Below are positions 1 through 48,087 of a stretch of DNA of 48,087 bases, in pieces; the stretch's first letter is position 1; the number at the start of each line of letters is the position of its first letter. Source of the DNA: an uncultured bacterium (GTDB lineage Bacteria; Cyanobacteriota; Vampirovibrionia; LMEP-6097). Where the stretch lies: assembly GCA_903930015.1 (NCBI GenBank), contig CAIYXB010000083.1, forward strand, positions 1 through 48,087. Direction: 5' to 3'. Both the position numbers and the translations under genes were made by a program. The notes beneath the pieces are model-generated. The model was not told where the DNA came from, did no database searches, and worked only from the letters and a program-made list of their open reading frames with translations.

Positions 1-60
1 GTTTTGTGTTTTTGTTTAGACCTGTTTTAGCTCAAGTTGCACTTTCGCAACAGGTCTAGT
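1..60 (-). repeat. Family-1 ~59-nt hairpin element, copy 1 (reverse orientation; may be cut by the window edge)
   Basis: The reverse complement of 1-60 matches 8712-8770 at all but about 3-4 positions by eye. Core stem is tagacctgtt (17-26) with aacaggtcta (49-58). It lies directly 3' of minus-strand ORF 56-247, whose TAG stop is inside the stem. Confidence 0.8.
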
Positions 61-247
61 ATCTATCTGTTAAAAACTTTCGAAAATAATGTGACATATT
101 CTCTTTATAGTAAGGATCCTCAAGGATTTCAGCAAAGATTTGAAATATATTTTCTTTATCAGAAATATTTTTATCTTTGTAAAGATCTTTTATTCTCTCT
201 AAAGTTTGAGATATTTTTATTGATTCTTCTGGTGTATAGTCAGACAT
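56..247 (-). CDS. Small hypothetical protein (63 aa, charged, helical-looking)
   Basis: Its composition looks more protein-like than the overlapping plus-strand ORF 37-249, which is low-complexity. It lies downstream of rluD on the same strand. No recognisable motif. Confidence 0.4.
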   Translation of the reverse strand: MSDYTPEESIKISQTLERIKDLYKDKNISDKENIFQIFAEILEDPYYKENMSHYFRKFLTDRY

Positions 248-304
248 AATAAATCACTTTGATTTATACAAAGAAAAACTCAAAACTTATTTACAATAAT
301 CTTC

Positions 305-1249
305 TTAAGTCGATCTTAATATTGTAAGTACTTTTTGAAAATCATTAGCTAGTTCAGTTTCAAAAAACATTTTTCTATTGTCTCTTGGATGATCGAAGCT
401 AATTCTCTTTGCATGAAGCAAGGGTCTTTCTATTTTAATATGATTAGATTTCTTTGCACCATAAGTAAGATCACCCAAAATTGGATGTCTAATATGGCTT
501 AGGTGTACTCGTATTTGGTGTGTCCTACCAGTTTTAAGCTCACACTCTAAAAAAGAGTATTCATTCTCTTTGAATCTTAGATTTTCAATTAATTTGACTA
601 TTGTTAAAGCTGTTCTGGATTTATGTTTTGTATCAGAGATAACAGACATTTTATTTCTTTGCTTAGGATCTCTACCAATTGATTTATTAATCTCTAAGCA
701 AGAACCCTGAATTTTTACTTTACCATGCACTAAACACTGATAAATACGCTTACAAGATTTTTCTTGAATTTGTTTTGCTAAAGATTCATGAGCTAAATTG
801 TTTTTAGCAACCAAAATAAGCCCACTAGTATCTTTATCCAATCTGTGTACTATTCCTGGTCTAAGTTTGCCATTAATCCCAGAAAGCTTACCATCAAAAT
901 GAAATAACAAAGCATTTACAAGAGTGCCATTGGTTACTCCTGGAGCTGGGTGGGTAATCATTCCAACTGGCTTGTTTACAACAATAAGGTCTTCATCTTC
1001 ATATAGAATATCTAATTTGATGTCTTCAGGGATAATATCAATTTCAGTAGAATCGGGAATCTTAATTGAAATATTGTCATTAATTTTGAGCTTGTAACTA
1101 GCTTTGACTTTCTTATTATTAACTAGAATATCTTCATTTTCAATTAGATCTTTGACATGAGATCTAGAGATTTGAAAATCATCATGAACTAATACATCTA
1201 AACGTAGTCCGACTTTATCTTCGTTGATTTTAATTTCTTGATTTTGCAT
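305..1249 (-). CDS. rluD: RluA-family 23S rRNA pseudouridine synthase (RluD-like)
   Basis: N-terminal S4-like segment. Catalytic motif HRLDKDTSGL and C-terminal GRTHQIRVH. Overlaps lspA by 20 nt. Confidence 0.9.
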   Translation of the reverse strand: MQNQEIKINEDKVGLRLDVLVHDDFQISRSHVKDLIENEDILVNNKKVKASYKLKINDNISIKIPDSTEIDIIPEDIKLDILYEDEDLIVVNKPVGMITHPAPGVTNGTLVNALLFHFDGKLSGINGKLRPGIVHRLDKDTSGLILVAKNNLAHESLAKQIQEKSCKRIYQCLVHGKVKIQGSCLEINKSIGRDPKQRNKMSVISDTKHKSRTALTIVKLIENLRFKENEYSFLECELKTGRTHQIRVHLSHIRHPILGDLTYGAKKSNHIKIERPLLHAKRISFDHPRDNRKMFFETELANDFQKVLTILRST

Positions 1250-1676
1250 TAAAACCGTACTCCAATACTAACAAAAAAACACCCATATTTAAAAAACAAT
1301 CTGCCAAATTAAAAATCGCAAAATCAATAAAAGTTGGATTAATAAAATCTATCACATAGCCTTTAGTATAGCGGTCTATCAAATTCCCTAAACCGCCGGC
1401 AATGATTAGGATTGCTGGCAAATTTTTAAATAACAAATGACTATGATTTTTAATAAAATAAATTATAAAAATCAAAATAATCAAGCTATTAAGCAGAGTT
1501 AGAATCAAAGGGTGATTATCAAAAAGACTAAATGCAATACCTGTATTTTGAGAATATTTCAACTCAATAAAACCTGGCATTAGATCTAGCTGCGAGATTC
1601 CACTAGTTTCTATCCAATACTTTGAGTATTGGTCTAGAGCAATTAAGCTTAGAATCAATATTAGACTAATATACAC
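1230..1676 (-). CDS. lspA: Lipoprotein signal peptidase (signal peptidase II)
   Basis: 148-aa polytopic ORF with a GTG start. LspA-type motifs NTGIAFS, GGLGNLIDR and FNLAD. Confidence 0.85.
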   Translation of the reverse strand: MYISLILILSLIALDQYSKYWIETSGISQLDLMPGFIELKYSQNTGIAFSLFDNHPLILTLLNSLIILIFIIYFIKNHSHLLFKNLPAILIIAGGLGNLIDRYTKGYVIDFINPTFIDFAIFNLADCFLNMGVFLLVLEYGFNAKSRN

Positions 1677-2330
1677 TTATTTATTCTTAGCTTTCTTGTT
1701 TTTCTCTTCAAGCTTTTTAGAGCGAGTTCTCATTTCTGACAAATTCTGCATTGCTGCAATAGAACCCTTGCCTTGCATTTTTGCAGAAGAGTAAGCTGAA
1801 GAGGCTTGCATTAAAACATTTATAGTAAGCATATCTATTTTAGCTTCTTTTCTTTTGTTCATGCCCCAAATAAGTAATGGGATAAAAAACGCTAGGGGTG
1901 CTGTAAACATGATCAAAGAAGGATTTGTAAACTCAAGTGGTCTTACTGATAATGAAAAGGAGATACTAATTATTATCCCGAGTAAAGAGACAAGAAAGGG
2001 AATCATTTTTATCAAAGAAGTTTTTTGAATATTTTGAGCTTGATTTTGACATTTTTCAGCAATATTGAGAGCAAGATTTGCTTGCAATTTATCTCTCTCC
2101 ATTCTTTTTATTACTTCCAAAATTAAAGAGTCACTAGCATCCTCTTTCTTTTTTGCTATTTGATTTTTGATCATTGCAAAAGTTGAAAACTTCTTTATGT
2201 CAGTTTTAACCTGCCTACGGCTACCTTCAAAGAAATTACTGTAGAGTTTATCGAGCTTAACTAAATCATTTTTTGAAACATCCATATTAGGCTGTTGAAA
2301 TACTGATTTATTTTTCCTCATGGTCTTCAT
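1677..2330 (-). CDS. Hypothetical membrane protein (two central TM helices, Lys-rich tail)
   Basis: 217-aa ORF abutting the lspA start with no gap. Hydrophobic segments IPFLVSLLGIIISISF and FTAPLAFFIPLLIWG. No family recognised. Confidence 0.6.
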   Translation of the reverse strand: MKTMRKNKSVFQQPNMDVSKNDLVKLDKLYSNFFEGSRRQVKTDIKKFSTFAMIKNQIAKKKEDASDSLILEVIKRMERDKLQANLALNIAEKCQNQAQNIQKTSLIKMIPFLVSLLGIIISISFSLSVRPLEFTNPSLIMFTAPLAFFIPLLIWGMNKRKEAKIDMLTINVLMQASSAYSSAKMQGKGSIAAMQNLSEMRTRSKKLEEKNKKAKNK

Positions 2331-2405
2331 GTAGATAATAGTAGCATTCTGGCAACAACACTACTAGATGGCTATTAGGCTAAATTAACTAAAAGTGAGA
2401 TAATT

Positions 2406-2891
2406 TTGGATGCCCTGAAAAACTTCGTTTTTCAATTGGGCATACAAATAATTAGTGTATCCTTAAATAATATGGCAGTAGAACCAGCACAAATACCTAA
2501 AGAAAGATACAGCAAATCCTTTGAAAAACACCTTGGTGTTGAATTTGAAAAGTATCAAGATGGCTACTGCGAAGTTACACTTGAAATTAAAGATCATCAT
2601 CTAAATATTGGCGAAAGCGTTCATGGTGGAATTATTAACGCACTATGCGACATAGCACTATCGGGAGCAGTGACTTCTAATTTTGTCGATAAAGCAGGGA
2701 CAGTTGTTACTCTACAAATGAATGTGAATTTCTTAAAACCTGGTTTCTCTGGAGATAAATTAACTGCTTATGGAGAAGTTACTAAACAAGGTAGAACTAT
2801 TTTTTATGTAGAAGGCGGAGTTAAAAACCAGAACGGCGAGTTACTGGCAAGAGCAAGCGGCAACTGGTTTGTAAAAAGACCTCATGGATAA
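2406..2891 (+). CDS. Hotdog-fold thioesterase (PaaI/YbdB-like)
   Basis: Motif SVHGGIINALCDIALSGAV, typical of PaaI-type thioesterases. The ORF opens with TTG. An internal ATG at 2472 is an alternative start. Confidence 0.75.
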   Translation: MDALKNFVFQLGIQIISVSLNNMAVEPAQIPKERYSKSFEKHLGVEFEKYQDGYCEVTLEIKDHHLNIGESVHGGIINALCDIALSGAVTSNFVDKAGTVVTLQMNVNFLKPGFSGDKLTAYGEVTKQGRTIFYVEGGVKNQNGELLARASGNWFVKRPHG

Positions 2892-3729
2892 TTTTCAAGC
2901 CAAATTAAAAATTGGCAAAATTCTTTATCTATTGGTTTTGCTAACACTTGCAGCTATTTTTCTTTTACCAATAGCCATGCTTGTTTTAAGCAGTTTTAAG
3001 ACATCTGAGCAAATTTATAGCCCTAATTTCACTTTCATACCTGATCCATTTAGCTTACAAAATTTTATTGATGCTTTTAATAAAATCAATTTTCCTTTGG
3101 CACTATTCAATACACTCTACCTTGCATTTTTCAATATAATTGGTGTCCTCATTGCATCCTCACTTGCAGCGTATGCTTTTAGCGCGGTAGAGTGGAAAGG
3201 ACGTGACTTATGCTTTAGTATCACTCTTGCTACAATCATGCTTCCAGACATTGTTCTACTGATCCCACAGTTTATTTTTTTTAAAAGCCTTGGCTGGTAC
3301 GGGAACATGTTGCCTTTAATAATTCCATATTTTTGTGGCTTACCATTTTATATTTTTTTGCTTAGGCAATTCTTCATTAGTATTCCAAAAGATCTTGCAG
3401 ACTCCGCAAGAATAGATGGTGCTAGTGAATTTAGTATCTGGAAAGATATTTACTTGCCTTTATCAAAGCCTGCTCTTTTAATAGTTACACTTTTTCAGTT
3501 TCTAATCACATGGAATGATCTTATGAAACCCAGTATCTACCTAATAAATGAGCACCAATACAACTTGTCACTAGCGCTACATCAATTTCAATCTAAGCTT
3601 GGTGGAGCTCAATGGGGACCGCTTATGGCAGCAGTTCTTATAATGCTTTTACCTGTTGTAATATTATTTCTATTTTCTCAAAAATATTTTGTGAAAGGAA
3701 TTACAATGGGTGGTTTAAAGGAGAGCTAA
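2884..3729 (+). CDS. ABC transporter permease, carbohydrate (MalG/CUT1-like) type
   Basis: 281 aa, about 6 TM helices. EAA-loop region DSARIDGASEFSIWKDIYLPLSKPAL. Overlaps the thioesterase by 8 nt. Confidence 0.85.
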   Translation: MDNFQAKLKIGKILYLLVLLTLAAIFLLPIAMLVLSSFKTSEQIYSPNFTFIPDPFSLQNFIDAFNKINFPLALFNTLYLAFFNIIGVLIASSLAAYAFSAVEWKGRDLCFSITLATIMLPDIVLLIPQFIFFKSLGWYGNMLPLIIPYFCGLPFYIFLLRQFFISIPKDLADSARIDGASEFSIWKDIYLPLSKPALLIVTLFQFLITWNDLMKPSIYLINEHQYNLSLALHQFQSKLGGAQWGPLMAAVLIMLLPVVILFLFSQKYFVKGITMGGLKES

Positions 3730-3736
3730 ATTAGAT

Positions 3737-5290
3737 TTATAACTTAGGGTCATTTTTACCTGAGTTATCACCCCAGTTTTTCCAGAAAGGCTCCAAATCA
3801 CTTCTCTTTGTTCTAAAGAACCAATCACCTTCTTCAATAGCGCGTGAAGGCAGTGTAACTGATCCTCCATTTAAGAAACCTTCATCCACCGTTATATAGT
3901 AATCACGCTCAAAAACGTAACCTAGGACAGGGAAGATTCTAATCAAACGAGTACCAATACCATAAATTCTTGGTGAGGCTGCTGGAATGGTATCAATGAG
4001 TACATCACCAAATTTTTCAAAAACTCTCAAATTACCAGAACCTCTAAATACTGGATTGTCGTATTTTAATTCTATGTTAGAATCGATAGCAACATCAACT
4101 CTGTTGTTTCTAGGCAACTTCGTTTCTAACATAATTGGACCAGAACCAGAAGTTGTAAAGTTCCATGTAGTACTATCATTAATAACAAAAGGTGGATAAT
4201 TAAGGATCGGCAATCCTGTAAAATTCATATAGAAAGATGTAGCAGGCGGAAAATCGACTTTAGGATCGATTGTCATTTTGTTTGTATTAACACCAGTCAC
4301 CTTAAGTAATGAGCCTGTATTATCTGCTGTTCTACCAAGGTCATATTGTGCATAAAGACTACCATCAGATCTACGTATTTCTATTAATGAAGAAGCAGTA
4401 CTATAAGGTCCTTCATGATAGTCAGTCCATATTTCATTCCAAGACAAAGTAGGCTTTATATCAAGTCTAACGTCTGTCGCATCATCTAGCGGTTTTAATA
4501 TCGGAAAAGAAGATATACCACCTGTACATTGAGTTGAATTTGTACTGAAATTAATCTCAGCACCAGCCCAATACTGATTTCCAGCGTTATGAATACAATT
4601 GTTACTAATTCTTATATTGCAAGTTGTGTTATTAGGAAAAGAATAGGATTTAAACAGCGTAGAAGTACCTGAACCAGAAAATGTATTTGGTTTACATACC
4701 TCTGTTTGTGGAGCACTTCCAGTACAAGAAAGGCGAACAGTTCCTCCTCTATTATTCAAATCTGAATAAACAGGTTGATTAAAATTTAAACTCAAACCTT
4801 TTGTCAGACAAACATCATTTTCTCCAGAAAAAGGCGATGAACTAGTTAATGCCAGAGGTGATCTGGTTGAAAAATTCCAAGTAGTCGAATCTGTGATGGA
4901 TGTTGCATTTGCAAAACAAAATCTATCATAATTGATATAATAGTCTCTATTTAAACTCAAGGCAAGTGGAGTCGAAAAACTGGTTCCTGTTCCTGCTAAA
5001 GTTGAACACGAAATTGTTTGGACTATAATTCCAGAACCTACTTCGCGTAGTGTCATATTTCCAGTACTTTTGGTTGTAGGATCTTCAAAGCTAATACTTA
5101 AAGTAGGATTTGTTAGAACCCCAACCGAATTATCATTGGGAAAAACTGAAACTATGCCACGCTTACAAAATTCATAGTTTGGACCAGGTAAACATGAAGC
5201 ATTTGCTTGCTCTAAAACGGCAACACAAAAAACAACTATCATCGAAGCCGTAAGAAGAATCTTTGTTAGTAATTTATTTTTCTTATTCAA
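3737..5290 (-). CDS. Secreted Cys-rich protein with repeated Ig-like modules
   Basis: N-terminal signal peptide (LLTASMIVVFCVAVLEQANA). Two modules end in the near-identical motifs DSTTWNFST and DSTTWNFTT, as in SbsA/Big_5-type bacterial Ig domains. Many Cys residues. Confidence 0.7.
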   Translation of the reverse strand: MNKKNKLLTKILLTASMIVVFCVAVLEQANASCLPGPNYEFCKRGIVSVFPNDNSVGVLTNPTLSISFEDPTTKSTGNMTLREVGSGIIVQTISCSTLAGTGTSFSTPLALSLNRDYYINYDRFCFANATSITDSTTWNFSTRSPLALTSSSPFSGENDVCLTKGLSLNFNQPVYSDLNNRGGTVRLSCTGSAPQTEVCKPNTFSGSGTSTLFKSYSFPNNTTCNIRISNNCIHNAGNQYWAGAEINFSTNSTQCTGGISSFPILKPLDDATDVRLDIKPTLSWNEIWTDYHEGPYSTASSLIEIRRSDGSLYAQYDLGRTADNTGSLLKVTGVNTNKMTIDPKVDFPPATSFYMNFTGLPILNYPPFVINDSTTWNFTTSGSGPIMLETKLPRNNRVDVAIDSNIELKYDNPVFRGSGNLRVFEKFGDVLIDTIPAASPRIYGIGTRLIRIFPVLGYVFERDYYITVDEGFLNGGSVTLPSRAIEEGDWFFRTKRSDLEPFWKNWGDNSGKNDPKL

Positions 5291-5565
5291 TATTGATTCT
5301 TATTCACTAAGTTATTTATATATACTTTGTACAGTTTAGTATTAATAATATTACTAGTCCATATCGGCCATATTATTTAAATTTCTAGTTAATCTATACA
5401 ATCTAAGGGGAAATTAATAAATCCTTATCCCTTTAATCCACAGTAAGCAATTTCCATGTATTCTAAGTTATTATCTTTATTAATTTTATTTAATTTTTCG
5501 GATGTCAAAACCCGAGCATGCATAGATTTGTATATACATCATTCAAGGAAGTCCCCCCGAATATT

Positions 5566-5594
5566 AAAAACCGAGGTTCGAAGCCTCGGTTTTT
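5566..5594 (-). terminator. Rho-independent terminator of the lptD-like gene (symmetrical, A-run and T-run on both sides)
   Basis: Stem ccgagg(t)/(g)cctcgg with loop tcgaa, flanked by aaaaa and ttttt. It starts directly after the TAA stop on the minus strand. Confidence 0.8.
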
Positions 5595-7425
5595 ACATTT
5601 TTACGTTTAGTGTGTCGTATTTAATTGGCTCACCGTAAAGAACGTTAAATCCTAAGTCGAATTGATTTCTGACCACATCATAGCCAAGTCTAACTTTAAA
5701 ATCTTGAGGGCCTAATTCAGCTCTAATTTCATTTCTAACAAACCTATCTCTACTCATATTATAAGTAACAACAGTTCCAACTGAAAACCACTTATTTACA
5801 ATATAATCACCATCAAATATTACGGATTGGCTACCATCAATAAACTGGTCAAACAAGAAAGGTGATTGACCTCCAATCGCAGCAAATAGATAATCTATTT
5901 CAAAAGCTAAGTTATCTAACCTTGCTTGCAGTGCAGGTCCAAAACGAGCAATAGTGTTTAAATCGCCTGTATCATAGAATCTTACTGCAGCTTGTCCTCT
6001 ACCACGCAAGCTAACGTTATAAAGCTCATTTCCGTATCTCCAGACTGGTTCTGTATAGAAAGAAGTCTCAAGCTCTGTACGAAAACCACTATGTTCTTCT
6101 CTAGCAGGTGAATCATCTCTGACTACTGAAGCATTCTCTCTTGACTGACCTGGAAATAAATCTACATTATCCTTTGCCCAACCAGCCGCAGCATGAAATC
6201 TAATACCTCTTTCATCAATAAAAGGTAAATGAATTTTAAATTGACTTGAAGCTTCATAGAGCTGACCTACTGGGCTTACTCCAAAAATACTATCCCTCTT
6301 AAATTGGTTATATAGTGCATTTACTTGGAAGTATTTTTTTACAAGATCTTGATGTAAACTACCAATAAATCTATTCTCCAAAGAACCATAACCTAGCATG
6401 AGTGCAGTTGTATCCTTTGGTGTGTTAAAAGTACCAATAGCTCCTGCTCCGAAACGCGGACCATCACCTATTTGTAAGACTGGTACGAAAGAAAAAACGC
6501 CTTTATCAATTTCTCTATAAAATCTTGGACCGAAAAGAAATCCACCCAACCTCTCTGTATTACCAATAATAGGACCCTTAAATCTTGTTTGAGAGCCCTC
6601 ACCAACGGTGGTTGTGATGTGGAATGGAGAAGGTATGCTTAAATTTTTATTGAGCCAAACTCTTGCACCATTGATTCTGATATTGTTAGTTTTTTTTGTA
6701 TTATCAATTCTTATTTCTTTAGCTGTATACCTTAATGAGGATTTATCTGACAAATCATTCCAGTTAATTTTTCTATCACGGTTATAATCAGCAATCTCAC
6801 GGCTATATAATGTACTTATTTGAGTTCCATGGCTGTAAGCAACAATAGGATCATCTAGGGCAACCACACCATCCTTGAATGTAAGTTCGGTGTAGGGTTC
6901 TTTATTTTTTTGTTCAATTTGTTTGGATTTCAGTTCTCTTGCTTTTAATTTCATGCCAGAGAGAAAAAGCCTTGGATTTTGCATCTCAAGAGAGTTTACC
7001 CCAACATCAAAAGATGCATATTCACCATAGATTTCGTTTGTTTTTTGATTTACTTTTATGTTACCAAAGGCTTCAATTAATTTTTTTTCTGTATCATAAG
7101 TAATCCTGTCTGCAAATAATGTTGCATCTCTGTCAGGCAAATAGACTTCTGCATTACCTACTGCTTCATAAAATTTTGTCTCTTGACTAAAATTAATTTC
7201 ATCAGCAGTAATTTCGCCCATCAACTCTTTTGGCAAATTATCAACAACAGCAGATTGAATATAATCTTCTTTTATCTCAGAATTAATAACATCGTTAATT
7301 TTTACTTCATCAAGAGTTTCACCTTGCTCTGTTTGTGGAATAATATTAGTAGGCGCTGCTTTAGATTCTTTTGCAAGAACAAAAGAAAAAACAACAAAAA
7401 GCAAAATTAAATTTCTCGAATTCAT
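5593..7425 (-). CDS. lptD: Outer-membrane LptD/OstA-like protein
   Basis: Signal peptide. N-terminal OstA-like pattern (ITADEINFSQETKFYEAVGNAEVYLPDRDATLFADRITYD...AFGNIKV). Long beta-rich C-terminal region rich in aromatic residues and Gly. Confidence 0.55.
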   Translation of the reverse strand: MNSRNLILLFVVFSFVLAKESKAAPTNIIPQTEQGETLDEVKINDVINSEIKEDYIQSAVVDNLPKELMGEITADEINFSQETKFYEAVGNAEVYLPDRDATLFADRITYDTEKKLIEAFGNIKVNQKTNEIYGEYASFDVGVNSLEMQNPRLFLSGMKLKARELKSKQIEQKNKEPYTELTFKDGVVALDDPIVAYSHGTQISTLYSREIADYNRDRKINWNDLSDKSSLRYTAKEIRIDNTKKTNNIRINGARVWLNKNLSIPSPFHITTTVGEGSQTRFKGPIIGNTERLGGFLFGPRFYREIDKGVFSFVPVLQIGDGPRFGAGAIGTFNTPKDTTALMLGYGSLENRFIGSLHQDLVKKYFQVNALYNQFKRDSIFGVSPVGQLYEASSQFKIHLPFIDERGIRFHAAAGWAKDNVDLFPGQSRENASVVRDDSPAREEHSGFRTELETSFYTEPVWRYGNELYNVSLRGRGQAAVRFYDTGDLNTIARFGPALQARLDNLAFEIDYLFAAIGGQSPFLFDQFIDGSQSVIFDGDYIVNKWFSVGTVVTYNMSRDRFVRNEIRAELGPQDFKVRLGYDVVRNQFDLGFNVLYGEPIKYDTLNVKM

Positions 7426-7514
7426 ATAGAGAACTAATTAAAATCTTTTCATATTATCTGATTTAGTCAAATTTAGGGTCAGTACTCAGCTTTTAAAAGC
7501 TATAATATTATCTA

Positions 7515-8711
7515 GTGTTCATCAGGGAGATTAATCTAATAGGGTTTAGAAACTATGTGGAAGCCAGTTTAAAGCTGGATAGACAAAAAACTATCATCAT
7601 TGGTCGCAATGCCCAAGGGAAATCTAATTTGATTGAAGTGATTCAGTTACTTAGTCAATTTAAATCAAGACGAGCAAAAAAAGATTCTGAGTTAATAAAT
7701 TTTTCATTGGAAGAAGCAGTTATTAAAGTGAAAATTCAAAACACTCCTTCATCAACAAATTCGAAAGATGAAATTTTAAATTCTAGTTTTTGGGATGAAG
7801 AAACAGAAGATCAAAAAGAAATAGAAGAGTTTGGGTTACTTATTAGAAAATCCGGACGAAGAACTTATAAATTCAATGGCGCAAACAAAAAACCAAAAGA
7901 CTTATTACACAAAGTTCTTTGCGTTTCATTTATGTCAGAAGATTTAAATATTATCAATTCAAGCCCAAGCACACGAAGAGAGTACTTAGACTCTGTTATC
8001 AAACAACTTAGCAATAATTATTCGCAGGAGCTGTCAAAATTTGAAAAAACTTTATCGCAAAGAAATAGTCTTCTTAAGGATTTTGTTGATAAGGGCAAAT
8101 ATCACCCTAATAGCCTCAATCCAAGTGACCGAGCACAGCTTGGAGTATGGGATGAGATCTTTATTGAACAAGCCAATAAAATTACCCAGCAAAGAAAAGA
8201 TTTCATAGAAAGACTAGAGCCAGTAAGTGATGGATTCTATAAGCAAATCTCTGGTAGCGAGCACAACATTCTTAGTTTTAGATATACCGGAACAATAATA
8301 AATACTCAGGCACTCGAAGAACACTTGGCTAAAGATTTAGCCCGAGGCTACTGCAATCTAGGACCACATAGGGACGACATAGACATTCTGCTTAATGAAA
8401 ACTTAGCTGCAAGTTTTGCTAGTCAAGGTGAAAAAAGATCTATTCTGCTTGCAATGAAACTTAGCGAGCTAGAGTTATTAAAAAATCAGCACAATGATTA
8501 TCCAATTTTACTTTTGGACGATGTACTTGCAGAACTTGATGAGGATAGACAGGATTTTCTTTTAGATGCAGTCAGCTCTAAAGCACAAGTTATTATTACA
8601 ACAACTCATCTAGGAAAACACTTAGAAAAATGGAGCGAGGATTCTCAAATCGTAGAAATAGAAGCTGGCGAAATACTCAAATCAAACTCACCAGACCTCG
8701 CTAATGCATAA
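7515..8711 (+). CDS. recF: DNA replication and repair protein RecF
   Basis: GTG start. N-terminus IREINLIGFRNY, Walker A GRNAQGKSN, Walker B region ILLLDDVLAELD. Confidence 0.9.
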   Translation: MFIREINLIGFRNYVEASLKLDRQKTIIIGRNAQGKSNLIEVIQLLSQFKSRRAKKDSELINFSLEEAVIKVKIQNTPSSTNSKDEILNSSFWDEETEDQKEIEEFGLLIRKSGRRTYKFNGANKKPKDLLHKVLCVSFMSEDLNIINSSPSTRREYLDSVIKQLSNNYSQELSKFEKTLSQRNSLLKDFVDKGKYHPNSLNPSDRAQLGVWDEIFIEQANKITQQRKDFIERLEPVSDGFYKQISGSEHNILSFRYTGTIINTQALEEHLAKDLARGYCNLGPHRDDIDILLNENLAASFASQGEKRSILLAMKLSELELLKNQHNDYPILLLDDVLAELDEDRQDFLLDAVSSKAQVIITTTHLGKHLEKWSEDSQIVEIEAGEILKSNSPDLANA

Positions 8712-8770
8712 ATAGACCTGTTGCGAAAGTGCAACTTGAGCTAGAACAGGTCTAAACAAAGACACAAAAC
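8712..8770 (+). repeat. Family-1 ~59-nt hairpin element, copy 2
   Basis: Stem tagacctgtt (8713-8722) with aacaggtcta (8745-8754), with an inner gttgc-gaaagt-gcaac hairpin and an aacaaagacacaaaac tail. It begins 1 nt after the recF stop. Inverted match to 1-60. Confidence 0.8.
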
Positions 8771-8782
8771 CGAAGGTTTTGA

Positions 8783-8824
8783 TAGAGTTGTTAAGGAAGG
8801 GCTTGCCCTTTTGCAACAACTCTA
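8783..8824. repeat. 42-nt imperfect palindrome ending at the start codon of the DUF721 gene
   Basis: tagagttgtt (8783-8792) pairs with aacaactcta (8815-8824). Inner pairing aagggc/gccctt. The motif gcaacaactct also occurs in the left arm of family-2 copy C. Confidence 0.6.
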
Positions 8825-9193
8825 ATGAAAAAAGAATTTCCAAAAGATATTGAACTTAAGAATGGCAGAATTTTTGTCCAGAGAGACTTTTATGACATAA
8901 CAGAAGTTCTTGAGAGCATGAGTAAAAAACTCAAGCTTGATGAAAAGAAAAAAGATTTCAATATAATGCTTTATTGGAAAGATTTTATACTTGAAAACAC
9001 CAGTGAGCTAATTGCAAAAAATACTTTCGCTCACAGATTCACAAAAGACCGAAAACTTGTCATCGGAATAAAATCAGCAGTAATTGCAAATGAACTTCAA
9101 TTTATAAAAAATATAATCGAAAAAGAATTTTTAAAAGAAGTTCAGGAATACGATAGAGAGATCACAGGGATTGTATTTGAGTTGAGATCCTAG
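8825..9193 (+). CDS. DUF721 (DciA-like) protein
   Basis: 122 aa. Located directly after recF, the usual position for DUF721. Pattern W..F....T..L......HRF....KLVIGIKSAVIANELQF fits that family. The 3' end overlaps the convergent argB by 32 nt. Confidence 0.55.
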   Translation: MKKEFPKDIELKNGRIFVQRDFYDITEVLESMSKKLKLDEKKKDFNIMLYWKDFILENTSELIAKNTFAHRFTKDRKLVIGIKSAVIANELQFIKNIIEKEFLKEVQEYDREITGIVFELRS

Positions 9194-10064
9194 TCCCAGA
9201 ACCCTTATCAGTAAAGGTTTCCATCAAAAGACTGTGATCAGTAAGACCGTTTAAGATTATCGCTTCTTTTACACCTTTCTTAAGACCATTAATACAACAC
9301 TCTAGTTTCGGGATCATTCCACCACTAACTTCTTTTTTATCAATTTTGGACTGAGCTTCTTTTAGAGACAGTTCGCTAATTAACGAATCTGGATTTTTAA
9401 CATCTTCAAGTAAGCCAGGCACGTCTGTCATTAGTATCATTTTTTCGGCTTTGAGCTCAGCTGCAATTTCAGCACAAAGAGTATCAGCATTGATATTGAA
9501 AGCTTCACCAATTTCATTTGGAGCGATAGAACTTATGACAGGAATTAATCCTAAATCAAAAAGCTGATAAATAAGACCAAGATTTAATTTTTTAACTTGA
9601 CCAACCATATTATCAGCAGGCATCCCCTCAAGTCTTTCAGCAACAATTATTCTACCGTCTCTACCATTAAGACCGATAGCTTTTGCTCCAGTGCAATTAA
9701 TCATAGAAACAAGTCTACGTTGAATTTTCCCACTCAAAACCATTTCTACAATTTCTAAAGTCTCAGAATCTGTTTTTCTAAGTCCATTTTCAAAACAAAT
9801 TTCTTTACCAATCTTAGAGAGCATCTCATTGATTTCTGGTCCACCACCGTGAACAAGCACAGTCTTTATATTGACGCTGTTTAAAAGTACTAAATCTTTG
9901 ATAACACTTTGAGCTATTTTTGAATCAGTCAGAGCTGAACCACCATATTTAATTACAAAAATCTTATTCGTAAATTTCTGTATGTATGGTAGAGCTTCAG
10001 AAAGGTGTTGAACTCTTAATTCATGCGATTCATTTTTCATCATCTCATTAATTAAATCAGCCAT
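9162..10064 (-). CDS. argB: Acetylglutamate kinase
   Basis: Amino-acid kinase motifs VIKYGGSA and VLVHGGGPEIN, full length (300 aa). Confidence 0.9.
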   Translation of the reverse strand: MADLINEMMKNESHELRVQHLSEALPYIQKFTNKIFVIKYGGSALTDSKIAQSVIKDLVLLNSVNIKTVLVHGGGPEINEMLSKIGKEICFENGLRKTDSETLEIVEMVLSGKIQRRLVSMINCTGAKAIGLNGRDGRIIVAERLEGMPADNMVGQVKKLNLGLIYQLFDLGLIPVISSIAPNEIGEAFNINADTLCAEIAAELKAEKMILMTDVPGLLEDVKNPDSLISELSLKEAQSKIDKKEVSGGMIPKLECCINGLKKGVKEAIILNGLTDHSLLMETFTDKGSGTRISTQIQSL

Positions 10065-10735
10065 TTATCGCTATCCTCAAGTGCTATTTTTGCAGCTAAT
10101 TGACTTGCATCCTTTTTGGAAAAAGCCTTTGCTGTTGCTAAAAGCTTAGCATCTAAATAAACTCCGATTTCAAATTCTTTTTTATGATCTGGTCCTTTGC
10201 TTGAGATAACCTTATAAGCAGGAAGTATTTTAAATTTATCCTGAATTAACTCCTGTAAACGAGACTTATATTCTAGTTCGAGTGCATCCTCAATTGCCTG
10301 TGACATATCTTCTTGCCACAATTCCAGTATAAAGTCATGTGCTTTCTCAATACCAGAGTCCAGATAAATGGCTCCAATCAATGCTTCCACAGTATCTCCA
10401 ATTACCGAATCAGGGATATTATCGCGAGCAAGAGTAGTTCCAATTACAGCATGCTGAGCTAGATTCATTTTTTTAGCAAGTGAGGATAACATCTTATCCG
10501 AGATTAATTTAGCTCTATATTTTGTTAAAATCCCTTCTTGCGCTTTTGGGTATTTATCAAAAAGATATTTTGTAATTATCAGTTTTAATACTGCATCACC
10601 TAAAAATTCCAACCTTTCATTGTTACGAACAGTCTCATCTTCGCGACTTTTAGAACTATGAGTGAGTGCGTTTAATAGAAGATCCTTATCATTTATGGAA
10701 TTAATATATTTTTTCCATAAATCCGGATAACTCAT
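10052..10735 (-). CDS. rnc: Ribonuclease III
   Basis: RNase III signature NERLEFLGDAVL plus a C-terminal dsRNA-binding domain. Overlaps argB by 13 nt. Confidence 0.9.
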   Translation of the reverse strand: MSYPDLWKKYINSINDKDLLLNALTHSSKSREDETVRNNERLEFLGDAVLKLIITKYLFDKYPKAQEGILTKYRAKLISDKMLSSLAKKMNLAQHAVIGTTLARDNIPDSVIGDTVEALIGAIYLDSGIEKAHDFILELWQEDMSQAIEDALELEYKSRLQELIQDKFKILPAYKVISSKGPDHKKEFEIGVYLDAKLLATAKAFSKKDASQLAAKIALEDSDKWLI

Positions 10736-10744
10736 AAACTTTGA

Positions 10745-11179
10745 CTATTTAAGTTTAGCAATTACTTGACCGAAGGAAATGGCTTCGCCATTAGAAACGC
10801 AGATCTCAACTACTTCCCCGTCAATCTCAGATGGCAATTCATTCATAAGCTTCATCGCTTCAACGATACAAACTGTATCTCCCTTCTTAACAGTATCACC
10901 CACCTTGATAAAAGGTTGTGCATCTGGTGAAGCCGCTGAGTAAAAAGTCCCAACCATTGGAGACTTGATTTCTTTTAATTTTTTTTCTTTCACTACAGGA
11001 GCAGCAGCAACCGTAGCAGCTGGTTCAGCATTTACTGGCGCAAAGTTAGAATATGAAACTTCTTTACGGACCTTGATTTTGAAATCCTCTGATTCAATTT
11101 CAATTTCTGTTAAGTCTTGCTGTTTTAAAATTTCAGCAAGTTTATTTATTTTATCTATAGGCAATTCATTTTTTGACAT
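10745..11179 (-). CDS. accB: Biotin carboxyl carrier protein of acetyl-CoA carboxylase
   Basis: Biotinylation motif EAMKLMNE and an Ala/Pro linker. The ORF extends to 11218, but the ATG at 11179 (MSKNELPIDKINKLAEIL) avoids overlap with efp and fits AccB N-termini. Confidence 0.85.
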   Translation of the reverse strand: MSKNELPIDKINKLAEILKQQDLTEIEIESEDFKIKVRKEVSYSNFAPVNAEPAATVAAAPVVKEKKLKEIKSPMVGTFYSAASPDAQPFIKVGDTVKKGDTVCIVEAMKLMNELPSEIDGEVVEICVSNGEAISFGQVIAKLK

Positions 11180-11192
11180 TGAAAACTCTCTT

Positions 11193-11756
11193 TTATTTAA
11201 CTCTATCTTGATATTCACGAGTTCTTGGATTTAATCTTATTTTTTCTCCAAGTTCTACAAAGAAAGGAACGTTAATAACAGCTCCAGTCTCAAGAACTGC
11301 AGGTTTAGTACCACCCGAAGAGGTATTACCTTTTTCATTTGGAGCAGTATCAGTAATAACTAGCTCTATTGAATTTGGCAATTCTACTCCAATAATTTTA
11401 CCTTCACAAATTGTAACCATAGTGAGTGTTTCTTCTTTTAAAAAGTCAATAACATCTTTACCTAGGTCTTCTTTTGTCATTTCAATTTGCTCATAAGATT
11501 TCATATCCATAAAAGCATAATTCTCACCAGCTTGGTAAAGGTATTGCATCTCTTTTCTTTCAACAAAAACTGCTTCAAATTGCTCGTTCATTCTAAAAGA
11601 CTCGTCACGAGATCCACCGCTCTCTACGTTCTTAAGTTTTGTTCTTACAAAAGCAGCGCCTTTACCGGGTTTTACATGAAGGAATTCGACTACTTGCCAA
11701 ATTTGACCTTTCCATTTAACCGTCAAACCATTTTTAAAATCTGTAGGAGTTAGCAT
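11193..11756 (-). CDS. efp: Elongation factor P
   Basis: Conserved loop KPGKGAAFVRTKLKN. The ORF opens at 11777, but MLTPTDFKNGL at 11756 matches typical EF-P N-termini. efp-accB adjacency. Confidence 0.9.
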   Translation of the reverse strand: MLTPTDFKNGLTVKWKGQIWQVVEFLHVKPGKGAAFVRTKLKNVESGGSRDESFRMNEQFEAVFVERKEMQYLYQAGENYAFMDMKSYEQIEMTKEDLGKDVIDFLKEETLTMVTICEGKIIGVELPNSIELVITDTAPNEKGNTSSGGTKPAVLETGAVINVPFFVELGEKIRLNPRTREYQDRVK

Positions 11757-11802
11757 ATACAAACGGTATTTTAGCACTGTTTGGAATCAGATCAGCATTT
11801 TG

Positions 11803-12660
11803 CTAAATAAGATTGCGACCGTAAAGAGTAAAGCCAATTTGCTCATCAAAATCAGCATAAATCCGTGAAAGCTTCATTAATTCAAGCATAGTAGAACCAG
11901 TAGTACAGATATCATCAATAATTAACAAAACATTTAAATCTTCCAAGCCAAGACTAATGCTTTTATTAATTTTAAAAGCATTACTAAGTTCTGAGATTCT
12001 AGACTCTTGCCCAAGATTAAAAAGTGGTTTTGTATCTTTTATTCTTACAAAAAAATTTTCCAGGAATTCAATTTTAGCTAAATCATGCTGATAAATACCT
12101 CTTGAACTTTGAAAAATAATTTTCATATTTCTAGATTTTTGTAAATGATCTAATAGGCTCGAACTTAGATCTTCCGCCAATAACGCTGCAAAATTAAAAG
12201 CTCTGTTTTTTTCCTTTTCTAAATACATAGGTGAATGAGTTATAAAGATATTTAATTTAATACTTGAATAAGGAAAATCTTCAACATAGGCTAAATTCAC
12301 ATCATCAGTCAGAATTTGATTTAAATTTTCCACGAAGAAAAAAGAAAGCTGCTGCGCAAAAAATTTTGAAAAATGAGGTCTAGTATATTTTGCTTTTTTA
12401 ATCAGATAGCTCGTTTTTTTGAAGAAATTTATTAAATAAAATATTTTCGGATGGAAAACTTGCTCATGATCCAAGAAAAAGTTATCAAGTATCTTATAAT
12501 CGATCACTTTCTTTTTTAGACTCAAATGTTCTTTGACACAGTTATCACAAACTAAAGCTCCCAAATTATTCCGACAAAAAAAACATAAGCGCGAAGAAAA
12601 AGAATCAAGCAGAGGCTCTAAGCAAGCTAAAAAAATATAATATATCTTTTTAAAAAGCAT
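11803..12660 (-). CDS. comF: ComF-family phosphoribosyltransferase-like protein
   Basis: N-terminal Cys pairs (CFFC...CDNC) and the C-terminal PRTase motif LLIIDDICTTGST. Confidence 0.7.
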   Translation of the reverse strand: MLFKKIYYIFLACLEPLLDSFSSRLCFFCRNNLGALVCDNCVKEHLSLKKKVIDYKILDNFFLDHEQVFHPKIFYLINFFKKTSYLIKKAKYTRPHFSKFFAQQLSFFFVENLNQILTDDVNLAYVEDFPYSSIKLNIFITHSPMYLEKEKNRAFNFAALLAEDLSSSLLDHLQKSRNMKIIFQSSRGIYQHDLAKIEFLENFFVRIKDTKPLFNLGQESRISELSNAFKINKSISLGLEDLNVLLIIDDICTTGSTMLELMKLSRIYADFDEQIGFTLYGRNLI

Positions 12661-12729
12661 ATATCAGATAAATTTATCAAATGCTTAAATTGAGTCAGTG
12701 GATTTACTTAAGTTAATTAATATACTATA

Positions 12730-12871
12730 AAAAGTTTTCTACAATTTTTAACGACCCTTTCGCATTCGGCGCAGCTGCTGTGATGATGTTTTTGTTGTTT
12801 TGCTTCGCAAAACTTAAATGCTACATCAATCCGATATGCTCCAGGGTGTTAAAAATTTCCCGAAAACTTTT
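12730..12871 (+). repeat. Family-2 ~142-nt hairpin element, copy A (most diverged)
   Basis: Terminal inverted repeats aaaagttttctacaatttttaac and gttaaaaatttcccgaaaactttt. Shared core ctttcgcattcggcgcagctgctgtg...gttttgcttcgcaaaac...caatccgatatgct. Intergenic. Confidence 0.85.
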
Positions 12872-12986
12872 TTGGTTTGTTCTATTACTCCGCAAATGTC
12901 AACGAATTACACGACCCGTACTATTCCGAGCTTTTGAAGAAAGTGACTTAATCAATCACCGCCTAGAGAATAAGTATAAGATTTGA

Positions 12987-13472
12987 CTATTTCTTAGATT
13001 TATTGACAAACATAAGACTAACTAAACTACCAAAAAAGGATATTGTTGTTGTAAAAACAATACTCACAAGCCCTAAAATAAAATAGAAGCTTGGACCTAA
13101 ATCATTCAAGAAATTAAATTCTAGTTGAGATTTCATTTTCATCTGCTCATTAATTTGATCAATAATCAATTGCTTTACTTCTGGATTATTTAAATTGATC
13201 GCCATAACTAGAGTTAAAATTGAGCCAACTACAATCCCTGTAGCAATTCCTAAAACGGAGATATCAAATAGCTTAGTTTCATAATTTTCATTTTCAGTTT
13301 CTTTAATTTTTTCAGACCTGAAAATAAATACAGCGATAACTCCACCAATAAAATAACTCAACATTGGAAAACCAATTATTGGTAAAGCCAAGAAAGTATT
13401 CAGAAGAATAACAACTGATGAAGCAATTAAAATTGGCTTAAAATATGGATCCATAGTTAATAACTTTAGCAA
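12987..13472 (-). CDS. Hypothetical polytopic membrane protein
   Basis: 161 aa with 4 hydrophobic helices. No family recognised. Confidence 0.6.
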   Translation of the reverse strand: MLKLLTMDPYFKPILIASSVVILLNTFLALPIIGFPMLSYFIGGVIAVFIFRSEKIKETENENYETKLFDISVLGIATGIVVGSILTLVMAINLNNPEVKQLIIDQINEQMKMKSQLEFNFLNDLGPSFYFILGLVSIVFTTTISFFGSLVSLMFVNKSKK

Positions 13473-13502
13473 AAGTACAGTAAATCAGAAAAGTTTTCAA
13501 AA

Positions 13503-14483
13503 TTACTGCCGAATTCTTTGCTTGTACTCATATTTTGCACCTTCGGGATAGTACCATTTAATTAACTGACCAGTTTGACCAAGAATATAGGTTTTACCAT
13601 CAGCATATACTTTAAATGCACCAGCATTTCCACTTGCAAGAGCAAATCCAATATCATCTTTAAACTCAAATTTACTTGGTTCAATATCAGGATATGCCTC
13701 TCCTTCAAAAAGTGTCTTACCAGCTGCGATTCCATAGACTTGAAACCAAGCAACTTCACTAACTTTTAATTTTAAAGATTTCTGACCATCACCAAAAACA
13801 TAGAAAATTTGTTTCTTCACTTTGCTTTCGCTCTCTTTAGTATACAAATCAGACACTTTTGGTAATTTGATTTCTACAGAATTTTCTTTTATACTTGAAT
13901 CATTATCATCAGGATTCTCTTTTGCTTCTGAATCATCTAGAGGAAGTTCAAGATCAATTCCAATAACTTTTTCTTCAATAGCTCTAATTGGTTCTTCAGT
14001 GCTAGATACACTAGTTGAAGAACCTTTCTTTTTTAATGTTGAAAGAGTAATTATATTTTCTTGTTTTTCAATTTTTACAAATCTTTCATTCAGATTCAAA
14101 AGGTAAAAAAGACCCAATAAAATCAAAAGACCAATAAAAATATAGAGGTGATATATTTTCAAAAAACTTATATTAAATTCATTAGATTCTTCCGCAATAT
14201 GATTTTCGTTTAAAATATTTTGAACTATATACTGGCTTTCACCTTTTTTATAGTCTTCGATGATAGTTTGATAATTTTTTAAATTAAGAGCTTTAGATAT
14301 TTTATTTAAAAAACCCATCAAGTAAGCTTCTTCAGGAACAGCTTCTCTGTTAGCGTTTTCTATATTTTCGATATGGTGAACTGCAATACGGCATTTCTCA
14401 GCAAGCTCCTCTATACTAAGACCGGCTTGCAATCTTGCTTTCTTAAAAGTATCTCCAAGTGTTTTTAAGGGGTCTTCAACCAT
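13503..14483 (-). CDS. rodZ: RodZ-like cytoskeleton protein (HTH, TM helix, C-terminal DUF4115-like domain)
   Basis: N-terminal XRE-type HTH (LGDTFKKARLQAGLSIEELAEKCRIAVHHIENIE), a single TM helix (YHLYIFIGLLILLGLFYLL), an acidic linker, and a C-terminal beta-rich domain. Confidence 0.6.
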   Translation of the reverse strand: MVEDPLKTLGDTFKKARLQAGLSIEELAEKCRIAVHHIENIENANREAVPEEAYLMGFLNKISKALNLKNYQTIIEDYKKGESQYIVQNILNENHIAEESNEFNISFLKIYHLYIFIGLLILLGLFYLLNLNERFVKIEKQENIITLSTLKKKGSSTSVSSTEEPIRAIEEKVIGIDLELPLDDSEAKENPDDNDSSIKENSVEIKLPKVSDLYTKESESKVKKQIFYVFGDGQKSLKLKVSEVAWFQVYGIAAGKTLFEGEAYPDIEPSKFEFKDDIGFALASGNAGAFKVYADGKTYILGQTGQLIKWYYPEGAKYEYKQRIRQ

Positions 14484-14487
14484 CTGC

Positions 14488-15390
14488 TTATGAGAAAATT
14501 ACCTTTGGTTGTAATTCTAGACTTCCACCTCTTTTAAGAAGCTGTGCAAGCCCAATTAGTTCCTCATCCTCACCGATACATTGGACATAATACTCTTCAT
14601 TATTGTCTAGACATTTTTCTAAGTGATCTACCTTATCAATTAAAACTCTCTTTCCTTGCTGTAAAGCAATTACATCTTTTTTATTAAAATCTATACTTGG
14701 TAAAGATAAAAAGTCTTTTGGCTCTAATATAAAATCTTCTAGATTTACTTCTCTATCTTCAAGATCCTCAAATCTAATTGATGAACCTAATTCAAAATCA
14801 TTAGACTTTGTTCTTCTTAGAGTTGTTAAATGTGCTCCTACATCTCTTGCAATAGATCGAATATATGTACCCTCACCACATTCAACACTGATTTTGGCAT
14901 AAGGGAAATTAAATTCTAATATTTGAATTTTACTGATATGAACAATCTTGGGTTTTATATCACTTAAATCAAGCTGAGCACCAGCTCTCATTAGTTCATA
15001 AAGCTTTTTTCCGTTGATTTTTTTTGCACTATATAAAGGAGGGTATTGTTCAAAATCTCCAAGCATTTTACTAAATTTTTCTTCTAATTCATTTTGACTA
15101 ATGGCTTTCAAACCATCAGTAATTTTATATCCGGTTATATCATCAGTATCTGTTAAAAAGTTAAAGTCAAGTTCAGCTATATACGCTTTATTTTTTGATA
15201 AAAACCTAATCAATCGAGTTGCATCACCAATCGCAATTGGTAAAACACCAGTTGCGAAAGGATCTAAAGTACCCGTATGACCAATTTTTTTATATCTAAG
15301 GATTTTTCTGAGCTTTGCTACAACATCATGAGAAGTCCAATCTTCTGGCTTATCAATATTTATGAATCCAAAATATTCTTTTTCTGCCAC
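14488..15390 (-). CDS. truB: tRNA pseudouridine-55 synthase
   Basis: TruB catalytic motif GHTGTLDPFATGVLPI, full length. Confidence 0.9.
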   Translation of the reverse strand: MAEKEYFGFINIDKPEDWTSHDVVAKLRKILRYKKIGHTGTLDPFATGVLPIAIGDATRLIRFLSKNKAYIAELDFNFLTDTDDITGYKITDGLKAISQNELEEKFSKMLGDFEQYPPLYSAKKINGKKLYELMRAGAQLDLSDIKPKIVHISKIQILEFNFPYAKISVECGEGTYIRSIARDVGAHLTTLRRTKSNDFELGSSIRFEDLEDREVNLEDFILEPKDFLSLPSIDFNKKDVIALQQGKRVLIDKVDHLEKCLDNNEEYYVQCIGEDEELIGLAQLLKRGGSLELQPKVIFS

Positions 15391-15398
15391 AAATAAAT

Positions 15399-15797
15399 TT
15401 AGTCGATACCCTTATTTTCTTCATCTGCATTTACAGTTCGATCTATTAAATCAACCATATCAACAGCTTTGCTCAAAGCATCACTTTCTACAAAATATAT
15501 TTTTGGTGCATACCTAAGATTAAGTTTCCTTGCTATAACGCCTCTCATGTAACCTGCATTATCATTCAAAGCCGCTTTTGTTGATGACAATTGCAAGTCA
15601 TTCATCTCTTTATCTTCATTATAAGAAAGTATAGAAAAAAGGACTCTTGCACTACTCAAGCTTGCATTTAAATTAACATCTACTATTGATACAAATTTAT
15701 CAATTCGATCATCCTTAACCCCACCCTTTTGGATCATATTACCGATTTCTATTTTTATAGCTCTTGCTACTTTTTCTCTTCGTTCAAAACTCTTCAT
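15399..15797 (-). CDS. rbfA: Ribosome-binding factor A
   Basis: 132-aa ORF with RbfA-like N-terminus (R..KVA..I..EI) and a conserved position immediately upstream of truB. Confidence 0.8.
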   Translation of the reverse strand: MKSFERREKVARAIKIEIGNMIQKGGVKDDRIDKFVSIVDVNLNASLSSARVLFSILSYNEDKEMNDLQLSSTKAALNDNAGYMRGVIARKLNLRYAPKIYFVESDALSKAVDMVDLIDRTVNADEENKGID

Positions 15798-15806
15798 ATA
15801 AACCCT

Positions 15807-17033
15807 TTAAAACATGTGCCCCATTTTATTTTTCTTTGTTTCTAAATATTTTTTATTGTGTTCTTGCTTTGCAATAATAGTTGGTAACCTTTCTGTAATC
15901 TCAAGACCGTATCCTTCGATACCATAAATCTTCTTAGGGTTATTTGTTAACAAACGGATTTTCTTCAATCCTAAATCTGTAAGTATTTGAGCTCCAACTC
16001 CAAAATTCCTCAAGTCGGCTGGAAATCCTAATTTCAAATTAGCTTCAACAGTATCAGCTCCCTGGTCTTGAAAAGCATATGCACGCAATTTATTTAAAAG
16101 CCCAATACCTCTTCCTTCTTGTCTTAGATAAACAAGCACGCCAATACCTTCTTCTTTAATTTTCTCAAGAGAGCTGTGCAATTGGTTTCCACAGTCACAT
16201 CTCAAGCTCCAAAAAACATCACCAGTTAAGCACTCACTGTGCATCCTAACCAAAACAGATTCACCCTTTTCGCTTGCCGATTTAACATCACCAAGAACTA
16301 AAGCAATATGTTCATTACCAGTTAAAAAATCTTTATAACCATAGATTTGGAATTTTTCATCAAAACCGTTTGGCAATGGGACATCTACTACTCTATGAAC
16401 AAATCTTTCTGTCTTTAATCGATATGCAACTATATCAGCAATAGTAATATGTTTTAGATTATGCTTTTGAGCAAAGACTTTAAGATCATCATATCGAGCC
16501 ATCTCTCCATCTTCTTTTAAAATCTCACAAATCACACCGGCTGGTTTTAATCCAGCAAGCCTAGCTAAATCAACAGCAGCTTCAGTATGACCAACTCTTT
16601 TTAAAACCCCACCCTCAACTGCTTTCAAAGGAAATATGTGGCCTGGTCTTCTTAGATCTTTTGGAAGAGTTTCATCATCAAGTGCAACTAAAATAGTTTT
16701 TGCTCTGTCTGATGCACTAATACCAGTACTAACACCAAATTTAGGATCTGCATCAATGCTTATGGTAAAAGCGGTTTTCATAGTGTCGTTGTTTACGTTC
16801 ACCATCTCACCAAGTTGTAATTTTTCAGTTCTTTCTTTATCTAATGCAAGACAAATTAATCCTCTTCCATGCTGAGCCATGAAATTAACCAACTCTGCTG
16901 AAATTTTTTCTGCAGCACAAACAATGTCACCTTCGTTTTCTCTATCTTTATCATCAGATACGATTACGGGTTTTCCCTGCTTGATGTCCTCAATAGCTTC
17001 TTCAATAGTATTAAATTTGAAATCGTCTTCCAT
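15807..17033 (-). CDS. ribBA: Bifunctional 3,4-dihydroxy-2-butanone-4-phosphate synthase / GTP cyclohydrolase II
   Basis: DRENEGD and HTEAAVDL (RibB half). [16 protein letters not shown] (RibA zinc site). The ORF runs to 17081 (TTG) with an ATG at 17069. [14 protein letters not shown] at 17033 fits RibB N-termini best. Confidence 0.9.
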
Positions 17034-17072
17034 AATTAATCTGACTTTACTTAAATCACAATTAATCATAGC

Positions 17073-17118
17073 AAAAAGCAAGGGTTCTTAACGAAAGCTT
17101 AAGGCAAACTTGCTTTTT
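17073..17118. other. Terminator-like hairpin between the divergent ribBA and the 66-aa ORF
   Basis: aaaaagcaag (17073-17082) pairs with cttgcttttt (17109-17118). Inner cttaa/ttaag pairing. A-run and T-run flanks on both strands. Confidence 0.5.
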
Positions 17119-17146
17119 AGTACATAAGTGACGGGGAGAAACAAGG

Positions 17147-17347
17147 ATGAAGAAAATCAATACAGCGACAGAACTACTTTTAGAAATGGATCTTGCTTTT
17201 AAAGCAGCAGGTGTTGATTTCTTAAATTCAGAGAAAGTTCTTGTTTTGGAGTATTTATACAAAACCAAAGCAGAGGATAAAGAAAACTCAATTTTAAAAA
17301 ACTTTAAAAGCGTGAGCTTTGATGTTAGTAAATATTTTTTAAGTTAA
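17147..17347 (+). CDS. Small hypothetical protein (66 aa)
   Basis: ATG preceded by acaagga. Its stop overlaps the Shine-Dalgarno sequence of the next small ORF. No family recognised. Confidence 0.45.
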   Translation: MKKINTATELLLEMDLAFKAAGVDFLNSEKVLVLEYLYKTKAEDKENSILKNFKSVSFDVSKYFLS

Positions 17348-17361
17348 GGAGAAGTCAAACT

Positions 17362-17520
17362 ATGTCTAGCATTCAACCAAGCCTTCCGACCATCCTAGAA
17401 TTACCAGGTGTAGGATCAAGTGCACAAGCCGTACAGAGAGCTGCTCAAAGCTTACATGAATTCCTCGATGGTAAAACTGAGCACTCAAAGCAAGGAATTG
17501 ATCCTTACAAGAAACCTTAG
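17362..17520 (+). CDS. Small ORF (52 aa) not in the supplied ORF track
   Basis: Strong SD aaggag 10 nt upstream of the ATG. Translation is MSSIQPSLPTILELPGVGSSAQAVQRAAQSLHEFLDGKTEHSKQGIDPYKKP. LPGVG..A resembles a helix-hairpin-helix turn. Locally higher GC. Confidence 0.4.
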   Translation: MSSIQPSLPTILELPGVGSSAQAVQRAAQSLHEFLDGKTEHSKQGIDPYKKP

Positions 17521-17616
17521 ACAAAAATTTATTTATGATTTATCAAGTTAGTAGAATTTCATATTTTTCAGTGGGGTTCTTAATTACATATTAATAAAAA
17601 GATGATTTAAAGAGAT

Positions 17617-17931
17617 ATGGAATTTTTCGACGACAAAACTAGCAAAAAAAGTATCAAACTTGATGTAGACACTCAAGTTGAACTTGTCACCTGTTTCTTT
17701 GATCATTTTGATGAAGATGAAATGCAAGAGGATTTTTATAAATCGATGCTTGTTGACCTATACAGAGCAATCACTTGTTATCGCATGTATAACAGTCTTG
17801 AAGAATTCATGAAAATCAATCCAGAATTGAAGGATTGTAGTGCAGATATTAAAGATCTTTGGAGTGAATTCGACAAATTAACCTCAGCAGAGCTAGCTGA
17901 AGTCGCACTTGAACTTCTAAAAGATATTTAA
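17617..17931 (+). CDS. Acidic hypothetical protein (104 aa)
   Basis: Very Asp/Glu-rich ORF followed by its own terminator. No family recognised. Confidence 0.55.
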   Translation: MEFFDDKTSKKSIKLDVDTQVELVTCFFDHFDEDEMQEDFYKSMLVDLYRAITCYRMYNSLEEFMKINPELKDCSADIKDLWSEFDKLTSAELAEVALELLKDI

Positions 17932-17954
17932 TTAGAGATTTTAAATCTATATGC

Positions 17955-17989
17955 CTAGGTGAGATTTTAAGTGATTTCACCTATTTTTT
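17955..17989 (+). terminator. Rho-independent terminator after the 104-aa gene
   Basis: Stem taggtga...tcaccta followed by ttttttt. Confidence 0.6.
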
Positions 17990-18111
17990 TAGTTATTTCA
18001 ATAGAAAAATTTTGCAAAAGTCAATTTGTACATACTTAACTTGATAGAATCTGTATTAATGCAATTATTCCAGGATAGGGGTTTAAATAATTGTGTATGA
18101 AAAGATAGAAA

Positions 18112-19281
18112 ATGGTTGAAATTCAAGGCCAAAATCTAAACACACCTTTGCAAGTTTCTAAAAATTCAAAGGTGCAAAATCCAATTGAACTAGAGGCTAA
18201 TAATCCTAGTTCTGATTCAGCTCTTGATAAAAAATCATCTACAGAAGAACTAAGTTACGAACTTGCAAACAATCATAAGCAAGAAATAAAGGATGATAAA
18301 CCACAAGTAAATTTAGCTAAACATAAAAGTTCAAATGCAATACAAGAATTTTTTAAAAATGGTCCACAATGGTTCCAAAATTTTAGAAATTATTTTGTGA
18401 TGGGATTAAACACTATAGGTATTACACTAAACTCTGTTTCAGTAATTGCATCTAATTCCAATATTATGCCCAAGCCAGTTGCAGAGTATTTAGATAAAGC
18501 AGCAGAATGGTATTCTAGATATGTTATATCGCTTGGATTTGGTTGGAATGGAATTGAGTCACTTGTCGGAAAACGACCCATTGAGGCACTTGCCAGGTTT
18601 TTACCAGCAGCTGGATTTATGGCTCTTCCATTCTATAACTTCAATTTATCTACTGGTATAAGTAGTACGATGTCCTATATTTTTGATAAGGTTATTAGTC
18701 GTAATGGCGATAAACAGCCAGGTATAGGCTCTGCCATGGAAAATACTAAGGGGACTATCAAACATACACTTGATATTTTCAAAGACTTTTTCAATCCAAA
18801 ATCAAAAGAAACTCTTGTTGAAAAATTTGGAATTGCTGGACTTGGACTTGGGACACTTGGCGGCTTACTCTTTGCTTCACATGAAAGAGATTCTCTTGCT
18901 GCAAGATTCTTTGGTAACTTAAGAAACCTTGGCGGTCTTGTTGCTGATTATGAACTAGTATTTAACAAAGACACTACATGGCGAAGTGCACACAAAAGAA
19001 CTGTTGGCCTTACTTGCAGTACAGCAAGCATACTCAATATTATTGCTCGATGGGTGAATCCTGATGTTGGCAGAATCCTAAATCATTTATCAATAGCTGC
19101 AGATGATTTTGGACTAACTTATTGGGCGCAGATGTCCAAAAAAGATAATGATGAAGCTTCAGGTAGAAATGCCGATGAAATGCAAGAAAATTCAAAACTT
19201 AAGCTTCAAGAAATATTCTCAAAAATCCAAAATACAGATAAAACAACAAACAAAGACTTACATCTAGCGATTGCTGCTTAA
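18112..19281 (+). CDS. Hypothetical membrane protein with a ~90-aa polar N-terminal region
   Basis: 389 aa. Hydrophobic segments YFVMGLNTIGITLNSVSVIA, FLPAAGFMALPFY and FGIAGLGLGTLGGLLFA. No family recognised. Confidence 0.65.
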   Translation: MVEIQGQNLNTPLQVSKNSKVQNPIELEANNPSSDSALDKKSSTEELSYELANNHKQEIKDDKPQVNLAKHKSSNAIQEFFKNGPQWFQNFRNYFVMGLNTIGITLNSVSVIASNSNIMPKPVAEYLDKAAEWYSRYVISLGFGWNGIESLVGKRPIEALARFLPAAGFMALPFYNFNLSTGISSTMSYIFDKVISRNGDKQPGIGSAMENTKGTIKHTLDIFKDFFNPKSKETLVEKFGIAGLGLGTLGGLLFASHERDSLAARFFGNLRNLGGLVADYELVFNKDTTWRSAHKRTVGLTCSTASILNIIARWVNPDVGRILNHLSIAADDFGLTYWAQMSKKDNDEASGRNADEMQENSKLKLQEIFSKIQNTDKTTNKDLHLAIAA

Positions 19282-19336
19282 CTGGCTAGATCCGACTAAT
19301 TACAAAATCAGAGCTTGTTATAAAATATAGATAGCT

Positions 19337-21265
19337 TTGATTGAAATACAAGAACAACTGAAAAATTTATCAATTGACCCAGGTGTTTATATTTTTAAAA
19401 ACAATCTTGATCAAATTATTTATATCGGCAAAGCAAAAAGTTTAAGAAACAGGATTAAGTCTTATTGGAACGAATCTGCATGGAAAGACCGTCCAAAATT
19501 AAAAGTATTGGTTCCTCAAGTAAAAAAACTAGAGACAATAATAACCAAATCAGAGAAAGAAGCTTTAATACTAGAGTCAAACCTGGTTTTCAAACATCAA
19601 CCACGCTACAACGTCTTATTAAAAGCAAATGACAAACAATTTCCATGGCTTGTCATTACCTATGATGAAAGTTATCCTCGACTAATTCCAGTTCGAAAGG
19701 TTGATCAATTTAACAAGAAAGCTAAAAAAAATACACACAATAAATTCTTTGGTCCCTATACGAATGTAGGAGCAATGTATGAAAACCTAAGACTGGTAAA
19801 CGAACTTTTTCCGCTACGCAAAAGATATAAACCTCAATTCAAAGATAGACCCTGCCTTAATTATGATATCGGTCAATGCTTAGGACCTTGTCAGCAGAAA
19901 GTTTCCACCGAAGAATACGCCATCATGCTTGAACAAGTAGAAATGTTACTCAAAGGTAATTATCAAGACCTACAAAGAATACTTACAGTTGAGATGAATC
20001 GCTACAGCGAAAATCAAGAATATGAAAAAGCTGCAAAAGCTAGAGATAGAATCTACGCACTTGAAACTTTCAATGAAACTCAAAATGTCGTTTCTGAAGA
20101 TCATAATCTTGAGCAAGATGTTTTTGCAATGGTACATGATGATACACATAAAATAGGCTGCTTACAAATTTTCAAAACTCGTAAAGGCAAGCTTATTAAC
20201 AGGGACTCCGTGGAAATTGATCTTCATGAAGATTTTGATGATTCTGAAATTTTTAGTTCTGCTTTTGAACAGTACTATTCGCAAGTACCAGAATCTGAAA
20301 TACCAAAAGAAATACTACTTAGCCAAGAAATAGATTCTTATGAACTTTACGAAGAATGGCTCAGCGATAGAAAAAAAGCAAAAGTCAAAATTCAATACCC
20401 ACAAAGAGGTGACAAATATGCTCAAGTAAACTTAGCAGCACGAAATGCAAAAATTCTACTTGAAAAAATCAAACTTAACTTGATGGAAGATGCTTCCAAA
20501 AATATAAATATCGCTTTAGAAAATTTACAAAAAGAACTAGATCTATTTCAACCACCACAAAGGATCGAGTGCTACGATATTTCCCATATTCAGGGTTCAG
20601 CGACAGTTGCAAGTATGGTTTGTTTTATAGATGGCATGCCTGCTAAAGATCAATACAGGCGCTTTAAAATCTCTAAAGATCAAAATGATGATTTTGCTTC
20701 TATGAAAGAAGTTATCTCAAGAAGATTCAAAAAAGAATTAAAAGAAAATCTTCATACTGAAAGTATCACTGACTTTGATGATTACATTGCTGGATCAAGT
20801 GAAGATGAAGATCAAAGTCACCTAAGCAATGAACAAGATAGTTTACCTGATTTGGTTATTATTGATGGTGGCAAAGGACAGTTAAGCTCTGCAAAAGAAG
20901 TGATGAGGGAACTAGGATTTGATCATATAAAAACAATTGGGCTTGCAAAGAAAGAAGAAGAGATCTATCTTCCAAATGAATCCAAAGCTTTTATTTTAGA
21001 TAGAAAATCACCCGAATTATTCTTAATACAAAGAATTCGCAATGAAGCACATAGATTCGCTATCACTTATCATCGTAAAATTCGCTCTCAAAGATCTACA
21101 AAGAGCAAACTAGAAGACATACCTGGGCTTGGACCGAAGAAAAGAAAATTACTTATTGAAGCTTTTGGAACTATCACAAAAATACGAGAAGCTAGTATTG
21201 AAGAAATTTCTGCGCTAAAAGGCTTTAATCAAAGACTAGCTGAAACTATTAAAACTCATATTTAA
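19337..21265 (+). CDS. uvrC: Excinuclease ABC subunit C
   Basis: TTG start. GIY-YIG N-terminus (GVYIFKN..IIYIGKAKSLRNR), UvrBC-interaction region, RNase H-like endonuclease domain, C-terminal HhH (IPGLGPKKRKLLIEAFG). Confidence 0.9.
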   Translation: MIEIQEQLKNLSIDPGVYIFKNNLDQIIYIGKAKSLRNRIKSYWNESAWKDRPKLKVLVPQVKKLETIITKSEKEALILESNLVFKHQPRYNVLLKANDKQFPWLVITYDESYPRLIPVRKVDQFNKKAKKNTHNKFFGPYTNVGAMYENLRLVNELFPLRKRYKPQFKDRPCLNYDIGQCLGPCQQKVSTEEYAIMLEQVEMLLKGNYQDLQRILTVEMNRYSENQEYEKAAKARDRIYALETFNETQNVVSEDHNLEQDVFAMVHDDTHKIGCLQIFKTRKGKLINRDSVEIDLHEDFDDSEIFSSAFEQYYSQVPESEIPKEILLSQEIDSYELYEEWLSDRKKAKVKIQYPQRGDKYAQVNLAARNAKILLEKIKLNLMEDASKNINIALENLQKELDLFQPPQRIECYDISHIQGSATVASMVCFIDGMPAKDQYRRFKISKDQNDDFASMKEVISRRFKKELKENLHTESITDFDDYIAGSSEDEDQSHLSNEQDSLPDLVIIDGGKGQLSSAKEVMRELGFDHIKTIGLAKKEEEIYLPNESKAFILDRKSPELFLIQRIRNEAHRFAITYHRKIRSQRSTKSKLEDIPGLGPKKRKLLIEAFGTITKIREASIEEISALKGFNQRLAETIKTHI

Positions 21266-21296
21266 TCTGATCACTTTGTTAATAGAGTTGTTCAAA

Positions 21297-21438
21297 AAAA
21301 GTTTTCTTCAATTTGCAACAAACCTTTCGCATTCGGCGCTGCTGCTGTGGCAAGGTTTTTGTCGTTTTGCTTCGCAAAACATGTATGCAACGCCAATCCA
21401 ATATGCTTCAGGGTGTTGCAAATTTTTTGAAAACTTTT
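21297..21438 (+). repeat. Family-2 ~142-nt hairpin element, copy B
   Basis: TIRs aaaagttttcttcaatttgcaaca and tgttgcaaattttttgaaaactttt. The core is shared with copies A and C. It lies between the convergent uvrC and recA. Confidence 0.9.
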
Positions 21439-21550
21439 CTACTTTACAATATTTGAATTCCTTTGCCAAGCCTGCAGTGAAGGAACTGGGGCTACTCACA
21501 ACAATGACAGATACTTTCTTACTTACTATAAGGTAAAATGCAGACGTTTA

Positions 21551-21581
21551 AAAAAAGGACCCACTGAATCAGTGGGTCCTT
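21551..21581 (-). terminator. Rho-independent terminator of recA
   Basis: Stem aaggacccact/agtgggtcctt with loop gaatc. On the minus strand it is followed by tttttt. Confidence 0.8.
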
Positions 21582-21610
21582 GCAATCTGGGGAATATTTA
21601 GAAGACAAGA

Positions 21611-22750
21611 TTAAGCTACTTCTAGCGTTTCATCTTCTTCAATAGCTTCGAGGTGATCTTCATCAATCTCTTCATCCATACCAGCAAAATCTGCACTGTT
21701 GACACCAGTCGCAATATCGTTCCTTGATTGGATCTCAGCCTTCACTTTTGTTTCAATTTCTTCTAAAAGTTTAGTGTTAAGGCGTAGAGCTTCAAGTGAA
21801 TTATCTCTTCCCTGGGCAAGTTTTTCACCTTTGTAGCTATACCAAGCACCAGCTTTTTCTACAATATCCATCTCAACAGCAACATCAAAGATACAACCAA
21901 TAGTGTTAATTCCTTTTCCGAAAACAATATCAAATTCAGCTAATCTAAATGGAGGTGCTACTTTGTTTTTCACAACTTTTACTTTAACTCTATTACCAAT
22001 ACCTTCACCATCTTTCTTAATAGTCTCAACGCGACGAATATCTAATCTAACACTCGCATAGAATTTCAATGAATTACCACCTGTTGTAGTTTCTGGAGAT
22101 CCGAACATTACGCCAATCTTCATACGCAATTGGTTGATAAAGATTATTGTCGTACCTGTTTTTGCAGATATTGCAGTTAGCTTACGAAGCGCTTGTGACA
22201 TCAAACGAGCTTGCAGACCCATATGCGAGTCACCCATATCACCATCAATCTCAGCTTTTGGAACAAGAGCCGCAACCGAATCTATCACTACTACATCAAC
22301 TGCAGCTGATCTAACAAGATGTTCTACTATTTCTAAAGCTTGCTCACCAGTATCAGGTTGTGAGATAAGTAAATCATCAGTATTCACTCCAAGAGCTTTT
22401 GCATAAACTGGATCCATAGCATGCTCAGCATCTACTATCGCTGCGATACCGCCCATCTTTTGTGCTTGAGCACAGATGTTTAAAGCGAGTGTAGTTTTAC
22501 CAGAAGACTCAGGACCATAAATTTCTATAACTCTGCCTTTAGGAATACCTCCTACTCCAAGTGCTATATCAAGACTTAAAGCTCCAGTCGGAATAACCTC
22601 TAACTGAACTGGTGGCTTATCACCAAGTCTCATAACAGACCCCTTACCAAAACTTTTTTCAATTTGGGCTAGGGTTGTTCCTAGCGCTTTTAATTTATCC
22701 TCTTTATTTTTTAATTCTTTGTTCATTTCTTTATCCTTAGTTGTTGCCAT
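21611..22750 (-). CDS. recA: Recombinase RecA
   Basis: Walker [10 protein letters not shown], then [30 protein letters not shown] and the rest of the canonical RecA core. Acidic C-terminal tail. Confidence 0.95.
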
Positions 22751-22963
22751 TGCCCTATCCTTTTATTTTAAATTGCAAGTCTCGAATTAAACTTAAAAGC
22801 AGTAAAAACACTGTATTTTTAATCTAAATCAAGGTCTAAAACAAAGATTCAGGTATTAAGAATGCCTAGTTCAAAAGCCCTTATCTTTGTATGACCCTTA
22901 TATCCTTAAGATAGCACCCTCGCTTTGGTATGACAAGTGGAATTTAATTAAAAAATATTAATA

Positions 22964-24301
22964 TTAGAATCCTCTAAGCAAAGCCGCAGCAGCAACTTTT
23001 TCAAGTGCTATGTAATAGGCTGCTTGCCTAGATCCAATTTTCTTTTCTTCCATGACAGTAACTACTTCGTTAAAAGCTTTTACCATACGCTTATCTAGCT
23101 CAGCAACCAATCTTTCATGCTCCCAATAGTATTGTTGAAGATTTTGAGTCCATTCAAAGTAACTAACAATTACACCTCCAGCATTTGCAAGAATACTTGG
23201 AACAATAAAGACTCCCTTCTCAAATAATATTTCATTTGCTTCAGCAGTTGTTGGTGCATTAGCTGCCTCTATAACAAGCGTTGCGGGTGTTATTAGAGCA
23301 ACCTCTTTGGTAATAGCATGAGCAAGCGCTGCTGGTATCAAGACATCACAATCACAGACGAGTATTGAATCACGTGGAACTTCTGTTGCTCTACTATAAC
23401 CCTTAAAGGAATCAGAGACCTTCGATTCATAGAGTTTTAAATCTTCAATATCAATCCCTGAGCCATTATAAACAGCACCCATAGCATTACTAACTCCAAC
23501 TATTGTTGCGCCCAATTCTTCATGAATAATTTTAGCTGCATAATAACCTACATTACCAAAACCCTGAACCGCTACTTTAAGGTTTCTAACATCTTTGTTT
23601 CTATAACGACAATGCTCTCTTAACATGATAGCCACACCTCTTCCGGTAGCTTCTTCTCTTGCAGAGCAGCCTCCTAATTCCACTGGTTTACCTGTCACTA
23701 CCGCAAGTGGAGAAGTGCTTTGATGACTTTTAGCATACTCATCAAAAATCCAAGCCATAACTTGCTGATTAGTGTTAACGTCTGGCGCCGGAATATCTAT
23801 GTGAGGTCCAATATTATCCCCAAGATGAGATACGAGTGCTTTAGTAAGCCTGCGTAACTCGTGCTCTGAGAGGGTTTTAGGATCTATAGCCACACCACCT
23901 TTTGCACCTCCAAAAGGTATATCAACAAGTGCTGTTTTCCAAGTCATTAAATTTGCCATTGCCCTAACTTCTGCTAAGTCAACATTCTGATGATATCTAA
24001 TTCCACCTTTAAAAGGACCACGGGTATTATTATGCTGGACTCTATAAGCCTTCACTGGAAGTAAAGTTCCGTCATCTTTTCGTAGCGGAATCTCCATAGT
24101 AATTTCACGCTTACATGTATTCAAGTAAGAGAGCAAAGTATCATCGATTTTTTCGTTAGTATGAAGACCATGTTTGCGATTTAAAGCAAAACATGATTCT
24201 GCGTTATAACAAGTTTTACCATTTAGAGTATGCTCTGGAAAGTCTTCATTAAGCGTGCTCTTAGACACAGACTCTATACTTTCATTTATATTTTTAACCA
24301 T
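22964..24301 (-). CDS. gdhA: Glutamate dehydrogenase (Glu/Leu/Phe/Val dehydrogenase family)
   Basis: Catalytic region PFGGAKGG and Rossmann motif VQGFGNVG, 445 aa. Confidence 0.9.
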   Translation of the reverse strand: MVKNINESIESVSKSTLNEDFPEHTLNGKTCYNAESCFALNRKHGLHTNEKIDDTLLSYLNTCKREITMEIPLRKDDGTLLPVKAYRVQHNNTRGPFKGGIRYHQNVDLAEVRAMANLMTWKTALVDIPFGGAKGGVAIDPKTLSEHELRRLTKALVSHLGDNIGPHIDIPAPDVNTNQQVMAWIFDEYAKSHQSTSPLAVVTGKPVELGGCSAREEATGRGVAIMLREHCRYRNKDVRNLKVAVQGFGNVGYYAAKIIHEELGATIVGVSNAMGAVYNGSGIDIEDLKLYESKVSDSFKGYSRATEVPRDSILVCDCDVLIPAALAHAITKEVALITPATLVIEAANAPTTAEANEILFEKGVFIVPSILANAGGVIVSYFEWTQNLQQYYWEHERLVAELDKRMVKAFNEVVTVMEEKKIGSRQAAYYIALEKVAAAALLRGF

Positions 24302-24345
24302 TTAATTCTCCTTTAAAGCAACTTCATTGTTGATTCAACACCTAC

Positions 24346-24390
24346 ATTTTGACATTGTTTTGGAAAAAAGGACTATACTAATGTCAAAAT
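24346..24390. promoter_or_regulatory. Perfect 11-bp inverted repeat carrying TTGACA on both strands in the gdh / rluA-family divergent promoter region
   Basis: attttgacatt (24346-24356) and aatgtcaaaat (24380-24390). On the plus strand, TTGACA (24349-24354) is followed after 19 nt by TATACT (24374-24379), about 40 nt before the ATG at 24418. Confidence 0.4.
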
Positions 24391-24417
24391 TTAAGTAAGC
24401 CGTTATTATGTTGGTGG

Positions 24418-25287
24418 ATGAATCTACAGAAGTTTCTAAAAGAAAAATATCCAGATTTTTCAAGCAAAGAAATCAAAAGAGCTCTTGAGAATGGTGCTTG
24501 CACCGTTAATGGCAGAATTGAAATTTTTGCTACAAAAGAAATTGACCCAAGAAAAGACAAAATAACATTTAAGCCACAAAAATTTAAAGCACAAGAAAAA
24601 TTAGAAATAAAAAAAGATCATATAGTTTTTGAAGATGATGATCTCCTGATCTATAACAAAGAAGCTGGACATGCTTGCATGGCAACAGAAGGCAAGAAAG
24701 CTAATTTACACGAGGAATTAAAAAAACATTTCAAGCTCAGATTTTTAGAACCAGCACACAGGCTTGATAAAGACACAAGTGGATTAATTATATTTTGTAA
24801 AAAAGCAAACAGCCTGAAAAATATGATGCAAGCTTTTAAAGATAAGCATATAGAAAAAACCTATATCGCAGTCGTTGACGGGAATTGGTCTATTGCCGAA
24901 TCAGGCAGCATAGAAAACTATTTAGAATTAGAGTTTAAAAAACTTGGCATGCAAAAATGGAAAGTTGCAAAAATTAGAAAAGATCAAGCTGAAAAAAACA
25001 AACAAAGATTCAAATACTCAAAAACTTTGTACAAACTAATCAAAAAAACTAAAGATGCAAGCCTAATAGAGCTCAAACCCCAAACAGGACGCACTCACCA
25101 AATAAGAATTCACTTAAGCGAGCTTGGCTACCCAATACTGGGTGATAGCTTATATGCAAAAAACTTTAAGAATAAAAAACTATACTCAAGACACTTACTG
25201 CACGCATACCAGCTTAGCTTTAAACACCCCTTAACCAAGCAAACTCTTATGCTAACAGCAAAAGCACCAAATATATTTTCCTTATAA
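24418..25287 (+). CDS. RluA-family pseudouridine synthase with N-terminal S4-like domain
   Basis: HRLDKDTSGLIIF and GRTHQIRIHL motifs. Confidence 0.85.
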   Translation: MNLQKFLKEKYPDFSSKEIKRALENGACTVNGRIEIFATKEIDPRKDKITFKPQKFKAQEKLEIKKDHIVFEDDDLLIYNKEAGHACMATEGKKANLHEELKKHFKLRFLEPAHRLDKDTSGLIIFCKKANSLKNMMQAFKDKHIEKTYIAVVDGNWSIAESGSIENYLELEFKKLGMQKWKVAKIRKDQAEKNKQRFKYSKTLYKLIKKTKDASLIELKPQTGRTHQIRIHLSELGYPILGDSLYAKNFKNKKLYSRHLLHAYQLSFKHPLTKQTLMLTAKAPNIFSL

Positions 25288-25378
25288 CCGTTCTATTTAA
25301 ATTAATTAAGCTTTCTTGAGTAAAATCAAGGCATATAAGTTAAGGATACTAGGTTATTTGACCGAGAAAGGAAATGGG

Positions 25379-25864
25379 ATGGGAAGGGTTTTACTGAGGC
25401 TAATAATCTGTTTGATGATTTCTTTTGCCGGATTGCAAAAAGCTAGTGCTACAGCATTTCAACTCTTTACTCAGGTAACTGAATACCAATCTGAATTGAT
25501 TGGGGACTGGGAAGTAATATCCAAAGTAATTTGGTCAGATAGTCCATATGTGAAGAAGGGTACAAAATCTATCTCGACTTTGAAAATCACTGAAATCAAT
25601 GGAAGCCTATATCCTAAATGGGAATCTGGACCATGGAAGACGGTAAGAAATAAAGTTTTACACTTTACACCAAAAAAATCGCTTGAATGGGAAATCGAAA
25701 CTAAATTCGAAGAAGATCTTAATCACTATTGGTTTGTAAGAACAGTAAACAAATTTGATTTCTCACAAGATGGACAATTCAAAGGAAAAAGCTATCACAA
25801 AGAGTATCTTAATGGCGAAGAGGTAGGTTCATACATAACTGTTTCTTATTTACAAAGAAAATAA
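25379..25864 (+). CDS. Hypothetical secreted protein
   Basis: The ORF opens at 25316, but the ATG at 25379 gives a classic signal peptide (MGRVLLRLIICLMISFAGLQKASA). No family recognised. Confidence 0.6.
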   Translation: MGRVLLRLIICLMISFAGLQKASATAFQLFTQVTEYQSELIGDWEVISKVIWSDSPYVKKGTKSISTLKITEINGSLYPKWESGPWKTVRNKVLHFTPKKSLEWEIETKFEEDLNHYWFVRTVNKFDFSQDGQFKGKSYHKEYLNGEEVGSYITVSYLQRK

Positions 25865-25985
25865 TACTACAGTAAACCAATTAAAAATGTCATTGCTGTA
25901 AGGGTTACGTAATACGTTGACAGTTTAAGTAGTACTCATTAACTCTAATAGCTTTATCTCAATGAATTAAACGCGACAGCCCTGA

Positions 25986-26702
25986 CTACTTTTCTGCAAC
26001 TACTATGCCTATAGCACCAAGCATAATATTTTTATAGTAACTTCTTTTAAAACCAAAATCATACATGGCTTCAGACAAGGTCTTTTGAGAAGGCCAAGTA
26101 TTTAAAGAGTCTATCAAATACTGGTAAGCATCTTTATCCTTAGCAAAACTTGCACCAAGCGTTGGCACCATCTTTAAAAAAACCTTCTTATAAAGCCAGT
26201 CAATGAAAGGGATAGAAGGATGCCCCAAGTCCAGACAAGCAAAGTAGCCTCCAGGTTTCAAGACTCTATAAATTTCAGCAAGACACTTGTCTGCGTCTTT
26301 TACGTTTCTAAGTCCAAAGCTTATAGTAACGGCATCAAAATGCTCATGAGGATAATAAAGCTCGAGTGCGTCTGCTTCAAGCATCTTTAATTTTGGTGGA
26401 TCGCCTTGATATTTTTTTTTGAGTTTTTTATATCCAGACGCGAGCATTGGCGCACAAGTATCTATCGCAATAATTTCAGAGACACGAGAATCAGCAATCC
26501 ACAGATCAGCAATATCACCAGTGCCAGTACATAAATCTAAAATTCTAGTATTTGTTTTATCCCTAAGTGCTTGTGCAGCATGCTCAACAAGAGTTTTTTT
26601 CCATGAGCGATGTAGAGATCCAGTCATCACATCATTAATCAGATCGTATTTTTCTGCGATACGTGTAAATAAGTTATGAATGTAGCTTTCTTTATCTTGC
26701 AC
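25986..26702 (-). CDS. ubiE: Demethylmenaquinone / ubiquinone-type C-methyltransferase (UbiE/MenG)
   Basis: N-terminal FTRIAEKYDLINDVMTGSLHRSWKK and SAM-binding motif LDLCTGTGD. Confidence 0.9.
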   Translation of the reverse strand: MQDKESYIHNLFTRIAEKYDLINDVMTGSLHRSWKKTLVEHAAQALRDKTNTRILDLCTGTGDIADLWIADSRVSEIIAIDTCAPMLASGYKKLKKKYQGDPPKLKMLEADALELYYPHEHFDAVTISFGLRNVKDADKCLAEIYRVLKPGGYFACLDLGHPSIPFIDWLYKKVFLKMVPTLGASFAKDKDAYQYLIDSLNTWPSQKTLSEAMYDFGFKRSYYKNIMLGAIGIVVAEK

Positions 26703-26741
26703 AAATAGTATTTTACAAGAGATTTGCCAATAGCAAGTCCA

Positions 26742-28037
26742 CTATGCTGCAAGTGCAGGTATATTGGTAGTATTGATCAGTTGAAGCTGTTTATGAGAAT
26801 AATCTGGTTTGCTAAAGCTAGCTTCGCCAGATTCAATTCCTTTTGGTTCTTGTTTTAATAATTGTTCAATATTTGCAATTGGGAAAACTGATTCTTTTTG
26901 GTTTTCTTGCATATCGAAATGGTTTCCATCACGTATCAAACAAAAACGAGATTTTGGTAAAATTTGGTCTCCATTTTCATGAAGTAAAAGGATCAACTCA
27001 ATTAGATTCTTTGATCTATTAAAAGAAACAAAAGGATCTTTTTGTCCGTGGATAACATTTATATTTTGCAGTCTATATTCTGGTGGTCTGTTTTTATTTA
27101 GTTCTAGCACTTTATACAAAGAGTCAAGAGTATCCCAATTAGGTCCAAACACTGTTCTTGCAACTTGCTCAGCTCGTTCTTGATTTTTGTCTACAAATTC
27201 AGTCACACCGTCTTGGTAAGAAACTGCTTGTTTCATTTTCTTCCAACCCTCATCATCATGATGAAAATCATTTATCAAACTAGAGACTTTATCCCAAGGA
27301 GAAATTAAAAGTAGATCTTTGACTTTGACTTTAAATTCTCCAGATTTATCCTCTTCTTCAAATATTTTAGCTAAAGCATTTACTTGAAGTGCTGTACCCA
27401 TAGAATGAGATATTAATGCCAGTGGCTTTCCACTAGCGAGATTCGAGGCTTCTTTGATTGAGTGTTTCACATCAGAAATCAAATTTAATTCATTTAATTT
27501 CTGGTTCTTGTTTGCTCCAAAACCTACTAAATCACCAACTACAACTTTATAATCGAGATCAATCAATTTTTTAGCTAATCTTCCCATATTTGCACCAGTA
27601 GTCTTAACACCATGAGTGAGCACTGCAACTGGACTTGCTTTAGAACTTAGACTATCTTTTCTCTGAATAAAATACTTCTTACTGATAGGTGCAAGAGATG
27701 TTGAGTGATCTTTTATATCTAAGGGAGTAATGTCATAAGCCTTAAATTGATTTGGATCAAAAGCTGGAACAGATTCATCAGTCAAAAATAATTTAAATAA
27801 AGAACTATGAAATAAATTTCCATATATTTTTGAACTAAACTGTTTTAAATTAGAAATTATTCCTTCATTCCAAGTTAACTTATTTTCGTGTAATAATTTC
27901 AGAACTTTAGAATCTCTTTGAGATTGTTTTTTAATATTTGACTGGTCAGCAAAATACTTACCAATAATTGGCAGGTATGATAATAGCCATTTAATATTCA
28001 TTGTAAGTGAATTAAGCACAACAACTAACCCTTTCAA
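26742..28037 (-). CDS. Alpha/beta hydrolase with a ~130-aa N-terminal extension
   Basis: Nucleophile elbow SHSMG. Candidate acid GQKDPF and His DGNHFD in the canonical order. Confidence 0.6.
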   Translation of the reverse strand: MKGLVVVLNSLTMNIKWLLSYLPIIGKYFADQSNIKKQSQRDSKVLKLLHENKLTWNEGIISNLKQFSSKIYGNLFHSSLFKLFLTDESVPAFDPNQFKAYDITPLDIKDHSTSLAPISKKYFIQRKDSLSSKASPVAVLTHGVKTTGANMGRLAKKLIDLDYKVVVGDLVGFGANKNQKLNELNLISDVKHSIKEASNLASGKPLALISHSMGTALQVNALAKIFEEEDKSGEFKVKVKDLLLISPWDKVSSLINDFHHDDEGWKKMKQAVSYQDGVTEFVDKNQERAEQVARTVFGPNWDTLDSLYKVLELNKNRPPEYRLQNINVIHGQKDPFVSFNRSKNLIELILLLHENGDQILPKSRFCLIRDGNHFDMQENQKESVFPIANIEQLLKQEPKGIESGEASFSKPDYSHKQLQLINTTNIPALAA

Positions 28038-28273
28038 GGCGAAATCTCAGATTAAGAATATACATATTATAGTACTCTTAGATCCAAAAAGTCAAGCTAA
28101 TATTAACAATCCTTAATTTTAGTTCTCTATAAAACAACCGATATGATGAATAACAACACCTATATTAAACAATATTAATCCCAAGAGGTTATTATCTAGA
28201 TCTGGCAGTGTATATATCTCATACTGGGTTCTCAAATTTTATAAATACTTTGGGGCAAGTACGGGGGTTTAAT

Positions 28274-29119
28274 ATGCTGACATCATCAGGTTTATCTGGG
28301 GTTAATAGTTTTAATGCTTTAAATAAAGCAACATTTAGCTTAGGTAAAAGTCTTGAGAAACTTTCAACGAGTTTTAGAATTAATAGAGCGAGTGATGATG
28401 CCGCAGGTATGTCTATCTCTACAAAAATGACAAGCGAAATTATGGGCAGAGATTCTGTTTCAAAAAATCTTGGTGATGGTATGAGTAGTTTGCGCACTGC
28501 TGGTGGCGGACTTGATGCGATTCGTGGTGACTTGCAAAAAATGCGCGAACTCACTGTTCAAGCGGCAAATGGCACTAACAGTCCAGAGCAATTAACTGCG
28601 ATACAAGGTGAAATAGATGCACTCAAGGGTAACATTAATGACTTTGCTGCAAATACAGAATTCAACGGCAAAAATCTGCTCGACGGTAGTGGAGGAAGCA
28701 CAAGCATAGTAACAGATCCATCAGGAGGCAGTCTAGCAGTAGATTACACTGGTAATTTTGGATCTGCTTCAGCAGTTGCAGCAGGCAATCTTAATGAAGG
28801 ATTGACTGGGGATATTGCATCTGTTGATGTCACAGTCGCAGGCGGAGCGACAGCTGCGCTTTCTGATATTGACCAAGCACTTGATAATGTCACAGCTCAA
28901 ATGAGTGAATATGGTGCTCAAGAAAACGCACTTCAAAGTATGGCTGATTACAATAGTATAAAACAAGAAGCGGCTATGTCCTCTAGATCTAGGATTATGG
29001 ATACTGATTTTGCAAGTAGCATGAGCGAATTTCAAAGCGCAAAAATACAAGCTAAGCTTGCGGCAAGTCTTAACAACTTTAATTCAAATCTTGTTTTAAA
29101 TCTTCTACCAGGCAAGTAG
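28274..29119 (+). CDS. fliC: Flagellin (short, ~281 aa, lacks a variable middle domain)
   Basis: N-domain LEKLSTSFRINRASDDAAGMSIS...MRELTVQAANGTNS and C-domain YGAQENALQS...SRSRIMDTDFASSMSEF. The ORF opens at 28208, but the ATG at 28274 is preceded by ggggg and matches flagellin N-termini. Confidence 0.85.
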   Translation: MLTSSGLSGVNSFNALNKATFSLGKSLEKLSTSFRINRASDDAAGMSISTKMTSEIMGRDSVSKNLGDGMSSLRTAGGGLDAIRGDLQKMRELTVQAANGTNSPEQLTAIQGEIDALKGNINDFAANTEFNGKNLLDGSGGSTSIVTDPSGGSLAVDYTGNFGSASAVAAGNLNEGLTGDIASVDVTVAGGATAALSDIDQALDNVTAQMSEYGAQENALQSMADYNSIKQEAAMSSRSRIMDTDFASSMSEFQSAKIQAKLAASLNNFNSNLVLNLLPGK

Positions 29120-29216
29120 AGCTACAAGCACCAAAATAGAATGCACTGAAACTCACTATTTAAGTGGGTTTTTGTGCTTAAGTAGCAGTTCACAGAAGAA
29201 TAGTATATTAAACCCG

Positions 29217-29358
29217 AAAAGTTTTCTTCAAATCGCAACAACTCTTTCGCATTCGGCGCAGCTGCTGTGGCAATTTTTTTGTTGTTTTGCTTTGCAAAAC
29301 GAATAGGCAACGCCAATCCGATATGCTTCAGAGTGTTGCGAATTTTCCAAAAACTTTT
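29217..29358 (+). repeat. Family-2 ~142-nt hairpin element, copy C
   Basis: TIRs aaaagttttcttcaaatcgcaaca and tgttgcgaattttccaaaaactttt. The stem can be extended inward to gcattcgg/ccgatatgc. It lies between flagellin and the caspase-like gene. Confidence 0.9.
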
Positions 29359-29535
29359 CTTGTTTAATATAAGTACCAGTAGCCTAATAATACATGTGGA
29401 GTTTGATTGCAAGCTTTTACGTAACCCTCAGATTAAAAAACTTCTTTTATTAGTGCGCCCTTAACCGCTTCTTAAAAGAAATTTGTTAGTTATGTATTCG
29501 TAGAGGAGTATTTTATTCTCTACACATCTCCCCAG

Positions 29536-30813
29536 ATGAAAAGTACAAACACTAACATCAAAACAAATTCAGCATCAAGTGGTCTTGGTGCTATCAGATC
29601 TGCAACACGTAATGTTTCAGGTAATGAAAGAAATAGTGTTCATACTATGAGCACACTAAATGATTCTAAAAATTCTGCAAAAACAACAGACTCTAAAGAT
29701 GGACTAAATAAATCATCAACTGATAAAAATTCTGACGCTGGTGAATACACACAAGATAGAGAAGCAAATTTTGCAGCAAGACTCGCGAGTAATGGACGAG
29801 ATATGGCATACATTAGAGGAGCTAATTTTGGTAAAAACGGAATTTCTCCTGGTGCCTTTGCAAGCTCAAGCAGTTCTAGTTTAGGAGCAATACCTTTAGC
29901 AGCTCCTTCGTGGTCTGGCTCTGGAGCAGTTGCAGCAGGGAATGGTAATGATAGTCTTCCTTATGGTCAAAGATGGGAAAGAGGTAACAATGGTTATATC
30001 GGTGGTACAGCTGATCTCAGCAAAGAAGATTTAAAATTACTTGAAGGTGGCAAAGGAGATGGCAATTTTTCTGTTATCAACTCTACAGTATCAAGTAAGG
30101 TTTCTTGGATGACAGATAACGGTAATTTTTTAACTCAACACTTACGCAGTCAAGTAGAGCGTGGTAAGAGTATTGGTGAGGTATTTAATGAAGTACATGG
30201 TAAAAATGTTGGTGGCAATTCACAGACTTTGAACATTAACGGAAATAAAATAGATGATGATTTTGGTAAAGAAGGTAATAAAGCCTCTCATGCTGTTTTT
30301 TTAGCAGACCTACAACACGGGCAGCATGGACATATGTTCAAATCTGATTTTGAAAACTTTAAAGCAGTAGCACTTGCTTCAGGTGTAGCTGCTGACAAAA
30401 TTAAGGTAGTAGATAATTGGGCTGATTATAAAGCTGAAATAACAGCTGCGGTAAAAGACGCGGACACCATCAAAGAACGAGATGGAGACAAAGCTCAGCT
30501 TGGATTACTTACTGGAACAGCTGCCCATGGATACTCATTTGGCGGACAAGGTGTTCATGATCCAAACGCTACAAGTGGCTTTAGTGTCCGCGGACAAGAT
30601 ATTAAAGAGAAACAAATTGAAGATTTAATAGGGATGGCTGATGCACATTTTAATAACACTCTAATGATCAACTGCCCATGTCACTCTGGTGGTTTTGATG
30701 GTAAAACGGATTTACTTGCGGAAGGTAAGTTAGATGGTATAAAAAACAATGATACTGACCCAACAAAACCTGAAAACAATAATCAAGACAAACAGCCTGA
30801 GAAGATTGCTTAA
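29536..30813 (+). CDS. Protein with a long low-complexity N-terminal region and a C-terminal caspase-fold (clan CD, C14-like) domain
   Basis: HAVFLADL (beta1-like) ... QLGLLTGTAAHG ... about 50 aa ... TLMINCPCHSGGF. Order and spacing match the His-Gly / Cys-x-Ser-Gly dyad of caspases and metacaspases. No signal peptide. Confidence 0.5.
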   Translation: MKSTNTNIKTNSASSGLGAIRSATRNVSGNERNSVHTMSTLNDSKNSAKTTDSKDGLNKSSTDKNSDAGEYTQDREANFAARLASNGRDMAYIRGANFGKNGISPGAFASSSSSSLGAIPLAAPSWSGSGAVAAGNGNDSLPYGQRWERGNNGYIGGTADLSKEDLKLLEGGKGDGNFSVINSTVSSKVSWMTDNGNFLTQHLRSQVERGKSIGEVFNEVHGKNVGGNSQTLNINGNKIDDDFGKEGNKASHAVFLADLQHGQHGHMFKSDFENFKAVALASGVAADKIKVVDNWADYKAEITAAVKDADTIKERDGDKAQLGLLTGTAAHGYSFGGQGVHDPNATSGFSVRGQDIKEKQIEDLIGMADAHFNNTLMINCPCHSGGFDGKTDLLAEGKLDGIKNNDTDPTKPENNNQDKQPEKIA

Positions 30814-31409
30814 TTACATTTCTCAATAAGAAATTTATCCAAAATATTTTTCTGTTCTTCAAGTGAATATTTAAAATTTTCAAAACCAGCTTTGCGTCTC
30901 TGTCTTGTCATTTCAAAAAGACAAATAGCTGCTGTCACTGATAGATTCAGGCTTTGGATCAAACCTTGCATGGGGATATTTAGAATTGCATCAGACTGTT
31001 CAATTAATGAATCGCTTAAACCCTCTTTTTCATTACCAAAACAAATAGCAAACTTTTCACTCGCACAAAAATCAAATTCAAAAATCGAAGTTGAATTATC
31101 TGTCAGTGCTGTTGCGATAATTTTATAATTTTCTTCTTTAAGTTTTTTTATGCATTTTTCTGTTGAATCAAAGATTTCATAATCTATCCATTTATTAGCT
31201 GATGCCGCTGCTAACTTACCAAATTTAGTTGGATCAAAAGCTTTTTTCTTTTCAAAAATTAAGTAAACTTTTTGAATCCCAAAACACTCACAACTTCTTA
31301 TCACAGCAAAGGCGTTGTGCTTATCTATAATATCTTGAAGTACTACAACTCCCTGCTGCCTATTTAAGGCTGCTTTTTTTATTCTTTCTAATCTTCTTTG
31401 AGTAACCAT
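30810..31409 (-). CDS. trmH: SpoU/TrmH-family RNA 2'-O-methyltransferase
   Basis: C-terminal SPOUT motifs FGNEKEGLS and IPMQGLIQSLNLSVTAAICLFE. Confidence 0.85.
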   Translation of the reverse strand: MVTQRRLERIKKAALNRQQGVVVLQDIIDKHNAFAVIRSCECFGIQKVYLIFEKKKAFDPTKFGKLAAASANKWIDYEIFDSTEKCIKKLKEENYKIIATALTDNSTSIFEFDFCASEKFAICFGNEKEGLSDSLIEQSDAILNIPMQGLIQSLNLSVTAAICLFEMTRQRRKAGFENFKYSLEEQKNILDKFLIEKCN

Positions 31410-31436
31410 TATAAAAACGCTATAATTTTAACTCAT

Positions 31437-32147
31437 ATGCGAATTCTAAAAGACATCAGAGACTCAGAAATTTTTTTCGGTGCAATATTTTTACTCTCCG
31501 TTATTATTTTCTCTTTCACGGTATCTGGAGCTGTAAATGATTTCAACTCAAGGAACCGCGCTGTATCAGTTAAGGGTCTTTCAGAAAAAATAGTCGAAGC
31601 TGATCTTGCACTTTGGCCTATTAGCTCTACAGCAACATCAAACTCTCTTATAGAAATTCATGCAAAAATTTCAGAAGACCAAGCAGCTATAAAGAATTTT
31701 TTGATTGAACAAGGCTTTAAAGAAAATGAAATTACAACAAAACAACCTACTATTCAAGATAGACAAGCAAATGTTTACTATGAGAATAATTCAAATCAAT
31801 TAAGATACATCGCTGATATTGGATTACTTGTTAAAACAAACAAAGTCGCTCTTGTAAAAAAAGCAATGCAAAAATCTGCTGACCTTATCAGCAAAAATAT
31901 AAGCCTTGGTAACTCAAGCGCTGAATATATTTTCAGCAAATTAAATGATGTAAAACCAGAAATGATAGAAGAAGCTACTAAGCAAGCCAGAATTGCAGCA
32001 AAGAAATTTGCACAAGATTCAGGAAGCAGAATTAAAGGCATTAAACATGCTGATCAAGGACTCTTTACGATGGAACCTATTCATTACTATAACCCTGAGA
32101 TTATCAAAATCAGAGTAGTAACAAATATTGATTACTATATTAAATAA
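31437..32147 (+). CDS. SIMPL (DUF541)-like membrane-anchored protein
   Basis: N-terminal TM helix, then RAVSVKGLSEKIVEADLA and the C-terminal AKKFAQDSGSRIKGIKHADQG pattern typical of SIMPL/YggE proteins. The ORF opens at 31398. I prefer the ATG at 31437. Confidence 0.55.
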   Translation: MRILKDIRDSEIFFGAIFLLSVIIFSFTVSGAVNDFNSRNRAVSVKGLSEKIVEADLALWPISSTATSNSLIEIHAKISEDQAAIKNFLIEQGFKENEITTKQPTIQDRQANVYYENNSNQLRYIADIGLLVKTNKVALVKKAMQKSADLISKNISLGNSSAEYIFSKLNDVKPEMIEEATKQARIAAKKFAQDSGSRIKGIKHADQGLFTMEPIHYYNPEIIKIRVVTNIDYYIK

Positions 32148-32175
32148 CAAGGATAGGCAAAAATACCTAGCCTTG
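32148..32175 (+). terminator. Hairpin after the SIMPL-like gene (possible terminator, no T-run)
   Basis: caaggatagg/cctagccttg, 9 of 10 bp, 8-nt loop. Confidence 0.3.
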
Positions 32176-32317
32176 ATATTAAAGATTAAGCTTTGAGATC
32201 GCTAACAACACTTCAAGGTTACACTGAAAAATAGAAAATTATAGTAACTAGGCATTGGTACCTATATATTTTAACTTTGCATTAGGGTTATAATATGTAT
32301 CACTGGATTACAGCCTT

Positions 32318-33904
32318 ATGAAAAGAAATTTGATACTTAGTCTTTTATTTTGCTTATCTACAAGCCAAGCAGTTTTTGCAAATGCAGATCATTACACCAC
32401 AAGAACTATTGATGGCAAATACAATAATATAAAAAATAAAAATTGGGGTAAATCTGGCTGTCCATTTTCAAGGTTTGCACAAGACCAGTATACAGATAAA
32501 AAAGACGGTGAAATGCCTCTAGAACATCTTCCTAATCCAAGAAGAGTCTCTAATGAAATTTTTAATCAAAAAGCAGAAGTTTTAAATGACAGAAATTTAT
32601 CCGATATAGTTTGGCAATGGGGACAGTTACTTGATCACGATATGACTTTATTTGAAGATAGTAAAGAAGAGCCAATGCCGATCGAAGTTCCAGCAGGAGA
32701 CGAAATATTTGATAAAAATTCACAAGGAAATTTAGCACTAACTTTTTTCAGATCAATTTCAAGAATTGGCACAAGAACAGAAACACGAACTCCAGTGAAT
32801 ATAAATACCTCTTATATAGATGCATCAACAGTCTATGGTTCTGATGAAACAAGAGCAAGGGTACTTAGAGACTTAAACAACAAAGGATTAATGAAAGTTA
32901 GTGATGGAAATAGATTGCCATTTAATCTTTTTGGACTCCCAAACGGTGGTGGAGCTAACAACAAAAACATGTATCTATCTGGTGATCCTCGCACAAATGA
33001 ACAAATTGGTCTTCTAACCATACATACACTTTTTGTAAGAGAACATAATAGAAAAGCAAAAGAAATAGCTGCTAAAAATCCTGAGTTAAGCGACGAAGAG
33101 ATTTACAGAAAAACTAGAGAATATGTTGGTGCACTCACTCAGCATATTACTTACTCTGAGTTTTTACCTGCCTTACTAGGAAAGGATGCCATAAAACCTT
33201 ACACTGGCTATAACAGTAAAATACTACCTTCTATCAGAAATGAATTTTCGACTTTTGCTTTTAGATTTGGTCATACAGCAGTATCTCCAACAATCAAAAG
33301 AGTTGATAACGAGGGTAAAGATCTTGGTGATATCGTTTTAATGGAATCATTTTTCAAACCTCAATTACTGTCTAGCTCCCAAGAAGTTGGTTATATAATG
33401 AAAGGCTTAGCATCAAAGAGAATGCAAGAGATTGATACAGAGGTTATCGATGGGCTAAGAAACTTTTTATTCAAAGATGTTCCTAATGAGCAAATGCGTG
33501 ACTTGATTTCAATCAACCTTCAAAGAAGTCGTGATCATGGAATTACTGATATTAATACTTTAAGAGCAAGTTTTGGATTAAAACCATATACTAGTTTTTC
33601 TGAAGTAACTAAAAATAAAGAACTTGTAGCTAAGCTTCAAAGTCTTTATGCAAAAGTTGAAGACGTAGATCCATTTGTACTCGTTCTTGCTGAAGATCAC
33701 TTACCAGGAACTTCAATGGGTGAAACTATTTCAAGGATTTTAGTAGAGCAGTTTACAAGACTGCGTGATGGAGATAGATTTTATTTTGAAAATAAATTGC
33801 CACCAGAAGAAGTCGCTGAAATAAAAGCACTTAAGTTGTCTGATATTATTAAACTCAATACACAAATTTCTAATATCCAAGAGAATGTATTTTTTGTGAA
33901 TTAG
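32318..33904 (+). CDS. Secreted animal-type haem peroxidase (peroxidase-cyclooxygenase superfamily)
   Basis: Signal peptide. Distal-His motif WQWGQLLDHD, Ca-site YIDASTVYGS, GDPRTNEQIGLLTIHTLFVREHNR, proximal-His FRFGHT. Confidence 0.9.
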   Translation: MKRNLILSLLFCLSTSQAVFANADHYTTRTIDGKYNNIKNKNWGKSGCPFSRFAQDQYTDKKDGEMPLEHLPNPRRVSNEIFNQKAEVLNDRNLSDIVWQWGQLLDHDMTLFEDSKEEPMPIEVPAGDEIFDKNSQGNLALTFFRSISRIGTRTETRTPVNINTSYIDASTVYGSDETRARVLRDLNNKGLMKVSDGNRLPFNLFGLPNGGGANNKNMYLSGDPRTNEQIGLLTIHTLFVREHNRKAKEIAAKNPELSDEEIYRKTREYVGALTQHITYSEFLPALLGKDAIKPYTGYNSKILPSIRNEFSTFAFRFGHTAVSPTIKRVDNEGKDLGDIVLMESFFKPQLLSSSQEVGYIMKGLASKRMQEIDTEVIDGLRNFLFKDVPNEQMRDLISINLQRSRDHGITDINTLRASFGLKPYTSFSEVTKNKELVAKLQSLYAKVEDVDPFVLVLAEDHLPGTSMGETISRILVEQFTRLRDGDRFYFENKLPPEEVAEIKALKLSDIIKLNTQISNIQENVFFVN

Positions 33905-33923
33905 TTTTTGCATTAAATTAAAT

Positions 33924-34610
33924 TTAACACAAAAGATTTTCGTAAAAAGCACCAATTCTATTTTTGGGATCTACAATATGAATCTCTAGAATCCAAACTC
34001 CCGCTTGCATTTTACTATCGTATTCAGCAATGCCTTTATTCCAGCACGCTCCATGAGAGAATAATCCAAGTAAATGCCCACAGGACTTGAGTATAAATTG
34101 ATAACCCATTTTATTTGCGCTAAGTTCAATATACTTTTGCATTTCAATGCCAGTAGGATTTTTTTCTTTAAAAAATTTCAATCCCTCTTCAAATAAAGAC
34201 TCACTTGCTTCAATAATATTTTTATGTAATTTATTTTCTCCAAAACATATAGTTCTACCAAGATCACCTTCAATATCTCCAAAGATTGGTCCTATATCAA
34301 CAAATGCTATATCTTCTTCTTTTAAAGTTAGATCTTCAATCGCTTTATCAGCATAAGTAAGCAATGTATTTGCTCCAAATCGAATATAAGGATTATGCCA
34401 AGACCTGTGGATTCCATGGTCTAAATAAATTTCTTTGGTTAAGGCTAGTATTTCTGATTCTTTCTTTCCTGGCTTTATCTTACTAATAATTTCCTCAAGA
34501 ACAATCTTTGATTTAGACATAGTCTCTTCAATCAAGGATAAATCTTGCGCTAGAAAATATTCATCAACAGATTTTGCTTTAAATACCATGATTTTAAGTA
34601 TAACACTCAA
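33924..34610 (-). CDS. M24-fold (creatinase/aminopeptidase-like) protein, catalytic domain only
   Basis: VDIGPIFGDIEGDLGRT, CGHLLG and LEIHIV...FYENLL in the order of the M24 metal ligands. TTG at 34610, alternative ATG at 34589. Confidence 0.55.
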   Translation of the reverse strand: MSVILKIMVFKAKSVDEYFLAQDLSLIEETMSKSKIVLEEIISKIKPGKKESEILALTKEIYLDHGIHRSWHNPYIRFGANTLLTYADKAIEDLTLKEEDIAFVDIGPIFGDIEGDLGRTICFGENKLHKNIIEASESLFEEGLKFFKEKNPTGIEMQKYIELSANKMGYQFILKSCGHLLGLFSHGACWNKGIAEYDSKMQAGVWILEIHIVDPKNRIGAFYENLLC

Positions 34611-34643
34611 GATATTTACTATGAATCAGTTAAAATATAATAC

Positions 34644-36218
34644 ATGGCAAATCAAATGGAAGAGCTTAAAAATAAAGTCGACGGTATTGACGTTTGGCAA
34701 CATATTGAAGCTGCTGCCAAAATTGGTTTTAGCGCTGTTGATCAAGAACTAGTTCCTCTTTTCAAATGGTATGGAATATACGCACAAAAACCAAAAGAAG
34801 ATGGTTTTTTTATGATGCGCATTAAGATACCAGGAGGACAAATAAACTCTAAACAACTCAGAAAAATAGAGGATCTTTCAAACAGGTACGCAGATGGAGT
34901 CTGTGATATAACAACCAGACAAGCAATTCAATTACACTGGCTTAAAATAGAAAACATACCAACTATCTTAAAAGAACTTGCTGAGGTTGGTATGGATACA
35001 TTTGGAGGCTGTGGCGATATACTTAGAAACGTTACGGGATGCCCGCTTGCTGGCTTAGTAGAAGATGAAATATTTGATGCTTCAAAAGAGCTAATTGAAA
35101 TTGATAATTTTTTCACACGTAATAGAGATTACTCAAATTTACCTAGAAAGTACAAAATGTCTGTAACCGGCTGCTCAACAAGATGTTCGCAACCTGATAT
35201 AAACTGTGCCTCACTCGTTGGCGTAAAACACCCAAAGACAAACGAAGAGGGATTTGCTCTTAAAGTAGGTGGTGGACTTAGTACAAAACCTATGATAGCA
35301 AGTGATTTTCCTGTATTTATCAAAAGATCACAAGCAAAAGATGTCATAGAAGCTGTTACAAAAGTTTATAGAGATCATGGCTTTCGTGAGAAAAGACACA
35401 ACTCCAGACTTAAGTTTTTACTAGAGGATTGGGGTGTTGAGAAATTTTTAAGCACTGTAAAACAAGAATTAGATTTTACATTAGACAGAGTAGAAGAAAA
35501 TTTCCCAAATCCAGACACCAGTCATCATGATCATATGGGAATAAGTAAACTAAAGAATGGTTATTATGCTGTCGGTGTTGCTTTTGTTAGTGGTAGAGCT
35601 AGAAATCCAGACTTATGCAACGTAGCAAACTTAATTGACGCCTACACCCAAAAAGGTGAGGCACGCAACACAAACAAGCAAAACCTAATCATAGTCAATG
35701 TTTTAGAATCAAAACTAGAAGAGTTATTAAGTAAAGCAAAAGAATATGGTTTAAAGATTGAAGACTCTGCTTTCACAAGGCTTGGAGTTGCTTGCACTGG
35801 AACTGAATACTGTAATCTAGCAATTGTTGAGACTAAACAAAGAGCAAAAGAACTGTTTGAATATCTCGATTCTAAGTTTCCTGGTTTTCAAGAAGAACTA
35901 ATGATCTCAGTAACAGGTTGCCCAAACAATTGCGCACAATACTCGATCGCAGACATTGGTATAGTTGGCTGCAAGGTCAAAATTAACGATATAGCGCAAG
36001 ATGCATTTAGGATTTTTCTTGGAGGCAGGCTGGGTCATAACGCTCAATTTGGCAAGCCTTTAGAGAAAAGATACTTGCATAAAAACATTCATACTACACT
36101 AAAAGAGCTTTTAGCTTTTTATTTTCAGAAGAAAACCTCAAAAGAGAATTTTAGATCCTTTCTTGATAGATATGGAGTAGAAAATATTGAAAATGGAGCC
36201 CTCGCTAATTGCAACTAG
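34644..36218 (+). CDS. sir: Sulfite (or nitrite) reductase hemoprotein, Sir/NirA family (siroheme and 4Fe-4S)
   Basis: Two NIR/SIR repeats. Cys cluster motifs VTGCSTRCSQPDI and VTGCPNNCAQYSIADIG. Context with cysH and siroheme genes favours sulfite reductase. Confidence 0.85.
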   Translation: MANQMEELKNKVDGIDVWQHIEAAAKIGFSAVDQELVPLFKWYGIYAQKPKEDGFFMMRIKIPGGQINSKQLRKIEDLSNRYADGVCDITTRQAIQLHWLKIENIPTILKELAEVGMDTFGGCGDILRNVTGCPLAGLVEDEIFDASKELIEIDNFFTRNRDYSNLPRKYKMSVTGCSTRCSQPDINCASLVGVKHPKTNEEGFALKVGGGLSTKPMIASDFPVFIKRSQAKDVIEAVTKVYRDHGFREKRHNSRLKFLLEDWGVEKFLSTVKQELDFTLDRVEENFPNPDTSHHDHMGISKLKNGYYAVGVAFVSGRARNPDLCNVANLIDAYTQKGEARNTNKQNLIIVNVLESKLEELLSKAKEYGLKIEDSAFTRLGVACTGTEYCNLAIVETKQRAKELFEYLDSKFPGFQEELMISVTGCPNNCAQYSIADIGIVGCKVKINDIAQDAFRIFLGGRLGHNAQFGKPLEKRYLHKNIHTTLKELLAFYFQKKTSKENFRSFLDRYGVENIENGALANCN

Positions 36219-37045
36219 CAGAGCTCACCAGCAATGATCCGAATGCTTTCCAGTCACCTGGATTTTGGTCTAGACTTGGAAATATTCTTGAAGAAAAAAA
36301 TACAGAAGAGTATTTAAGTTTTGCCATAAATGAACTTTTAAATCATGGTGATTTAGTTTTCTTAACTGCCTTTGGTGCTGAAGGCTGCGTACTTATTGAC
36401 ATACTTTCAAAAGCACTTGAGAACATACCTGAAAACAGGATTGTAAGATCGTTAGATGAACTAGAAAAACACCAGCAAAGTCATAATCAAATTGGCAAAT
36501 TTATACTTGCAAATTTAGATACTGAATACCAATTTAAAGAAAGCTTAGAGCTAAAAGAAAGACTAGAAGAGAAATACAAACTGCCTATACTTTTAATTAA
36601 GCCTGAAATAACAAAAGAAGAACAAGCAAAGATTTATGGGACCAATAGCTTATACGAAACTGATCCTGATCAATGCTGTTATATACGCAAAATTAAGCCT
36701 CTTAATAAATTACTATCAAATAAACTTGCCTGGATAACTAGCATAAGGCGCGATCAAACAGAAGTTAGAGCTAAAGCAAAATCATTTGAATATGATTTTA
36801 AATTCAAACTTGGTAAAATCAATCCTCTAATAAAGTGGACTAAATCAGATATTTGGAAATTTATACACGAAAATAATGTGCCATATAATCCTTTACTAGA
36901 TCAAGGTTATGACAGTATTGGCTGTGAACCATGCACTAAACCTGGTTTAGATCGACAAGGCCGATGGGCTGGAAAAGATAAAATTGAGTGTGGCTTACAT
37001 TTACAAGACTCTGATCTTGCCCAAGGTGGAGAATTCGTTATCTAA
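36209..37045 (+). CDS. cysH: Adenylylsulfate/phosphoadenylylsulfate reductase, Fe-S (APS reductase) type
   Basis: CC...CxxC cluster ligands (DQCCYIRKIKPL, GCEPCT) and C-terminal ECGLH motif. TTG start overlapping sir by 10 nt. There is a ~25-aa insertion in the N-terminal half. Confidence 0.85.
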   Translation: MQLAELTSNDPNAFQSPGFWSRLGNILEEKNTEEYLSFAINELLNHGDLVFLTAFGAEGCVLIDILSKALENIPENRIVRSLDELEKHQQSHNQIGKFILANLDTEYQFKESLELKERLEEKYKLPILLIKPEITKEEQAKIYGTNSLYETDPDQCCYIRKIKPLNKLLSNKLAWITSIRRDQTEVRAKAKSFEYDFKFKLGKINPLIKWTKSDIWKFIHENNVPYNPLLDQGYDSIGCEPCTKPGLDRQGRWAGKDKIECGLHLQDSDLAQGGEFVI

Positions 37046-37662
37046 TGGCTGAAAATCTTCTATATCCTGTTTTTTTAAAGCTAGAGGGACGAAAGGTACT
37101 TGTCATCGGAGGCGGGTTTGTAGCGTTTCAGAAATTAACAAGCCTTATTCAAACTAAAGCTAAATTAACTGTTATCGCACCAAACATTATTAACGAAATT
37201 AGAGAGCTTGATGGTGAATTTCCAAATAAAAGATATATAGATTTTATAGAAAGAGACTATAATTGGGGCGATGAAAAAGATGCTTTCATGGTGATTGCTG
37301 CAACTAATATTCCAGAACTGAATTTATCTATTTTAAATCGATGTAAAGATCAACTAATTCTTGCAAGCTCAGTTGATCACACCGAAGAATCTGATTTTTT
37401 CGTACCTAGTATTGCCTGTCAGTCAGACATTAAAATTGCAATAAGCACAAACGGAAAAGCTCCAGGACTTGCTCAGGGACTCAGAAAGCTCATACAAAAT
37501 AATTTTCTTACTCATTATGCGAAGCGTGTACCACTGGTTTACAGCTTTAGAGAAAGAATTAAAGAGAAATACTCAGACAATAAAAAAAGAAATAAATTAA
37601 TTCGCCAATTCACTCAAAGACAATTAAGAAGAATAGAATCGGAGCTTAATCTTGCTAAATAA
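37045..37662 (+). CDS. sirC: Precorrin-2 dehydrogenase / sirohydrochlorin ferrochelatase (SirC / CysG N-domain-like)
   Basis: N-terminal Rossmann motif KVLVIGGGFVAFQK. TAATG overlap with cysH. Confidence 0.75.
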   Translation: MAENLLYPVFLKLEGRKVLVIGGGFVAFQKLTSLIQTKAKLTVIAPNIINEIRELDGEFPNKRYIDFIERDYNWGDEKDAFMVIAATNIPELNLSILNRCKDQLILASSVDHTEESDFFVPSIACQSDIKIAISTNGKAPGLAQGLRKLIQNNFLTHYAKRVPLVYSFRERIKEKYSDNKKRNKLIRQFTQRQLRRIESELNLAK

Positions 37663-38461
37663 CAAACTATTTTTGATTGGCGCAGGTCCCGGTGACCCTG
37701 AACTACTGACACTAAAAGCATTAAGGTTATTGAATTTCGTCGATGTAGTTTTTTTTGACAATCTTGTTGATAGAAGAATACTAAATTATATTGACAACCC
37801 AGAGGTTGAAACCATCTTTTCAGGAAAAGGGATAGGAGAATCATTCAAACAAGATAGTATAAATGTAAATATTCTTAAAGCCCTAAAAGCAGGAAAAAAT
37901 GTTGCTAGATTAAAAGGAGGAGATCCATTAATTTTTGCAAGAGGTATAGAAGAAGCTAGTATAGCTATTGATAATGGCTTTGAAGTTGAAATAGTGCCAG
38001 GCTTAACTACAGCTTTTAGCGCTGCCGCTATAAACAAAAAAACTCTTACCTTAAGAGATATGACTGATTCAATAACACTAGCAACTGGGCATGATTTAAA
38101 CTCTGAAAAATTTGAATTCTGGATACATGCTTTAAAAACCAATCAGGTTCTCATACTTTATATGGCACTTCGAAATATTGTAACTATAACGGATAAACTA
38201 AAAGAAGAATTAGGTAAAGATTTCCCAATTTCAGCAATTTACAAAGCAAGCTTAATTGACCAAAAAATCATAGACTCTGATTTAGAAAATATTGCTCAAG
38301 AACTAATAAATCAGAAATTTGAATCTCCTGTAATATTTTACTTAGGTAAAAACATAAACTACTTACTTAAAAACAAAAAAAAATCCATTCTACAAGAACA
38401 GATCTCAAAACAAAAATATACAAATTTAGTAAGTCAACAAAAGCAAAGTAATCAACAATGA
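37652..38461 (+). CDS. cobA: Uroporphyrinogen-III C-methyltransferase
   Basis: LIGAGPGDPELLTLKA and RLKGGDPLIF motifs. TTG start overlapping sirC by 11 nt. Confidence 0.85.
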   Translation: MLNNKLFLIGAGPGDPELLTLKALRLLNFVDVVFFDNLVDRRILNYIDNPEVETIFSGKGIGESFKQDSINVNILKALKAGKNVARLKGGDPLIFARGIEEASIAIDNGFEVEIVPGLTTAFSAAAINKKTLTLRDMTDSITLATGHDLNSEKFEFWIHALKTNQVLILYMALRNIVTITDKLKEELGKDFPISAIYKASLIDQKIIDSDLENIAQELINQKFESPVIFYLGKNINYLLKNKKKSILQEQISKQKYTNLVSQQKQSNQQ

Positions 38462-39501
38462 AAAAAAATAAATTAAAGCCTTTCTTTATTCTAGTGTGCA
38501 GTTCAACAGAATTAAGTAATGTTGAGGGTATTTCTGCGGCAGGTGCAAATCCAGAAGCTCAAAGACTTACTCCAAGCTTAGATGCTGAATTTATAGCTCT
38601 TGGTAAAACATTATCAGCAGAAACTTTACCTGTTTCACCAGAGGGAATTATCAGCCCTGCAATTATTAGTAAAGCTTGCCTAAACCTTCTTGATGCAAAG
38701 ATAGTAGTTATAAATGCTGGTTGCTTTCATCCGATAAAAGGTTTAGACCCTAAGCAGTATTTCAATCTTGGCTTAGAGCCATCAAAAAACTTTGCAATAG
38801 AAGATTCTTTTTCTTTTGATGAATGTGAGGCAATATTCTTAGACTCACTGGAACTATTCAATAAGTTAGATTTCAACGAAGAAGAACATGAATTAATCAT
38901 TGCTGAGTGTGTAGTAGGTGGAACAACTACCGCGCTTGGATTACTAGAACTACTTGGCTATGATGCTAAAGAGCTTATATCAAGCAGCTTTAAAGACAAC
39001 AATAAAAATCTTAAAGAAAAAATCATCAATGCATTAAAATTAAGAACAAAAGAACTTGATATGAGTGAGCTTGATAACCCTTTATATAAATGCGCTATCG
39101 CTGGAGATAAAGCACAAGTAGTTATTACAGGATTAGCACTTTCTGCCATGCAAAATGGAATCAATGTAAATCTTGCTGGCGGTACGCAAATGCTTGCAAT
39201 TTATGCACTCATAAAAACCTTAACGGAAGGCTTTTTCATGGAAGAACTAATTGATGTAACAACAAGCCCATGGTTAATTAGCGACTCAAGTTCAAATGCT
39301 CTTGAGCTAGCTAATCTGATTAATGAAGACTTAGAACTAAATTACTTAGAAGACCTAACTTCAATTGAAGAGAAACTGTCAAAAGAAATTAGTAAGTTCA
39401 CAGGATATCCTGGCTGGCAAGAAATCAAAGCCTTATACAATAAAGGTTATGTCAAAGAAGGTGTGGGGATGGGAGCTCTATTAAAATTATTAGAGTTCTA
39501 A
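38458..39501 (+). CDS. CobT-like phosphoribosyltransferase homologue (UPF0284 / TIGR00303-like)
   Basis: N-terminal VEGISAAGANPE...LDAEFI and central AECVVGGTTTALGLL motifs. ATGA overlap with cobA. Confidence 0.65.
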   Translation: MKKNKLKPFFILVCSSTELSNVEGISAAGANPEAQRLTPSLDAEFIALGKTLSAETLPVSPEGIISPAIISKACLNLLDAKIVVINAGCFHPIKGLDPKQYFNLGLEPSKNFAIEDSFSFDECEAIFLDSLELFNKLDFNEEEHELIIAECVVGGTTTALGLLELLGYDAKELISSSFKDNNKNLKEKIINALKLRTKELDMSELDNPLYKCAIAGDKAQVVITGLALSAMQNGINVNLAGGTQMLAIYALIKTLTEGFFMEELIDVTTSPWLISDSSSNALELANLINEDLELNYLEDLTSIEEKLSKEISKFTGYPGWQEIKALYNKGYVKEGVGMGALLKLLEF

Positions 39502-39514
39502 TATCATAATCCAG

Positions 39515-39585
39515 AAAAGTTTTCTCCAAATTGGCAACGCCAATCCGATATGCTTCAGGGTGTTGCCAATTTTCCGAAAACTTTT
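39515..39585 (+). repeat. Family-2 element, copy D: 71-nt internally deleted form
   Basis: aaaagttttctccaaattggcaac | gccaatccgatatgcttcagggt | gttgccaattttccgaaaactttt. It fills the gap between the convergent cobT-like gene and trpC. Confidence 0.85.
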
Positions 39586-39599
39586 CTAATTTTAGGATA

Positions 39600-40409
39600 C
39601 TAAAAAATAAGCTTTTTAACTGCCTCTTCTAAATCATCCTGGGTTATCAAAGATTCACCAACCAAGAAGCCCTTAACACCTATTTGCTCAAGGAGTGCAA
39701 TATCTTGCTTAGAGGAAATTCCAGATTCACTTACAATGGTCATTCCACCAAGATCATACTTGAACTTACTAATCATTTTTGAAGTAGTATCAAGCGAAAC
39801 TTCAAATGTATTGAGGTTTCTGTTATTAATACCTACTAAATCAAAACCTAAGCTTAAAACTCTTTCCATTTCTACATCATCATGCACTTCAACAAGAACA
39901 TCCATTCCATAATCCTCAATCAAAAATTTAAAAGCTTCTAGTTTTTTATTATCGAGGATAGCTGCAATCAAAAGCACTGCATCTGCACCTGAAATTCTAG
40001 CTTGAGCTATTTGCCTCTCATCAATAATAAAATCCTTACACAGACAGGGAATATCGTATTCAGAAGAAACAAGTATTAAGTTCTCAAAACTACCTTTAAA
40101 AAAATGGCTGTCAGTAAGGACACTAAAGCAATGCGCACCACCTTGTCGATACTGTTTAGCGATTTCTAATACATCAAAATCTTCACGAAAAACACCTTTT
40201 GAAGGACTAGCTTTTTTAAGTTCTGCAATAATAGCAGGACCATTAGCTTCTCTGATTTTATTTGCAAAACCTTTTGTAACAGGCAAAGACTCTGCTTGAA
40301 TTAAATCATCAAGTCTATCTTGTAAACTTTCAAAGCTATCAAAACTTTCTAAGTCGATTAATTTTTGCGCAACAATTTTATCTAGAATTGAAGACATTTT
40401 AAGCAACAA
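39600..40409 (-). CDS. trpC: Indole-3-glycerol phosphate synthase
   Basis: IAELKKASPSKG, CLCKDFIID and VLLIAAIL motifs. The start overlaps the cysN stop by 11 nt. Confidence 0.9.
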   Translation of the reverse strand: MLLKMSSILDKIVAQKLIDLESFDSFESLQDRLDDLIQAESLPVTKGFANKIREANGPAIIAELKKASPSKGVFREDFDVLEIAKQYRQGGAHCFSVLTDSHFFKGSFENLILVSSEYDIPCLCKDFIIDERQIAQARISGADAVLLIAAILDNKKLEAFKFLIEDYGMDVLVEVHDDVEMERVLSLGFDLVGINNRNLNTFEVSLDTTSKMISKFKYDLGGMTIVSESGISSKQDIALLEQIGVKGFLVGESLITQDDLEEAVKKLIF

Positions 40410-41703
40410 CCTCAGTAATCATACCTGCTGCAACAGTATTATTACTAATCTCATCAATTAATATAAAACTTCCTGTTATTCTATTTTCGCTATATAAATC
40501 AGCGATAATTGGTTTTAACAATTTAAAACTCACATTAGCTATATCATTTAAGCCTAATTCAACAGCAGAAGCTTTTTCGTAGGTATTAATATCCAATCTA
40601 TAATCAATCCCTGTTGCCATAGCCTTTACTAGATTCGAAGTGTGCTTTATGAGGTATTTTTTTTGTATCTTAAATAGATCTTCTGACATCCAGCAAAGAT
40701 TAGCTTTAAATTCCTTTACAATACTTGCTTCCTCTCCTAGTTTACACAATAAATCGCCACGACTAGTATCAATCTCATCTTCAAATACTAAGTTAATTGA
40801 CTCGCGCGCAATTGCAAACTCTTTGTTCTTATTAAAATCTGCAATCATTTTTACTTTTGATGACATCTTAGATGGCAAAGAGATAACTTCATCACCAACC
40901 TTAATCGAACCACTTGAAACTAGTCCAGCAAAGCCACGAAAGTCCTTGTGTACATCATTATCAGCACGTATAACATATTGAACAGGCATTCTAAAAGGCT
41001 TTTTAGCAATATCTTGCTGCACATCAACACTTTCAAGAACATCAATAATCGTCGGCCCATTATACCAATCCATATTAAAGCTTTTATTAACGACGTTATC
41101 TCCACATAAAGCAGAGATAGGAATAAAATTAAAGTTCTTTTTATCAAGACTCAACTTATCTACTAATTGCATAAAATCATCTTGGATAGAATCAAAAACT
41201 TCTTTTGAGAAATCAACAAGATCCATTTTATTAACAGCAACTATAAAATTTGGTATGCCAAGTAAGCTTGATATCAAAGCATGACGACGAGATTGATCCA
41301 GAATACCTTTTCTTGCATCTAGTAAAATAATCGTCAAATGAGCAGTGGAAGCTCCAGTAACCATGTTTCGAGTATATTGAACATGACCAGGAGTATCAGC
41401 AATAATAAATTTGCGCCTTGGTGTATTAAAATACCTATAGGCAACATCGATCGTGATACCTTGCTCACGTTCAGCAGCAAGACCATCAGTAAGCAAAGAA
41501 AAATCTATTCCCTCAGCCCCTACATTACTTCTTTTTGAACTTGTCTTTTCAACAGCTTTTAATTGATCTTCAAAAATACTTTTTGAGTCATAAAGCATAC
41601 GACCAATTAAAGTAGACTTACCATCATCAACGCTACCAACAGTCGTGAAACGAAGTATATCAATATCTCTTTTTATATTTTTTTCTTGCTGAACTGTGGT
41701 CAT
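40399..41703 (-). CDS. cysN: Sulfate adenylyltransferase subunit 1 (GTPase), without a fused APS kinase domain
   Basis: G1 GSVDDGKST, G3 DTPGH, G4 NKMD. 434 aa. Confidence 0.9.
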   Translation of the reverse strand: MTTVQQEKNIKRDIDILRFTTVGSVDDGKSTLIGRMLYDSKSIFEDQLKAVEKTSSKRSNVGAEGIDFSLLTDGLAAEREQGITIDVAYRYFNTPRRKFIIADTPGHVQYTRNMVTGASTAHLTIILLDARKGILDQSRRHALISSLLGIPNFIVAVNKMDLVDFSKEVFDSIQDDFMQLVDKLSLDKKNFNFIPISALCGDNVVNKSFNMDWYNGPTIIDVLESVDVQQDIAKKPFRMPVQYVIRADNDVHKDFRGFAGLVSSGSIKVGDEVISLPSKMSSKVKMIADFNKNKEFAIARESINLVFEDEIDTSRGDLLCKLGEEASIVKEFKANLCWMSEDLFKIQKKYLIKHTSNLVKAMATGIDYRLDINTYEKASAVELGLNDIANVSFKLLKPIIADLYSENRITGSFILIDEISNNTVAAGMITEVVA

Positions 41704-41704
41704 T

Positions 41705-42631
41705 TTAAAAATATCCTTCTTTTTTCTTGTCTTCCATTGAAGAATCAGAACCTAAGTCAATTACACGGTTCTCTCGTTCTGATTTTCTTGCTAATTTTGC
41801 TTCATTGATAATACCATCAATATCAGTTACATCGGACTCAACAGCACCAGTACAAGGCATACACCCTAAAGAACGAAATCTTGTTTTTCTAATTTCAACT
41901 TTTTCACCTTCACGTGGTGAGGTGTGCGGGCTTGATCTATCAATTGGTATTATAATTCCATTACGAATTACTACTTCTCTATCTTGAGCATAATAAATCG
42001 GAACTATAGGTATATTTTCAATTTTGATATATTCCCAAATATCAATCTCTGTCCAGTTTGATAAAGGAAAGACTCTGATAGACTCACCTTCATTTATTTT
42101 TGAATTATACAAATTCCATAGCTCTGGTCTTTGATTTTTTGGATCCCACTGACCAAATTCATCACGAATTGAATAAACTCTTTCTTTTGCACGTGATTTT
42201 TCTTCTTCTCTTCTAGCACCACCAAATGCAGCATCAAAAGCACCTTCGGCAAGTGCTGATAAAAGTCCACCTGTTTTTAGTGCCGCACAACATTTATCAG
42301 TTCCATACTTAAAAGGATTCATATCATTAGCAATAGCTTCTTCGTTCCTTTGCACTCTTAGCTCAACGCCGAGTTCTTTACAAAATTCATCTCTAAACTC
42401 ATACATTTCAGGAAATTTGTAACCAGTGTCTACATGCTGAAAAGGGAAAGGTATTTTTGCAGGGAAAAAGGCTTTTCTAGCAAGATGCACCATAACACTC
42501 GAATCTTTACCAACCGAGTAAAGCATTACAGGATTTTTAAATTCTGAAGCAACTTCACGAATTATATGAATACTTTCAGCCTCTAATTGCCTTAAGTGAT
42601 CGAGTTTAGTTTTTTCTAATAAGTTGGACAT
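41705..42631 (-). CDS. cysD: Sulfate adenylyltransferase subunit 2
   Basis: [19 protein letters not shown]-terminus, PP-loop-like YSVGKDSSV, typical CysD length. 1-nt gap to cysN. Confidence 0.9.
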
Positions 42632-42645
42632 TTAGGTATCTCTAA

Positions 42646-42993
42646 TTATGAGATTTTAACATTTAGACAATTCGCAAAGTCGCCTTTCTCAAAAAACCTA
42701 ATTATTTCTTGATATACGCATTCAATATTAACTCCTAGAATATTCTCATTAGCTTTGCTAATGTTGATCCTAGCCCTCTCCAAGACCTTTTTTGCCCCAA
42801 TTATCCTGTTTTCTTGAATAAGATGCAATGCTACAGAGATTTGAATTAGGGCTTGCATCTGGGTGAATTCTTGTGAATCAGGTCTATTTAGGCGTAATTC
42901 CTGCCAAAATTCTTCCCAGATTTCATGAGCTTCAAAGAATTGTCCTAAATTAAAAGCTTGCAATCCTTTGTGAAATAATTCATTCTGGCTCAT
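42646..42993 (-). CDS. DUF309-like helical protein
   Basis: FNLGQFFEAHEIWEEFW matches the DUF309 signature. 14 nt upstream of cysD on the same strand. Confidence 0.55.
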   Translation of the reverse strand: MSQNELFHKGLQAFNLGQFFEAHEIWEEFWQELRLNRPDSQEFTQMQALIQISVALHLIQENRIIGAKKVLERARINISKANENILGVNIECVYQEIIRFFEKGDFANCLNVKIS

Positions 42994-43011
42994 TAAGATA
43001 CAATTTTAACA

Positions 43012-43461
43012 GTGCTTGATACTAAAAAAAACTATTTAATTTTTGATGCAGACTGCGGCTTCTGCCAAAGGAGTGTTGAAATCTTAAAAACCATCACTAA
43101 AGATTATATCGACTATGTACCGTCTTCTTCAATAGAAGATGGCTTTTATGGAATTGATAAAGCTTCGACAGATAGTTCAATAAAATTTTTTGAACATAAA
43201 GAAAAACAAATTGTCTTAAATGATTTTGAAAAAATACAAAGATATGATCATCATGATATACATGAAGATGCTGTTATTTACCATGGAGCATATGCGATCT
43301 TTAAAGCTCTTGCGTCAAATAATTTATTTAGACCAATACTATTTGCTTATGAATATTTACCATTCGTAAACGTAATCACTGAAGCTGTTTATAGAATTAT
43401 CGCAAGAAATAGAATGCTCATATCCAAAGCTATTGGTTCAGAAGCCTGCAAAATTAACTAG
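43012..43461 (+). CDS. DCC-family (DUF393) thiol-disulfide oxidoreductase-like protein
   Basis: N-terminal FDADCGFCQ motif (DxxCxxC). GTG start. Confidence 0.6.
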   Translation: MLDTKKNYLIFDADCGFCQRSVEILKTITKDYIDYVPSSSIEDGFYGIDKASTDSSIKFFEHKEKQIVLNDFEKIQRYDHHDIHEDAVIYHGAYAIFKALASNNLFRPILFAYEYLPFVNVITEAVYRIIARNRMLISKAIGSEACKIN

Positions 43462-43465
43462 GCAT

Positions 43466-44092
43466 ATGTTTTACTCAAAAGAAACTAAAGAACTAACTAC
43501 TCAAGAAATTTATTTCTTATTAATAGGAGGCATTGCCCCAAGACCAATCGCTTGGGTTTCAAGCATTGATAAGAATGGCAATACTAACCTTGCACCATAC
43601 TCTTTTTTTAATGCCTTTAGCTCAAACCCTCCAGTAGTAATTTTCTCACCTGCAATTAGTCCTGATCCAAATAGACCATTTAAAGACACTTACTTGAATT
43701 TGATGGAGACAAAAGAATGTGTAGTTAATTTAGTTAGCTACGAACTAAAAGATCAAATGAATCTCAGCTCACAGTCTTTACCACATGAACTTAGTGAGTT
43801 TGACCAGGCTCAAGTTGAAACCATCGCTTCAGATTTAGTAAAAGCTCCCAGAGTAAAAAACTCTCCATTTCAAATGGAATGCAGACTTATGGAGATGAAG
43901 CAACTTGGTGATAAACCCGGAGCTGGTAATTTAGCAATTTGTGAAATACTGAAATTCCATATAGACGAAAATGTTTTCAGAGAAGGTAGTCAAAGAATTG
44001 ATCCTCAGAAAATTGATCTTATTGGAAGAAACGGTGAACACTTTTATACCAGAGCTTCTGGTGAGGCTATTTTTGAATTAAAAAGACCTTAA
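43466..44092 (+). CDS. Flavin reductase-like (FMN-binding split-barrel) protein
   Basis: IAPRPIAWVSSIDKNGNTNLAPYSFFN pattern. The ORF opens at 43433. I prefer the ATG at 43466. Confidence 0.75.
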   Translation: MFYSKETKELTTQEIYFLLIGGIAPRPIAWVSSIDKNGNTNLAPYSFFNAFSSNPPVVIFSPAISPDPNRPFKDTYLNLMETKECVVNLVSYELKDQMNLSSQSLPHELSEFDQAQVETIASDLVKAPRVKNSPFQMECRLMEMKQLGDKPGAGNLAICEILKFHIDENVFREGSQRIDPQKIDLIGRNGEHFYTRASGEAIFELKRP

Positions 44093-44100
44093 GTCTATCT

Positions 44101-45807
44101 TTATACTTCGTTTCTCATTTGAGCTATATCCAACAAAGCGTATCTTAATTTTCTATTCAATAAATAATCTTTTAAAAAGAAGTTTCCTCTAGCATCATAA
44201 ATTTTTTGCTTCATAAATCGATCATAAGGATTTAAATAGCTCAGTGATCTTAGTGTTTGAGGATCATACAAATCTAAGAGGGCAAGGTAATGTGTTATTC
44301 CATTATTTATAGCCAAATCAAGGAATTCTTCTTTTGATTGAGCAAAAGTCATTTGTATAGCAACCAAGTTACGACGCCTAATTTCATCAAGTGTTGACTT
44401 GGTATAAGATAGACTTCTTTCATAATCAATAAACACATTCCGTTTTGCAAAAATTGATAGTGAATTAATATCAGGAAGCATAGGGAAGCCTGCGATCATG
44501 CTGTTTTCTGGTAAGGTTGATACTAGCTTAGCAATAGCTGGATTTACACCAATAAACCTTGTGTGAATCGCCTTCTGAAAGAGAATAATCATAGATACAC
44601 TCAGAGACACTATCAGTACATTTTTTAGAATCATTGAATCAACTTTGATTTTCATATCATTAAGCTCAGAACCTAAATATATAAAAAACTCTGAACATAT
44701 TTTAAAAATAGTGAAACATGAAAGAAGCAACAAAGGTATGGCTAAATATCTACTTGGCATATATAAAGTAGGGAAGGTGATTTGAGCCAAAATATTTAAA
44801 ATTATTGAAGTATAAAACAGAATAAAAGCAGGAGCTAATAATATTTTCTTTTCAAAGTTCTTCTTTATAAAAGTTTTAACGATCAAGTAGCCAACTATTA
44901 GAACTAGAGTAATAATAAAAATTTTACTTATCATTAAGTAACCGATTCCAATACCCCAATGTTCACTCATCCACCATGAATAACCAAAATTATCCCAAAG
45001 ATTTTGACCAAAAACTGGATGCCTTCCACCTGGGTTAAACTCTGCCAGTGACTTCATTTCAGAAACAGTTAAAACCTTACCAGTACCAGTATAGCTAACA
45101 CCTCCTCTCATTAAAAAATGATAACCAATTGTAATAAAAGCATTTACAAAAAGGAAAGTTATTGTTGTCTTATATTTTTCAAAATACTTTACTAATTTAA
45201 ATTTCAAGTCAACAAATACAGTCAAAAATTCTGCAAAAAAAATCAATAGAAAGGCACATGGATTAAAGAATAGAGAGAGTCCACAAAGTAAACCTGAAGC
45301 TGAATCAGATTTTTTATACTTGAGGTACAGATATAAGAACAAAATCAACCAAATACTTGATCTTATGTGCGCTGCCGAAAGGTGGTCTGTTGTCCAAACC
45401 ATAAATGAAATAAAAACTCCAAAAACAAAGCTTTCAAAATTTTTGCCACCAGATTCTTGGTTGTAAAAGAGATAAGCAGACGTGGAAGTTAAAACAGCTA
45501 AAACTAAGGCATAGTATTTTGAAAATGAAATTAAATTATCTGTAAACAAAGGAGCCATCTTAAAAATTATTAAGTAGAGTGGAGCTAGATTAAAGGCGTC
45601 CTTATAATTATTTGTAAATAAATCATTTGTAAAGATATTGCTATCCCAGAAATTCCAGAACCAAAAATTTGTTTGTCTAAAATCATCTTGCACTATAAAG
45701 TCATTACTTAAGCTATCGCCTAAAATTCGCAGAGAAACAATCAGGGAAAATATCACGGTGAGTGCTAGAAAAACCAAAAAACGCAGATTGTGTTTAAAAA
45801 ATGTCAT
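44101..45807 (-). CDS. Large polytopic membrane protein, possibly a GT-C-fold glycosyltransferase
   Basis: 568 aa, at least 10 predicted TM helices over ~400 aa, then a soluble C-terminal domain. The function is inferred only from topology and from its asnB and membrane-protein neighbours. Confidence 0.6.
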   Translation of the reverse strand: MTFFKHNLRFLVFLALTVIFSLIVSLRILGDSLSNDFIVQDDFRQTNFWFWNFWDSNIFTNDLFTNNYKDAFNLAPLYLIIFKMAPLFTDNLISFSKYYALVLAVLTSTSAYLFYNQESGGKNFESFVFGVFISFMVWTTDHLSAAHIRSSIWLILFLYLYLKYKKSDSASGLLCGLSLFFNPCAFLLIFFAEFLTVFVDLKFKLVKYFEKYKTTITFLFVNAFITIGYHFLMRGGVSYTGTGKVLTVSEMKSLAEFNPGGRHPVFGQNLWDNFGYSWWMSEHWGIGIGYLMISKIFIITLVLIVGYLIVKTFIKKNFEKKILLAPAFILFYTSIILNILAQITFPTLYMPSRYLAIPLLLLSCFTIFKICSEFFIYLGSELNDMKIKVDSMILKNVLIVSLSVSMIILFQKAIHTRFIGVNPAIAKLVSTLPENSMIAGFPMLPDINSLSIFAKRNVFIDYERSLSYTKSTLDEIRRRNLVAIQMTFAQSKEEFLDLAINNGITHYLALLDLYDPQTLRSLSYLNPYDRFMKQKIYDARGNFFLKDYLLNRKLRYALLDIAQMRNEV

Positions 45808-45879
45808 GTAAAAACCCTATAAATTTGTAACTTATATATAATATATGTGTATTTAAAAACTATAAAGTATTTTTAGAAA

Positions 45880-47793
45880 ATGTGTGGAATAGCTGGATTT
45901 ACCAGATTTAACAAAAAAAATTATGATGCCACTATTGTGATTGAACAAATGTGCAATAAGATTGCTCATAGAGGTCCAGATGGTTATGGCTATGAAAATC
46001 AAGAAAAAATAAGCCTCGGTCACAGAAGATTGAGCATTGTTGACCTTGAAGGTGGAGCTCAACCAATATATAACCCAAATAATAATAGTTATATCGTTTT
46101 CAATGGTGAAATTTACAATTATAAGAAGTTACAAAAAGAACTTAAATTGAGAAATTATGAATTAAAGACAAGCAGCGATACCGAAGTAGTACTTGCACTT
46201 TATGAAATTCATGGATTAGATTTTCTACAATATCTAGAAGGTATGTTTGCTATAGCAATCTGGGATCAAAATAAAGAAAAACTGATTCTAGCAAAGGATC
46301 GAATGGGCGAAAAACCCATTTATTATCACATTAAAGATGGAGATATTGTTTTTTCTTCTGAATTGAAATCTATAGTAACTCATCCCGAGGTACCAAGAAT
46401 TATTTCACCTGAAGCTTTTAATAAATTTTTGACTTATGAATATATACCAAGCCCACACACGATACTAAAGAATATACACAAAGTTGAAGCAGGAGAGATT
46501 ATTTGCTTTGACAAAAATGGTGCAACAAAAAACTTTTATTGGAATTATCCAAGCCACAATCATTTGGAAGGAGATATTAATTTCAGCAAAGATGAACTAG
46601 TCCATCAACTAGATGAATTACTCAGAACCTCTATTGAGACCAGACTAATGGCAGATGTTCCTGTCGGAGTGCTTTTGAGTGGTGGGATAGATTCCAGTTT
46701 AGTAACTGCTATTGCAAGCGAGTTCACTGACAAGCTTCAAAGCTTTTCAATTTACTTCAATGAAAAGAGTTATGATGAATCAAATTATATAAAAAAAATC
46801 ACAAGTAAGTTTTCGCTTAATCATCATTCAGAATACTTGAGTTCAAAAGATATGGTTTCTATCTTTGATAAACTTGGAAATATTATGGATGAGCCCATGG
46901 CGGACCCATCAATTGTTCCGACATACTTTCTCTCAAAAATGACTTCAAAAAAAGTGAAAACCGTACTCGGTGGAGATGGAGCAGATGAAATATTTGCTGG
47001 ATACCCTACCTATACAGCAAATAAATTAATCCAAGCTTACAATGTTATACCTTTTGAAATAAGAACTTCTCTAACGAACTTCACCAAATCATTAATTGGT
47101 AAGGCAATACCAGTTTCTAATAACAATATTTCACTGGATTTTAAGTTGAAACAGTTCTTCAGAGGAGCAAATGTTGCAAGCGAAGTTCGCTTTTTTAGAT
47201 GGATGGGCGGATTTATAGACCAAGAAAAAAGAGATGTAATTAATAAAGACTTCCTAGAGCAATCATTAAGTGTATTTCCATACGAAGATATAAACCGACT
47301 TCTTTCAAGAGTAAACATACTTAATGAAACAGATCGTCTCTTATATTTAAGCCAAAAAATGTACCTAATGGATGATATTTTAGTAAAAACTGATAGAGCT
47401 AGCATGCAAAACTCTCTTGAGATTAGAGCACCATTTTTAGATCATAATATTGTTGAATTTGCCGCAGCTCTTCCATCACGCTTCAAGTTAAGAGGACTAA
47501 AGACTAAATATATCCTCAAAGAACTTGCACTAAAATATATCCCTAGCGAAATCGTGAATCGCCCCAAAAAAGGTTTTGGTATACCAATCACTGAATGGCT
47601 TAAAAATGATCTAAAAGAGCCTATGATGGATTTACTCTCAAAAAAATCACTAGATAAAGATGGTATTTTAAATTACCAAGGTGTTAATACTCTAATCAAA
47701 GAGCATCTAGAAGGGTCAGCAAACAACCGCAAGTTAATCTGGACTTTACTAACTTTCCAATTATGGAATAGAGAATTTAACGCAAGCATATGA
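45880..47793 (+). CDS. asnB: Asparagine synthase (glutamine-hydrolysing) family amidotransferase
   Basis: N-terminal nucleophile MCGIAG and PP-loop LSGGIDSS. 637 aa. Confidence 0.9.
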   Translation: MCGIAGFTRFNKKNYDATIVIEQMCNKIAHRGPDGYGYENQEKISLGHRRLSIVDLEGGAQPIYNPNNNSYIVFNGEIYNYKKLQKELKLRNYELKTSSDTEVVLALYEIHGLDFLQYLEGMFAIAIWDQNKEKLILAKDRMGEKPIYYHIKDGDIVFSSELKSIVTHPEVPRIISPEAFNKFLTYEYIPSPHTILKNIHKVEAGEIICFDKNGATKNFYWNYPSHNHLEGDINFSKDELVHQLDELLRTSIETRLMADVPVGVLLSGGIDSSLVTAIASEFTDKLQSFSIYFNEKSYDESNYIKKITSKFSLNHHSEYLSSKDMVSIFDKLGNIMDEPMADPSIVPTYFLSKMTSKKVKTVLGGDGADEIFAGYPTYTANKLIQAYNVIPFEIRTSLTNFTKSLIGKAIPVSNNNISLDFKLKQFFRGANVASEVRFFRWMGGFIDQEKRDVINKDFLEQSLSVFPYEDINRLLSRVNILNETDRLLYLSQKMYLMDDILVKTDRASMQNSLEIRAPFLDHNIVEFAAALPSRFKLRGLKTKYILKELALKYIPSEIVNRPKKGFGIPITEWLKNDLKEPMMDLLSKKSLDKDGILNYQGVNTLIKEHLEGSANNRKLIWTLLTFQLWNREFNASI

Positions 47794-48087
47794 AAAAAGA
47801 ATGGTTTTACTTTAGTTTACTAAGTTTTGTATCAATAATATTTCGTTTTACTTACTCAATTCCAGTAGCCCTCCTTGATGATTCAGTCAAATATAAAATA
47901 CCTCTACAAATAATCCAAGCAAATAATTTTGATTGGATATTTGGAACAATCAACTTTAGTATCTTAACAAGAGTTGTAGCTTATTTTTTTCAAATAAATA
48001 ACTTTGGAGATGTATCTGGCATTATTGTTTTACAAAAAATCTTAGGAATGCTTTCAACCCTAATCTGTTTTTATTTAATACTTAAAA
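47790..48087 (+). CDS. Polytopic membrane protein, 5' part only (runs off the window)
   Basis: ATGA overlap with the asnB stop. Translation is MKKEWFYFSLLSFVSIIFRF..., hydrophobic. Not in the ORF track because it is open at the window end. Confidence 0.5.
   Translation, partial: MKKEWFYFSLLSFVSIIFRFTYSIPVALLDDSVKYKIPLQIIQANNFDWIFGTINFSILTRVVAYFFQINNFGDVSGIIVLQKILGMLSTLICFYLILK

Follow-up and report, generated by a model that had tools for sequence, protein, structure and literature searches.

Why should the two arms of a hairpin repeat change together from one copy to the next? The question arose from an earlier note on the window, that is, the whole stretch of DNA that was analysed (48,087 nt), which is ordinary chromosomal DNA (~33% G+C) with genes that include rnc, accB, efp, truB, uvrC, recA, flagellin, trpC and sulfate-assimilation genes. 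The repeat is present in this 48-kb window as four copies (A to D) and one solo end, and a further full copy (E) was located at L013:265-431, on an unrelated metagenome contig of 674 nt from another study. The four copies, with distinct inner stems and matching arms, were found as the note had described them, and copy E adds a fifth matched variant. The range 12730-12871 given for the hairpin is correct, but for copy A only; in the same reading the bodies of B, C and D were placed at 21297-21438, 29217-29358 and 39515-39585, D being a deleted copy. The features are as follows.

12716-12885, plus strand: copy A, full element; body at 12729-12872, outermost arms degenerate.
12729-12739, plus strand: copy A, left arm of the outer stem (AAAAAGTTTTC), which pairs with 12862-12872; the 11-mer is dyad-symmetric.
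12743-12752, plus strand: copy A, left arm of the inner stem (AATTTTTAAC), which contains the copy-specific 3-bp box.
12797-12813, plus strand: apical hairpin GTTTTGC-TTC-GCAAAAC (helix 5, 7 pairs, no variation).
12848-12857, plus strand: copy A, right arm of the inner stem (GTTAAAAATT).
12862-12872, plus strand: copy A, right arm of the outer stem (GAAAACTTTTT).
13476-13503, plus strand: solo end fragment (TA, then CAGTAAATCA, then GAAAAGTTTTC), flanked by CAAAA direct repeats.
21283-21452, plus strand: copy B, full element; body at 21296-21439.
29204-29371, plus strand: copy C, full element; body at 29216-29359, outermost arms TATATTAAAC / GTTTAATATA intact.
39502-39599, plus strand: copy D, internally deleted derivative; body at 39514-39586.

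Full copies measure about 170 nt, and copy A was recovered by nhmmer at 12718-12885 (E = 1e-52). All copies are intergenic, and four of the five lie at gene 3' ends. Copy A is located between two minus-strand genes. Copy B starts 18 nt past the uvrC stop, between the convergent uvrC and recA genes and beyond the conserved recA terminator (21555-21581), and copy C lies downstream of the flagellin gene and the flagellin terminator. Copy D and its outer arms fill the whole 98-nt gap (within 39499-39602) between the stops of the convergent cobT-like and trpC genes, which were probably only about 2 nt apart before copy D was inserted; in the deletion that produced this copy the GCAAC of the left inner stem was fused to another GCAAC, located in the right half. 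The solo end is a 28-nt insertion with respect to the relative L006, in a 30-nt gap between two minus-strand genes, and could represent what a deletion left behind or the footprint of an excision. Elsewhere in the window, positions 32318-33904 gave a strong match to animal haem peroxidase (Pfam An_peroxidase, E = 1e-145), which occupies the same place in relatives.

The body of the element (~140 nt) is one long rod-like hairpin, in which the outer stem is followed, going inwards, by a conserved 3-nt loop and the variable inner stem, then by three more helices and, at the tip, the invariant apical hairpin. The stem of the apical hairpin is identical in all full copies, and the sole variation is the third loop base (T in copy C). 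The outer stem (GAAAAGTTTTC / GAAAACTTTTC; in copy A, alignment columns 14-24 paired with 149-159) had been called constant, and nearly is: the right outer arm of copy C deviates (AAAAACTTTTC, with the right arm read as AAAAACTTTT) and leaves one C.A mismatch, and in copy E one base pair is gone from both arms. The inner-stem arms match perfectly in copy A (AATTTTTAAC / GTTAAAAATT), copy B (AATTTGCAAC / GTTGCAAATT) and copy D (AAATTGGCAAC / GTTGCCAATTT, 11 bp), and with one A.A mismatch in copy C (AAATCGCAAC / GTTGCGAATT). The arms had thus been quoted correctly, with the A.A and C.A mismatches of copy C left unmentioned. An internal mismatch does sit at the same position in every copy, as had been said; it is a loop, 3x4 nt in size in A to C and 3x3 nt in D and E, where T(A/T/C)C lies opposite a pyrimidine-rich TCC(C), TTCC or TTTT.

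Folding bore out the proposed hairpin. The fold of copy A is one long hairpin of -48.2 kcal/mol (z = -6.5 relative to dinucleotide shuffles), and all copies give the same fold on either strand, with the minus strand folding better by 0.7-6.8 kcal/mol in all five. In a simple terminator scan the main hairpin was not called, only a 5-bp mini-stem inside it being reported; both strands end in ..GAAAACTTTTY.., the T's of which belong to the stem. Promoter-like hexamers were noted on the minus strand, directed outward from the left end, in copy A (TTAAAA-16-TATAGT, 12724-12751) and in copy C (TTGAAG-18-TATACT, 29202-29231); their -35-like part derives from the conserved loop and inner stem, and they are consensus matches only. 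The most conserved motif, GAAAAGTTTTC, is dyad-symmetric (GAAAA-G-TTTTC), its left and right occurrences differing only in the central base (G or C), and by its symmetry it looks like a candidate binding site of a dimeric protein.

To measure covariation, the five copies were aligned by hand according to structure (A5; gaps entered as N), with the helices grouped into five for pair counting. The distal helix was picked after the sequences had been viewed, a choice that favours structure, and the entire analysis rests on five copies in two subfamilies, so that the counts given here are small. The alignment holds 59 pairs, and 217 of 226 cells (96%) are Watson-Crick. Nine pairs (13 cells) were changed on both sides and none on one side only, which upholds the observation that the arms change together. 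When columns were shuffled, 0 of 500 replicates matched the observed paired fraction, the double-change counts or the covariation score; a set of related sequences may outscore its shuffles even if no structure is present, and the measures based on pair counts are the more robust. In a slid-register control, in which the partner was shifted by 1-3 columns, at most one both-sided pair was obtained.

The double changes of the inner stem fall at columns 31/141, 33/139, 34/138 and 35/137. Columns 33-35 with 137-139 show two or three pair types each, always Watson-Crick, and they make up a 3-bp box that reads TTT in A, TTC in E, TGC in B, CGC in C and GGC in D, a one-step series that follows the copy tree. 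The signal extends beyond the inner stem. The next helix is ACTCT/AGAGT in C and ACCCT/AGGGT in the others; the distal helix splits the subfamilies, A and E having TGAT/ATCA where B and C have TGGC/GCCA; and further double changes occur in the basal part of the outer stem and in the outermost stem, where E has G-C and C has T-A. Mapped on the tree of the copies, (A,E),(B,(C,D)), the compensated events number about 10, against 9 uncompensated cells. Variable columns make up 23% of paired positions and 39% of unpaired ones. Conserved as well, and specific to one arm, are the T-N-C x TCC/TTCC and TTC x TCC/TTC loops, the single-base bulges and an 11-nt bulge of the left arm. Of the nine mismatches, five read A.C on the plus strand, hence G.U on the minus strand, and none is the reverse, an asymmetry with a two-sided probability of about 0.06.

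These data support the conclusion that the hairpin body is under selection for pairing. The claim that the folded hairpin matters is strengthened by the double changes outside the inner stem and by the retention of arm-specific loops. Because the conservation of those loops and bulges is arm-specific while the stems co-vary, selection on pairing is indicated rather than wholesale copying of one arm onto the other. The latter process, in which quasi-palindrome template switching or short-patch conversion would match the arms by mutation with no selection on pairing, is considered quite unlikely. It would fit the clustering of changes in adjacent bases on both arms (e.g. TT/AA against GC/GC), the lack of one-sided (G-U type) intermediates on the plus strand, the stem of copy D, perfect and one pair longer than in the other copies, and the outer stem of copy E, shorter by one pair on both arms. 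Arm matching should however erase loops and bulges, and the TCC x TCC and TTC x TCC loops, the 1-nt bulges and the 11-nt bulge all stay arm-specific; nine mismatches remain uncorrected; and the series TTT, TTC, TGC, then CGC or GGC, follows the phylogeny as ordinary stepwise compensatory evolution would.

A second alternative takes the arms as double-stranded binding sites of a transposase, with the inner-stem variants reflecting transposase variants that co-evolve with their own repeats. One protein binds both ends of a transposon, so that sub-terminal sites can vary by sub-family, and the outer 11-mer GAAAAGTTTTC has the dyad symmetry of a protein binding site. Recognition of an inverted repeat in double-stranded DNA nevertheless cannot explain compensation, because a complementary change elsewhere does not rescue an altered binding site. 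Five variants in five copies would moreover require about five specificities, covariation is also present in four other helices deep inside the element, and it is the terminal 13-mer described below, not the variable box, that is common to two repeat families. This explanation is judged very unlikely.

Conservation could also have arisen from coding constraint, were the element to encode a small protein. The open frame of the element was translated and searched against protein collections for spurious gene calls. The search gave P0121 (L013:181-435), through which copy E was found, and P0122, from a 15.9-kb contig, which is a translated left half-copy broken off at the apical loop; a concatenate of the other five frames, searched against proteins, and an exhaustive HMMER search yielded nothing further. 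One frame (..PFAFGAAAV..FLLFCFAK..NPIC.RVL..) is fully open in A and C, and to the last two bases in E; the ORFs of public gene callers run through copies (P0121, P0122); and the three variable bases, within GCN GCN, are third codon positions. Against coding, the frame has no fixed start or stop and its ORFs enter unrelated flanks at differing lengths, copy B stops six codons before the end, copy D is without half the frame, and the differences between A and E are mostly amino-acid-changing. No family beyond P0121 and P0122 was found among the 5.8 and 1.8 billion proteins searched. A coding role is scarcely credible.

The true ends of the element were sought by aligning ten arms (five left arms and five reverse-complemented right arms). 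A terminal inverted repeat, TA/YAKTAAACCAA, was found at each end, ~13 nt outside the outer stem. The stem that had been called terminal is therefore not so, since the palindrome runs ~13 nt further outward on each side. The outermost arms are 13/13 paired in copy E (TATAGTAAACCAA) and 10/13 paired in copy C (TATATTAAAC / GTTTAATATA). The remaining copies (A, B, D) have a degenerate outermost stem, and of these A and B still have a paired body despite their decayed terminal repeats. The earlier contrast between the covarying arms and the terminal repeats of transposons holds for selection on pairing, but true terminal inverted repeats do exist further out. TA is present at both borders in five of five copies and at the larger-family element of L006; it is palindromic and could belong to the repeat.

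The terminal 13-mer (TATAGTAAACCAA or TATATTAAACCAA) recurs as the inverted ends of another repeat, ~610 nt long, which occupies the recA/uvrC spacer in L006 (L006:11267-11876), and, at position 25868 of the window, as the left terminus of a truncated repeat. This second non-coding family (..AAACCAATTAAAAATGTCATTGC..GTTACGTAATACGTTGACAGTTTAAGTAGTA..) is found in the window at 25868-25985 (truncated) and at 12884-12930, with other forms in L010-L012. Since two structurally different non-coding families have one terminal repeat in common, as is usual for elements that a single transposase moves in trans, we infer that both are mobilised in trans by one unseen transposase. No transposase gene is encoded in the 48-kb window, and no autonomous element with matching termini is present there.

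Movement was assessed by comparison with recA-centred loci (up to ~21 kb) of eight relatives with RecA 87-99% identical, which span sites A, B and C. The element was absent from all eight loci by BLAST and by nhmmer at maximum sensitivity; the junctions at these sites were either free of any insert or occupied by other repeats. Site C measures ~280 nt in the window and 12 nt in the relatives; the ~270 nt missing is more than the element alone, and ~130 nt of extra unrelated sequence surrounds the element in the window. Site A carries a different repeat of ~420 nt in L006. At site B the strains differ over the entire spacer, although the recA terminator is conserved: the spacer from that terminator to the uvrC stop (21266-21554) is wholly unlike L006:11195-11928 and L011:9600-10167 despite RecA identity of 98-99%. 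No clean empty site with a target duplication was found among the relatives' loci examined. Intergenic DNA in this lineage is turned over by repeat insertion far faster than its genes diverge.

The closest named RecA homologues were from MAGs of Cyanobacteriota, Melainabacteria and Obscuribacterales (70-80%), and metagenome proteins reached 87-99%. The host is accordingly taken to be a probable relative of cyanobacteria that is uncultured, flagellated and non-photosynthetic. A recA identical to that of the window was found in another sample (L023, ERZ27280202), on a 1430-nt contig that ends ~195 nt past the recA stop; this end fits assemblies that break at repeats.

Outside these loci the hairpin family is rare in public data. 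Scans of a genome collection with two DNA patterns gave no match with the first and 9 chance matches, in GC-rich organisms, with the second; a pattern scan of a metagenome collection gave 5 chance matches in microsatellite-like DNA; and viral contigs gave none with either pattern. BLAST of copy C against plasmid and phage collections returned no match, and nhmmer at maximum sensitivity detected no further copies in 253 kb of sequence. Against Rfam 15 the whole window had no match at gathering thresholds, so that the element is no curated RNA family by that score, and copy A searched at E up to 10 gave chance-level matches only.

The element is read, from its sequence features, as a new family of small non-autonomous mobile elements of the MITE type. 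It is small and non-coding (98-170 nt; no ORF with a consistent start and stop in six-frame translation), it has terminal inverted repeats (13/13 in E, 10/13 in C), and its dispersed copies are present or absent between related genomes. Compensatory changes between conserved ends, a property of REPINs (cf. PMC3116915), are found as well. By sequence it is not a REPIN or REP-RAYT element: its end motif is AT-rich (GAAAAGTTTTC), the GTAG or CGTC tag is absent, and no RAYT (Y1 transposase) gene is present in the 48-kb window. An integron attC identity was also rejected, the AAC/GTT lying mid-hairpin with neighbours unlike RYYY or RRRY (core RYYYAAC/GTTRRRY), the copies being scattered among housekeeping genes and integrase being absent from the window. 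Retron-like and ribozyme readings were set aside, with no reverse transcriptase nearby and a match to Hairpin-meta1 at E = 1.8.

Several known repeats behave similarly. The bcr1 repeat of the Bacillus cereus group (~155 bp; Klevan 2007, Kristoffersen 2011) is transcribed, and compensatory changes keep its double-stranded RNA fold (PMC3184786). Like the present element it is a small non-autonomous mobile repeat whose genomic positions are not conserved between close strains; it differs in its host phylum and in its 5-bp direct-repeat flanks, where TA is found here, and a likeness in sequence is not expected. REPINs have conserved ends with a pairing-only stretch between them in which compensatory changes are common, and have been proposed as a replicative unit that acts via a single-stranded hairpin (Bertels and Rainey 2011; PMC3116915). 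They consist of two GC-rich REP palindromes and are linked to a RAYT gene; the element described here has an AT-rich motif, no REP-type tag, and true terminal inverted repeats with TA flanks outside the hairpin body.

In Enterobacteriaceae and Neisseria, the MITEs known as ERIC/IRU and Correia elements are transcribed together with genes and influence mRNA stability via RNase cleavage (PMC3184786). Like the present element they are intergenic imperfect palindromes, 100-160 bp long, which have terminal inverted repeats, are bordered by TA on either side and often lie at gene 3' ends; they differ in host lineage and show no sequence kinship (no Rfam or BLAST match). Correia hairpins are cleaved by RNase III. 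Nezha (Zhou 2008) is a cyanobacterial MITE of 130-170 bp with very stable predicted hairpins and with filled and empty sites between close relatives (PMC3184786). It resembles the present element in its Cyanobacteriota host and terminal inverted repeats, and also has flanking direct repeats; its repeats are common to the insertion sequence ISNpu3, whereas the element here has no known autonomous partner and a non-photosynthetic, Melainabacteria-like host, and the work on Nezha was not directed at covariation. Covariation itself is thus already documented for bcr1, REPINs and ERIC-type repeats; what is new is this family.

There remains the form in which the hairpin is selected, for which RNA is the more likely single-stranded candidate. 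A MITE-type family with selection for pairing on the RNA or at the level of the host is the reading that we favour, at about even confidence. Selection would keep the single-stranded form paired, with most stem positions also fixed in sequence, and the 3-bp box of the inner stem, needing only to pair, would drift through matched variants. The selected form would be RNA made by co-transcription of the element at gene 3' ends, and the RNA hairpin might end or insulate transcripts, or be cut by a double-strand RNase. Hints in this direction are the bias to A.C mismatches (G.U on the minus strand) and the better minus-strand fold, the retention of the body in A and B despite decayed termini, the location of four of five copies at gene 3' ends, and by analogy the precedent of bcr1 and ERIC (PMC3184786). 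Orientation with respect to the flanking genes is inconsistent, copy A being antisense to the others and the better-folding minus strand of copy C being antisense to both neighbours, and is thus a poor fit to a simple one-strand RNA role.

The orientation that all four window copies share fits a single-stranded DNA or replication-linked mechanism at least as well, agreement among four copies being expected by chance 1 time in 8. In such a mechanism the hairpin would be needed in single-stranded DNA for movement, as in RAYT-mobilised REPINs or IS200/IS605 ends, only copies with paired arms would be copied, and the covariation would reflect selection on transposition, not host function. We regard it as possible, though clearly less probable than selection on RNA or at host level. 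The layout is REPIN-like, with conserved end motifs followed by a pairing-only stretch (PMC3116915); the strand that tolerates wobble is the minus strand, which is G-rich over most of the window; and the inner-stem variants mark subfamilies at unrelated loci (A and E), which implies that some compensation predates insertion. GC skew and gene orientation are mixed along the window and gave no assignment of replication strands. Conventional terminal inverted repeats with TA, common to a structurally different family, suggest instead recognition of double-stranded ends; a GTAG/CGTC-type REP motif is absent, the window has no Y1 or HUH transposase gene, and A and B retain the hairpin body though their termini have decayed.

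A more specific proposal, which we hold to be rather doubtful, is a hairpin-dependent mobile unit of single-stranded DNA, REPIN-like but unrelated to REP/RAYT and driven by a putative enzyme. If it were true, the arm-specific loops would be recognition features and the 3-bp box a pure spacer, and the uniform orientation and the wobble bias of one strand would be signatures of lagging-strand-template transposition.

These repeats have practical consequences in public data, where they break assemblies, as with the identical recA on a 1.4-kb contig in another sample, and seed spurious 'hypothetical proteins' (P0121, P0122). The hairpin represents a new and structurally well-defined repeat family in an uncultured lineage that has been little studied, the Melainabacteria-like Cyanobacteriota. 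As a case it is compact: covariation is visible from five copies, and pairing is maintained in the body of a mobile repeat even in copies with decayed termini. Should further copies bear this out, the family would offer a convenient system in which to ask whether such a hairpin is kept up for its own spread or for use by the host at the 3' ends of genes.

Follow-up and report, generated by a model that had tools for sequence, protein, structure and literature searches.

A family of small, non-coding, palindromic and non-autonomous MITE-like mobile repeats, restricted to a small clade of Caenarcaniphilales-like Melainabacteria, is the best explanation, at a probability of roughly 60%, for four copies of a hairpin-forming element dispersed along the 48,087-nt stretch of DNA that we analysed (the window). 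The family has two subtypes as well as deletion derivatives, the sites occupied by its copies differ between closely related genomes, and the two arms of the hairpin change together so that the stem is preserved. Most likely the family is lineage-restricted and previously undescribed, an ordinary kind of genome parasite in which the hairpin has been unusually well kept.

The window makes up a whole contig and has a G+C content of 33.7%. Housekeeping genes are arranged along it in ordinary order, among them uvrC, recA and the genes for glutamate dehydrogenase, flagellin and sulfate assimilation, as well as trpC and asnB. The named proteins closest to its UvrC bear the labels Candidatus Caenarcaniphilales, Melainabacteria or Cyanobacteria, and the host is a melainabacterium that falls near Caenarcaniphilales, a non-photosynthetic relative of the cyanobacteria.

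Copies, boundaries and subtypes

We used MAFFT alignment, repeat finding and nhmmer, the last with a profile built from the three long copies, to locate the element in the window (Table 1). The same three full-length copies and one deleted copy were recovered, all on the plus strand, as in the preliminary description of this DNA, and the window holds no further copy beyond these four. Six copies in total, those of the window together with those of its relatives, were available for comparison. Pairwise identity is 82.6% between copies A and B, 80.6% between A and C and 86.1% between B and C, the last in agreement with an earlier estimate of about 85%. In copy D the left arm is reduced to ~24 nt and the right part to 47 nt, and over this remainder it is ~90% identical to B or C; the junction of its internal deletion lies at a GCAAC, a motif present twice in full copies. 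A fifth trace of the family, 28 nt long, resembles the left outer arm and left terminus of the element. G+C content is 0.37-0.41 for the element and 0.46 for its inner core, compared with 0.31 for intergenic DNA, so the comparatively GC-rich core noted earlier is borne out. Variable columns among the window copies make up 27% of the core and 38% of the arms, a difference that looks non-significant and on which we base no claim that the core is the more conserved.

Table 1 Features of the element family and its sites in the window
Feature	Position	Strand	Details
Copy A, full length, subtype I (GTGATGA...GCTACATC)	12729-12872	+	nhmmer E 4.7e-46; cmsearch 173 bits
Copy B, full length, subtype II	21296-21439	+	nhmmer E 7e-48; cmsearch 167 bits
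Copy C, full length, subtype II	29216-29359	+	nhmmer E 1.4e-47
Copy D, internally deleted, subtype II	39514-39586	+	nhmmer E 7.5e-15; cmsearch 45 bits
Left-end-like fragment, ending in GAAAAGTTTT	13470-13497	+	28 nt; 23/28 match to 29199-29226
Full palindrome around copy C	29204-29371	.	self-inverted blastn match
Extended imperfect palindrome around copy D	39481-39619	.	self-inverted blastn match, 68% over 144 columns
Copy C, helix 1	29216-29226 with 29349-29359
Copy C, helix 2	29230-29245 with 29330-29344
Copy C, helix 3	29249-29256 with 29318-29326
Copy C, apical hairpin	29284-29300
Block at site A without counterpart in L129	12722-12883	.	blastn breakpoints, alignment
Variable block at site B, from just past the uvrC stop to just before the terminator	21266-21550	.
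Filled/empty block at site C	29180-29458	.	absent from L129 and L133 at the same breakpoints

The conserved termini of the element are GAAAAGTTTTC...GAAAACTTTTC. Terminal inverted repeats of about 25 nt had been described, and the inverted termini are indeed present, though the ends given for them fell one base short on each side. The boundaries of a 142-nt unit proved too tight, since the palindrome extends past the core by ~13 nt in copy C, where the outer arms beyond the 142-nt core read TATATTAAAC / GTTTAATATA, and by ~34 nt in copy D. These outer arms vary between copies yet stay complementary within each copy. Because the palindrome continues outward past the core in this way, the ends of the element cannot be fixed; the core measures 144 nt and the palindrome at most ~170 nt. 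The statement that all copies are strictly intergenic holds for the core and fails for the outer arms of copy D, which overlap the final codons of both flanking genes and touch both neighbouring stop codons.

The copies occupy spacers near gene 3' ends, often spacers that collect other repeat families too. Copy A sits between two minus-strand genes and is antisense to both. Copy B begins 31 nt past the uvrC stop codon, upstream of a terminator shared by uvrC and recA (21555-21581). Copy D lies between convergent genes, 13 nt past one stop codon and 13 nt ahead of the trpC stop, and is the sole hairpin between them. As observed before, the copies all lie on the plus strand whatever the orientation of the neighbouring genes, and the site-D copies of relatives share this orientation; as evidence of a bias, however, 4/4 copies on the same strand is not significant (two-sided p = 0.125). 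Across all 4-kb bins of the window the GC skew stays negative or close to zero and does not clearly change sign.

Searches against known families returned no relative of the element. Rfam gave 0 matches for the whole window at curated gathering thresholds, and at permissive settings copies A and C and the copy of one relative (L137) gave only sub-threshold chance matches, for example to C/D-box models via TGATGA. There was no match in plasmids, phages or viral contigs. A blastn search with the full palindrome of copy C (29204-29371) against 5,426 complete E. coli genomes (28 Gb) had no match at E<=0.01, which rules out ERIC and REP/BIME by sequence. Two pattern searches were uninformative: a 16-mer core pattern, too short for the purpose, hit 115 loci in 596 Gb of genome contigs by chance, with the right half of the element at 0 of them, and a two-block pattern, whose first base would miss the L137 copy, gave a single GC-rich chance match in metagenomes.

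Site occupancy in related genomes

Relatives of the window were reached through proteins and fall into three tiers, all with conserved gene order: congeners with 76-82% UvrC identity (L118-L122, L124-L128), a 229,737-nt contig with ~88-90% nucleotide identity (L129, L136) and the closest genome with ~93-95% (L133-L135, L137-L138). At 4-fold degenerate sites the window diverges by 0.12-0.26 from the closest genome and by 0.27-0.40 from the 229-kb contig, and the divergence between these two closer relatives is 0.41. Exact protein matches, used to reach contigs of the same species, led only to 1.4-kb contigs ending short of the element, or to nothing.

Copy occupancy differs between these closely related genomes. 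Comparison of filled and empty sites gave a clean result at site C, which is empty in both L129 and L133; there the flagellin terminator runs directly into the downstream spacer. The inserted block at this site is 261-279 nt long, and the ~24 nt to the left and 70-87 nt to the right of copy C that it includes are unique in the data. At site A the block around the element has no counterpart in L129, whose junctions instead hold a different repeat-rich stretch of 418 nt, and the 28-nt end fragment (13470-13497) is absent from L129 as well. The variable block at site B consists of the palindrome with 31 nt and 112 nt of DNA on either side of it; in L134 and L129 different and longer repeat-rich DNA, of 567 nt and 730 nt respectively, takes its place between the same junctions, and in L122 almost nothing of the block is present. 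The spacers of congeners at sites A and B are short (43-89 nt; L122, L127). Site D is occupied both in L136, by a full-length copy with a nested 62-nt palindromic insert, and in L137/L138, by a copy whose left arm is disrupted. At least two other repeat families share the same spacers.

One copy each, at site D, was found in ~44 kb of one close relative and ~25 kb of another, and nhmmer and a covariance model found no copy in four to five more distant congeners, for which 105 kb of sequence was covered, ~60 kb of it non-redundant. The high genomic copy number that had been proposed from the four copies of the window was an extrapolation that these counts do not support. The pattern of occupancy shows that the family is older than the split of the three genomes and was gained at new sites in the lineage of the window, and that it decays by deletion and by the insertion of other repeats, as a small mobile repeat does. 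A 4-fold divergence of 0.12-0.26 together with a divergence of 14-19% between copies fits insertion soon after the split from L133, followed by approximately neutral decay.

The site-D copies of the relatives depart from this picture of decay. Between L136 and L137 they show 0 substitutions over ~101 aligned columns and differ by two single-base indels only, whereas the adjoining 170 columns (spacer and trpC 3' end) contain 22 differences (13%) and the 4-fold sites of trpC are 41% different. At a rate of 13%, the chance of zero substitutions in 101 columns is <1e-6, and neutral decay of an old insertion does not predict it. The two belong to subtype I (GTGATGA, GCTACATC) together with copy A, with which they share 88-91% identity (91% for the L137 copy), whereas the site-D copy of the window is of subtype II like B and C. 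Possible explanations for the identity are a strong constraint on the core, a favoured spot that was recently filled anew, by insertion or conversion, from an active source shared horizontally, and a repeat collapsed to its dominant variant in metagenome assembly.

Neither the termini nor the filled/empty pair revealed a target-site duplication, in keeping with the preliminary description, which had seen none. The eight termini of the four copies share no direct repeat, although the ends are blurred enough that a 2-nt repeat of the TA type could be missed, and at site C the inserted block exceeds the element in size, with CTT as the longest direct repeat at its edges. Two candidate repeats, one of 9-11 nt at site C (TTTTTGTGC..) and one at the 28-nt fragment (CAAAA..TAC.G), could equally well or better be put down to ambiguity in the alignment. 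Similarly, the absence of a transposase from the window was upheld for the scanned ORFs, in which Pfam detected no transposase, integrase or Y1/RAYT domain. Precomputed Pfam assignments for the syntenic genes of L118 include no transposase domain, and the genes called at the loci of relatives include no Y1 transposase, RAYT or integrase; L129 has an additional ORF of 290 aa, considered as a candidate transposase, which lacks such a domain. Neither a transposase nor a longer element or insertion sequence with the same ends was found in ~270 kb (the window plus ~220 kb of relatives).

A long hairpin whose arms change together

Every copy folds as a single long imperfect hairpin that is far more stable than shuffled sequence, with energies of -43.5 to -46.8 kcal/mol for the full copies (z -3.8 to -6.8) and -29 kcal/mol for copy D (z -7.2); the reverse strands fold with about the same stability as the plus strand. 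In the RNAalifold consensus the terminal helix has 11 pairs, the second helix 15 and the third 8 (GCATTCGG with CCGATATGC), and a small hairpin (GTTTTGC-TTY-GCAAAAC) forms the apex. The consensus contains every stem segment from which a hairpin spanning the whole element had been proposed, namely the terminal arms, caacaactct/agagtgttg and gcattcgg/ccgatatgc. The terminal inverted repeats correspond to 26 pairs in helices 1-2, which are 93% paired across copies.

Covariation was evaluated in an alignment of copies A, B and C with the site-D copy of L136. Across these four copies 93.9% of cells are paired, and compensated changes on both sides are found in 7/41 pairs, all seven in the two outer helices. 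The observed covariation score was reached by 0/500 shuffles, and sliding the partner columns gave 0-2 such pairs. Two of the pairs, 6/139 and 7/138, separate the L136 copy from the window copies (GAAAAGTTTTC/GAAAACTTTTC vs GAAAAAATTTC/GAATTTTTTTT), and copy D of the window has an additional G and C that match each other (TTGGCAAC/GTTGCCAA). Compensation occurred in place if the site-D copies come from one insertion. Mismatches that would be G-U wobbles are balanced between the strands (2 on the plus strand, 3 on the minus strand) and thus give no pointer to one transcribed strand. Preservation of the stem fits both selection on the hairpin and repair of one arm against the other, and six copies cannot separate the two.

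Several features bear on a possible role at transcript ends. The 3' flank on the plus strand is T-rich in all copies, with a T8 run in L136 and L137 that follows a stem at the right end of the site-D copy, and a weak internal hairpin followed by a T-run is present in all three full copies on the plus strand only. From this sequence context a transcript-end role for the element at site D is plausible. Sites B and C already have good terminators of their own and relatives do without the element, which indicates that it is not needed at B and C. Outward promoters of the Correia kind were sought at the copies, with matches at the level of shuffled sequence and no conserved promoter above chance.

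Interpretation and comparison with known systems

As mobile repeats, the copies would have been moved by an enzyme encoded elsewhere in the genome, recognising the ends, the folded form or both. After insertion the stem might be kept because the hairpin is of use, either at the DNA level in mobilisation or as an RNA stem-loop within the upstream gene's 3' UTR that could end or stabilise the transcript, or it might be kept through arm-against-arm repair of imperfect palindromes. In common with MITEs the element is <400 bp long, has terminal inverted repeats and dispersed, polymorphic copies, and contains no transposase gene, only broken short frames; strict MITE membership is not proven, as neither a duplication nor a cognate transposase was found. 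The element had been likened to the Correia/NEMIS, ERIC or MITE type, and in behaviour the likeness stands, with site C empty or filled and copy content differing between genomes, while the duplication and the cognate transposase of a strict MITE were not found. The internal deletion of copy D, the nested 62-nt insert of L136 and the disrupted left arm of L137 are decay products typical of such families.

Other readings deserve consideration, chiefly because of the preserved stem. The element could be a functional structured RNA or cis element (a 3'-UTR stem-loop, terminator or small RNA) that was duplicated under purifying selection, with mobility secondary or absent. The covarying stems agree with this, as do the retention of a copy at the same position (site D) in three lineages without a substitution between L136 and L137, its standing there as the sole hairpin between convergent genes, the T-rich plus-strand flanks with T8 in L136 and L137, and the strand-specific weak hairpin and T-run of the three full copies. 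We nevertheless consider it unlikely: the element is dispensable at B and C, where close relatives lack it and own terminators are present; both strands fold about equally, with balanced wobble mismatches (2 vs 3); copy A is antisense to both neighbours; no conserved promoter exceeds chance and no Rfam family matches; and the very copies conserved between L136 and L137 are structurally damaged, which is hard to square with selection on the whole fold. A somewhat smaller likelihood attaches to mobility by way of a folded single strand or of site-specific hairpin recombination in place of a classical inverted-repeat transposase, as in palindrome-associated elements derived from IS200/IS605, REP/RAYT units and integron attC sites. 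Such movement would account for the lack of a target-site duplication at the empty/filled pair, for the preservation of structure rather than sequence through compensated changes and for the single orientation of all copies, including those at site D of relatives; the reuse of the same junctions, by different repeats at A and B and by a switch of subtype at D, likewise suggests that spots are targeted. Yet with four copies the orientation reaches only p = 0.125, one palindrome of 140-170 nt spans the whole unit, unlike IS200/IS605 or REP, no cassette array is present, and no Y1 transposase, RAYT or integrase domain occurs in the window or in the called genes of relatives. We are equally doubtful that the element is no decaying selfish repeat but a hairpin unit whose sequence and fold are actively maintained, either a new class of mobile functional RNA/DNA module (a portable 3' end or terminator, or a small RNA) or a substrate of site-specific, duplication-free hairpin recombination that repeatedly rewrites the same spacers. 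This view draws on the substitution-free site-D copies in two genomes 41% apart at neutral sites, on stem changes that compensate each other, on the differing subtypes at site D and on the lack of a target duplication.

Quasi-palindrome correction is an established mutational mechanism, and the covariation of the arms could be a functionless by-product of arm-to-arm template-switch correction during replication together with gene conversion between copies. Compensated changes at what seems to be one insertion (site D, window vs L136) and outer arms that are complementary within a copy and different between copies are what this would produce, and conversion by other copies would explain why site D is of subtype II in the window and subtype I in the relatives. 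It leaves the identity of the L136 and L137 copies across genomes unexplained, is inseparable from selection with six copies, and concerns maintenance only, so that it is compatible with the mobile-repeat explanation and no replacement for it; as an account of the family it seems improbable. Far less credible is that the copies are genes for a small protein, for instance a type I toxin with an mRNA folded along its whole length. More than one frame runs open through the copies, a hydrophobic stretch (FAFGAAAVAIFLLFCFA) is encoded in one such frame, and an ATG-started peptide MLQGVANF.. recurs in all copies; however, neither start codon is preceded by a ribosome-binding site, the peptides range from 14 to 33 residues with differing C-termini, 1- and 2-nt indels in the L136 and L137 copies shift both frames, deleted copy D loses the hydrophobic frame entirely, and the six reading frames of the element had no match among 5.8 billion proteins. 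We dropped this reading on account of the frameshifts between copies.

The best-supported explanation remains a family of mobile repeats. Melainabacteria are the non-photosynthetic sister group of Cyanobacteria, and small mobile repeats there appear new, no description having been found in a limited literature search. The element and the other repeats of the same spacers break metagenome assemblies, make spacer content differ between very close genomes and are potential strain markers. Should the hairpin be under selection and not merely repaired, transcript ends may be shaped by the copies beside uvrC, trpC and the flagellin gene, and the substitution-free copies of two diverged genomes would imply very recent horizontal spread or constrained function.

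Among known systems, elements derived from IS200/IS605, REP/RAYT units and integron attC sites insert without duplication and with strand-specific orientation, and their enzyme recognises a folded strand, so that structure is conserved more than sequence; the element may resemble them in these respects. They differ in having short or separate hairpins and no long terminal inverted repeat, and in needing a Y1 transposase, RAYT or integrase, none of which occurs in the DNA examined. An IS200/IS605 element ends in two subterminal hairpins that stand apart from each other and has no long inverted termini, and a REP unit measures 20-40 nt. The element is a single long palindrome, with no Y1_Tnp or RAYT domain in the window or neighbouring loci, and we do not class it as an IS200/IS605-type or REP/RAYT unit; nor do we class it as an integron attC site, its neighbours being housekeeping genes in conserved synteny (uvrC, recA, flagellin, trpC), with no integrase.

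Correia elements duplicate a TA target and carry an IHF site and outward promoters. In a comparison made by description, no TA duplication could be made out for the element here, and its promoter-like matches do not exceed chance; the host phylum is also unrelated, and the covariation and cross-genome identity seen here are not known from Correia. The likeness lies in size class, in a long hairpin formed by the whole unit, in many spacer copies near genes and in a presence that varies between strains (PMC3184786). Correia (CREE/NEMIS) repeats of Neisseria are ~104-157 bp long, occur in full and internally deleted forms and have inverted termini of ~26 bp, and MITEs in general are under ~200-400 bp, with terminal inverted repeats and long stem-loops, and lie at gene 3' ends where they are co-transcribed (PMC3184786). 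The ERIC/IRU repeats of Enterobacteriaceae are imperfect palindromes of ~127 bp that lie within transcribed intergenic DNA, mostly where genes end, with size variants that arise by internal deletion or insertion and an RNA fold that can alter mRNA fate; repeats of the ERIC type are reported to have TA at each terminus and to be flanked by target duplications (PMC3184786). The element shares with them the imperfect palindrome at gene 3' ends and the size variants, but no similar sequence turned up in the 5,426 E. coli genomes, where both ERIC and REP/BIME are present.

Closest by host are the cyanobacterial MITEs (Nezha, MaeMITE and those of Anabaena), which belong to the sister lineage and are intergenic, multi-copy units of 130-435 bp with inverted-repeat termini (PMC3184786). 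They are defined with target duplications and transposases, neither of which was found here, and the comparison is by description only. The pneumococcal repeats RUP, BOX and SPRITE cluster and insert into one another (PMC10969869), much as other repeat families occupy sites A and B in relatives of the window and a nested insert interrupts the L136 copy. SPRITE is terminator-like, and the copies described here end in a stem followed by T-rich DNA. For RUP a likely parent insertion sequence has been identified, whereas none is known for this element, and the phylum and the sequences differ. The family is thus unrelated to ERIC in sequence and is likened to Correia and RUP by description.

A second palindromic family

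Besides the hairpin family carried by copies A to D, a second palindromic repeat of ~117 nt (core TAGACCTGTT...AACAGGTCTA) is present in the window, in the closest relative (L133, L134 and L135) and in a more distant congener (L118). Its copies are 97-98% identical between different genomes and sites. Compared with the window, L133 has its copy as inserted sequence, at roughly window position 31408-31411. The family looks more recently active than the hairpin family. It also breaks assemblies, because the window and two of the relatives' contigs start within copies.

Repeats and further features in the window and related contigs
Feature	Sequence	Coordinates	Orientation
~117-nt family	window	1-62 and 8711-8827	inverted
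~117-nt family	L133	3132-3250	
~117-nt family	L134, L135	contig starts	
~117-nt family	L118	3154-3427, 4752-4872, 9868-9986	
Short repeat modules	window	25892-25963 and 12884-12940	
Short repeat modules	L129	3254-3291, 3624-3674, 12006-12043, 12296-12355	
Short repeat module	L134	10040-10095	
62-nt insert	L136	about 3389-3456	
28-nt insertion	window	13470-13497	
~145-nt element	L118	12130-12275	
Region compared between window and L116	window; L116	21440-21550; 1236-1430	
528-aa protein	window	32318-33904	
290-aa ORF	L129	14098-14970	

Nested and small insertions in spacers

The site-D copy of L136, which with L129 belongs to a 229,737-nt contig of another relative, contains a 62-nt palindromic insert (AACACGG...CCGTGTT, GCCCCTTTGGGGC) directly after CATTCGGC; here one repeat has inserted into another. 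Other short repeat modules, such as ATTACT..GTCAACGAATTACACGACCC, are found repeatedly in the spacers; such modules occupy sites A and B in relatives, and one directly adjoins copy A in the window. The window also carries a 28-nt insertion relative to L129, flanked on each side by CAAAA, which together with pre-existing sequence forms a small palindrome (CAGTAAATCAGAAAAG / TTTTCAAAATTACTG). It may be what is left of a deleted copy, or else a templated insertion.

Variability of the uvrC-recA spacer, and further genes

The recA gene of L116, a contig from another sample, differs from that of the window at 1 of 1140 bases and the upstream spacer is identical. In the 90 nt that separate the recA terminator from copy B, similarity is only ~65-70%, the L116 sequence stopping short of copy B itself; this difference within one species reflects either hypervariability of the stretch or exchange of a repeat module. 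In L118 the uvrC-recA spacer is occupied by a distinct element, ~145 nt long, with GGGGTCAT...ATGACCCC as its boundaries and its insertion point adjoining CCGGG; it is another small repeat, unrelated, at the same spot.

L129 carries a 290-aa ORF between its recA and glutamate dehydrogenase genes; no Pfam domain was found in it, and it has no counterpart in the window. The melainabacterial window itself encodes a 528-aa protein that is conserved in L133 and gives a full-length match to the animal haem peroxidases (PF03098, E 1e-145).
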